From Podarcis gaigeae (Eukaryota), in NCBI GenBank assembly GCA_964106915.2, contig OZ066914.1: 64,000 bases of DNA; one strand, 5' to 3'. Each line of letters begins with the position of its first letter. Position 1 is the stretch's first letter. Below, one piece after another: positions 1 to 64,000 of the stretch. The translations under genes and the position numbers were made by a program. Under the pieces are notes generated by a model. That model was not told the origin of the DNA. It made no database searches and saw only the letters and a program-made list of their open reading frames with translations.

Positions 1-1029
1 ATCAAGACCTACCAAAGAATAAAGCACTACAATTATGCAGGCCTCCCCTTCATCCCACAGGACATTTAAAACAGCTTATCAAAATAATAAGCGTTTAAGT
101 TTGCATAAATACATAAAGATGAGATGAAGGAACTGTGTGGGACCTACTTTAAATACATCGGTTTCTGATGCTTATCTGATTCTGAAAATAAAGTCAGCAG
201 GTTGCAACCCAGAAATCCCAACCTTTCCTTAATATTAACAATGCAGGAAGTGTAGTAAGCACAAAATGTCCCACTGCATTGTTAACGGTTATGTATAGCC
301 TATTGCTGGAAGCTGGAACTTGCAACAATGGCTGAAAAGTTTAGGAACCACCACAGACATAAAACAGGGCAGGGGAAAAGCAGAGAATTCACTGCTCAGA
401 TGAAACAATGGATTATTTTAATACTGCCATTTATGGAAAGGGATACACAGACAGTTAACTCCTTCCCAGAGGAGGTGTCTGCTAGAGGAAAGCAATCAGT
501 CCTGATAACAGAACTGGTATCATATGGAAATAATCACTATTCATTCTCAGAAACATCATTTCTTACTAATGGCTATAGATTTGTTCTGTGGAACAAAAAT
601 AATGCACAAAATTGAGACATGGGCAAAAGTGCGGTACTTTTTTTTTTCTATCTACCCAGGCAGGATTCTCCTTTCATTCAATAAGGACTTCTTGGCAGAG
701 TGAATATCCATGGAGATGGTATTCTCTTTTCACTCTGAAGATCATGGAGCTTCCAGAATTCAGGTGCATGAATGAAAGTGTGTACCTAAGGCTGCCTGAT
801 CAGTGATCATTTCAAGGAAGAAATCTCCAGTGGCTCAGGGAGCACAGCGCTGAAGTGCTTTGGTGCTGAGTGGCATTTTAGTGGTGCACTTAGCTTTCAC
901 CTGTGCACTGAGCTTGTTCCAGTTTGCATTAGATCAAAAGTAATAAGCAGAGCGAGTCCCAAGAAGCAGAAATGAGAATGAGAATGGAAGATACTAACTG
1001 GGATGCGCAGGTGTGACACAGGAACGCAC

Positions 1030-1092
1030 CACTGAAATGAGATACACGCACAGACAAGGAAACGACGCGATGTCTATTAATATTGGTGTGAG
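1030..1092 (-). CDS. BRSK2: Candidate cassette exon (63 nt): (A)HTNINRHRVVSLSVRVSHFS
   Basis: tctctcattctttgcaag|CTCACACC...TTCAGTG|gtgcgt; symmetric phase 1-1, open, locally CpG-rich. Confidence 0.5.
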
Positions 1093-3096
1093 CTTGCAAA
1101 GAATGAGAGACAACAGAAAACAGTCCTGTTCTGAAACCCAGGCAAACCAGTTTAATGGGCCGGCCCACAGCTCAGCAGACCAAGCAGGGTCCGGAGATGT
1201 AGCAAGCATCACCTCCACGAAGTCACAAGTCCTTGCTGGCAGTGATGGAGCTGGAGACATGTTCAGAGATGGGGTCACCTAGCTGCAAGGTACATCTGTT
1301 GCAATATACTGTATCACCCCTCTCCCTCTCGCAGTACATACAGTATATGTTTGTGCACAGAGAGGCCTCCAGTCACTCACCTGTAATGGCACCTGACCTG
1401 GAAGGTGGGGAACACTGTTTTGCTAGAGCAGGTGAGCTCTCTGAACTTCTCCAGAGGCTAGAATCAGTTACAAATGCTTTGCACTTTAATCTGTGAGTTA
1501 CAGATTAAATGAACATTGATTTCGACTGAGGCTGCTTTTGAAGTAAGCAACTGTTCCTCACAGAATGCAGCTTGATTTGGAGTTACCCAGGCTGCAAAGA
1601 CATTATGCTAAGCTGAATGGCCCCTCGTGATTCTATGACCTCCTGGGTGCCAGGGGACAAGAAGGTGGCTTTTGTGTTGGAAGGAGAGCAGAATTCCTTC
1701 CCTTGCCCATTCAAGGCTCATCTGGCAATTATCCTGGGAACAATTCCTCATTACTTCTATTCCATTTTAAAAACAGTGTCATTTGGTGCCAACTTCCCAA
1801 TAATTCCTATCCCATTTCAAACGAGCATCATTTTTGCTTCCCTGTTTTCTCAACCACAGCCTGGACATCCATATAATTTTTAAATCACAGCCACATACGA
1901 AATAAATGTTTCTTGTCAAGAATTCCATCCAGTCACAGGTTTATTTTAGTCTGAATTCACAGAAAGTGGAGGCTGTTTAATAAGTCACTATGAGTAAAAG
2001 CTACACATGGGAAGTTTGTTCTCTGTTGTTATTGTTGTTAGCCTCAAAAAGATGCTAACTTTATTGAACTCTTCTAAAAGCATGAAGAGCTGGGGCTAGT
2101 GAGGACAAAGGCAACTTTCTTCCCATGTGGCTACAACCACTGCATGATGAATTTATATAAGAAGCAGTCATCCTGCAGTGCTGAGTCTTGGAACCTACCC
2201 TGATGCTCCCTTTGCTTATTAATTTGAAACTCCTTGTTTCCTATCCTAGACCAGCCAGACATCTGCAGATGCAAAGTAAGTGACAGCAGTCTGTCTGACC
2301 AGATTCAAATTATATTGATCAGTTTTAGACATCTAGTAATTCTTTCCCAATCCATGCTCTCAGTTGTGAAAGGCTGCCCATCTCCTCCCGTTGATATATT
2401 TCTCACATGCTTGTCATCACAAGGGTGGCTTTAAAGGGTGAGATTAGCTACCACTGGCATAGAGAGAAATTGGACTTTGGGTCTATGTACCTCATGTTTT
2501 GTTCTGTTTTTCCTATACACTTTACAACAGACAAACGTTTCCTGTAGTGTTGCAGAGTTGTTGTTGTTTGCTTGGAAGAAGCTAAATCCGCTTATCCTAG
2601 TGACCTTCACGAGGTGAAGCAGTGAAGATCAGGGCTTGTGGAAGGCTAGAGAGGTAGTAGGGGAATTGCTAAATGAAGAGATTGCCAGTAGATAAATGTT
2701 CATCCCATTCATGAAAGGGCTAAAGGGTAATAAAAAAATTATTTCCTGGTGGAGTGTGGCATAAAACTGTAACAGGCGAGATATTTCTGCCATTGCTCAG
2801 CCATTTCCACTTCATTAAAGTGAGCAGATAAAATGGCGTGTGGCTTCTTCAGAGTAAGTGACTTTCCAAAAATCAGTCTTGCTCTAAACTTCCAATAATT
2901 CCCACTTGCTAGCAAAAGTCACTTCCTCCCCAGGAGCTAACTCAGGCCATTGTTTCTTTTAAAAAATGGTTTGTAGAGGACTCTTTCATCTGATACATTT
3001 TGAGGCATGTCCATGATTTTGGGGTGGGGGGGATTTTTGGAATTAAACAAACTGCTGATGACACTTCCTGTGAAAAGGGGGACAAATGGCTCTTGG

Positions 3097-3126
3097 GGCA
3101 GGGCAGGGCAGGGCAGGGCAGGGCAG
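3097..3126. repeat. (GGGCA)n pentamer repeat
   Basis: About 6 copies, read directly. Confidence 0.9.
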
Positions 3127-3342
3127 TTCACGTGGAGGTGGGGGGGATGCATTTAGGAAATGGGAATTGGTGCAAGGCAGGTGGGAGTGGAGCAAATGGC
3201 AAGGGAGAGATGTGCAGAGGAGTCTTACTGTTTGTGCTGAATGAAACTAGTTTTCTAGGTGCAACTTGAGGGCTATGCTGATAGGTGCTTCCAATTCATG
3301 TCCTTGCCTGAAGCAAAGCACTGAGCTGTGGAAGCTACTTAC

Positions 3343-3432
3343 CTGATAACTGCTGCACTGAAGGCTGGTCATGTGTGCTTAACAACTGTGCCTGAATGGT
3401 TTCTACTACCCTCTTAAAGCGACGGCTTGGAC
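3343..3432 (-). CDS. BRSK2: BRSK2 exon (90 nt): (G)[29 protein letters not shown]
   Basis: ttcacag|GTCCAAGC...TCAG|gtaagt; phase 1 to 1. Confidence 0.97.
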
Positions 3433-4756
3433 CTGTGAAAAGACACATCGGACTGTGAGTTGTGGAAGAACTGAACACTGCTGTGGAAGGGAGAGTGTAG
3501 GAAGAGAGCACATTTCCATTAACTTTTCTGCTCAGTATTAGACTTCACCTGAAAGCTTCTCATCCTTATGTTTACAAATATGTCCAATTCCCTTCTATTA
3601 ATTATTTCTTCTCCTTTATATTCCCCCCATGCCACCATTTTGCTGCTCCTCTGCCAGCCCCTCCAGCTTCTCTCTCTCACTCCTGCCTCTGGGCTTCCAG
3701 CCATGCTGCTCCCTATGCTCAGAATAGACCCCACCTCTCTGTTCAGCAAATAATTTCATTTTTCTCTCCCAAGTCCTTATCTCAAGACTCACTTATGCAA
3801 CAAAGTTTTTTTCAGAACCAGCTACCAGAGGCTCACTTTACCTGCTCCTCCATTACTAATTTAGTCTCTCTTTCTTGATCCCCATGACTTTCTATCAATC
3901 CTTGAGCTTTCTTCTATCTTGCCTAGTTAATGAAAATGGCAAATCCTCTAGAAAGGAATGGTGTCACTTTTATGTTCTGTACAGCATGCACCTAAGGACC
4001 TTGTTCCAGCTCTATGAAAGTTTAATATTAGTAGCAGTAGGTTATGCCTATCACATTCTTAATAAAGCTTTATGAAGATTCACTTCCCTCTGAAACTTAC
4101 TAGACCTTCCAGCTCCCTTGCAACATCTGTAGATCTCATTATATTATACTTAACTACCTAGTTCGTATACCCCTGGTACCTCTACCATTTCTCCCCAACA
4201 TGGCCAGCAAAAAAACACTGTTCCTTGTTTGCTTGTTTGTATTTTTAAAAAAACACTGCTTAGTCTCCAGGATTTTGTGTAACCCAAATCCCCAAAGCAA
4301 AGTAGAACTATATGTAATCTAAATAACCATCCATTTCCAAAGCTTTTGCATTTTTTTAAAGCACTCCAGAACAGCTGGCGTCCCATGAAGCTAAACACAG
4401 TCAGAATGACTAAAGAGGGTGGAATGGTAAACTCAACCCACCTCAGTTTGAGTACTGCTAGTCATGTAATGTGGCTTACCAAGTGTTTGACAGGCCTACC
4501 ATTTTATTTTTTTTAGTCTCAGGCAGGCAACAAAAGCAGATTTACTGAGTCCCTGTTGGACCGCCATACCTGGATGATGGACAATGTTCATCCGCGTAAG
4601 TCACAAGCTACACGTACCTGCTCTACTAGGCTAAATGCGCCAAATAACATCTTAAGGGCACCAATTTTGAAAGCTCTCTTCCAGAATTCTGAAGACTAGT
4701 TTGACTGCTAAAATGTTTCCTTTTGAAGCTGTCTCAAACACAAACAAATCCAGAAA

Positions 4757-4822
4757 GGCAGCTGTGTTAATCTGTTGCAGCGAAAACAACAGAAAGTTTT
4801 GTGGCACTTTTAAAGACCAATG
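4757..4822. mobile_element. Older degraded Penelope-like terminus
   Basis: GCAGCTGTGTTAATCTG...GTGGCACTTTTAAAGACCAA resembles the reverse complement of the 25.2 kb and 38.7 kb element end. Confidence 0.45.
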
Positions 4823-5024
4823 AATGGTATATTTGATTGTCAACCCTGCACAGGACAAGAAATACAAACTATGTAAATCACTGTGTGTGATAAGTGCACT
4901 TCACAGCATGTATATCTGACATTCACACACAAGGAAAACATAAGCTGTGTTAGTAAGCTACAACTGTTAGCAGTATAATTATGCACATGCATGGCAAAAA
5001 AGTGTGATGTGCAATTTTCCACAC

Positions 5025-5215
5025 ATGATGACCAGCAATTTGGATGGCTTTAAGAGAGGATTAGACATGTCCATAAAAGATAACACTATCAATGGCTATT
5101 AGCCACAATGCCTATGTTCTGACTCTACTGTCTGAGACAGTCTGTGAATGCCACTTGTTGGGAATCACAACTGGGGAGGCTGTGGTTGCACCCAGGGGTC
5201 CTGATCCAGCAGGGA
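5025..5215 (+). mobile_element. CR1 LINE 3' fragment (degraded)
   Basis: TTGGATGGCTTTAAGAGAGGATTAGAC...ATCAATGGCTATTAGCCA, typical of the CR1 ORF2 end. Confidence 0.7.
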
Positions 5216-5371
5216 TTTTCTTACAACAATTTAGACACCATTTGAACACTTCCACATACATGCAAACTGCTGCTGCCTCTTGAAGAAATTAACTACAATT
5301 AAGGCCGCCCTCACTATTTTGTCTGTGCTCCTCCTCCTCCTCCATGCAGACAGCAAGCTTGTGACAATTAC

Positions 5372-5552
5372 CTGATAAAAGTGTGAAAGTGACTGAGTAG
5401 ATCCCGTTCTCTTTCTGGGCCTCCCCACCTTCTGTGTATGTTATGTCCACTTGGAACTTCACTGGCTTCTGAAAGACAGCAGGGCCCCCTGTGGATTTGT
5501 ACTCTGCGCGGAAGCTTGTCTGTGAGATGACGCTGTGACTGAGGCTGGGGAT
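5372..5552 (-). CDS. BRSK2: BRSK2 exon (181 nt): [60 protein letters not shown](G), KA1
   Basis: tactag|ATCCCC...TCAG|gtaatt; phase 0 to 1; absent from the ORF track. Confidence 0.97.
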
Positions 5553-5739
5553 CTAGTAGGAAACAACAACATGAAGAACAAATGGTACTACCACTCTAAA
5601 ACCAGTGGCAACACACCAATTTAAAAAGCATCAAAATCTGAATGGGAAAGACTGCTGTTTTGTGGGACTGCCCTTTCTTTAAGAATGAAGGAGCATTCCA
5701 GTCTGATCTGCAGCAATAAAAAATGAACTTCAATAAGAT

Positions 5740-6150
5740 CTCATCAGCTAGCCATTTATTAAAAATTGTTAAATGCCCAAACTCCTGGCTCCGAGAACTG
5801 CTCACACACAGCATCTCCGCCTTACCAGGATTCAATTTCAGTTTACTGGCTCTGATCTAGTCCACCACTGTGTCTAGGCACCAGTCTGGAACACCCATGG
5901 CTTCTCTTGATTCAGATGTTACAGAGAAACAGAGCAAGGTGACATTTGCACATGGTTGACACCACACTCCAAATCTCCTAATGATTGCCTCCAGAATCTT
6001 TCATATGGATGTTAAGCAGGACTGGGGGGGGGGGGAAATAGTCTCCCAAGGCATTCAAGAACAAAGTTTACAGAGTGCAGGCACATAGTCATTCTCTGCT
6101 CTTCTCTGGACCAGCCCTGCAGATTTGAATGGGACCACGGTAAAACACTG
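5740..6150 (-). mobile_element. Degraded L2-like LINE RT fragment
   Basis: LNPGKAEML motif on the minus strand; similar to the antisense of the 32.3-32.5 kb region. Confidence 0.6.
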
Positions 6151-6181
6151 CTGCGTGGGTTTGTGGAAGTATTGCACAAGT

Positions 6182-6271
6182 CATAGCTGTCAACTTTCCC
6201 CCTTTTTAAAGGGAAATCCTATACGGAATAAGGGAATTTCCCTTTAAAAAAGGGAAACATTGACAGCTATG
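6182..6271. mobile_element. 90-bp hAT-type palindromic MITE
   Basis: TIRs CATAGCTGTCAA/TTGACAGCTATG; perfect 8-bp TSD GCACAAGT at 6174-6181 and 6272-6279. Confidence 0.88.
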
Positions 6272-7993
6272 GCACAAGTGTCAAAATGTATAGGAAGCAT
6301 TCTTGGACTGATAATGTGGAAAGGGCAAGAAGAAACATTTTGAAGTTATTAATATAGTGTTGAAAGGCACTTTGCACACATTATCTTCATGCACCTTAGA
6401 ACAAACCTGCAACTCTTATTACCTCCATATTACAGGTTTGAGGAGGGCTGTGAGGTAGCAGTTTGACTTTGGTTCCCAATGAGCTGAGATCTGAATCAGC
6501 ACCATGTTGCTCATGCTGTTAACTACTCTGCCACACTAGCTCCCAATAATTACTTGGGGCTGTAATCTTATACACTTTTATCTGGGAGTAGGTCCTATTG
6601 TTATCCAACTTACGGTAAACTATACTCAGATACACCAAAATCAATAGACTTGAGTTACTTATGCCCATTTATTTCAACAGGTCAACTCTGAGTACGACTA
6701 ACATTAGATTTCACCCAATGCCAACTTCTGAGTAGACCTATACAGAGTTGCTCTCTGAGGGACTTAAAACTGGCAAAGATCATTTGGGATTCTTGCTCCT
6801 ACACATACGACTGTATCACACTCCACTTTAAAAGAAGCCCCAAAGATTAATTATTTCAGGGAGAGTTCCAGAACATGACTTGAGATTGCGTTCTCCCAAG
6901 GGCAGAGTTTGCTTTGGCCTCCAGAAAAGGGTAAGAAATAAGCTACTAGGTGGGAATGTAAAGGAATCAACCCGTTATGTATAGCCACCGTGATTTTATG
7001 TGCAATTTTGCTTGGAGTATGGCTGGATTTATACACCATGCTCTGGGGAACCTGAAAAATATGCCTAAGAAGTTAATCTTTTTAAAATCTTATTTCTCAG
7101 GGAAGTTCTGCTAAGAAAGCCAGCTCTGAGTCTGGCATATATGAGTGAGAAATGAATACATAAAAAAGAAAATGAGTAACGTTGAGGGAAAGATGGTGTA
7201 ACTGAAGAACAAAGAGGCAAAGGTCACTTATACACTAGCCATTTAATATGGAGCAGACATAATCTCTTCACTCAGTTTTTACAGAGAATTTAGATGACAG
7301 CATTTCCAACTCAATGTACTCCAGAATTCTTCATATTGTCCTCCCACCTTTTTCAGATCTGAGCTGTGATTTTTAAAAACAGCTTGTATTTTTTAAAATA
7401 AAAAAATAAAGATTACATTTAGTCAGTACATGCTATATAGCCATAGTAACAATAAAAAACACTACATCAATGGAAAGAAGCTTTCCTACCACTGTATATT
7501 CTCCTGCATTCTAGTACTATAAAGCACCCCTACTCATTTTGTTAAAATGCAGTTCAGAATGGCATTGAGCCTTCTTGGGGCTACTGTCTCTTTAATTTCC
7601 CTCCATTCTTTGTTTTAAAGTGACTTCTGCTTCTGGCTCTTACATTAGTCAGTTCCTGTTCCTCGTGTGGTTGGTGATAATTACTAGTTTTGTCTTTGCA
7701 ATCAAAGCAAATGTTCATTAATTTTATTATTACAATTACATGGTTAAAGTAATAAAAAATAAAATTTCTAAAAAACAATTACTCCAGCTGATAAGAAACC
7801 CAAAATAAAACGGCCTCCCACAGATAACAGGAACTGATTAGTCAGTAACCAAGAAACATTGTGGCCACAGGAGAGAACAGAAAGAAATTTTAGTTTTAAA
7901 GGGCACTAGTGTGGAATGTGTCTGGAACTACAGGCTGAGGAACCACAGCTCATCAAGTTTCACTTGTGTGTTTATGTTTATGTACATACTTAC

Positions 7994-8117
7994 CGAGAGG
8001 AATGCATGGACTATGTCAGCCTTGATAGAACTCAGCGGTTTGTCCTTAATAACCACAAAGATCTGTTCTTCTTTCTCTAGGTTGATAAAGTTACCAAACC
8101 AGGATTTTTTGGCAAGC
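7994..8117 (-). CDS. BRSK2: BRSK2 exon (124 nt): [41 protein letters not shown], autoinhibitory segment and KA1 start
   Basis: ggtcag|GCTTGCC...CTCTCG|gtaagt; phase 2 to 0. Confidence 0.97.
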
Positions 8118-11100
8118 CTGACCAATCCAGGAGGGAGAGAAAGAAAAGGCGAAAAAACAGAAAGCAAAGAGAAGATTTAGAGAAGAAAAGCACAGGCAAT
8201 TATAATACACAGCCAACTAGGCCTTAGCTACGCTGTGTGGAACGGTATAAGTCATTGTGTCAAGAGAGTCATATTTGCTCAGAGACAGAAAGCACCCCAG
8301 TGATGCATTTGGCTTTACTACAACAGTATGTACAGTTGGAAACAGAAGACTAGGTATTGTACTGTTCAAGTAAACCTAGAAGGGCAGAGGCACTAATGGG
8401 TACAACCGTGAAACAGCTTTACAAGATACAGCAGGGAGCTGAATAAGGAGGACATTGGTAGGACTCTTTGTGTGTGCCACTGATATGCACACATGCAGTC
8501 CATGCACACCCTGATTTCTGTAAGCACTCTGCACATGAATGGAATGTGTTCTCTGGCACCCTAAAAATCCAGCGTGCACTGTGCTCATTGACAGCCCCCT
8601 GGACACTCATTACAATGTCTAGTCCTGAGGTTATTTAATCTATAGTAATATGACACATTTAAGAGAGAAATGTTGTACACCACCTGCTTTCGAAAGCAAG
8701 CTTAAAAAAAGAAAGAAGAAAAAAGCATCTACATCTGCCTGCCTGGCTAACAGAGGAAAAGAAAACAATCACACTTTGGCAAATCTCTCCCAGTTCCTCT
8801 GTTAAAACTGGGTTGGGAAAGCACAACTCTCTGAAATATTAATAAGCAGCTATAGCTGACCACAAGCCAAAGATTAGCATGGGGAACAGTAAAGAGAAAG
8901 GGCCACTCATTTAAGTAGGCTATTAAGAAGCCTGGGCTTTTGCCTTCCTCAAACACACCAGAATGACTCTGTAGGCCTCAGAACAATTATGCTGTCTGTT
9001 CCTTGCACATTAAAAGCCTTTGCTGATTAGATATTTATATGTATAGTTATTCATCCAACTGCCCCAGTCCCTTCAGACTTCAGGTTGCTGCAATACACCT
9101 CTGAATAGAAACATATGAAGGATGGAGCAAGTGCTTTTTCTAGCACAGGTACATGGACCACACAGCGGGTGCATGCTGCTGCTGGATATGTCCACGATCC
9201 ACTAAACACAGGCTACCTTTCCATACGCCACAATATATACATTTTAATAACTGGGATTTATTTCCTTCTCTCATTTAAACAGGGAGAGACAATTCTAGTG
9301 AAATCCTCATGGGTGGGTTGCAGAGTTTTTGATGAACTTACTTTACTTCTGTGGTATATGAGGGGTGTTTTTGATGGTCCTTTCATTCTGCAAAGCTAGC
9401 TCACCAATGGCCTGTGCCCTGTAGCCTCCCTGCGCCCTGCAGCTTTCTGCAATTCAATTACAGCTCAGGGAAAGGCATCATGAGGTAACTCCTCCCACAG
9501 AGTTTTTCCAGGTTAGGAAGCTGGGCAGCTGAAGAGGCTGCAGTGTGCTGGCAAAATGTTTACAGAAAATAAAAGGAAAAATGCAATCCTACCTTGCAAT
9601 AAAGCAAGCTTAAAACTCAAGGAAATTCTCAAGTCTCCTGAGAATGAGGTGGAAAAAAAGGAAAAGATATTTTGCAATGAAAGAAAACTTTGGAGAAACT
9701 GAAGGAGAGGTTTTGGCACAGCACTAGTCTGCATGATCTAAGCAGTGCTGCTTCCAACAGAGAGAATCAGTGCTATCCGAAAAATTATTAACTCTACACG
9801 GGGGAGGAAAAAAGGGTGGGAGCATGCAGCCTCAGTTATTCAAGATTCACGGCACAATTTTCTAAGGATGTTTACTCAGGAGTAAACTTAGGCCACAGTG
9901 TTCAATGAGCCTTACTCCCTAACAAGTGTACTAAATAAAACTTTTTAAAATGAAATGTTACACTGCTTTCTTTTTAAAGTGCTGCCAGCCAAGCAAAACA
10001 CTGCATTAGAGAGAAGCGAAACTTGCTTCCCCAATAAGGCCTCAAGCATTATGAACATTATGAAATTGACATTAAAAAACTTGAAGACCATTTTGTAAAA
10101 TTAAAAACTGGGATATTTCAATTGCCTCTGAGCTGTGATAACGGATGTACTGTATCCATTCTGACACTTCATATAATCACAAGGGTAGGGTCTGTTCTGA
10201 AATGAATGTTTTAATTCACATCCAATGGTAGGAGATTTAAAAGAAAAACCCATTTTAAAAGAAGAAGAAGGGATAAAAAGGTGCATACTCTTGGTAAAAC
10301 TGTATCTCATGAATGATCACCAGGAATAAAGGTTATATGGGCCTGCTTAAGTTTCCAGTGATACCCTGGAGCCTGTAACTGCTTGCAATACAGAGTTCTT
10401 CTGACGAGATACAAGACAGAATAGATTCTTGCGAGTTCTCCTGATGTAACTGTGCTGGGTCTGCAGGGCAAAGAGGTATAGATAGTGGCACTGATGTTTT
10501 ATAATGAAGGAGGGAAATTCAGCAGACCTGGCAGAATATCCATATTGCATAGACTTATCAGGTACTAGTTTAACAAGTAAGGGTTGGGGGCAAGGAAGGA
10601 GAGATTTATATACACCAGTGGCTCAATTAGTTTGGTGTATTCCTAGACGCTTGTGTGATCAAAGTAATCCCAGAACTATATGGTACATATTCATATTGAC
10701 TGTACCAGTGGGTCTGTGGATACTATTGTCTAAGACCACCCCACTGCAGTCTTACAGCTTACTCACTGTCTGGACATGTTGTAGCTACATCAGCTGAAGG
10801 CTAAAGTAATGATTTTTTAAATAAAGTGAAGCAGTATGCACAGGAATCTGAATTCTGATTGGGTTTAGCACCCTGCTCACTCAGGCTTGAATCCCGAGGG
10901 TTCCCTAGATTCATTGCTGCAACTCATATTCCATTTTGTGGGGGCTGTTGGGATCTTCCTAGACCAATCTGCACATAGAACAAGAATCAGACAAGACCCA
11001 CTTCTCAACAGAGGACCCTGCAACGGTTCCCCCAGCACATCTTAGGACCCACAGAAAATCAGTGTACCTAAAGGGAAACCTTAGGTCCCCAGCACAGGAA

Positions 11101-11599
11101 AATGGGAACCCTGAGAACTGGGGGATCTGGTAGATCCTTACCTTAACTCTGCCATTCTGGGTCCTGCTATGATCTGGGTCAGGGATAATATTCCAAATGT
11201 TGTTGGGCTACAACCCCAGCAAAATGAGCAGGGATGATAGGTCCTGTAGTGTGATATCTGAAGGTTCTATATAGGCTACCTAGTAATTGCAATTCATATA
11301 TTATCACCTCAAATCTAGATGAATGTAATGGGAAGAATTCAACATGGTGCTAGAGAGATTGTTCTGGTGTAAGAATCTCCCCTCTCCTGCCACGCTGTTC
11401 TGGTGGTTCTCCACCCTCTCCCCAATTGGGGCAGGGGGAGGATGGGGGTCAAACTCCGCTGCTCTAGTGGAAGTCCTTATGCAGGCATCTGCTAGCAGGA
11501 CTGGTTAGTTGAATCTGGCCCAATGTTTTACTTTAAAGGTGGGTTGGAATTTCCAGATTGAAAGCTGGCTGTCATATTCAGAACTAGCAGTGCTCCCAG

Positions 11600-11880
11600 T
11601 TGCTGCACTATTGCTTTAGGGACATAATTCAAGGTGCTAATTTTGATATATAAAGCCTCACCCCAGTAGCCCTTAAAGGCCACCTCTTCCCTTATGCAAC
11701 TCCCAAGGTTGACTGAGAGAATCTGTTTAGCAATACCATCGATGTGTGAGATTCAAACAGTAAGGGAGCACAGGGAGATATTCTCAGTGGCTGCACCACA
11801 ACTGCAGAACTCTCTTCCCTTGGAAACGTTCAGAAGCCCAAAACAGGATGTTGTTGGGAAGCACTGTTCTACGGCCTTTC
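11600..11880 (+). mobile_element. Degraded L2-like LINE 3' fragment
   Basis: IFSVAAPQLQNSLPLE motif and TTCAAGGTGCTAATTTTGATATATAAAGCC segment. Confidence 0.65.
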
Positions 11881-12750
11881 CCCCTTTTTCTTTTGGAAGG
11901 TAGAGTGTCATTACTGACTTAGGAGATGGTTTTGGGGGGTTGATAATGAAAATAACCCTAAAGGAAGGAGAGTGAAACATAAAAAAGAAATAAAGGGGAG
12001 AATACACACCGGGGACAACCTTAGGATTCAGAGGAAAAGCTTGCACAACATATCTGAAGGGTAGGAAGTCCATAGGGGAAAAACGACCTTGAAAAACACT
12101 GGAGAATCAACTTGACATCTATCTTAAGAAAGGTTTTCCACCCCAACAGATTGGTAGAAAGCAACAAGGTGCACTGGAGAAAGTATGCAATTTTACATCA
12201 TGTTGTAGACAAACAATGACAGCATTCTCTATATCTAAAATAAACCCATGGATTTAAACAGAATTGTCTCTCTATTGACCAGTGCTGCAATTCTATTTCC
12301 ACTTAACTAGGAGTAAGCCACACTGAACTCAACAAGACTTATCCCCAGGTAGACATGTATAGGATTGCATTGTAAAACATGCTTATACACCATCTCAATT
12401 TGTATTAGAGGCTCTAGCTTCTACAGGGGATTTCTGAAGCCCCTATGGGCTAAATTCTAAGTCAAAATACTAGTGGACACATACATACAGCCCAGTTCAA
12501 ACAAGTCCCATGATTCAGGACTTTGCTGAATTGAGGCCCTGCTGCAAATCAGCATAGCTCCATCATCTGGCACACATGGTGCAATGCTTTTTTCTTTTTT
12601 AAAATGTCAGATTTATAGAAGGTGATAGCAAACAGAAACACCAAGAGAATAAAAGTTAGGCAACCACCAATTCCATTATGTTTCTATTGGCTTGTGGCTC
12701 AAAGGCAGCTCTCTCCATGAATTGCTTCCCGTGCCTGCAGTCCTGTACAC

Positions 12751-13096
12751 TAGGGAAGGCTAACCTTTTTTATGCCCAAGGGCTGCGTTCACCCTTGGCC
12801 AACGCAGGAAGGGCTGCATGTTGTATACTAGCAGTGAGTATGGCCGCACCATATTCTCACTCATCAACACAGGTAGGCAAAATGCCCTCCTCAGCTGGCC
12901 CATGCAGATCAGCTGAGAAGGCTGATTATTATCCCTCCCTGTTCATATGACCCATCTGATGACTGAAGTGGGAAGATTTGCTTACCCAACAGGGTGATGA
13001 GTCTACTTTAACTTTACCCCTTTTTTGAAATCAGTGGGGTCCTGGAGGGGCAGAAAAAACGTGCTGGGAGCCCTCCATAGCTGTTAGCCACCCCTA
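12751..13096. mobile_element. Old hAT-like MITE
   Basis: Imperfect TIRs TAGGGAAGGCTAAC/GTTAGCCACCCCTA; TSD degenerate. Confidence 0.5.
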
Positions 13097-13346
13097 ATGT
13101 ATGCATTTAGAATGCTTCAGTCCAACTGATCTCAATAGGAACTAAGCAGCCTAACTAAGCATACCAACATTATTAGTATGAAAAGTCACTGCAAGATACC
13201 AATGAGAAAGATCACAGAGTTTTGCCTAAAATGTGTTTGAAACCTGTTCAATGTATCATTTTTTTATGGTAGTTTTTGGACTCAATCCCCAGGTCTGTGC
13301 TGCCACAGTAGAATATGGTCCCTGTCACCCGCAAATAAAAAAGCAG

Positions 13347-13347
<1 letters not shown>

Positions 13348-13382
<35 letters not shown>
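13348..13382. repeat. (TA)n(TG)n compound microsatellite
   Basis: Read directly. Confidence 0.95.
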
Positions 13383-16300
13383 AAGTTGACCAAGGTGCTT
13401 TAAAGACCTTTTGTTTACATATTTTTCTTAAATATTAAGTTCCTTTGCATTAACAGATAAGTCCTCAGGACAAAGACTGAACTAGCAAGTGATGCTAGGA
13501 TCCCACTCTAGTTATCCTTTTATATCTAATTGTTCTAGAATGTGTATGGTTAGAGACATGTGAACTACTACAATGTGGCAAATGCTTCTACAGTTTCTTT
13601 GAAGTTTTCTTCCCCTGTGAAAGAGGCTTCCATTTTTCTGTCTCATTCTCAGGGCACTAGAAAAATAATTTCTTTTGAATTTTGGTGGGTATTGAGATTT
13701 TGAGCTAACTTTATTATTGCAAGGTAGCGGAGGTTGGTACGTGTAAACCTTTCTGTAGCACTCTGGAATCTCCCCAGCTGCCTGTGCTTCCTAATCTGAA
13801 AAAGGCTCATGGGAGGAGTTATCTCATAATGTCTTCTCCTGAGCTTTAACTGAAGCATGGACACCCAGGAAGGCTGCTGGAGTGCAGACACCACTGGTGA
13901 GATGATTTGTGGAATGAAAAAAAGGACACCTAAAAATATCCCTTGGCCACTGCAAAAGTAAGGTGAGTACAGTGAAAACACGGCACCCAAACAATAATAC
14001 TTTCACAGATATGTTCCATCTGATCTGATAATTTTCACATGTAATTTATTTTCTCAATAACTGATGGGAAGGATAAAGCTGATTAGCCATATCTGGTCAT
14101 TCAATACACATGGCACCAGTTGTGCGGAGTGGGAGAGGACTGCTGTGCAGAACTTCCCCTGTCGTTATGTCCTCAACAGCCCATTCCCTGTTGTCCATGC
14201 GGTGGGAATAATGCCTGCAGAGGGGATGCTCATAGGCTCCCCGCCCCCAATTTTTGGTTCTAGCTCATGGAGGGGGCATATGTGCAATGAGCAAACTTTA
14301 AACATGCTCACCAACATGCAGGCAGACAGCAGGAGGGAGGTCCTGACTGAGTTGGGATGGTAGGGCCAGGGCCAGTAGGTTTGGCTCTGCTCTCCTGCTC
14401 CACACCATTATAATTGCCCAAACAAGGCAACTGGATGCTGACTTTAAAAAACACACACATGAAAATGTTTTGGATGGAGGTGCCTGTTTAATGTTTGTAA
14501 AGGTTAAAATATTATGCACAATTTGGATTATTATCAATTTTTTCTTCTTAAATACATGTACTGCTATACAGAATGCTAAAAAGCAGATGGAGTCATGCTG
14601 CTTTACACCAGAAGGGGATATGGGCTTATCCATTTAATTTCTATGAGCTTATCTAGGCTTTCCCACAAATAAAATGATACACATTACCTAGACATGTCAA
14701 GGTATAATATCCAGTCCTCAGAACTGTTAAACGAATTAGATTCATTAAAAGATGCAGCAACAGTGTAAGGAAGCACATTTATGCAACATTTCAATCATGG
14801 GACCACTAAGGGCTCTTCTGCAACGGAGACATCTTGCTCTCAGAGCAAAAACAATACAGAACTTTAGAGTGGCCACAGAGCATAAAGGCACTGACGACTG
14901 AAATAAAAACACAGTTCATTATTTTTTACAACTTTTATTATGTTTACTGCAGGGTGCCATCCAATTGAACTCATTAATTCAGCAATTATATTGGAAAGGG
15001 GGAAAAGGCCTTAGGCTTTGAGTTGCATCCAAACTGCCTACTAAGAATGCCTTTACTTCTACCCGGCAGTTCTTAAAGAGAGAGCGAGGCACAGAGAAAG
15101 GCAGCACATTCACAAAGGATCTCACACAAAAAGAAGGGGAGAGAGAAGGAAGAGAGAATATGGTGGAAAGGAAAGAAAAGGATCCCATTAAGTCCCTTCC
15201 ACCACTCTTTACTGCCCTGACTGCTGTTGCATCAGGGTTGCACTACTCAGTTTTCACACTTCAAAATGGCAAGGACCATATCACCATCTCCAGTTAAGAG
15301 ATCTTCTCGGATCAAAATTTAATCTAGAGCTCATGATTATTTCACTCTGTGCCTTAACCAATATAAGATCATTTCAGCAGCCAAGAAAGCAGCAATCTGG
15401 AACGTAGTAGAAAATGCTGTGCAAATTATGGAGGATTATTTTGCACTAAAAGGGAATCTCTGGAGAAATGTTCACAGGCAAAGTACCCCAAAAAGGCATT
15501 TAGTCCTATGTAATTCTTCAATGACATTTTTGTTAAAATTACTTTGGGTCTAATGCAATTGAGAAAACACATTATTTCTGAATGGCTACTGTATTTCCTG
15601 TGTAGCCCTTTCCGAACTGTTGTAGAAACTTCCATCCCTACACCAGCTTTCACCTCCTACTGTATGAGTTACTTCCTACCAAAGAAAGTTAGCAAGGGCA
15701 GCAGTTCACTGTGACTTTGAACAATATATGAAGTCGAGACACTGCTTAAGTTTTCAAGGCTGTTTGCTCTATTGACCCCAAAGAGAGACACAGGGTCCAG
15801 TGTAAGTTAGATTGCTTGAAAAAGCTATTCACTAAAACCTATGGAAAGGAGTATGTTAAATACATGAAGAATTGGATGTTGGTTTTCCTTTTTAAGACTT
15901 TTCCTATGAAGTGAGGGTGGAGAGGAATGCACCGAGGGACTGAAAAAAAAATTATGCACTGGGTTTTGTTTTCTTAAAAATCCTTATCAGACAAACAAAG
16001 CAACCCATTTGTTTTCTTGAGCTCCTGCAGTTTCCTAAATCAGGAGTAGCTAACCATTATCAGGCTGTGGACTGCACTGGCCAATGCTCAACACCCGGGG
16101 GACAACGTGTCCAAATGTAAAAATGGCCAATTGATTTTTTATAGAGTCAAATTCTGGGGAATCTTTGGGTGAGGTCACAAAGGTCTTTTGCCATGAGAGA
16201 ATCAGAGTGTAAAGAGCAGCCAGCAACTTTAAAAGAATTAATGAGACTTTTCTCTTTTTGAGTGGGGTGGGGAGGGGGTGGGAATTTGAAGCCACAACAA

Positions 16301-16654
16301 TATTCAGTTTCATAGCATAACAGCAGGAGATTCACAAGAACAGTAATTAAAAACAAAAAAACCCACTTTTTTTAATGACAAATTTTGGGTGTCCAAAAAC
16401 CCCTCTTGAGGAGTTGTATGAGTCCTATGTGCTAGCTACCCTTGTCCTAAATTTATCCCTTAACCTAGCACTACCCTTGAGGGTGTATATTAACTGCCCT
16501 GACACCTTGTTTGTGACCTGCTGCAACCAGAGTGGTATGAATTCATTTGTTAGGAGTGCTAGATAAAGAACATTCTGTCTCACTCTGATCTATTGACAAG
16601 TACACAGGAAACAAATCAGTGCTGATACTAATAGTATTGTAGTGAGTTACTTAC

Positions 16655-16703
16655 TCTGGGGAAGATTCTGGAGTTAAATTCGACATCTCTTCTGGCGTCG
16701 GTA
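16655..16703 (-). CDS. BRSK2: BRSK2 exon (49 nt): (V)PTPEEMSNLTPESSP(E)
   Basis: atatag|TACCGACG...CCAGA|gtaagt; phase 1 to 2. Confidence 0.96.
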
Positions 16704-18469
16704 CTATATATACATACACAGACAGAGACAAAGCATAAGAGGAGGAGAAAAAGAAAATGCTGATTCCCAATTCAAAGTCAATAAATGTGGAATCAAAGTT
16801 CACACAAAATATATTTCAAGCACTTCATTGTTTTAATATCAAATAACTTATTGTTTTAATATCAAATAATGGAGCCACACTGCTCCTATATCCACATGTA
16901 CCTTACATGTTATACTTACATACTGGGATTTCATAGTTTGGCCTGGGCAATTAAACTGTATCTATTCAACTTAGAATTGATGACTGTTGTGAAAGTAATT
17001 TGCAGCATAATTGTATCTGCCAAGATGTCTGGGGCTGATTTTTAATAGTAGCATTGAAATAGTTCTATAACCCACAGAAAACTAAAAACTGGTATGCTGC
17101 ACACTTAGCCCTACAACACCATGAGTATGTGCAAAGTCCATAGATGGAATACTATTACCCTTTCCCCTTGAAACAGAGAATAAGAAATCTGCCATATACT
17201 ACAGCAGAAATTTCAGCAAAGATACAAATGAGCTGGAATGCTGAGCTGTGGAAATTTCCTACTGTATTTGCATATTTTAACCAACCTTGAATTAGGAAAG
17301 AAAAGAGATTTCCAGTAACAGACAGTATTTGCTCATAAACATATAAAGCAGTAATTGTGCCTTATGTAACCTTTATTAACATGAGTCCTCATGGAGTTCC
17401 TCTCCATCCAAAAAACAACAACAATGCACATCAGTGAAGACAGCACCTTGCTCAGAACTCTGGTCATTTGTGTCTTCATTTCATTACTCGCTCCGACATG
17501 AAAGGAAGAAGGGAACTTCGTAAAGTACTTTGTGTGGTCCATGGAGCTGGGTTAATGTTATTTTGCCATATCATTAATACTACAAGTACAAAATACTGTA
17601 TTGAAAAGACTATGGGCCTCAATGATTCAGCAAAATGGGTTGTTACAGAGGGAGCGGCTCTAAGTTTTTCAGAGATGAGATTTTTCATTTAATGCTGTGT
17701 CATGAGCAACATGCAAGAGCTTCAGTTAATCATGCTTTGTACACACACTTCTGTATAATGCTGGTCTATTAAGGGGTCCCCTGTAATGAATACTGGGAGG
17801 GAGGACTATCTTCTTAGAACAGATACCAATGAGGACAATTGATAAATGCTGCACAGGGCAAAGTTGTAACAACAATTGTGCAAAAACCCACTAATCATGT
17901 AATAGGGTATAAATAAAGTCAGCCTGGAGCTATATTCTGCATACATCAGTTCCTCCATGAAGGGTGTCAATTCTTTAATAAACCACCTTATCTTTGTGGA
18001 CCATACAGCATCTTTGTTCACTTGTCTGTATCTGTAGGTCTGTCTTCATGAAGAGTGAACTTTAAGATCATCTTCTGTTTTGAATCCTTCCCAAACCCTA
18101 GCCATCATGTCAATAAATTAAAAGTGCTCAACTTTCCAAGAAAACGTGTAGTGGCTGCCTTAATCTTGAATACATATGGAAATGCAATATGATAGGTGTT
18201 TCTTGAAGATCTGGGCCTATGAAGGGGGTGGGAATCATGTCATAAAATAACCAAAGATGCAACCCATTGTTTTCTATAGGTTTTCCTAGCTTTCTAAAAG
18301 CCATGTCTCAAATAAATCTTAAGGTACCAATTAAAGAAATAAAAACGAGTTCAGGAACAATTTAACTGGAGGTAGATATTTTCACCCTGCTTCCACATGC
18401 TGGTCACCTTTGATTTGGAGAAGCTCATATCTGAGGAATATAATTGAATCTGCAGTATTGCACACAGTA

Positions 18470-18848
18470 GCTCTATTTGCACATACTTCTAAGTCATTGT
18501 TTGTTTTAACCATGGTTTCTTCAGCAAATCACCAGCAAGCTTAAATTAGTAAGCAAGCAAGCCATGGTTTGCTTCTCCAAAGCATGGTTTGTTTTCCAAC
18601 TGCTCTTGCCTCATGCTTCTGTATCTTAGTGTGTGTCTGGCCACACACATCATGATGAAGCAAATCTACAGAGTTTGGACACAATAGTTAAAACAAGCCA
18701 CAATTTGAAAGCCAAAAACAAACCATGGTTTCACACAATTGTATGCCAGGAAACAAACCATGGTTAGTCTGCTAAGATGGACACAGATATTTAAAAAGCC
18801 ACATTTTGGCTAGGCAAACCATGGTTTAGTGACATGTGTGAACCAAGG
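18470..18848. repeat. Degraded DNA-transposon-like repeat rich in AAACCATGGTTT palindromes; related copy at about 42690-42965
   Basis: Multiple (A)AACCATGGTT(T) motifs at both loci. Confidence 0.55.
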
Positions 18849-19012
18849 CCAGTGTGTGCCTCAAGTCAGAAACAACTGAAAATCAGCAGGCTAGAAGTGC
18901 AGTGCAAGTACCAAAGCCATGAGTAGAAGGCACAGGATGGAGAGATTGGATAGTATAACAACACTTGTAATCTTAGTATAAAAACTGGTACTTTTGCCTT
19001 GTTCAGGTAGTC

Positions 19013-19252
19013 CAGGAACGTCCAACTTCCAAGAGACTGTGATCTACTCACAGTATATAAAAAAAACTGACAGTGATTTACCCATTGTCACTGAAGGATG
19101 GACCAGAGTTGTTGAGCTGAGCTTTTTTTAGGAAGCAAAAGTTGTTGAGCTTCTTTTTTTGAGGGGGGGAGATCGACCTGGGGGGTGGCGATCTACCTGG
19201 GACACCCTCGTGATCTACCAGCAGATCACGATCTACCTGTTGAACATGCCTG
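19013..19252. mobile_element. hAT (Charlie-like) non-autonomous element
   Basis: Imperfect TIRs CAGGAACGTCCAAC/GTTGAACATGCCTG; perfect 8-bp TSD AGGTAGTC; repeated subterminal GATCTAC motifs. Confidence 0.85.
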
Positions 19253-19796
19253 AGGTAGTCTACTGGGAGAGAGAGATGTATGATTAAAGACATAGTTCCT
19301 AATGATGACCCATGTGAGAAGAGGTCTTATGTAAAAAAATTATATAATAAAATTCCATAGGTGTACTCCCTTAAATCAACGGTGCTTTACAGCTTGTGCA
19401 CCTTGGTAAATAATTAGTGACAACACTATATGATGGGAGTTGTAGCCCTGACAAACCTCTGCATTACACTTAGCTCTTGCTTCTCAGTGGGCTCCATCTT
19501 CCATCAAGCATCACAAACAGTATTATGACTTGCAGAAGCCTAACTAGGTTTTCCTGCTGAGAAAATTAAAAATTGGTTTTCCAAGCTCAGGGTCAGGGAA
19601 AAAAGGGGGAATGAAGTTCATATGGTAATTGACACACACTGGAAGAATTGCAACGTGTTCATTGTTTGGTTAACAACAACTTTCAAATTTCCTTCTATAC
19701 TCTCTGTCTGTGCTATCTACTAACCAACCACTCTTTACACTGATATGTACTTCTACCTGCCAACCTAACACTGCCGCATTTTGAGATCAGATGTAC

Positions 19797-20004
19797 CTTG
19801 CAATTTCCTGCGATGGAAGCGTGGCGATCCCAGGAAGCTGTTCTTGATCGAGTTGAGCCGTGTTCTCCAGGGCATTCCTCCAATGCTGGGGCTGGATGGT
19901 GGCGTAGGGTTGGGTGTGCCTGCTGGGCTCTCCTTTGGCGTATGGACAGGTGTCCCCTTGGGGGTAGGGAGGGGACTGCCCCTTGGAGAGGGGTGAGGGG
20001 TGAC
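19797..20004 (-). CDS. BRSK2: BRSK2 exon (208 nt): [69 protein letters not shown](V)
   Basis: catacag|GTCACC...TTGCAAG|gtacat; phase 0 to 1. Confidence 0.97.
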
Positions 20005-20409
20005 CTGTATGATGGGGATAGATTTGGTGCTTGGGTCAGTACTAGAAGGGAGCAATCTAACAGGAGACATAGGGTTGGTTTGCACGGTAGGAACAGCCAG
20101 CTGCGGGCTAAACCCAGGAGCAGGTGGACGGCCCTGAGTGTTCTGTGCAGGAGAATTTGGGGAAGGTGGGACTGTAGCATTGCTAGAGGGCAGGGGATTG
20201 GATTTGGTAGACTGGAGTGGTTTTTCAGCCAATCTACACTTGGATGGCAAAGTCTGTGTCTTTGGATTGGGTTGAAGTGCCGGCTTTGGCTGGAGAACAT
20301 GTCCGGGCCTGGAAGCATTCCTACAAGCATCGGAGTCCAGGGAGACTTGGGGGCGGGGAGTGAAAGGGAGGTCAGGAGTCTGAGGGGGGATGAAAAATTT
20401 TCTGATAGG
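20005..20409 (-). CDS. BRSK2: In-frame 5' extension (405 nt, 135 aa, Pro-rich) of the next exon via an alternative 3' splice site
   Basis: gtatcttgtag|CCTATCAGAAAATTT...; reads [15 protein letters not shown]...TKSIPIIQ with no stop into VTPHPSPRG; phase 0. Confidence 0.75.
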
Positions 20410-22869
20410 CTACAAGATACACACAGAGAAAGTACCCATGCATTTCAAGAAAAGCAAAACGCACACGCACATACGCACAAAGTGGGTGAATAGAGAAATA
20501 AAGCCCATTTGAGTTGCGGTTGTGAGCCACATCACAAGGAGATCAGAGTTATGGAGGTGAGGGTGAAGGAGGTGGGGGGTTAGGGAATTGCAAAGAAACA
20601 AAAAACAAACACAAACAAAAAACAAAAAGACATGCAGTTAGCTGGGAACACAGCATAGTCAACAACAGCAGCAGTGGCGGTAGTGAAAACAACAGTTTTG
20701 TCACAAGCTTCATCATATTAACCAACCATGTGTCAGCAAATAAAAAAACCACAGAGCAAAAACTAACATGAAGGAAAAGAAAGTAAGAAACTAAAAGGGT
20801 GGGCGAGGGAGGGGAAGCAGCAAGAGAGAGCGAGACAGAGCGAGAGAGAAAAGGCCGTACCCCTGAGCTGTTCTGACTGTCTCACAGATAGAGAGAGAGA
20901 GAACAGGGCTGAAGGGAGGTGGGGAAGGGGAAGGAAGCATCATTCAAGCCACAGGGGAACCTGACATGTAAGCATGTAAGGCTGAGTGTGCCCTCTCTCC
21001 CAGCTCAAAACGTCTACCACAATCAAAAACAGCAAGGAAATGCAGATCAAAATAACATGTGTGCAGCAGGTAATGATAGAAGCACACAGATTACTACACA
21101 CATTGACTCTCCTCAGTCAAAGCACCACAAGTTTCAGTAACATGGAGAGAGGGTGTGAGTGAGGCTGAGGAGGGGGAAAGCCTCTATCATTTCACCACCA
21201 TTCCTTCCTGGCCTTCCACCCAGAGGGACCCAGTTTTCTCTGGCAGGCTTTACTATATGAAATCTTAACAGCTCATGGAACCATGGGCCAGTTTGGGCTT
21301 CAAATTTTAAGAGATCGTGGAACTACAGCCACTTTAGGGTTTAATTAAAATACCCCAAGGGTCACCAAAGAAGATTTGCTTTCTAAGTGCCCCTATTACA
21401 TCTAAGTCCTCCCTTCATCAGACAGTCTTATACTTTTAAAAAAACATAAGAGAAAAACATTCCTCAGTTTTTATGACACAGTACCAGAATTCCATTCTGT
21501 GGCTGATCATTGTGCTTTATGCAGTAAACATACAAAACACACAATTCATAATCAGCCATAAATGAAGTCAGAAAAGGGGATTATGTTGTTTTGTAAAACA
21601 ACAACAAAACTTAATTAGCAAGTGTTAGATTCAAGAACAGTCCAAGAAAAACTTTAAAATAGAAATTCAATACACCCAGGGAACAAAATGCAAAAAAGAA
21701 CACTGTTAGAAGAAAAGATTTTTTTTAAAATAGAGAACATATTCCTTTCATAGAGCATGGATTAGAAAAAAAGTAACAATAAAATTGTATTTACTGTTCA
21801 TTTGTGAATGAGTGCAAGCCCATTAGAAGAATTCACAAATATGTAACAATGTATTGCCCTGCAGTTTGGGCAATTAACTTACATAAGAAGTGAAAATTGC
21901 ATAAAACTGTGATAATTGCATATAACTGTATGTAAGAACAGAAGCTGAATTGACTAAGAACAGAAGAAATGTAAATGAACTGGTTCCCTGTCTGCATCAT
22001 GTGTGTCTGTGTGTAATTGTTTGCGTAACAGAGGGTGGGGGAACGTGTGCATGCCTGTAGGTGTAGTGAGGATAGATGCTGTTTGTGTGTGTGTTGTGTA
22101 TGGTGGTGAGTGTGCATGTGTGGAATGTATGTCTGTGGTGTGTGCATGTAGAAATATGCATTGGCCACACCCATTATTGGCATGTATCCCTTAGAGAAGT
22201 ACCTGACTTTCAGTACTACCTTTGAGCCAACGTTATTTTAGCCACCCGTGAATTAAAACATATATTTAGACAAGCTACTGCCTGTTTTTTTTAAAAAAAA
22301 GAACCAATCAAGCTTTGGCTTGCCCAAGGACTAACAAAAAAGGGCCTGTTCAAGCAGACTCTCTAAGACTGCGCAATTTCTTACTTCTTTGGAATGATTC
22401 TCTTTCTGCCCCTCAAATCCAAGCGACTTTCAGCTTCCTTACTGGAACATCCTAATCCAACTCTGTATGATTCTTGTTCAGACTAGAGTTCATTGTTTTT
22501 CCAGCGTTCTTCAGCTGTGCTATTCAGTCCCAAAGTAGCTCTAGCTGTTATGGTTCAGTGCCTCACCATGGGCTTGCAATAAGCAGCAGATGTTTTCTTC
22601 ATCGTATGAAAAACTCTCTTAACAGGGTTATATACATTGGCATCATGCTAGGCCACAATGATACCTTAGGTGGCAATGATGCCAGAAGCACAGGCAGCCC
22701 TGCAGAAGGACCCTATCCCAACATTCACAAACAGCAAGCTGTGCTTTATAGCTGCCCCACATCCCTAGCTAACTAAGCCACCCTTCAAAATGGGGAAAGA
22801 GATATTAAATGTCACTGAGCTCACATGAGAGAGTAGTTATAAACCATGACCCCAAATAATCCCACTTAC

Positions 22870-22930
22870 CCTTGGACTGCTGAGTGGGCTGGTCGACAGG
22901 CCAGAGGAAGCTCCACTGATTGAGCGAGAC
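22870..22930 (-). CDS. BRSK2: BRSK2 exon (61 nt): SRSISGASSGLSTSPLSSPR
   Basis: tttactcag|GTCTCGC...CCAAGG|gtaagt; phase 2 to 0. Confidence 0.97.
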
Positions 22931-25104
22931 CTGAGTAAACACAACAGGAAGACAAGGCCCTGAGAAACCCCTGTCAAAAGACACACCACCCTGCTGTGCC
23001 AGCCACCACCATATTAAACCTCTGCATTAAGTTGTGGCTCACATTTCTAACAAGAAACTGCTTATATAGCTGACATTTGTTTTCAAAGGGTAGATGTACA
23101 TGAAGATGCCCATCCCTTTGTTCATCAGTCTCACGTTTTATAATATTTTTTTTCTGTGTGCATCTGGAAATACCTCCCTTATAAGATCCCCATCCTATCC
23201 CCCATGATCTCATTCTGAAGGAGCTTTGATCTCTGTTGTAAAGATCAGGTAAAAAGAGAAATATCTCACAAGGAAAGAAATAGACTGCACTGCTGCAGCT
23301 GTTTTTACCATGGCAGACCAACAAGTATATAAATCACCTATTCTCCTGTTGGTTGAGAACACCATCATTTTGAAATCAGATGGATCTTTCTTAACCTTCC
23401 ATTTAGGAAATATTTTTTCCCACTGACTAGCAAGGTATTTCATATGAAATCATTGGCCCATATGTTTACAGGCACAATACTACTTCCAAAGGCCTCAGCC
23501 CCTTGCTATCACCATTCATCAAAATGATTGTGCATAGATAAGTGGCTCAGAAACAGCATGGAATTCACATGGCCAAATACAGACGCAAAGGAGCTCCTTG
23601 TCAATCCCAGTTATCAATGCTAACACACATTACCAAAGATATTTTCACGTCTCCGGTTATGTCTAATGTCTGAGAGAAACCTACATAGGCTATAAATAAT
23701 GCACATTCAAATTTTCCTCCTCTTTCATTTCCACATCAGCACCATTGATCCATAGTACAAATCAAAAGCATGTTCAACAGCCCCATATGTGAAAAATGTT
23801 AAAGAAATGGCCAGCTTATGTTGGCATTTCTTGAAATCTTTGCCTTGACCTTCCTCATCTCTGCTGGAACCATGGTCTTTAAAAAGGATGATACAACAAT
23901 GGAAGCAAACCCAGTCAACAAGATAATATGCAATATATCACTTAGTCCTAATCTGTATTGCAACCTTATGGTGGCGGGACTGCTTTCAGTAAAACAAATT
24001 AATGAATGTATAGATTTCTCAAAGAGAACATTTTGATTCTGCTCATATAACTAGATCTATGACATGCAAGTTATAAGGTAAGAGATATATAATGGATGTA
24101 TATAATGTACATCTGTACATCAACAGGAAAACCTGGCTCGGAAAGAGCTTTTAAGCTCTCCACCCTGTGTGTGCTTAATGTGTATGATTTAAGCTGCTGG
24201 CTGGCAAGCACATAAGGCTGAGATTGTGCAAGTTAAATGTGTGCAAGTTGCCCATACATACATATATAACTAGCATCAGATAGCAGGTCTACCATTTCTC
24301 ATAAGGCATGGGCACTGGGTCTACTAAGCTGAGCAGTCCTAGCCTCTACCCCGCTATTGCATCTCAATGGGCAGATTTGCTAGCCATCAAAAGATACACC
24401 TGGTGTCCAGATGACATCTTCTCACCCTTGACTGAAACCCTGTTATTTTCCTGGCCTTTAATTAACTGCCGAAACTCTCCATTCTTGCCTTTTGTTGCTA
24501 CAATCAATTTCACAGCTCCCTTGCATCTCCCTAAAAAAGATAACATGCCAGGAGACTAGTTAACTGCACTGAACAGTTGTTATTTGTCACTCCAATGCCC
24601 CCTTTCCCCCTGTTGTTGTATTGTTATAACAACACTGAGCTAAGCCATGTCCTCTCAGCCAGTCCCTCCCTCCCACCTGCAATACAGGTTTAATACGGAT
24701 GGACTTTATCTGTACTGGCAGGGTTATTAAAAAATGTGTACAGCCCTGGGTATGCGTGGGTTATATTTTAGGGTATGAAATAAGTCCTTAGTTAGAAAGA
24801 TGCTACCTTTTGGCGGGGTAGACACACTACTGTCCAGATAAAAGTGAATCAGGAAGTTACTCCTACAACCAGTGGGTGTGTCATTCTAGCCTTCCTTTTG
24901 TCTAATTGGCTAGCTCTGCTGTCCTAAATGAACCATGGCTTCATTTGTTAATGAACAACCCTATAAAGCAGGAGCTGGCTTGCTTTATAAACGGGCAGAG
25001 TTGGTGCCGACACATTTTGCTTCCTGTCTCAGGTTCTACAACAGCTAGAGAAGGATTTGTTTTTTAAAAAACAAACAAATCCAAAAGCTGATAATCTGGG
25101 AGAT

Positions 25105-25276
25105 TTGGTATGAGCTTTCGTGTGCATGCACACTTCTTCAGATACCTGAAGAAGTGTGCATGCACACGAAAGCTCATACCAAGAACTGACTTAGTTGGTC
25201 TTTAAGGTGCTACTGGAAGGAATTTTTTTTGTTTTGACTATGGCAGACCAACACGGCTACCTATCTGTAACTGGAA
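25105..25276. mobile_element. Penelope-like retroelement remnant with inverted terminus
   Basis: Perfect 37-bp inverted repeat (25105-25141/25146-25182); flanking direct repeat CTGGGAGATTTGGT at 25096-25109 and 25277-25290; near-identical to the 38590 element. Confidence 0.8.
25107..25146 (-). ncRNA. Minimal type I hammerhead ribozyme motif (Penelope-associated)
   Basis: GGUAU-CUGAAGA-A-GUGUGCAUGCACAC-GAAA-GC-UC-AUACC: stem I GGUAU/AUACC, core CUGANGA and GAAA, palindromic stem II, minimal AGCU stem III. Confidence 0.75.
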
Positions 25277-27437
25277 CTGGGAGATTTGGTTCAGCCTATG
25301 ATGGGAGGCAGCAAATATCAGCGCACTAGCTGTGTTTTCCTCATTGCCATGGCAGCAGGGATGCCTCCCTGAATTATCATGAGAACAAGGATCACACACA
25401 GCTTAGGGGGCACTTTTAAAAGACTGGGGAGTGGCTGGCCAAGGATGATCCTCCCGTGGGTTCCAGAGGGAGTGCTGTAGATGTCCCCTCTCTTTGAACC
25501 CCCCCTTCTCAAGGCTGCTTATTTGTTGGAAGACCCTGAGGCCTGCATGCCTCACTCCACCAATGTGGGGATCAGCATGAGAAAGAATGAACCAAAGGCA
25601 CAGAGGGCAGAGAGGGATAGAGATACATGGTGAGAGGAGAGTTATATGCTATGCTATTTATCAGCCAGGAAATTGGTTGTAGGCCTTTAGTGAATAAACT
25701 ACAGTTTTATTAATCTAGTTTTAAAGCTTGCAGCTATAAAGAAAATGTTACACTTAAATACGTCAAAGCTTGTTTATAAAGAATAACCTCCAAACTGAAC
25801 CTAGAAGCATCCTTGTAGTTCAATGCCTTAAAGGAAATGAAAATAAGAAGTGGGGTTTTGTAGGTCTTACACTCCTGTCAGTATCACCTTTGCAGGTTAA
25901 GAAAACAGAGCACCCTAGCCACATTATTTAAAATTTCTGAAGGAAGGTTCTTTGGTGCTGTTCTTCACCCATCAGCCATCAGCAAAGAAACCAGGGGTCA
26001 GCTCCTTCTCATGAAACTGGCCCAGAGCACTGAGAATTCAGACTCAAGCAAAGACAGAGATTGTGCACTGGGTAGCAATATGGATTCTCCTTTTGGGGAA
26101 GCTCCATAGACATTATCACCAGCATGAGTAACACGAGTAGTCATACTGGGAGGACAAAAATAAGGAATTGTGACACCTTACTTTGCTGAAAGGGTTTTTT
26201 TATCTATGGATTTGAAAGACAATTATTTAACAGGAAACATCCATTTGCATATAATCTTCACAGAATCTTTGGAGGAATTAAAGTGAGTCTTGTCTCTCAT
26301 TATTCTGGTCGGGTAAATTTCTTACAATTGGTCATACATTGAGCAGGTATCTTCTTTTGAGGGTTGAACATATTTTGGACACTCCTCTCCACCCCTAATG
26401 AGTGACACAGTGTGTTGTGAACATTTTATTACCATGAGTTTGTAAGAGCAGTATGCTAGAAGATCATCATGGCAATGATGAGGCAATCCTGGCTCCATCT
26501 GTAAGCCAAAGAAGGAGCAGCTGCAAGGAGTTTGTCTTTCCCCCTCCCATGAATGAAAAACCTGCTCCAACTGCCAGGAACTCGGGGCTGCAGAATCAAA
26601 AAGAGCCACTCTCTGCCCTCTTCCACCAGTCAAGGCAATCCTTGCCTCCCAGGAAGGGAGGGAAGAGATCAGCCTGACCCCATACACTGGCCAATGAAAG
26701 AGCAGCTGCTCCAAAGTTTGCTTTCCTCTTTCCTTCCCATCTTTTTTCTTTTATATTATGTCTATATGATTGAAACCTGTGGACCGGGACTACAAGATCT
26801 TTTATTAAATTTCAGGCCCTAAACAACAACAATAATAACAGCAACAACAACAACAAGAACTCTGAATATGTGTCTGTTAGAAATCATAGCAGAATATCTG
26901 AAACATGTTTGATCCTGCTTCACAGTAAAACTATTTTAGAAACTGGAAACATTTTTCACACCTGTAAAGGGAAAGGCCGTAGAAAGACCATGAATCATGG
27001 AATGTAAACAGACATGTGACACGCAACAGTTCCACACGTCTGCCCCTTAAGGTGGAATGGAAATGTCAACACCTCTTCATCAGCCTGCCACATTCCTGTG
27101 TCTCACAGTTCCCCTTATGATGAACTATAGGCAGTTTAGTTTGTTAACTGGGCAACCAAATCTCTCCTGATGTGATTGATTTTTTAAAAAATGCTTTAAA
27201 TGATCTAACTGCACCGAAGTGATTATTTCTCTCAGGATTCAAAACAAACAAACAAAAACCTGTCAGCCCCCCTCCAATAAAACAAAAAAAGCAAACTGGT
27301 CAAATATGACCTTCAGGGTTTTGTTTTTGCTTAAGAAAGTGGATGGTTGGGGTCTTTCTGCTTCTATAATCTGTCATTCCCCAGGAAAGCAACACAACAT
27401 GACAGAAGCATGAGTACCAATTCAACAGTAATAAAAA

Positions 27438-27575
27438 NNNNNNNNNNNNNNNNNNNNNNNNNNNNNNNNNNNNNNNNNNNNNNNNNNNNNNNNNNNNNNN
27501 NNNNNNNNNNNNNNNNNNNNNNNNNNNNNNNNNNNNNNNNNNNNNNNNNNNNNNNNNNNNNNNNNNNNNNNNNNN
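27438..27575. other. Assembly gap (N run)
   Basis: Ns. Confidence 1.
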
Positions 27576-30500
27576 CCCCAGACAGGGCTCTTGTGCCTTT
27601 GACACAGCTTAATAAATAGAAATTCAACAGGAAAAGCATTGCCTATTTTGTATCTCCATGCCAGAAAAAATAGCACCTGACAAATTTATGCTACTTTTTG
27701 TTCTTCTTGAGTTTGTTAGAGGTAGAAAGGCCATGCCACAGCAGATTGCAGAAATTCTACTCAGGAATATGAGTAGGTTATGCTTGTGGATGTATCATGA
27801 GGATAGGGTTTGAGAATTCTAGTCAGGAGGTTCCATTCAGACTGGGGGCCCTTTCATGTACATTTTTAACAGTGCCTCTGGGCTCTTTTAAAATTCTGAA
27901 AGTTGCCTGCTCAGTTTCATCATAGGGGATCAGTAGTCATGTTCCAAGTTGTGGAAAAATGTAAAATGCTAGTAGTTTTCAGCAGGAGGAGAGAAAGGTG
28001 TCAACATTCATGCCTTCTAGTGCTTGCTTAAGTAGAGGCTGGTGAGAGGGTGACTCAGATAAGAGAATGGGACTATATATTTCACTGCAGGACCCTCTTT
28101 ATGGATGTTTCACGTTCTAAAATTTTGCATGTGCACACACATACATACACACATACAATATTCATGCCAGTGGGGTTTTGTGTCATTTGGTACAGCGCTC
28201 CTTTTCTTCAGAAGGTGCTTAGATATTGGAAGCAGAGTCAGGATGATTAGACAATAGTGGAAGCAATGCATCCACAGAGACATATTGGTTTTGCTGTCAC
28301 TGTGACTAAATAGGTGACAGAAAATTCACCACCATGGAATCCTGAAGCCAACTGAGCCGACCAAACACCTGCTCTGAAACTGCAGCAGCTCCTTCTATCA
28401 AATTCCACATTTCAGCCGTCATTTAAGCACATCCCACACCATGAAGACAATAAGGAGCTGCATACGAACTGGGGCCAGTTTGTTGATTAAATAATTTTAT
28501 GTCCCTCCCTTCCTCCCAATACGGTGCACAGGGCAGCTTACAACAACCACATAGGCCATTCTGAGGCTGCAGTACCTTTTACCCAACCACAAAGGATGGC
28601 TGCACTTGGAACACAACAACCCTGTGTGTAAGTTCAATACAGCCTAATGGAGACGAGAAGGAACTGTTGTTACTGTGGTTGGCCTGATGCGGACTTTTCT
28701 GCCCAGCTGCTTGTTATGTAAGTGTGAGCACTGGAGATAGCAGCAAGAGATGGAGGCAGTTGGCTCCACTCTCTGCTGGCTCCCCTTGAGTCTCTGTTGA
28801 TAGAGCACAGAAGCAGGATGACACCAGCACCATGACCATGGCTATAAAGGTCTTTCTTTGCAGTTCAACCGCCAGGGGGCTTTTCTTGGTTAGACATTAT
28901 GCACAAAGCCATCAAAAGTCATATAAATATGAATTCATACCACAGGGAGGCTTCCCCATAGAACCTTGTGGCTTGACAACAGGTTGGGGAGGGACCTGTG
29001 GTCCTCCAGATGCTACTGGATTACAAATACCATCAGTCACACACCCTTCCATACACCCACCCACCCCATCCTACATGGCATACATTACATTTTAGGCTAT
29101 GCCCTCAGTGTAAGGATGAGGTAGTTTTGTCAGTGGGCCAAGCAAGACATTTTTTAAAAAGAATGTAAAAGCAGCTGGGGGGAGGGGGCTGAGAATAACT
29201 CTTCCCTCCTGCACTATTATCCTGGTCTAAGATGCTATATGTTCTTTGAGGGGAAAATATAGGTTCCAATATAGTATTTGTAAGTGTTCCCCCACCGGAC
29301 CAATAGCAGCTGGGAGGATTTTAGTTGGGAAGATGATAGGAGGGGGAAAAGGTTAACTGCTCTTCCCTACCACAGTGACCTTGATTCAGTTCAGCTCCCT
29401 TCCCCAAGCTGGTTTTAATATTTACCTTTTCAAGAACAAATGTAAAAGAAAAAAAATTATAGGAGATCTGATCACAGTTGCCAAGATGTCATATTGAGAT
29501 TTGCCCTCACTATGTACTAGGACTCTAAGATGCATGTGAAGTCAGGGCAAGCATTTTCTCCCCCTCCCTAACAAACGCACACACAAACATTGTTGTATAA
29601 TTTTTTTTCCTCCTGTAAGTTTTCCCCCCTGTAACACAGTTTCATGATAAATAATATTTATACTGTGATCATTAAAAGAAACTTCTCTACCCAGAAGAAA
29701 ACAACAGGTCCCACAACAGGTATAATCCAAAACTGGAGCTTACCCCAATGCGTCAGCACTTGTCATCCTTGGCAGTGGGGAATAAATAGAGGAGAAGGAG
29801 AGAGAAAGAAAGGGACGTGGAAGCAGGTGGAGAAAAGAGTACGAAAAGCAGAGTGAAATACTGTTCGGAGAACTACATGGTCATAATTATTGCCACAGGC
29901 ATCTGCTGCTGATGGAAGCACCAGTGGGGAATTATGCATGGGAAGGGGGAAGTTGTCATTTCCTAAACAAATATTTCCATATAGCTCATAATGATAGAAG
30001 AAGTTTGCATCTGGGATTATGGGGGCAGACACATCAAGTGTAAATGTGAAAAATAAAACATTGCTTGCCCACCCTCATTAAGCCAGTCTGTGGAGTTAGC
30101 AGTCCAGATCTGATTTGCGGTTGTTTTTATTTATGGCAAATAATCAGATTTTGCACAGTGGGCCGTACTGAAAAGGATGTGGATCTTCCTCCATTTTGCT
30201 CATGTAACATTCTCCTGCCCAGTGATGTCCAGCTAGGAATATCCTTTTCCAAAGTGTGTATCTATACTTTATATGTAGTGTTAAATGCACTGATAATTAA
30301 GACCAATATTTCTGAGTGGGTATGAGGCTCGGATGAACAAAGCTGCAAGTGAAGGATGTAACTCACTGGGAGTTTCTCCTGTTCTGCTGAAATGTAAAAA
30401 ATATATATATGTATTGCCTTTCATGGCTGCTATTCATCTGAGTGAGACTCATGTAGAAATCCTGAGTAGGTTGTGTTCAAAGTTGCAATTCTACTTTAAT

Positions 30501-32050
30501 TCTGGCTGAAAGGACCTTCAACTTTTTCCAAAATAGATAAAAATCTATTTTTATTAAATTAAAATTAAAACCAGGGGTTCTCTGCCTAAAAACAGTGGAA
30601 AATAAATGCACAATATAAAATAAATGCAGCCTTAAGCACAAGCTATTAAACAGATGTTAACTGTTTCTCTGTCCTACTACAAATTATAACACTGCTAAGT
30701 TACATTTCTACCCTGGTTTTCATTTTAATGTTGCTCAAGCCACATCACACTTGTGATGGGCAAGCAGAAATCTGTAGATGTATTGTGGAATAAACTTGTA
30801 TGATTATTATTCATTTTTTCCCCATATCCCAATTTTGTCTCCCTCTTCCCAACTTCTGTAGGGATCATTTTTAAAAGCTTTCATTTAAGTCTTCATCTCC
30901 TTTTAAACCAGGTACTGTGCATCGTTGGTTGGTTGCTTGCCCCACCAACCAAGTCATCTAACTTTCACTAGGAGGCTGTCATAGAAACAAAAGAGCCTGT
31001 TGGTTAAGCTAATCTCAAACAACATGCCAATTTCCTATGGGAAACTTTAAAGGACTTGAGTGCAAAACACTAGATACACCAAAGAATGGCCTTTCCTCGT
31101 GTTTCTGAAGTATATTTCCCAAGTTTGCTCAGCATTGAGACTGTGCAACATGGAAGCTGTAAAGAAATACTATGTCTTAGACAACAATTAAATAATGTCC
31201 CTTCCAACTCCACAGTTCTACCTAATTGTATGAAAACATGTTAATTGCCATAGGATATTCAAACTACTTCCTCTTTCTGCTTTAGGAGACTCATCTCCAC
31301 AGCAAGCCTCTTCTGTTCTGGCAGTGGAAATTTACTGCCGTATCCTAACATGCACTATTGGGCCATAAGCCAGAAACAGCAGCTTAGAAGACACACAGAA
31401 GGTGAAATTATGGGATCAGCCTCAGTTTTTTTGAGGCCTGGGGATGTGGACAAGATCCTTGCCTATTTACTTACTATTTACTTCTCTTGACCCTTGCTCA
31501 TCATGCTTGATCAAAGCTAGTCATGCAGAGTTAACCAGGTGGATCCAGGAATTGGTAAATGCATCACTTTGTGAAACTGCATTTCACTGTGTGACCACTT
31601 CTGAAAAACCTGTACTGGGATCCAGAGGTTTATTCCAACTACCAGCTGTTTACTAATACTCCTTTTGGGGGCAGTGTGCTTGAGAAGGTGGTGGTTGCCC
31701 TCCTACAGGTGCACTCTTGGAGGAAACCGATTATCTGCACCTATTTCAATCTGAATTCAGACGTGGTTTTAAAGCAGAATTGGCCCTGATCACTCTGATG
31801 GATGACTTCCAGCAGAGAAACAGAGGGAGTACAACCCAGTTTATCTTGTTGGATCTCTCAGTAGCTTTTGATACTGTTGACCACAGTATTCTCCTGGATC
31901 ATCTCAATGGGCTGGTAGGAGGAAGCACTTGATTATGGTGGACACTACCTGCAGAAATAGTTCCAGTGAGTAGCATTGGAGGACTGTGCCTTGGTTTAAT
32001 GTTTAATTGTGTTTTTGTATGTGCTGGAAGCCACCAAAGTAATCTGATGG

Positions 32051-32051
<1 letters not shown>

Positions 32052-32095
<44 letters not shown>
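32052..32095. repeat. (AAT)n microsatellite, tail of a short retroelement 3' end inserted in the LINE
   Basis: Read directly; source of the poly-N, poly-L and poly-Y ORFs. Confidence 0.9.
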
Positions 32096-32552
32096 TAACC
32101 CCCCCTCTCCAATTCCTATGGGCTGTTCTGATGGTTCTCCCTCCCCCCAACAATTTGGGGAGAGTGCAGGGAAAATCACTTCTGCACAAGCAGAAGTCCT
32201 TGTGCAGAGCTTCCACCGACAGAGTTCCTTGGATGAATCCCATCCAATGTCCCCAATACTATTTAACAACTACCGTAGATACAGCCACTGGGAGCAGCCA
32301 TTAGGAGATTTGAAGCAATTGGTCACCAATATGCAGATGATGCAGAGCTCTGTTTCACTGTAACATCTGGGTCAGGCAAGGATGTGAATTTTCTGAACCA
32401 GTGTCTGGCCACAGTAATGGAATAAACTGAGAATGACTCCTGGGAAGACAGAAACCCTATACAGTAGATAGGTCTTTCTCATGGTCAAGAAATTAGACGT
32501 CTGCTTGTTCTGGATGTGTTTGCATTTCCTCCACCGGAGTAGGTACATAGTA

Positions 32553-33080
32553 CAGTGGTGCCTCGCAAGACGAAATTAATTCGTTCCGCAAGTCTTTTCG
32601 TCTTGCGAGTTTTTCGTCTTGTGAAGCACGGTTTCCCATAGGAATGCATTGAAAATCAATCAATGCGTTCCTATGGAAACCACCTTCAGACCAGGTCCAG
32701 GGACAGTCTGTCCCCCGACCTCTTCTGAAGGCCGGCGGGGGGCGAAAGTCTTTGCTTCCACCCCGCCTGCCTTCCCGGGACAGCGGAGACTTCTCCGCTG
32801 TCCCGGGCGATCTTAAAATGCTGTCCGGGAGAGCGGAGAATCGCAGCGCATTTCTCCGCTCTCCCGGGAAGGCAGGCAGGGGGGAGCAAAGACTTTCGCC
32901 CCCCGCCGGCCTTCAGAAGAGGTCCAGGACCTCTTCTGAAGGCCGGCGGGGGGCGAAAGTCTTTGCTCCCCCCCGCCTGCCTTCAAAAGCCATCCGGGAG
33001 AGCGGAGAATCGCAGCGCGTTTCTCCGCTCTCCCGGGAAGGCAGGCAGGGGGGAGGCATTCGTCTTGCGGGGCACCACTG
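32553..33080. mobile_element. Tc1/mariner (Tigger/pogo-like) non-autonomous element, young, GC-rich, nested in a LINE
   Basis: TIRs CAGTGGTGCCTCGCAAGACGAA / TTCGTCTTGCGGGGCACCACTG; TA on both flanks; many intact CpGs. Confidence 0.9.
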
Positions 33081-36000
33081 TATCCTAGATCAATCTTTGT
33101 CAATAGAGACCAAAGTGACTACTGTGGCACATAGTGTTCACTACCAACTTTGGTTGGTGTGACAGCGATAGTGGTCCATGGTGTAGCATGTTGTTTGGGG
33201 TGCTGCTCTTAAACTTGGTTTGGAAGCTGCAGCTTGTGCAGAATATTGTGGCTGGAGTACTGAGTGTCTAGGTATGTACACCAGTGCTTGAAGATCTGCA
33301 CCAGGTGGCTATCTACTATCGAGCCGAATTCAAAGTTTTATTATTAACATGTAAAGCCCTAAACAACTTGGGACCAGTATACCTAGATGACCACCTCCCC
33401 TGTTATAGGCCAAATCATCCTTTACAATAACCAGGCCCTGTTCACTGTAGGATGGTCAGTGGATTGCCAGCTGGAAACCATTTGGAAACAGGTCTCTTCA
33501 GTTATAGCACTAACCCTCTGTCCCCCACAGGAGAGATAGAAGAAGCTCAATCTCAGTTGTCCTACTCAGGCGTATTTGGATGCTTGAGAACGTTATCCTG
33601 TTCAGACTTGCTGTTTAAATGATTGTCTTATTAACAATGCATTCATTGCAATTTGTTGTATTTTGATGTCCTAATTTTTGTAAACCACTTAGGGATTTTG
33701 CCAAAAATGTAAAATAAATAAAACACTCAACTCTGCTCCATTTCATAAATGATATTGCCATTTGGATAGATGTCCTTTCAATCAGATTTGAGGTGTTACT
33801 AGAAGGTCCAGCAGACACATATTTCTAACTTATTTACACCCATACGCATTATTCTTTGTGTATCCCTTGTATACCTTCCATCTTTGTGAAGTTCTGGTGA
33901 ATATTATTGATGTAGAGAAGGAATATATTAAACTTATAAACCCACATTTTAATATATAAAAGGCCACATTTTGTTGTCAGATTTAGCAATATAGATATTT
34001 TTACAATTGATGTTCCCAAGTACATTATCTGGTTATCTGGATGTGCATGTAAATCAATGTGCAAGTGACTGCACATAACACATACACAAATGCTGAGAAA
34101 GTAAACAGAATTTGTGTGTGTGTTTATATCAATGTGGACACATAAATGCTATTAATCTTTAGTTTTCCCAGAAAGGGAAAGGCACTTAGGAGTTTAACGA
34201 TGAGTATGGACATCACATTGACAATGGGGAAAGAAAGTTGGGAAATGAGGTTATTTAAACAAAAATAATAATCCCAGAACACAATAAACCCAGCAGCGCA
34301 GACATGTGCATTTCCTACAGTACTGAAGCATGTGAACTACGGAGCTGCAGCAACCCAGATGTAGAAGAAGCACTGAGGGACAGGGCAACAGATGAGAGAC
34401 ACAGAAAGAGAGAAAGATAAAGAGAAAGACTATAAAGACTAGAAGAGAGAGAGAGAGAGATTGAGAGAGAAAAAATGGAGGGAGAGAGGGAGGGAAAGAA
34501 ACAGTGGCCTCAGCTACCAAGACAACTGTGTGCATCTAGAGGGGCAGGATCCTTAAAGATGCAGTATTCCTTTTAAAATAAACCAAGAGTGAGAGAAATA
34601 TTAAGACATTGACCAGGCACCATTTCAAATGTGTGATTTGTTATCCCAACAAGGAAATATTTTGATGGGGTTTTCTTTGTTGCACTTCTTTTCTGCTCCT
34701 GTACTTGGACCTATATTTTCTCATCTTCCCATAACCTTTTCCTCAGTGTACATAAAAAAGACCTAACCCATAAAATTTTAGAAATCCCCCTTTCCCCTTT
34801 GTGGATCACACATGCCCCTCCCCTCCATTTTCTTCATCCTTTCGTAGATCAGAAAATTGCCACTTTGGGTCAGAGTTAAGATTGTGCTGTTTGTAACTGA
34901 TTTCTGCAATGGCTTTCAAATCATAATTATTTCTATAGGTGGGAGTACAGTGGCCATATATTCGTCTCATACAAAAGGTTATGGAGATTGGTTGATCTTT
35001 TCTGTGGATTTGCATTTGCTAAACTATTCTTACAACTGGTTTATCTTCAACTTGTGATGCTGCATGTCCTACTTCAACAAACTTTTCTAAGAAATAGTTG
35101 AGACTTGTGGTGAGTTGTGATCTGTTTACGAATTGAGCCATTCCCAAAAATTGTTCAGCTCATGCATACGCACTGTAAAAGTCCATTTGTATTGACTTCA
35201 AGATGTGAAATGGAGCCTACTTTTGTCAGTTCTTCCAGGAAGGACCAGAACTGGAAATGTTACTCCTGTCACTAATAAAATATTGATGCATTTATAGAGG
35301 TCTCCGCCTCCTAAGCATTCCATGTGCTTCACAAACACTGTCTCAACAATGCTCAACATATAAAATAGGCCAGCATTACATTTCCCCTGTTACAGAACCA
35401 GTTCAAAACTAAGAGAGGCTGCTGTAGCAAAGTGAGACTTGTCTGTTTTTCAAAATAAAATAAAAAACATCAGTGCAGGCACCCATTCTGGGGAAATGGT
35501 AAGTTGGCTGAGACTTGTGTAACTACAGGAGAAAAAAGGTTAAGGTGGGTTGAATGATGGGTGGGAAGATCTAGTAAAACCTTTTTTTTTCCCTTAAGGG
35601 AAATGCATCAAAAGCCACTGTCGTGATAAGGAAGGGGGAAATGGCCAAGGCTGGGCTATCATCCTGATCTGTCTGGCAAGAACTTTGACAGGGCTAACAA
35701 GACGTGGTTAGGTTTTCAGAACCCCATCCCACAACCGTCACTCCAGGCTGAGATTTGTATCAAGGCTCTGGCTCCCGCAACAGAGCTTGGGGACTCCCTG
35801 ACGAGCACTGCACAAGACAGCAGCTCATTATTTTCCCCCAGCTTGTGAACTTTTTATGAGTTCCTGGCAGCTTGGCTGCAATGCTCTCTTCCTGCAGGCC
35901 CTCATAAAAATGAGTGCCTTGTATGCTGTGCCAGAATCAGACCATCCATCTGCTGACAGGCAGAGTTCCCTCTATCTGCAGCTTCTAAATGAGAAACCTG

Positions 36001-36429
36001 CAGGTCCTTTAAAAAGTTTATTTAGTGGACTTTCTTGGCCTACAAAAGCAGTTTCTAGGCTTAATTTGAGCCAAGGTTTGCAAAAGCTCAGTCCAAGAGC
36101 CCATTTTCAATATTATGAATACCAGCTCAAGTGCAGTGCAGTGGCTAAGCAACTGAGGACTCACCCACAATTCCACTTGTCCCATGCTTAGAAAGCACAG
36201 GTCCAAGCAGTTTCCACTTCTTTCCCAGGAAAACCCCGCTCTTTAGCTCTAAATCAGAACAAACAACAATACATGGAAAACCCAATAGCTATTTGCTCTT
36301 ATTCAGTGCTAAAGAGTGGTTTTCCCCAGGGGAAAAGCAGTGGGATAACAGTGGATAAACAAAAGTGTGGATAACACTAGGAAGCAACCAGTTCAAATCT
36401 TGCCCCTGCAATGTACTCACTAGTCAGAT

Positions 36430-36612
36430 CAGAGCCAGTGGGGGTGGGGTGGGTAGAGTGTTGGACTAGAACCTGGAAGCCTTGGGTTTAAATTTTCACT
36501 AAACTGGGAAGCCAGTCTCTCAATCTAATTTACCTCATAGTGTATTATGAGGATTAAATAGGGAAGAACCACGTATGAGGAAAGGTGGGATATAATTGTA
36601 TATATAAATAAT
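36430..36612 (+). mobile_element. Degraded tRNA/CORE SINE
   Basis: GAGCCAGTG...AGAGTGTTGGACTAGAACCTGG...GGGTTTAAAT...CTAATTTACCTCATAG; A-rich end. Confidence 0.6.
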
Positions 36613-37832
36613 AACTCTCTTCTGCTCTTAGCTCCCAAACTACAAAAATGGATATAGTGAGTTACCGAATAGGGCAACTGTAATGATTACAAGACAATGT
36701 ATATGGAGCAATTTGAAAACCTCAAGTGTTATTCATAATGCAGTGGCTAGGACTTCTTTCCCACAGTATGCAGGTTGGGTGTAGACCAATGTACCTTTGA
36801 GTACATGCAGAATATTTTTCTTTGCCCGTGTGTAACTACAGTGAGACTCCACATACTTAAGTATATGCCATGCTTCCTTACAGATTATATGAGTGTAGTC
36901 GCAAAAGGTTCCTAGGTGATAAACTAGGGGTACAATCCACCACTAGAAAACTCTCATCTATCTCAGTGGGATTTGGACACTATCTGCTGTCTATGTTCGA
37001 AAGGAAAGGACTTAAATGGTTCAAAACCTAGTTAATGTTCTAGAGCAATGAATAATTTTCCAGATGGTTAGAAAAGAGTAGATTCTATTTTTCAAGTGAA
37101 TGAACTGGGTGCTGCCTTTGTCAATGTTAACAAGACAGGAAATATTACACAGTGTTATTACTTTTATGCCTCATTTTTATCATTGTTAAAGGTTTTAAAA
37201 ATGAAACAACTCAAAAGTAGCAACAATGCATTCAACAGCTGCACAAAAACAACACCAACACAGAGTTTCAGCTGGTGCGTTTTGTCATGCAGAGATGAGA
37301 AAAGCTGCACCTTTGGAAACTCCATCTGCTACACCAGTCTTAGCCAACCTGGTGCCCTCCAGATGTTTTGGATAACAACCCCCTTCAGATGCCAAAGGCA
37401 GCACTGCACAATTATTAAGTCCGCTTTCCCATTAACAATCTTGCTCCTATCTCTTATGGCAGAGTGCAGCACCTTTTGGCAACTGAACTGTCATGGCTGA
37501 GGAGGGCAAGGAAAGTCAGCCTAATCTTCAAAGTTCAAGATTATTATTATTAATAATAATAGCTAACATATTTTATGTAGTTTGCTTAAGGATCGGGGGC
37601 CCTTCTACTGCTGGTTAAATGGTTTACCAATACCAAATTTGGCTTCCCCAGGAGTACCATTGCCTTCCTCCATTTGCCAGCATAGAGGCAAGAAAGGTAT
37701 ATGGAGGAAGAGGTGGCTTCATCCCAGGGACTTTGGGAGATGGAGGAACCCTGGCTTGTCACCACCTGTTCCTTCCTCACTGTAGCTCTCCTGTAAATTA
37801 GTTACTGACTCATGGTCACAGAACACACTAGT

Positions 37833-37952
37833 GCAACCCCAACCCAGTGCCCTCCAGATATTATTGGACTACAACTCCCATCATCCCTTGTCAGCATGGT
37901 CAGTAGTCAGGGATAGTCCAGCATCTGGAAGGTGCCAGCCTGGGGAAGGCTG
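37833..37952. repeat. Common squamate short hAT-derived repeat (GGACTACAACTCCCATCATCCC); fragments also near 11190, 28980, 37340, 52130
   Basis: Recurrent CCCTCCAGATGTT..GGACTACAACTCCC motif. Confidence 0.6.
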
Positions 37953-38115
37953 GAATAGTGTGCTGATGTGGAGAAAACTAGCTATTGGTCCACCCAAAAC
38001 TGGGTCTCTTTCTCTCAAGTGCAAGCAAAATTTTCCCCAGTGAAGAAGGTAAGTACTGCATCTTTAAGGAATAGCAGTGAGGTAAAGGAGAGGAACAGAT
38101 TGTTGGTGTTTATAC

Positions 38116-38181
38116 CTTTCTTCTTTGTTGAATTTGGGATTGGCGTCACAGATATCCAGGCTTTTACTGAACATTGTTTTA
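38116..38181 (-). CDS. BRSK2: BRSK2 cassette exon (66 nt): (S)KTMFSKSLDICDANPKFNKEE(R)
   Basis: cctgccatag|TAAAACAATG...GAAAG|gtataa; symmetric phase 2-2; resembles the optional SKAMFSKSLDIAEAHPQFSKEDR insert I recall from mammalian BRSK2 isoforms. Confidence 0.88.
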
Positions 38182-38589
38182 CTATGGCAGGAACAAAGTG
38201 AGAAAACAGAGTTACTAATGTGGACATTCATATGAGATTTGCCTGACGCAGTCCCTGAGACCCACCCACCCAAAGTTACCCCACCCATTTTGAAGAAATG
38301 CTCTGGAACAGGGATCAGAACTGTGTTCCTTTACCAATTGGGTGTCTTGCCCCGGAAAGGTACCAAATTTATGGGTGTACTCAACTTAGATTTGGCTTAT
38401 ACTACACCAATGAAGCAAGTGGGGAGATTTTGATACTGAATTTGATGATGCAAGCTCAAACCACAACTCTCAAGTTGGTCATGGTGGCATGAGGCAAGAT
38501 TCATTTTATACAAACCATGTCTCTAAAACTTCTTGCACATGCCTTCCCCAAACCCAAGTTAGCCGATGAGGAAATGCTGACCCAAAGTA

Positions 38590-38765
38590 AAAACAAAAAT
38601 AATTCCTTCCAGTAGCACCTTAAAGACCAACTAAGTTAGTTCTTGGTATGAGCTTTGCACACGAAAGCTCATACCAAGAACTAACTTAGTTGGTCTTTAA
38701 GGTGCTACTGGAAGGAATTTTTTTTGTTTTGACTATGACAGACCAACACGGCTACCTATCTGTAA
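38590..38765. mobile_element. Penelope-like retroelement remnant, second copy
   Basis: 67-bp inverted arms (38590-38656/38664-38730, one mismatch); direct repeat CTGACCCAAAGTA at 38577-38589 and 38766-38778. Confidence 0.8.
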
Positions 38766-41595
38766 CTGACCCAAAGTAGAATCATATTCCTCACAGAGAT
38801 TTGTGAGACATGTCAGAATTCAGCTGAAGCCACCAATATTAAACATGGTCTGAAGAATGCAGATTCAGTTAAGTGGTTCAAAATGGCCTCTGCTATACAT
38901 ACCTCGTTCCCACAAGTCCCGCTCCCCCTCCCCCCATGGCCTCAGCTGCAAACAAAGGCCTAAAAGACAGATCTGGCCTATGGACAGTTGATCTGGACTA
39001 TACCAGACCCAAATGAAAGTTGTCATTCCAGATAATCAGTGTAAAGTACCCACAAGAAAAAGGACACCAGTTTGTTGATGGAACCAACACTCTCAGCTCC
39101 CCTTCCAGTTCTTAATCTGCTCCCTGTATTTCATTCTGTTTGCTTTAAGAGAAACCTAAAAGCCTATGACACCCATCTTTGGAGGGAGAAAAAAAAAGAA
39201 CCTGTTGCAGGAAAATGCACCATGAACGTGGCAGCTGCTATGGCATTGATGTATCTTGGGGGAGATGAAAGGCTGAGTTTAAATATGATGAAGAACAATG
39301 TACTAAAGTCCCCAGAATACAAAGAATAAAAGGAAATGATGTTTACAGTAACCAAAACAGCAAATGGAGGAAGCAGGATTTTCAGTAGAGAAGTATTGAA
39401 AACCAAGTAGGTTTTGGGATATTCAACACTGCATTTTATCTCTTCCCTCAGCAATAGTGAACAGGGAGGGAAGAGGCAAGGAATATATAAGAGTCAGATA
39501 CACTGGAAAAAAATGTAAAGCAATGAAGAAGCTAAGTAACACTTTTTCCTTACAGTACATTAGGGTTGGCAACTAGAAGGATTACAATAGGCCAGTCAAA
39601 CCAGCACAACAGAGATATCTGTGCACTTTTGAGTCTCAGGCAGCCAGGAAGACAATGTATGGCAACAAAACATTCCAAGCACAGACAGACAGAAAGCAAC
39701 TGAAGGTAGAGTTATGCTGGTACATAGCTCCCTCATCCCACCCCTTGGCAGGTTTCGCATATTAAATATTCTTCACAAATATGTCAAAGAAAGGATAGAG
39801 GTTCTTTCCAAAGACCATTAATATTTGTCCTTTCAGCTGCATTAACTATGAACCCCAACTCTTATTTCCCCCCAAAACCTATGCCAAGATTTTGTGTGGT
39901 TTTGTTCCACAAACCTTGGGTTTTGTACCACCACCTGCAGTGTATTGACACATCAAAGGCTCCTAGGTAAGGATGCTGAGAATTATCTGCTATAAATCCT
40001 GTTAGAACCACAATTTCCAAATTGTCTTAGGAAAGGAAATTAGTGCTGGACACTTATGTCTATAGTGAACAAACACCTTGAGAATGTTGTTCTTAAGGGC
40101 AGATGGAACTCTAACAAAAATTACCTTTCAAATGCTACTTGGAGCATAATACTATGCTGAAAGCCTTACAAAGTTTGCCTCTTGGTTGGATGTACTTGGG
40201 TTTTATTACTGATGGTACTGACAGTCTTCCTGTCAGATGGTCACCATCTCCAAACACATTTGTTGTTAATGAACAGTCCATGTTCTGAATAAGTACACTG
40301 CCAGTAGTCTATGCTGTATGCGTTTGCAATCTGAAGATGAGGTGGCTCATCTGATTTACCAAAGTACAGTCAAAAAATAATAATTCATTCTATGTCTGTT
40401 CCATTTCCCTGTTCACAATCACACATTGGTACCTTCCTTTAGCAGCTATGGCCTAGCAATCAACTATATGAGCAAAAGCGCCGATGTTGTGTTTGGCATG
40501 CATTCTGACTCACAAAAATATGGACACATCCTTTGCTGTGTGGCACAACACAGCAAAAAGCATCACTTCAGAAAAAATTCTCTGGACTTCTGTAAGTTTA
40601 TCAGTTTCTACTAAAGCAGTGTTCATGCTCCCCATCCCCTGCCAACATTCAAATAAATAAAAGCACACACTCTCATTTGGTGAGAGACAAAGCTGTGTAA
40701 TATTTGCACTTTCCTGAGAATCTGCTATGCAACTGCCATACCAAGGTGAGAGATAGCAGGAATTGTGCAAGCTACTTTGATATATCAGGATTAAGGCAAA
40801 ATCTTAGAATCAGGAAATGGCATTCTTCCTAATTTGGGTTTTCTTTCTCAGTTGGCTAGTCCTAGCAAATTCTACCCAGACAAGTGCCTGATGTAAACAA
40901 CTGGAATGCAAAACAGCATGGTAACTGTCTGCAGGTGAGTTTCTGATATTATCACAAGCTGTCTCCATCATTCTGTTCCTGAAGAGCTTCATTGTTAGGT
41001 AAGCAAAATTCTCAGCACCCAAAATGGACTTTTAGAGTTGAGACAAGGGAGCCTATGTAATCAATGGTGATAGCTCATTATTGTAGCAGTTTAGCCTCAC
41101 CATGCTTACACTTGTTTCTTAGCCTGTCATCTCTGATCAAATTGGCCTCAACCACTACATCAGGATACATTTACCAAATTACCATTTCACTACTTACTTT
41201 TCAGGCATCCTGTTGCTGCATATCTCAGACCAAAAACTGTACAGTGCACAGCTATGTACCTCCAGCAATCAAATTTGGTTAGTCTTGGCAAATTGCTCTT
41301 TGCACACACTAGAGGTTTAACTGCACTGGACTACAGGCCCTCTTGTGTTTTCTACATGGTGACTGGACATCAGCTAAAGTTGGGGAGGATAACTGCTAAC
41401 AACTGAGGCACAGGTCTGTGTTGGAAAAAATTAAATTAAGCTAGATGCACAGAGTTCTTTAGTACATTTCTATATAGTTTTAACACACATGGGGGTTTCC
41501 TTTCATCTCTTCAACCTTTAGACTTTTAGTCCCATTCAAAATATAACCAGAAGACCCCAAAGAAGTTCACTGAGCTTGTGCCTTCTGCGAACTCC

Positions 41596-41596
41596 T

Positions 41597-41635
<39 letters not shown>

Positions 41636-41636
41636 T
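41596..41636. repeat. (TTTA)n microsatellite
   Basis: Read directly. Confidence 0.95.
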
Positions 41637-42078
41637 GGCTGTCTGCTACTCACTGCAACACCATGGCTGCCATGTTTCTTCAGACAGAGATCGGAAATAA
41701 TTGATTTTCACGTAAGGAACATGCACACATTTTTGGATGAGACCAGAGGCTATGGTGACACTTTTTATTTAGCTAAGATGTTTATCTTTAGCCTATGCAA
41801 GCTTCTATTGGTAATTATTCCCACCCCCACCCCCGCACTGCTCTGAAATGCTGGATGCAAAGGAGTAAAAAAGTATACATATAATTTTTTTAAAAAGCAA
41901 CAGTAACTAGAGTAATTAAGTAATTAAGTAATCTTCCTTGCAGATTTCTGCACAGGCTACGGTGAGAAAACCAAGACTGATGCACCTTCACCTGGATAAA
42001 CATAATGGTGCCAGCTGAGATGGCTTCTGAAACTCTGATGGCACAGACTTCCTGACTTTTGGCTTTGGGGACCACCTA

Positions 42079-42435
<357 letters not shown>

Positions 42436-42971
42436 CTATGAGTTTCCATTCAGAATGTAAACCATGAGTATCTCTCAACAGCTTTTCAAAAATGATCTTC
42501 AACAAATGTAAGTAAACAAGTAAAAACAGAGCTGTGATTATCTGGAGGATGAAATGAAAAACAAACTTCTCCCATTTGCACATAAGGTTAGAACACCGTT
42601 AAAATAAATTACAGTTTAAGGTGGTTAAGCTGGAATGATAGGAATGCTCACTTCACTCCTCCACACTGCTCTTGCCTTGCTGCTGGGAACAAACCAGAGT
42701 CTGTTTAAGTCTGAACCCAGGATTGTGATTTATTTCTCTCCAAACAAACCATGCTCAGAAACCATGGTTTGCTCTTGGCTTATTGACTGTAGCTTGTTTG
42801 GAGGAAGCAATGAGTCCTGGTTCAGGCATCATAGTAAGCCAGACCCTGGCTTGCTTCCCAGTAGCACAGCAGAAGTGGGAGATGAACAAAGCAAGCTTGC
42901 TGCTCACTTGCATTAAGCCATAGTTAATTTTTATCTCTGGTTTAGCTTTACGTGCTAACCAGGCCAATGTG

Positions 42972-43091
42972 GCAGTCACTGAAATGGAGATTACAATATT
43001 CCAGACAAATAGCAGCAGTCACTGAAATGGAGATTACAATATTCCAGACAAATAGCAGCAGTCACTGAAATGGAGACTACAACATTCCAGA
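42972..43091. repeat. 43-bp tandem repeat, about 2.8 copies
   Basis: Unit GCAGTCACTGAAATGGAGATTACAATATTCCAGACAAATAGCA starting at 42972, 43015 and 43058. Confidence 0.95.
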
Positions 43092-45113
43092 TGTAGAGAC
43101 ATTTTAGGTAAGAAGGTTTTATATTTGCCTGTAAGCAGCTACTTAAAAGTTAAATGAAGGCATCTTAGAAGGGCAAGCAAGATCGAGCCTAAGCTTGCAG
43201 TATTAAACTAACATTTACTGCCAATGGGTCTTGTAATAAAAAAATAGCAAACATGGAGTCTGACATTTACTGTAGGATACTGTATAGGAATCTGCCACTT
43301 TTAGCCTATGCAACACTCAGGAATGGTCCAACAGTGTTCTGCCCCAGTTCTCCAACAACTTGCCTTTTCAATATGTTGCATGTGTTAAAAACTCTTGTTT
43401 TGCACTGAAGAAACTACTGCCCTCTGACAAAACAGGGGTTTTCAACTATACCATATTTTATACCCTCACGTCTTGATTTATGTGACCATTCATATCATCA
43501 TCCCTCTTCCCCAAGGAACCAAAACAATGTTACAGCCAGGCAGAATGGAAACAAATAAGCATTCTTGCATGTGTGCTGATGAGTTTGTTCTTGACAGTAG
43601 GGTTGCTAGAGCAAAGTTTTAAAAAGAAGAAATGCTGCTTTCTATTCTCATAAATCTGCAGTGGCCTGTATAGAGAGATATCTGTGTGCTTTGTGCAACT
43701 GTGGAATAATGTCAGACTACACTGCAGGACAAATTTTGGTTCAATAGAGAGGAAGAAAACATACTTCTGAGAGAAGGGAACCACACACATGCACAGGGTT
43801 AAAAAGAGGAAAGTTAAGAAAAGAAAAGAAGAACAGACTACCAGAGTTGAATCATTCATTTAGCATCAGCTAGAATTCCAAAGCCTGAACTATTGCTCTA
43901 AGGTTTCTCAAACTTGCCCATGTGCACCTAGACAGATGAACACTTATTCTGCATGGCATGCATCTTTGAAGTAAGTAACATCTCCAAGCAACTATTATTA
44001 CACCATCACTACTTCCCTGATCCTTTCCTCTCATCTCTTTGTTTGAGCCCACAGTTAATGGCTAATGATGAGATATTCATCAGAAGCATGATTGCTCTCA
44101 ATTAAACCTTGCTCTGCATTCCCAGAGATATTGCTAGGAGCAATGAGCTAAACTTATCCACCATGCTTCCCTTGGGAAAGGAAGCACAACTAACACTTGA
44201 ATAATAATGCACATGAATTCTAAAATATGATGACACATCACACAGATATATGCAGCTCAGAGATAATGTTAACACATTCAGGGAAGACATTTTTATTCCT
44301 GCACAGAAAAATCCAGACAATAGTTTGCATTAGTGCATGAACCGAATGTTATGATACATCTGTGGCATGCAAAGAGAAGGAGGAAAGCCTACCTCAGATG
44401 CACAACTGAGGCATAAAATTGCACTTGTCTGTGCAGGAAGTCAAAATTCAACCACTTAAATAATAAGTAGCAGAATGATCTTTTGTGCCAAAGCATTTAG
44501 CCAAATCAATTTGTTGTCTATGGAGCATACTTTAAGAAACTCCCCTATATGTATAATTCATTGTCTAGGGGGTATACCTTAAGAAGTCAAAAAGAGCACA
44601 TCAGAAAAGACTCTCCCATATTTTTCTATCAGCATTATGTGAGATATAGTAAGAGATCAAGTATGCTCCATCCACATTATTTAAACTCACTGGATTCACT
44701 GGAAATGCTTCCTTTCTGCTTTATGTGCATACATAGCTAAGAACATGTTTCAAGTGAAGTGATCAAGGACTGCTGACTGTGGCTTCAGTATGAAGCTCCA
44801 AGTTCAGTCTGATGCACACATGGAGCTCCCACCCACACCAGCTTTTATTTCAGTGGTAGGGGAAACTCTAGCCATGCAAGGAGATGCATAAACTGAGATG
44901 AGGTCACCTCTACTGAAGTTAATTTTAAAGCCTTTCAGGTGCAGGTAGGTCTGTATCTATATGAGACTTTCTGAAAGTGCAAGGAGCTTCTCAAATAGAC
45001 TGAATATTATGTAATATGCTATAACACTTGATAAGATGTGGCCAGTCCCTACAGTGAGAGCAACACCAAAAGAGGGACCCACTCTAGAGACACAGATTTG
45101 TTTCCAGGTATAC

Positions 45114-45211
45114 CTATTTCATTTCTAGGAGGAAGGTCCTCATCCTCATGACTAGGATATCTCTCTTTCCGATCAAGGAGAAGAAAATAAATCATTTTCT
45201 CTTGGTTTTCT
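45114..45211 (-). CDS. BRSK2: BRSK2 exon (98 nt): [32 protein letters not shown](D)
   Basis: ttccag|AGAAAAC...ATAG|gtatac; phase 2 to 1. Confidence 0.97.
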
Positions 45212-45427
45212 CTGGAAAAACAACAATACATCATCATCATCATCCAATAAAATTTTCCAGCTTTCTGCAGAATATTAACTTCATTTATGATATCTTAAAT
45301 GATGGAAGAAAGAGCTGGTGCAGACATTATTGAATGGACTTACCTGCATGAATAGCAACTCCTCGAAACAGAACTGTTACCTTCTGAATTGTTTTTATGG
45401 TTGACAGTTTTAATACGATGCTCTCAG

Positions 45428-45645
45428 GTCATAAGAATATTAAAAGAGCCCTGCTGGATCAGACCAAAGGCCCATCTAGCCCAGCAACCTGTTCTGACAG
45501 TGACCAACCAGATGTCCATGTGCAGTCCATGTGCAGAACCAGTGCGCAACAGCACTCCACTCCACAACAGCACTCCACTGACTTGTGATTCCCCGAGGCT
45601 GAAATTTATACTGCCCTCGACAATGGAGGTGGAACTTAGTAACTG
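45428..45645 (-). mobile_element. CR1 LINE 3' UTR fragment
   Basis: CATAAGAA...CCTGCTGGATCAGACCAAAGGCCCATCTAG, the typical antisense squamate CR1 3' end. Confidence 0.75.
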
Positions 45646-46330
45646 AATCTTTTGGGGGACAGAATATGAGGGATATGAATACATTTATAAATAAATAAAT
45701 GTTTTGCTCCATGTAAAACACTCTCTTCATGTGGAAAAGAAGCAAATAAGGAAGACACATTTCCATGTGCAGGGACACATTTTGGTTTGGTTTTTACATG
45801 GAGGAGTATTCAAGCATATAACCCTCCCCTCTGTATCTGAAGTGGTACAGCTTTAAAAGGATTGCATCAGGCCACTGGTAGAGCAATCATGGGGTAGAGG
45901 AATCATGGTAGAGCAATCATGCCACCAGAGCCAGAAGCTATGAGAGGCAGCAGCGTCCCTGGCTGTGGGGAACCCTTGACTTGTGATGGACTGAACATTC
46001 AGTTGCTCTGGCGGCCATTCCTGAGCCAGAGGAAGTTTCTATATGCTTTTCTGTAATTATGCAGGTGGCAACTCCTGTCTATTTTACTGTATTTTAAAAA
46101 ATATCAGGAGCTGTCTCAATAACTTTGGTTAGTAGCCAAGGTAAAAAATAGTCCGAATAAATAAATAAGAGGCTGAGCTATGAATCAAGACAGATCACTG
46201 TTTGTCAGCTTCAGCCCTTCACTTCCCACCACCTGTAAGATGGGAGATAATTATCCTGAGCTACCCTACAGGATTGTTGTACTACAGCTAAATAATGCAT
46301 ATGAAGCACTTTGTACAAGCACTTTGTACA

Positions 46331-46332
<2 letters not shown>

Positions 46333-46364
<32 letters not shown>

Positions 46365-46890
46365 TATTATTTATACCCCAGCCACTCTGGGCAGCTCCCA
46401 ACAGAATACTGAAAACATGATAAAAGATCAAACATTAAAAACTTCCCTAAACAGGGCTGCTTTCAGATGCCTTCTAAAAGTCAGATAGTTGTTTATTTCC
46501 TTGACATCTGATAGGGTGTTCCACAAGACAGGCGCCACTACGGAGAAGGCCCTCTGCCTGGTTCCCTCTAATCTCACTTCTCATAGTGAGGGAACCGCCA
46601 GAAGGCCCTCAGAGCTGGATCTCAGTGTCCAGGCTGAACGATGGGGATGGAGACACTCCTTCAGGTATACAGGACCAAGGCCGTTTAGGGCTTTAAAGGT
46701 CAGCACCAACACTTTGAATTGTGCTTGGAAACATACTAGGAGCCATGTAGGTCTTTCAGGACCAGTGTTATATAGTCTCGGCAGCCACTCCTAGTCACCA
46801 GTCTAGCTGCCGCAGTCTGGATTAGTTGTAGTTTCCGGGTCACCTTCAAAGTTAGCCCCATGCAGAGCGCATTACAGTAGTCCAAGCGGT
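46333..46890 (-). mobile_element. L2/CR1-group LINE 3' portion with (ATT)n tail
   Basis: Minus-strand RAFSVVAP.LWNTL-type RT C-terminus; highly similar to the 59.0-59.4 kb copy. Confidence 0.85.
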
Positions 46891-46975
46891 ATACTGATGT
46901 TGAGTATTATTATTACTACTACTGGTAGTAGTTGTAGCAGTATCTGCCAGAATTGCATCAGCTCCTAGTAACCCT

Positions 46976-47252
46976 NNNNNNNNNNNNNNNNNNNNNNNNN
47001 NNNNNNNNNNNNNNNNNNNNNNNNNNNNNNNNNNNNNNNNNNNNNNNNNNNNNNNNNNNNNNNNNNNNNNNNNNNNNNNNNNNNNNNNNNNNNNNNNNNN
47101 NNNNNNNNNNNNNNNNNNNNNNNNNNNNNNNNNNNNNNNNNNNNNNNNNNNNNNNNNNNNNNNNNNNNNNNNNNNNNNNNNNNNNNNNNNNNNNNNNNNN
47201 NNNNNNNNNNNNNNNNNNNNNNNNNNNNNNNNNNNNNNNNNNNNNNNNNNNN
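46976..47252. other. Assembly gap (N run)
   Basis: Ns. Confidence 1.
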
Positions 47253-47557
47253 GGTGGCAAGTCTGATTTAACACAAGGAAGTTCTTTTACATCTCAATCT
47301 GCTGAAAAATTATTATTGGCTCATCTTAATATACATGGCCCATGCACCAGGGTAACATTATGCCACAGACCCTATTTAACAAATGAGTAGAAAAGAAGAT
47401 CTTCCATGGCTGCTGCAGGGAAAAGAAATGCTGCATGTAGCAAAGTTTGTCTTTTAACAGAAACCTGTAATAGCTAAATAAATCATGCCTTCCATGGTTT
47501 TTGGTGACTGTTCCCATATACCCATCAAGCCTATGTTAAGCAAACACTGAATGCTTA

Positions 47558-47800
<243 letters not shown>

Positions 47801-48410
47801 CTAAGAACAGACTTCCTTTATCTTCATAATTTAAAAGGATATTAATACAATGAATACCCTGCAGATCCACTGAATAGTAACTTCATACATGGAAATAAGT
47901 CCCATTCATTCCAGTAAATGCATTTTCAAGTAAATATGCAACTGTGGGTTAAGCTATGAAGGATAGTTGCAAGACATGGATTTTTAGCAGCACAGATTGA
48001 GCAAGCATCTAGGTAAAACATTTACTATGAGCAATGAAGATCCCCAGGAATGTGCATTCAAGAATCACAGTTACCAACCTGTTTTAAGGGATTTCTATTT
48101 TTAGCTTTTAATTTAATACAAAACAAAATCTTATTCATAAGTACTCTATGAAGCAGAATTCACTATCTATATTACGAATGGAACCCAAGTGCAATGTCTT
48201 GTTCAGCTGTTAGCTGTCATTCCTGTACTTGATGTGTCATAACATTTCAGTCTAGCTGACCCGTTTTATCTCCTGAATGTTGCCACTGCTATCAGTCATG
48301 GCAACAGCAGGCGCGCACACATTCACACTAACAGATACTGATGTCATAAAAATAAGGCTCATTTTTCAGGTATAGGCAGCCTGGGTGTGACTGGGAAAGA
48401 CTTTTGTTTG

Positions 48411-48590
48411 CAGGTAAACAGTGTTTCCATGTGCTCTGGCACTCGTCACGGTGTCCTGTTGCGCCAGAAGCAGTTTAGTCATACTGGCCACATGACTCAG
48501 AAAACCGTCTGCGGACAAATGCTGTCTCCCTTGGCCTGAAGCGAGATGAGCACCACATAGTCACGTTTGACTGGACTTAATCATCCAGGT
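48411..48590 (+). mobile_element. Sauria SINE 3' half
   Basis: GGTAAAC...CGCCAGAAGCAGTTTAGTCATACTGGCCACATGAC...AGCGAGATGAGC...GACTGGACTTAA matches the Sauria SINE consensus as I recall it. Confidence 0.8.
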
Positions 48591-48892
48591 TAGGGATGCT
48601 TCAGATATGTTTTGAGCACCCATAAATGCTGGAAAGAAACCCATATATTTCCCCTGTGATTTTAAAAAGGGATCTTATGATGGATTGTATTCAGGTATAT
48701 CCAAAATAGTGTAGCGTGCACAGGAATCTCTAACAGTACTAATCTAATCAGTGAGCATGGACAATGGTGGGCCTCTATTTTTTTCTGCTGAGCTCATGGC
48801 TGCACACAATGCAGACATGGTGCAGAAGCTATGTACAATTCTCTAGCTTCCCTTTAATATGTATTTCCAAATATCAACAAAAAGTTACTTAC

Positions 48893-48924
48893 ATATACCA
48901 TATGTGCTTCTGAATGTGTTCTAG
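48893..48924 (-). CDS. BRSK2: BRSK2 exon (32 nt): LEHIQKHIWY(I), end of kinase domain
   Basis: cttgtag|CTAGAACAC...TGGTATAT|gtaagt; phase 0 to 2. Confidence 0.95.
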
Positions 48925-51900
48925 CTACAAGAAAAGAGTAAACAAAAGAAATTAGTAAACTCAAAATAACAGGTACATACGTCATGCTATTGAGCATTGC
49001 AATTTGGTCCACATCAGAGCACAGTGTCCCTGTCTCAATTCCTATGGCAGGATGCTGTGACTACACTAATCATTTTTTTTATACACACCTGTGCCAGTTG
49101 CCCCTCATCTTCAAGCTGCAACATATTACAGGTGAAAATAGCTGCAGTACAAAGCTTACTACCAGAAATTGGTCTGGATTGCATACAAAGGGGGAAAATG
49201 TTTTTAAGTGACAAGCCTAGAACCTCAGCACCAAACATTTCTCAGTCAAATCATCTAGGTTACAGGAACCAATTTTTCAAAAATTGGCATCATTTGGAGA
49301 CATCACGTTACATGTCACACCAAGAAGGCTGGTAGCTTGCCTGACTCCATCCCCCACATCAAGTTCCTGTTCTCTTCAAGGGTGCATGACATAGTTCTGG
49401 CCTATTGCTCTGCATTATGGTGTAATCTTTCTTGCCCTTCTACCTCTGTCCACTGAAGGCTGAGGAAGGGAAAGATATGCCAGAGCTTGCATGAGATTTG
49501 GGGCTTTATTAAAGACACAGAGGCGAAGACCGAATGAGAACCCAGTGTCCAAGGACTGAAATACTGTAGCTAAAGTCTTCAATTCTAAACAAACTGTGCT
49601 AAATAGAACTGCAGCAGGAGTTGTAGACCATGTGCAGAAGTCACATGCTGGATGTTTTCTTGCAGCATCAAAATCAACCAGACAGATATGCAAAATGACT
49701 TTTAATCATGAAGGCCATAGACACATAATTCTTGCTCTGCCTCATCCAGTGCTATTCAAACTAACAGCTGGCTAACAGAAGAGAGAGACCATTTGCTGGA
49801 TGACGATTCCAAGTGAATGTGCCTCAAATCAAACTGCTGAGCTCACAAGTGTGCACTGTGCATAGGGGCTGAAACTATGTGTGACCTAGAGAAGGGCAGA
49901 GAACTGGAACGACTTAGAAACCCCATTGGCTGAAGCAAGGGATCAGAGGCCCATTAAAACTGGCTGTGAAGAACTGAGGCAGCTGTCCTGCTCTCATTAC
50001 TTTCCACTTCATTTCCAGACTAATGAGAACCGGAGAGCCAAAACACGTGCATGGCTACGTGAAGGAACACAACAGGCTGAGGGAAGACTGCTTTGAGGCC
50101 GAGAGAAGCAGGGGAATCAGGGGCTTCTGTACATTATATAACAATCATATTGGAACGCTCCAAACAGACTTCTTTTTTGTTTTAATGAGGCAACTTATTT
50201 GGTGTGACTGTGACAGGGGTTTACCAAAATCAAAAGCACAAGGTACAGAATTCTGAACAGTAAAAGTTGAAAGTGGGTAAGAAAATCTTAAGTTTCCTCT
50301 ATTTTCCATAGTAAAGGGGAAAGTTAGGTTTGCTGCTCCAAACTAGCTCACCTTGACAAATCTAGATGTTTAGGAGAGAGTAAGGCATCTATAATGGTAG
50401 GGTGGTCCCCAGCTACAGTGCCGATCCTGTAAGGTTGGTTAGTAGCCTTGGGAAACCCACCCTAATTCTTTCTCTCTGCTTCCAACACCCACTTATGGAT
50501 TCTCTAGGACCAGGGGTGTGGGCTTCCCACAGTCTTACAGTAGTCGCCTCTAGAGTAATGGAACAGCCAGCTGCATTCCAAGTCTCTGGCTTGACAACTT
50601 CAGCCTACCTCCCCTCCCCTCTCCCAAGCACTTTACCAATCAGTAGGATAGGCCCATGCAGCCCTAAGCCACAAGAGTCAAGTAGCTCTTTTGTGTGTTC
50701 AGAAACCAGTATAGCCCACCAGCCCAATTAAACAGTTTGTGCAAATGGATCATAGGTAAAAAGTAATTTCTAGGGTTGTAAAGAGCTGCTGTTTCCCCTT
50801 CCTCCTTAATGCACCTTTCCTACTTCTGCCTTAGTTTCTAGACAAATATTCAACAGGTAAAGCCTTTTCTTGTAAGGAAATCCAATAATGGAAAGAGCTT
50901 CACCATGACGGTGCTCCCTCTAATTTTGTGTTATGCCATGTCCACCCCCCAATGGCAGTCATTTTGTAATGGGTACCCACAGCACTCTCCCAAAAATCAG
51001 AATGTGTCCCCTAGTCCAAAAAATGTTGGTGGCCCTTGGTACAGATGAAAAGGTAAGGCATGTCCATGTTGGCTTCATTCTGAAGCCTTCCTACAGTTGC
51101 AGCTATCATGCATTGGAGCTAGTGAGGAAGAAGGAAGGGCAGCTAAGGAGGGCAGGGCCAGATATACAAACAATCACACTCCTTTAACACACATAAGTCA
51201 CCTAACACACCTAACACAGAGAGACACCTGACACTGGCACACTCTTCTTTCTCTCATGCTGGCACACACAGAGATTATGGGGAGAGGGGAGCCAGCATTT
51301 CTGGGCTCCATTTGCTGAGGTGGGAACTGCCTTCTCTGCCCATTGCAAGGCCAATGCCTTCTTGGATCAGTTCTGAAGATACATTACAATTGCTAAGGTG
51401 ACTGTTTCCAAGGCAGAGCATTTTCAGTATTTCCCAAGTCAGAAGAGCCTGCAAGGTCATGGCTGCAGCCAAGACTGAGACAATTTGACCCTTCATATAA
51501 GGATATCAAATGGAAGTCTGTTGTGTTTCTTTTGCTCTTGCCACTTCAAGCTAAACATTGTAGAGCTAAAGAGGACTTGGTCAGAAACTAGCCTTAAAAA
51601 TGCAGCCGTAGTGCTAGTTTCTAAAAATCTCACTCAGAAACCATTTTCAGCTTTTCTATTTGGGGATATGGAATATGTGCTATAAAATCAGTCTCTATTC
51701 TTATTCCAATTTAATTGCATTGAAATATTATGATGATATCATACATTTCTTGCTTGCTGCTGCCAACATGTCCACTGCCTTTTATTTTTATTTTTTTAAA
51801 AAGACGGTGTAATTAATTAATGCTTTGATACTTTTCATCTACTTTAAAGTGACAAGGAAGGGTTACAGGAGGGCAATTGGTTTTGACAAGGAGTAGACTG

Positions 51901-52478
51901 TAGGCTTTTTGCTCTGCAGAGCTAGAGAAGGTGATCCACAGTGGGAGTTAATCTCACTCCTTCTACCTTCATTTAAAACATGGTATTTAAATGTGTTTAA
52001 GTGACAAAGGCATTTAACAGGCTTCCCCAAGAGGTTTTCCTCTCTGTTCTAACTAGTGCTTGCTACGTTTAATGCCATTTTGGAAAGAAGCTTTAAAAAT
52101 CCCATTTCCATATATCAGAGGAAGTGTAGCCCAGATTTTGTCAAATTACAGCTTCCAAAATCCAATACTATCGGCCATGCTGATTGAGGGTTTTGGGAGT
52201 CCAACTTACTTCTGCAGGGTGGAATGCTGGCTACCCCTGCTATATCACATGGCCCCATTATGCATTATCAAAACAAGCTCTATAGGCAAACCCACAGTGG
52301 AAGTTCCAGTTTTAATATTAGAGGAGGGAACAAGGAATATAGTTCTGCTGCTTTTTTGGGAAGACCCCAAAATTGTTCATCTTCACATTAGAGATGAAAA
52401 TAAAAGCATACACAACTTCTCAAGTCACACAGAGCTTGTGATCAGTCACCGTGGAAGGCAAATACTCTGAATTACTAC

Positions 52479-52756
52479 AGGGCTTACCCACACTTACTTT
52501 TTCCCCATTCTTTCCAGGCACAGGTCTGCACTTGTACACTTTTTCGCCCTAAGCTTTCCTTGGGAAAACTCGTTCTTTAAAGCTAAATTGGAACAAGCAT
52601 CAATTTGGGTTTTCAGCAGATTGCCATTTGCTCCAATCGAGCTGTAAAGAGTGGGCTTTCATGGGGATAGCTCCAGAGGAAAAGGAAAAAGAGGATGCTT
52701 TAAATAGCAGACCATGCCTGGAAAGAACAGAGGAAAGGTAAGTGTGGATAAGCCCT
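52479..52756. mobile_element. MITE with ~19-bp TIRs (Harbinger-like); related fragment at about 36190-36375
   Basis: AGGGCTTACCCACACTTAC ... GTAAGTGTGGATAAGCCCT; internal arms also loosely inverted. Confidence 0.65.
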
Positions 52757-53984
52757 CAGTTAGATAGCAGGCTTTGTAATGACCCAAGAATCAATAATGA
52801 CAATGGAGCACTTAAAATTGACAGTAGTTTATGTAAATTAATGGTTGTAAATGAATGCACAACAGGATGCAAGACTTTTTGCAAAACACACACACACTGC
52901 TCTTTGAAACACAAGCATACACACAAAATATCTGTGTATTGGAATAAGGTGGGAAATCAGAGGGAACTCTGAAACTCAGCAACACCTAGATTGTGATGGA
53001 TCTAGGATATTATGAGTTGCTCACTAAGCTGCATGCAACCTAGAATGATAATAAGTGGAACTGAAAGATAGGCAATTACTATGCAATGAGGTGAGGGTTT
53101 TGTTTCCACCTCTAGCAGATGTGTGTCTGGGAGGGTGTGGGGCTCACGTCATTAAATCATCATTTCATTTAATGTAGATTGACCTAATAGAATGCTGTCT
53201 TCTGTGGAAGAGTCAAACAATGATCCAAGTTGTGATTTATAAATATTCTAACAGAATGAAGTTCTGAGAGGAGTTTCAGATTTACATTTTTTCATACATA
53301 CTCCCATGCAGAAGGAATCTGTGGGCTCAATATTATCTACTAAATCATTGCTGGCTCCTATATACCGTATATGTTGCTGGTACCAAAATGCAAGAAATGT
53401 CACAAATTATATTAGAAGTCCTGCTTTTCAAAATTATTTAAACTTACAATATTAGCATAGTATACACACAAACTGTTCCTAAGCAACACTGACACAGTTC
53501 CTCTGCAAAAAGGGCCAAGGTGAAACTTCTCAGAAAACACAGGAGAGAAAATCTAGACATATGCAAGCAACAAAGTCTGGGTCCAAATACCAGTGGTGCC
53601 AAAATTCATAAATGGAGGCTTTGTAATGGCAAACATATAATGGCAAACTCTGCAATCTGTTTGCAAGCTGAGCCCAAACTGCAACAACACGAGACCCAGC
53701 TCATTATTGGTTTACTTGCACCATCACTAGAGCTCCTGCTATCACATCCATCAGTTTACCTTTGTAAAGTACAACAAAAGGATGTTCTATTTGATGGCCA
53801 CCCTGTGAGACCTATCCCATCCCAACCCTCATTTCAACAGTAGCATCCCAAGCATCAGTGGCCACAGTATGAAATTTTATGTTTCTGCAGAGCTCTGACA
53901 TTAAATAAAAACGCACAACTTTTAGAAGTGGGGGTGATGAGTGGAAAGCAGAAGTCACGAGATCTACAGTGAATGCCTTCTTAC

Positions 53985-54131
53985 CGTCAGCCGTTTCGAG
54001 GCATCCACTTCAATCATCCCCCGCAAGAGATTTTGACAATCTGGCGGGATGAAATGTGGCATATGGAACACACCACGTTTCACTTTCTCTAGCAGCTGCC
54101 GCAAGTTATCGTCATCGAATGGTAGGGCACC
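53985..54131 (-). CDS. BRSK2: BRSK2 exon (147 nt): [49 protein letters not shown]
   Basis: ttccag|GGTGCC...CTGACG|gtaaga; within ORF 53964..54323. Confidence 0.97.
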
Positions 54132-54217
54132 CTGGAACAGCACGACAGAGGAAAAAGAGAAAAAAGTAGTGGAGGAAGGAAGCAGTGGCAGAGGAAAAGG
54201 AGTTGGGGGGAGCGTAC

Positions 54218-54394
54218 CGCCTCTGACAGCACGATCCCGGTAGGGTGCCATCGCGCTGCTCGCCCTGCCTGCACTGGGCGCCACGCCCCTACAGGCAGTG
54301 CGCCAGGCCACTGTGGGTGGCACGCCATGCCCCCAAGACGCGTGCTAGCTTGCCTGCTCTCCACCCCCCAGTGCTGGAGCACGAAGCTCCGCCA
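54218..54394 (-). CDS. BRSK2: Candidate alternative exon (177 nt, 59 aa, no stop) or internal first exon, CpG-rich
   Basis: cctttcttccttccag|TGGCGG...GAGGCG|gtacgc; multiple of 3, phase 0-0 like its neighbours; about 15 CpGs in a CpG-poor intron. Confidence 0.5.
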
Positions 54395-56743
54395 CTGGAA
54401 GGAAGAAAGGTAAATAGGTGTTGAACACAAGCAATGACAGAACAGAGGAGAGAAATGAGGAGACATTCGGGGCCAACTACGTATGAGGTTAGTCACAATG
54501 CAGGCTATTAACTGAAGAGTATTTTTCTGATAAGCAGTCCATGAGAGGAGAGCGGTTCCCTGCTCTAGACTGGGATCCTAGTGTGAGAAGTGTAGGAGAG
54601 GGTAAACTTCTGCCAAGCTAGATCATGTCAACAGAAAGAGACAGCTTTGTTTGGACTTAATTTAGTCATAACAGAGCACTTGAACACGTCAGAATGGCCT
54701 TAGCTCCCTAAAGAATGTGTAGTGCCAGAAATGGTTGAATCCTGCCACTAGCTACTCAACAGAACCCAAATTCTGTCACATGTGGTTGGCCCTAAAATAA
54801 TGGATCCAAAACACAGATTGGGTAGAGAATAATTCTGAAAGCAGCATATCCCTTTATCCTTTTCAGCATAGAAAATAAAACTTGGTGGAACATAGATAAA
54901 TATCTTGAATTTTAATTAGTCAGTGAGGAACAGAACATAGTGTGAATGGTTTTCAAGAAAATTATCCATAGATACGAAGATTTGCTTAACTTCAGCTGAG
55001 CTGTTTAGTTGTAGTTGCAACTCAAGGCTTTGATCTGCTGGCAATCCTCCAGGGCAAACTCTTAGCAGCAGATGTGTTTACCTGCTCCTCGGTTCTAATC
55101 TCCTCTGGACATATTTACACCAAACACTAAAAGATGGCTGTTTAGCATGGGAGACTTTTCCACCTTACAAAATGTCAAAAGGCCAGAAGGAAGTGTGACT
55201 GACCAGAATATGACCTATGTTCACACATAAGACAAAGGCTTTCTTTCAAAGTTCTTTATTCAGAATAGTCAGCTCAGAGAGCTAGGATTCCATCAGCTCC
55301 TGATGCTAACCAAATAGCTGGCTCACATAGTGTTCAAGCTGAGTAGAGACCGCAATGAATATGAGTTTCTCCACTAGCCTAAAATGAAGATATAAAATCC
55401 ACTGGGTAATATGGTAATGGCTTTCTCAAAGACATATTCTGCATCAAATAATCTCTCTGGGTTACCTCTTAGCCTTGCCTTCAGTATGCTATGAAATATA
55501 GCAGAAGCAAATTGAGGGAAAATTGGTTATCAAATTTCCCATGTTATCCACAGGATTGCTGAATCAGGCCCCAAACTGAGTCAAAGGTGCCTTGCATGTA
55601 AGTGTGTAATGCTGAATACCAAAACAAAGCCTTTGATAGCATAAGGTTTATAGCAATATAGTAATCTAAGGACACCCTCTGACTATTAAGCCATTAAAAG
55701 CTCCTAATTCCCTAACTATTTTTATGAATTATAACAATGTTGACATTTGAATGTAGTTGTATAAGGTTTCATATGGAAGGTCTAGTGCTACAGAATATAT
55801 CTTAATTTACACCTAGTGATGATATGATTTGCTAGTAAGTAGTCTGAAATTATCTGATTTAAGTCAGGTGTATCTTGTTAAGCATGCATTTTTTTTTAAA
55901 AAAAGAATAATGCATGTCTTTCTCCCTAACAGCTAAGTTTAGAAAACACATATTTTTAATAACTTGTTGGGAACAGCCCACAGTTGCTGGGACACCCCAG
56001 TCAGAGAGGCGGCATATAAATAATAAAATTATTCTTATTCCTATTACACAGATATCCAACCCGATTTCAGTGAAATATTGATTAGATAATGGGAAATTTG
56101 ACAGACATTGTTTTTCTCAAATTGTTTCAGCTATATTTCATGATCTAACTGGACCGACATAATTCTTTCTAATACATGTCCCTTTCTCTGGAAAGTGATC
56201 AAACATATTATGGAAACTATCTTCAAATTTTGTTTCACTTTGTTTCTTTCTGAGTCTTTAATAAATGGGTGCTCTACTCATCTACTATTTAATGAACGGA
56301 ATGTGATGAAAGTGTTATTGATTCCATTTGTATGACCTTGTTGTCTCCATTACATACGAGTGACAACTTTCCACAATAGTCTGGACACTTCCTTTAGAAT
56401 ACCTCTCTCATTTCCTTTGCTAGTATACACACACTGCTTTTGACAGCTTTTGATTTTGCCAACAAGCCCTGAACTGATCTGGGCCTGCATTGATTCACTC
56501 TGGACAAATTCCAGATCAGCTCCGTTTGGGACAAATTCCAAATCAGCCTCAGAATCTGGGATTTGTCCAGACCAGATGCACAGCCTTAATACATGCCTAT
56601 GACAGATATGTAGGTACATGTTCAGAGGGGTGCTGAGCCCTCCAGCAACATTTTTAGCATGGCATTTTGAAATTATGATTCAATAGACCATCATGAATGC
56701 AAAAATACAGTAGTTGTCCTATATAGTGAAGGTAATGACTCAC

Positions 56744-56812
56744 CACTAACAATGCAAACAAAATGACTCCACAGCTCCAGACGTCTGCTTTTCTCCCATC
56801 GTATTTCTCCCC
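56744..56812 (-). CDS. BRSK2: BRSK2 exon (69 nt): [23 protein letters not shown], kinase helix F
   Basis: gtacag|GGGGAG...TTAGTG|gtgagt; phase 0 to 0. Confidence 0.97.
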
Positions 56813-57017
56813 CTGTACAATATGGAAATAGGAGATTTAACCTGAAGGTTGTTAGATAAATAATTATCCAGGTGTCCTTGAATTCAGTGGGAGGAAACGT
56901 TCTTTTTCTCCAAACTACACCAATATATTACATAGCTCTCATATATTACAAAAAAAGCTTAATTGCACAAAATGAGTATAGGGTATATTTAGTACAGTTT
57001 GGCAGGTAAGAAGTAGA

Positions 57018-57271
57018 AGAAGAAGAAGAAGAGTTTGGATTTGATATCCCGCCTTTCACTCCCCTTCAGGAGTCTCAAAGCGGCTCACATTCTCCTTTCC
57101 CTTCCTCCCCCACAACAAACACTCTGTGAGGTGAGTGGGGCTGAGAGACTTCAAGGAAGTGTGACTAGCCCAAGGTCACCCAGCAGCTGCATGTGGAGGA
57201 GCGGAGACACGAACCCGGTTCCCCAGATTATGTGACTACCGCTCTTAACCACTACACCACACTGGCTCTAG
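57018..57271 (-). mobile_element. tRNA-derived CORE SINE (Squam3-like), full length, young
   Basis: A box TGGTGTAGTGG, B-box-like GGTTCGTGTCTCC, CORE GCTGGGTGACCTTGGGCTAGTCAC, (CTT)n tail, TSD AGAAGTAGA at 57009-57017 and 57272-57280. Confidence 0.88.
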
Positions 57272-58888
57272 AGAAGTAGAGAAGACCACCTTTTGAAAGA
57301 ACAAAGGACTTATGTTAAAACAGTAAACAACAATTTTAACATAACCATACTGCTTAAGTCTATGCTTTCCCTGTCTGTCACTCTGCCCTACATAGAACAT
57401 TAATCTCCTCTGAGTCACTGTAAATATATCACATTCACAAATTTCATCTATATATGGCATTAGCCAGGTTAGTATGGGCATAGTGTCCACCCATTTAGGA
57501 ATTGCCTTAGGGTTCATTAGAGCTGCTTTGCCTTTTCCTGTTCTGTGGACATGTATACAGATCTCCAGTAATGTAACACTGAGATGAGAGAGAGAAGGCC
57601 GGAGATGGATAGGAAGTTATGCACATACCTCCCATTTCAGAGGATGGATTTGGGTATTGTGGTGTGTATTGTGCATACACAGAAGGGAGAAGGGATGAAA
57701 GGGTTATTGTGAATCCAATGTCAACCCCTCAGAAGGTAGGCGAGGAACCTTTGGCACATGGGCCAAAGCATGTATCTCAATTTGGCTCGTGAAATCATTC
57801 CCCCAAAACCAAACCCACCTGCTCCACACCTGTTGTTATATTGCACAGGCTGAATGTCATAGGTGACATCTGCTATGGGGCAGACAATGACACGGTTAAA
57901 AAGGTACAATAGGGAGTTTAAAGTTAACTTCTAACTTTTCATTTGCCAGTGGCTTTCATGCTGACACTAAGCCACTGGGAACTCTCATGCAGCCAGGCGA
58001 GTTTGCTGTCAGAGCTGGTCAGGGCTTGTGCTATGACTGCCACTGAACTCCAAACCCCTTTGAACACTGAGAGGTGGGCAGGGCTGCAGTACTTTAAAAA
58101 AAAAAAAGATTAAAAGAGGAAAACTTTAATTTTCAATTCAACTATCTGCATTTGCTTGTTTTGAAAGTTACGCCATGACATGAAGAAAAATGTCTGGAGA
58201 ACTCTTATTAAGAAGTATTGTATGTCCTTGCCCTTGTCTATGATCCATAGGATGACAAGGAGAATGTATTGGAATGGCATGTGTAAGAAAGAGTCTGAAG
58301 AATCAGCACAAAACCTGTAATGTTAGAGATGCCTTGAGGATATGAAAAAACTGTTTCTCTCCCAGTTGGTTCTTTATGGGGCTCGGAATTAGTCATATTT
58401 GCCAGATCATGACATCAGCTGTCAATCCCCTGCTATTGGTTTTATGAAGCTTAAATTCACAATTGTCCCCTGAGTTTGACAGGTGGGAACCAGAACCTCT
58501 TGTTTACCAAGTCACTAGGGGCTGCAATAGTAGCATCCCCTTGTTGTCCAGTGACACACCAAGAGTAGCACGTTTCACCTTTCTTAGGTGAAAACTGAAA
58601 GGGCAGAAGATGGCTCAAAAAATAGTTTGAATGGGAAAATAAAACCAAGTAAACACAGGGGACTGTTGCTCTGGCTGTTAGTGATCACATGAATGTCCTT
58701 GTACTGAAATTTTATAAACCTCTTGTACTATTCAGATAACCAGACAATGTGAGAAGATTTAATACTTTGGTATTAAATATTATTGACTATCCAGAGATAC
58801 CCAATAATAAAAGAGAGAAATAGGTTTTTGTTGTTGTTGTTGTTGCTGTTGAAAAAAGGATTATTTGAAGGATTTCAAGCTCACTTAC

Positions 58889-58922
58889 CCGAATTACTTC
58901 TGGGCAAGCATAATGCGGTGAT
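58889..58922 (-). CDS. BRSK2: BRSK2 exon (34 nt): (G)SPHYACPEVIR, kinase P+1/APE-like motif
   Basis: ttccag|ATCACCGCATTATGCTTGCCCAGAAGTAATTCGG|gtaagt; phase 2 to 0. Confidence 0.96.
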
Positions 58923-59009
58923 CTGGAAGAAAAAAACCATGAACCAATGAGTACTGAATTCCTCCTTGTTTTTATTTATTATGTGAATAATAATAAGAAT
59001 AACTATTAT

Positions 59010-59445
59010 TATTAATAATAATAATAATAACAATATGGCTTCCAACACATATAAAAACAATAAAATGTCAAACAAATGAAATACAGGGCTGGCTTCAGAT
59101 GTCCTCTAAAAGTTGTGTAGTTCTTTATCTCCTTGACATCTGATGGGAGGGCATCCCATAGGGAGGGCGCCACTGCTGAGAAGGCCCTCTGCCAGGTTCC
59201 CTGTAACCTCACTTATCACATCGAGGGAACCACTAGTAGGCCCCCAGAGCTGGACCTCAGCGTCTGGGTTGAAAGATGGGGATGGAGAAGCTCCTTCAGC
59301 TATACAGGGCTAAGGGCATTTAGGGCTTCAAAGGTCAGCACCAACACTTTGAATTGTGCTCAGAAATGTACTAGGAGCCAATGTAGATCCTTTAGGACCA
59401 GTGTCATATGATCCCAGCGGCAGCCACATTCTGGATTAGTTGTAG
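59010..59445 (-). mobile_element. L2/CR1-group LINE 3' portion with (ATT)n tail
   Basis: ORF 59012..59212 QRAFSAVAPSLWDALPSDVKEIKNYTTFRGHLK; same family as the 46.3 kb copy. Confidence 0.85.
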
Positions 59446-62400
59446 TTGTAGTTGAAAGTATGGGCTTTCAGAGCCAGCTCTATCATTCAAGCAGCATCAG
59501 GGAAATTCTAAAGTTCACCCAGCTGCTGTAAGATTATTAAAAATAGGCTGAAAGAACAGGAAAGTTGTCACTAACCATTTAAAACTGGCAGATGTCGTCA
59601 GCCAGTGACTCACAGCTGAATATGAATGAATGGCTGAATTAATACACATTTATTATAGAAGGCTTTTGGCCATAACAATATTAATAGTACAGTGAAGTAC
59701 TAAAATAAATGGGCAAAATTTATATATCCAAAAAGCACGATAGCCAAAAGACAGGTCAGTATCAACCAAAAGTCATTATACCTCACTATTCTGACAATAG
59801 ATTTCATTTCTGCTCATAAAACAAGCTAGGAGCACATCCAAATTAATAAGTCCCTAAAACTGTCATCAGCAAATCCATCAAATGCCTCCACTTAAAATAT
59901 TATGGCATGAGATGACACTGTTGGGTACTGTGGTGCTTAGACTGGGAGCCCAGATCAAGCACTAGCTTCCTGTTTTACTGGGGACTCTGGCTGAAGGAGG
60001 GAGCTACAGGTAGTTCACGTTGACGCACTTGTAGAACAGCCCCAAACCATCCTGGCTCCAGGGAGCCAGAAACACACCAAAGGGCTATTAGAAAGCTGCC
60101 ATATCTGCTGTTTTCCTTTAGTCTGGGCACTGCATATCTGAGAGAAGCAAGCAGATTTTCCACCAGGACCCAGCTAGTATATTAATGATCTTAGGCTTGC
60201 TTTGCTTCAGTCTACCTCCTGTATTCCTGTCTATTATCTGCCTGTCTGCCCAAAGTATTTGCCTCCCTTTGGGCCATGTGTTTGATTGATACGGAAGCAA
60301 AGCATGGCACTGTTGTATGCATTAACCAATACACTTTCTTTTATGCTTCTTATCTTCAGAGTGCCTTAAAAGAATTTCTTCTTCACCAAGAGGAAGCTGG
60401 AGAATATTTGCTCTAAATAATACATAGCTGTGCTCTTGAATTGTATTGCGTAGCCATCATTAAGCCTATTTCTTCTGCTCTTCCAGTTTTTACTGGTCAA
60501 AAGAGCTTGCTGATCCATGATTTCTACATATGGCCCATCAAAGCAGTGAGGGGAAAAAATTGGACAGCAGCAGCAGCAACCCCCACCAACATAACATGTG
60601 CTCAGACCACTGTCTGCTGCTGTGCTCCCTGCCTGGCAACTAATTGAGAAACAGTTCCCTGAAATCAATTATTCATTCCAACCTGCCACGTAATAATTTT
60701 GCATCCTGGAAATTATATAGCAGTAGCCATTTGCTTTATAGCCTTCATTAGAAGCAGCCTGACAAAGCAGGAGAGATCCAAACAGTTCTAATAATGTATG
60801 CAGATTTCAAACAAGACTTTTTCTTTTTACCATCACATGGCAGATTACCAGGAAGTGATTACTGTGCATATATTCTTATGGGATGAAATAATAACACAGT
60901 GCATAATGCCAGCTTCAGACCATTATGCTTGTATCTCTGTGCCACATCCTTGCACAAATTCACTGGAATGTTATTGGTATAGCATAAATGCCTCCTATCA
61001 CTATTATGGAAGAAATGTCCCAAAGGAAGGGCTTCACTTTGTAGTAACAACACAATCACATTCAAATTATCTGAAACTTCCTATTTCATACAGGCAAAAG
61101 CATGTGTGGGGAGAAATATAGGGCACTGAGGGTTTGGACCAAATTAGATACAAGAGATCCCAACTACTTTTTTAAAAAAATCAAATTGCTCATAATGTGT
61201 GTGTGTGGTTTTGGATTGGGACTGTAGCACTGAGGAAGGAGAAATATGGCACCTTTATATTTCTCCCCCATGGGAACAACATTCCCTTTAAGAGAAAGCA
61301 ATTTAAGACAGGGAAATGAGGGGAAGAGTTCCCCTCCATCAGGGTCACAGCTCTAATTCAAATTGTCCCTTGCCACAGCTTTTGGAAAAGAAAAGACACG
61401 GGAGATCCAGTTCACGGGTCTTGCACATCACAGCCAGTGTATTCCTCATGTTCAAAAGCAATCAGGTATTATTGTATTATTGCATGATTCTTACTTTGGG
61501 CCCCAATGACAAAACCACCTGTGTCTGGCCTGAGCTCCACCAACGTAGTGTGGTACTATGAATGGATTCTTCCCCCCTACACCATCTCCCACTGCAAGGA
61601 TTTTCCCTGCTGGAGCATGCAATCAATTACTTACTTTCAACCAAGGGTATGATCCCAGTCATTAGATCTTCTAGGTGAGGTTTAAAAAGGTCATTAAACC
61701 ACACAGAATAAAGTAAGGGTTTTGTGCTTTCAATTGCTAGTGAAGTAAAGAAATGCTGTGGCTAATGTTATATACAGATGAAACAGGGGGTCAGGGAGAA
61801 ATAGGAAAGAGAAATCAGGCTAACCTGACCACTCAACAGCTGCACCTCAACTGCTGTGACAGCAACAGCTCTTGGCATATCCACTCTAAATTTCCTGCCA
61901 ATTCACAGCAACTGTATATCTCCAGCTTTATCTTGGCTCACAGCTCTAAACGGGTTCCTCAGGCCAACTAGGATGCACAGAAAAATCGTTTCCATGCTGC
62001 CAATCACCAAACAGCTTTGACTGCTTTAGAAAAGAAAATCCAAATTTAATCAAAAATCTATTTATCTTCCTACAAAGTCATGAATATTTCTTTGGCTCTT
62101 ATCACTAATTATTCAGTGCATGTGCATCTAAGCAACTTTATCCCTGCCTCTTCCCCCTAGGCATATCCTCATATTTTCTGCTGCATCTCCAGGCAGTAAT
62201 GCTACAATCTGCACAGCGTCTTCAATAACAATATCACTCAGCAAGATCAAGAAGCAGTTTTCGCCAGCGGCCTCTGTTGTGGTACATTGGAAGAGGCATG
62301 AGGATTAGGAACGTTTCTTGTTTTCCGGGGTTTTTCTTTTTCTTTGCGGGGAGATGGAGGTTGTCTTCCCTCAGTTGCAAACTCCGTAGACAGCAATGGG

Positions 62401-62633
62401 ACTCTGAAATGCCATTCTGCAGGCCTTGGCTTCAGCATGAAGCATAACGATATGGTGGCACAGTCCCATTCTGTAACTCTCAGGGTGGAACTGCATACCA
62501 AGCACGGGTCAGAAAAGTAGCTGGTAGAGAGCACAGCAGAGGAAAACTGGCAGGCTGGGGACAGATTAAGCAGCTTCCTACTGCTTAAAGCTTCTCTGCT
62601 GTAAACTATGCCTTCCAAACCCCCATGTCCACA

Positions 62634-63188
62634 GAATAATAATACCTTTATTGTCATTGTACAACCTGTGTACACTGAAATTAAACGAACCTCCCTCCCT
62701 TGTGATGTCATCTAGCGGACTCAAGGGACATAGAATTCTATGATTCTATGACCCTCGTGATGTCATCTAGCGGACTCAAGGGACAGCCCATGATATCATG
62801 TGCTGTGTTCACCACCCTCTGTAGAGACTTTCTGTCTGTGGCTGTCAAGCCAGCATACCACACTGTGATACAATATGAAAGGACACTTTCTATTGTGGAA
62901 CGGTAAAAGGAGTTCATCAATTGTTGTTTAACATTATTCTTTCGCAAGACCCTGAGGAAATGAAGTCTCTGTTGGGCCTTTCTGACCACCTGAGTTATGT
63001 TGATTTTCCAAGTGAAGTCCTCACTAAGGTAAACTCCCAGGAATTTAAAGGAGGAGACTCTCTCCACATAGCCACCCCCACCCCCCGATATACAACGGGG
63101 CAGGTTCCCCTCTCTTTTTCCAGAAGTCCAACACCATCTCCTTTGTCTTACTAATATTTAGGTGCAAGTTATTCTCTAAGCACCATGT
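62634..63188 (-). mobile_element. Rex1/Babar-type LINE fragment (RT C-terminus and 3' end, internally deleted)
   Basis: WCLENNLHLNISKTKEMVLDF, then ERVSSFKFLGV...KAQQRLHFLRVL...FYRSTIESVLSYCITVWY; 3' end CAATGACAATAAA plus (ATT)n. Confidence 0.85.
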
Positions 63189-64000
63189 AGAAAAAGCAGC
63201 AGCAGGACTTAATGGACATGAGACTGAGTTGGAACATGCAAGTTTTTGGGTTCAGGAAATAAGCATTTTAGATCTGTTTCACACATTATTATGGGATCAC
63301 CTCCACGGAATCATCTCAGAAGTCCAACAAATGTCAACATAGGAAACCAGCAGTACTAAATAGGTGGTCTTGCCACCCCATAACATAAAATTCTCTACGT
63401 GGCTTACAGTAAATGTGGGTGGATGGGAGGTGAAATACAAAACAAAACATACAATCATTTAAAAATAGGAGAGACCCTACCAAAATACAACAATGCAGAA
63501 CTTATTGATAAATCTGAAGCACACCTTCCAGTTGCAAACATGTATCTTCAATGTACCTAATTGTCAGAGCCTTTACCTATAAAAAAAGAGGACCTCTGGA
63601 TCTGCAAAGGGCAGCTTGGGAATGTCTAAAGAGACAGTTGTAACGTAGGGAGCTGAAGGTGCTGCAATTCAGGCAATTATTTCTGTTTTTCCTATTAGTT
63701 TTGTTTATTATTAGTTACATTTATAAAATTCCTGAAATGCTTCTTTCTTTCTAAAAATAAAGTCTCAAGGCATCTTACAGCAGATCAAAATGCACAAAAA
63801 TTAAAACAAGGCAATAATATACAACAAAATAATAAGTGACATAACCCCAGCAGACAAAACATAAGAGAAAATCATCTTTAAAAATCATTAAAGCTACCAT
63901 CTCACCCCATCAAATGCCTGGGAGTAGAGGAACATCTTGACTTTGGTACGATGCCTACAGAAGTGATCCAGTGTACGTTTCTATCTGGATTACTTTGCCC

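Follow-up and report, generated by a model that had tools for sequence, protein, structure and literature searches.

A predicted alternative 3′ splice site of BRSK2, its conservation among jawed vertebrates and the candidate docking motifs that it adds

Tissue-regulated alternative segments, which add short motifs to the disordered linkers of kinases, form a known class of splice variation. In the calcineurin substrates of the NFAT type, the PxIxIT motif adjoins repeats of S/T-P sites. For the kinase considered here, Lilley et al. (2013) reportedly described that proline-directed phosphorylation of the C-terminal region of SAD-A restrains SAD-A activation. BRSK2 (SAD-A) is an autism-linked brain kinase encoded by a neurodevelopmental-disorder gene. 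Its canonical form, represented by the rat Swiss-Prot entry D3ZML2, the mouse construct of PMC4686854 and human NM_001256627.2, has the kinase, UBA, AIS and KA1 domains in common with the long form described below. The canonical form uses the downstream of two acceptors and thus lacks the insert, and a PxIxIT match is absent in the rat protein scanned. The AIS of mouse SAD-A covers residues 519–530, and two open questions are raised for the protein in the available text: the role of the linker between the UBA and the AIS, and the partner proteins which lift the autoinhibition (PMC4686854). The numbering in the cited BRSK2 papers follows the short form. As regards splicing, Brsk2 is found among the Qki-regulated targets, the event not being named in the accessible sections of that work (PMC6429586). 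The BRSK2 splicing event in the available part of 10.1101/2025.03.02.641068 concerns exon 19, which is a different event from the one considered here.

The BRSK2 insert resembles the tissue-regulated linker segments in being in-frame, of low complexity and provided with conserved motif islands. It differs from them in that a 405-nt extension at an alternative 3′ site is unusually long and appears to have been kept since the jawed-vertebrate ancestor. Long BRSK2 isoforms are already predicted for Podarcis muralis (X1, XP_028590336.2), chicken (X1, XP_040556784.1), zebrafish (X1, XP_017209738.1) and Pongo abelii (X1, XP_054380063.1), a presence in automated isoform predictions which the initial annotation of the locus had considered possible. 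These RefSeq/Ensembl isoforms, which are automated models only, have the same insert and the same junctions, with 96% identity in P. muralis. Because the isoform already stands in automated annotation, its discovery here is a limited surprise. A literature search covering mainly papers outside subscription found none which describes or tests the long BRSK2 isoform, and it is apparently uncharacterised.

Architecture of the two-acceptor exon

The analysed stretch of DNA, referred to as the window, comprises 64,000 nucleotides of the lizard Podarcis gaigeae. The gene it contains is identified as the lizard BRSK2/SAD-A kinase gene, because in tblastn with P. muralis isoform X6 the BRSK2 exons align in series on the minus strand, and the long exon matches that of P. 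muralis at 97.5%. The kinase domain, the BRSK UBA and the BRSK KA1 are all encoded, and the exons match those of BRSK2 orthologues. The upstream exon (22870..22930, minus strand), placed by sequence and tblastn, ends in phase 0 with the donor CCAAGG/GTAAGT at 22870/22869. It is followed by two in-phase acceptors, which share this upstream donor and one common downstream donor, the layout of an alternative 3′ splice site. The downstream, short-form acceptor (ATACAG/GTC) opens a shared exon of 208 nt (19797..20004, minus strand), as indicated by the sequence and by the short forms among the homologues. When the upstream acceptor is chosen, an extension of 405 nt (20005..20409, minus strand) enters the mRNA and the exon reaches 613 nt. 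The upstream acceptor AG lies at 20410..20411 on the minus strand (TCTTGTAG/CCT) and matches the junction in the Podarcis RefSeq models.

The minus-strand translation of the extension gives 135 codons without a stop, and the frame continues uninterrupted into the shared exon; homologues carry the same insert. The codon preceding the insert is an in-frame TAG, and its last two letters are the acceptor AG. The initial description of the stretch, as an in-frame extension behind a good acceptor with a phase that fits the preceding exon, is thus borne out by the translation, the TAG acceptor and the phase-0 donor. The offset is also visible in the protein, where the AIS starts at K654 in the long Podarcis form and at K519 in mouse (available text of PMC4686854), a difference of 135. 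At the minus-strand stop frequency in the window (0.051 per triplet), the chance of 135 open codons is P ~0.0008. The conservation of the protein, as judged from the homologues, is much stronger evidence for the insert than these odds. The plus strand over 20005–20409 is likewise an open frame, which was put down to the coding sequence on the opposite strand. The alternative acceptor is almost certainly real and conserved, and the use of either site in P. gaigeae itself rests on the predicted models of its relatives.

The region ahead of the upstream acceptor has a distinctive anatomy. Pyrimidines make up 68% of 240 nt here, and the region contains an AG-exclusion zone of 230 nt with a U/UG-rich tract (20412..20641, minus strand). 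Among the 4398 AG-free runs counted on this strand of the window the zone is the longest, the next one being 130 nt. Within the zone, two CTAAC motifs, presumably branch-point-like, are located at 20641 (the zone start) and 20583. The hexamer TGCATG, which we take to be an RBFOX-type element, occurs at 20636 and 20442; with 37 copies on the whole strand, two within 250 nt have a post hoc probability of P ~0.01. A remote branch point and RBFOX-type elements may control the choice of the upstream site, if these putative motifs are functional. In those homologues whose insert follows on something other than the upstream exon, Gln stands immediately ahead of the insert in 13 of 16 rows, or in 7 of 10 once one cluster is collapsed; the remaining rows have Ser, Leu or Lys. 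The Gln fits a conserved CAG acceptor in these homologues.

Long and short forms among the vertebrates

A search with the insert returned matches at E<=0.001 in 62 of 262 candidates, including named BRSK2 isoforms of species from sharks to a bat. A profile search gave 284 matches among 8000 scored proteins, from which the distribution was drawn on the best 120 of 284; with the upstream linker as query, 2701 matches were obtained, the best 120 of 2701 being used. In total 471 proteins were compared: 289 carry the full insert, 126 have the two flanks joined directly, a further 16 models are partial or odd, and in 40 a flank is missing, the ratio of long to short forms reflecting the design of the searches. 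The full inserts comprise 124 distinct sequences of 101–162 aa. The distribution was read from predicted proteins throughout, which speaks for a rival view, that the stretch is intronic sequence open by chance or an artefact of annotation. Such an origin is highly improbable, as the inserts are 41–96% identical over their whole length from teleosts to lizards, the boundaries are identical in all 289 models and the acceptor region is distinctive. RefSeq models usually rest on RNA-seq alignments.

Among the fishes, predicted long forms are present in sharks, rays, sturgeons, bichir, gar, bowfin and many teleosts. Among the tetrapods outside mammals, they are predicted in frogs, salamanders, a caecilian, lizards, a snake, a turtle and birds. 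The mammals with predicted long isoforms include koala, tenrec, bats, camelids, rhinoceros, ass, cattle and sheep, as well as cats, seal, wild dog, muroid rodents, ground squirrels, rabbit and both orangutans. The initial annotation had proposed an old long isoform, restricted to non-mammalian vertebrates and lost in mammals. Its age finds support in the inserts of sharks and rays, and the insert has probably been kept since the common ancestor of the jawed vertebrates. The restriction does not hold, since intact inserts extend from koala to the orangutans, and the loss in mammals was rejected on the full inserts of 108–136 aa in many mammalian predicted isoforms.

Short models are found in rays, bichir, frogs, turtles, crocodilians and birds, and therefore both splice choices appear to be old. 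Both forms occur in predicted models of 12 species; 14 name groups were checked, one of which was long only and one pair of which spanned two species. All 3 Podarcis proteins compared are long, and Pogona provides the only lizard short form compared. Outside the orangutans, the short form accounts for 30 of 30 primate proteins in which both flanks are present (3 odd gorilla models excluded) and for 3 of 3 from rat, and the matches listed include no long form from human or mouse. These counts speak against a wide use of the long form in placentals.

Such a pattern might also arise if the long exon were ancestral and constitutive and the short form were produced by an internal acceptor, the long form being now minor or decaying in placentals and perhaps unused in humans and mice. 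The placental inserts are indeed shorter (108–123 aa) and about 50% identical to that of the lizard, and the short form prevails in most primate and all rat models compared. The short models from rays to birds speak against it, since they make both choices old, and the placental inserts retain the conserved blocks and an intact frame; decay of an ancestral constitutive exon is an unlikely account of the locus.

The related kinase BRSK1 enters the comparison in two ways. The central block of the insert may resemble the BRSK1 linker. Six database entries named BRSK1 group with the BRSK2 long forms by sequence or cluster and are likely mislabelled. A 50%-representative search with the insert returned 11 matches, all BRSK2-like and none BRSK1. 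In the parts of the paper supplements that were accessible, including 14 files of PMC11964447, neither a BRSK1 alignment nor peptides were found.

Conserved motifs of the insert and their candidate partners

The 135 residues of the Podarcis insert include 30 Pro, 16 Ser and 11 Thr, with 6 S/T-P and 7 PxxP instances. Across the 124 inserts, conservation is concentrated in islands at residues 1–9, 49–57, 63–74, 102–107, 116–119 and 129–135, and the length of the insert drifts from 101 to 162 aa. The N-terminal block, P-x-R-[KR]-F-x-x-P-P (residues 1–9; 20383..20409, minus strand), emerged from the insert comparison. The motif [KR]-T-[QH]-T-[LF]-P (residues 50–55; 20245..20262, minus strand) is present in 124 of 124 inserts. 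The second block, K-P-L-Q-x-T-[KR]-S-N-P-L-P (residues 63–74; 20188..20223, minus strand), is matched by pattern in 119 of 124; its Ser70 and Pro72 are invariant and S-x-P is found in all 124. An LxVP-like sequence, L-A-V-P (residues 104–107; 20089..20100, minus strand), is partly conserved in the same comparison, and Lx[VI]P occurs somewhere in 86 of 124 inserts.

The extra S/T-P and SH3-ligand sites which had been proposed at first are present in the peptide, although none of them is invariant. Individual S/T-P sites persist in 1 to 89 of the 124 inserts and the seven PxxP instances in 2 to 87, so that no conserved PxxP core of an SH3 ligand was found among them. Such sites were rejected as the conserved core; S/T-x-P motifs are nearly invariant instead, at Thr53, Ser70 and Ser130 (124, 124 and 123 of 124 inserts, respectively).

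The insert belongs to no Pfam family, its two PDB matches (E 0.57 and 0.9) are not meaningful, and the search against Atlas gave no match. An AlphaFold2 model of the long protein, built with 50 sequences, had a mean pLDDT of 41, with the insert region as coil of low pLDDT. The model is uninformative on disorder, because even the kinase domain lies below pLDDT 50. The insert would work through short motifs rather than through a fold. Considered by itself, the claim that it is a motif-based docking module is likely. The fuller reading, in which the conserved splice insert is an optional docking module of the UBA–AIS linker with calcineurin and 14-3-3 as the leading candidates, is somewhat favoured.

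The first candidate partner is suggested by the junction. The last four residues of the insert, read together with the two codons that open the shared exon, form a PxIxIT-type motif, P-I-I-Q/V-T (19999..20016, minus strand). A calcineurin pattern, P[^PG][FILV][^PG][FILV][^PG], is given in the accessible part of 10.1101/632547, and the junction agrees with it in 106 of 124 inserts, among them all 29 of the placental type. The pattern is broken in the other 18, all of them from teleosts. A side observation concerns one percomorph fish group, in which the match is lost and the central blocks of the insert are kept. Two fish-type proteins keep the motif and perhaps represent the other teleost paralogue. 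A near-strict PxIxIT pattern has a single match, located at the junction, in both of the 2 long proteins scanned and none in the 2 short ones scanned. The published looser pattern has a second match inside the insert of the long Podarcis protein and none in the short Pogona protein. In 20000 shuffles, the strict match arose in 2.5% and the loose pattern in 37%, and the available text of 10.1101/632547 counts 21,791 human matches to the PxIxIT pattern, most of which are expected not to bind. Moreover, the Gln of the motif is forced by the CAG acceptor and V-T comes from the shared exon, so only the P and the I/V test selection at the level of the protein. A literature search made mainly among papers outside subscription found none combining BRSK2, calcineurin and PxIxIT.

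The first 45 residues of the shared exon contain 10 S/T-P sites. The long form thus shares with NFAT-type substrates, which carry PxIxIT and LxVP sites, a match to the PxIxIT pattern in a low-complexity region beside many S/T-P sites. Unlike in those substrates, the BRSK2 motif is assembled by the splice choice, and its LxVP-like site is partly conserved. In the proposed mechanism, the choice of the upstream acceptor alone would complete a candidate calcineurin PxIxIT site just ahead of the 10 S/T-P sites. Calcineurin is put forward only tentatively as the true partner of the long form.

The second candidate is suggested by Thr53, which has a basic residue at −3 and a Pro at +2 in 124 of 124 inserts. 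A basic residue at −3/−4 and a Pro at +2 are typical features of 14-3-3 sites in the accessible sections of PMC3205853, and only Thr53 combines the two, there being no basic residue at these positions ahead of Ser70 or Ser130. The long form might thereby also gain a 14-3-3 site at phospho-Thr53, and 14-3-3 is named as a partner with the same reserve as calcineurin. With both sites, the long kinase would be switchable by calcium and phosphorylation, unlike the standard form.

Two further explanations address the same conserved blocks. The TQT sequence is an anchor of the dynein light chain LC8, whose binding pattern is [^P].[KR].TQT. The T-Q-T block could bind LC8 or another hub, dimerising or localising the long form, and the likenesses to calcineurin and 14-3-3 sites would then be incidental. 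The exact TQT is present in 119 of 124 inserts; against this stand the five with THT, the Pro two residues ahead of the first Thr in most, and the absence of the LC8 pattern from all 124. The LC8 (DYNLL) consensus was rejected on this count, and the hub explanation as a whole is quite improbable.

Alternatively, the insert might be spliced in and act mainly in cis, as a longer tether between kinase-UBA and AIS-KA1 or through binding of the central block to the kinase's own domains, and thus tune autoinhibition with no need of outside partners. Its position in the UBA–AIS linker, the role of which is called an open question in the available part of PMC4686854, agrees with this, as does the variation in its length. 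The near invariance of residues 50–57 and 63–74 in the 124 inserts is unexpected of a pure spacer, and action mainly in cis is rated as unlikely. An optional linker segment of such deep conservation, for which candidate motifs can be named, opens both the function of the linker and the partners that release autoinhibition to direct tests.

The human gene and further optional segments

A patient variant, c.1288-2A>G (NM_001256627.2), is listed in two columns of a clinical table with a predicted out-of-frame skipping, and Table S2 gives SpliceAI scores of 0.94 for acceptor loss and 0.08 for acceptor gain, without positions, in the accessible part of the source (PMC13743746). Codon 430, from which Pro434 is four residues away, agrees with the beginning of the shared exon (Val431 in rat), and skipping of this 208-nt exon is out of frame. 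For these two reasons, the variant probably lies at the short-form acceptor. It might force the long isoform. The low gain score does not favour such a switch, the scan window being unstated in the available text of that work. If humans use the upstream acceptor as the orangutan models do, about 366 nt upstream of c.1288 would be coding, which are now scored as deep intronic, and c.1288-2A>G could act by an isoform switch instead of a loss. The most far-reaching version of the proposal, by which the splice choice has built a calcineurin docking site since the jawed-vertebrate ancestor and created a calcium-switchable SAD kinase, with the choice also open in humans and c.1288-2A>G forcing the long isoform, is doubtful.

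The window holds further optional sequences of the gene. A 24-nt in-frame microexon with AG/GTAAG borders (29744–29767, minus strand) matches an extra peptide of a gecko BRSK2 isoform. A 36-nt in-frame exon (14688–14723, minus strand) lies just ahead of the exon encoding the AIS and corresponds to another extra peptide of that isoform; it could affect the docking of the AIS. A 66-nt cassette exon of the same linker (38116–38181, minus strand) is present in some isoforms and absent from others. As read from these matches, the BRSK2 linker is predicted to contain at least four optional segments.

Outside the exons, a GC-richer repetitive stretch of an intron extends over ~32500–33150, where each strand has open frames in which the same short peptides recur. 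Two runs of N fall within introns, at ~27400–27550 and 46975–47255. An open frame of 139 codons at 62741–63157 on the minus strand may be the tail of a retroelement reverse transcriptase.
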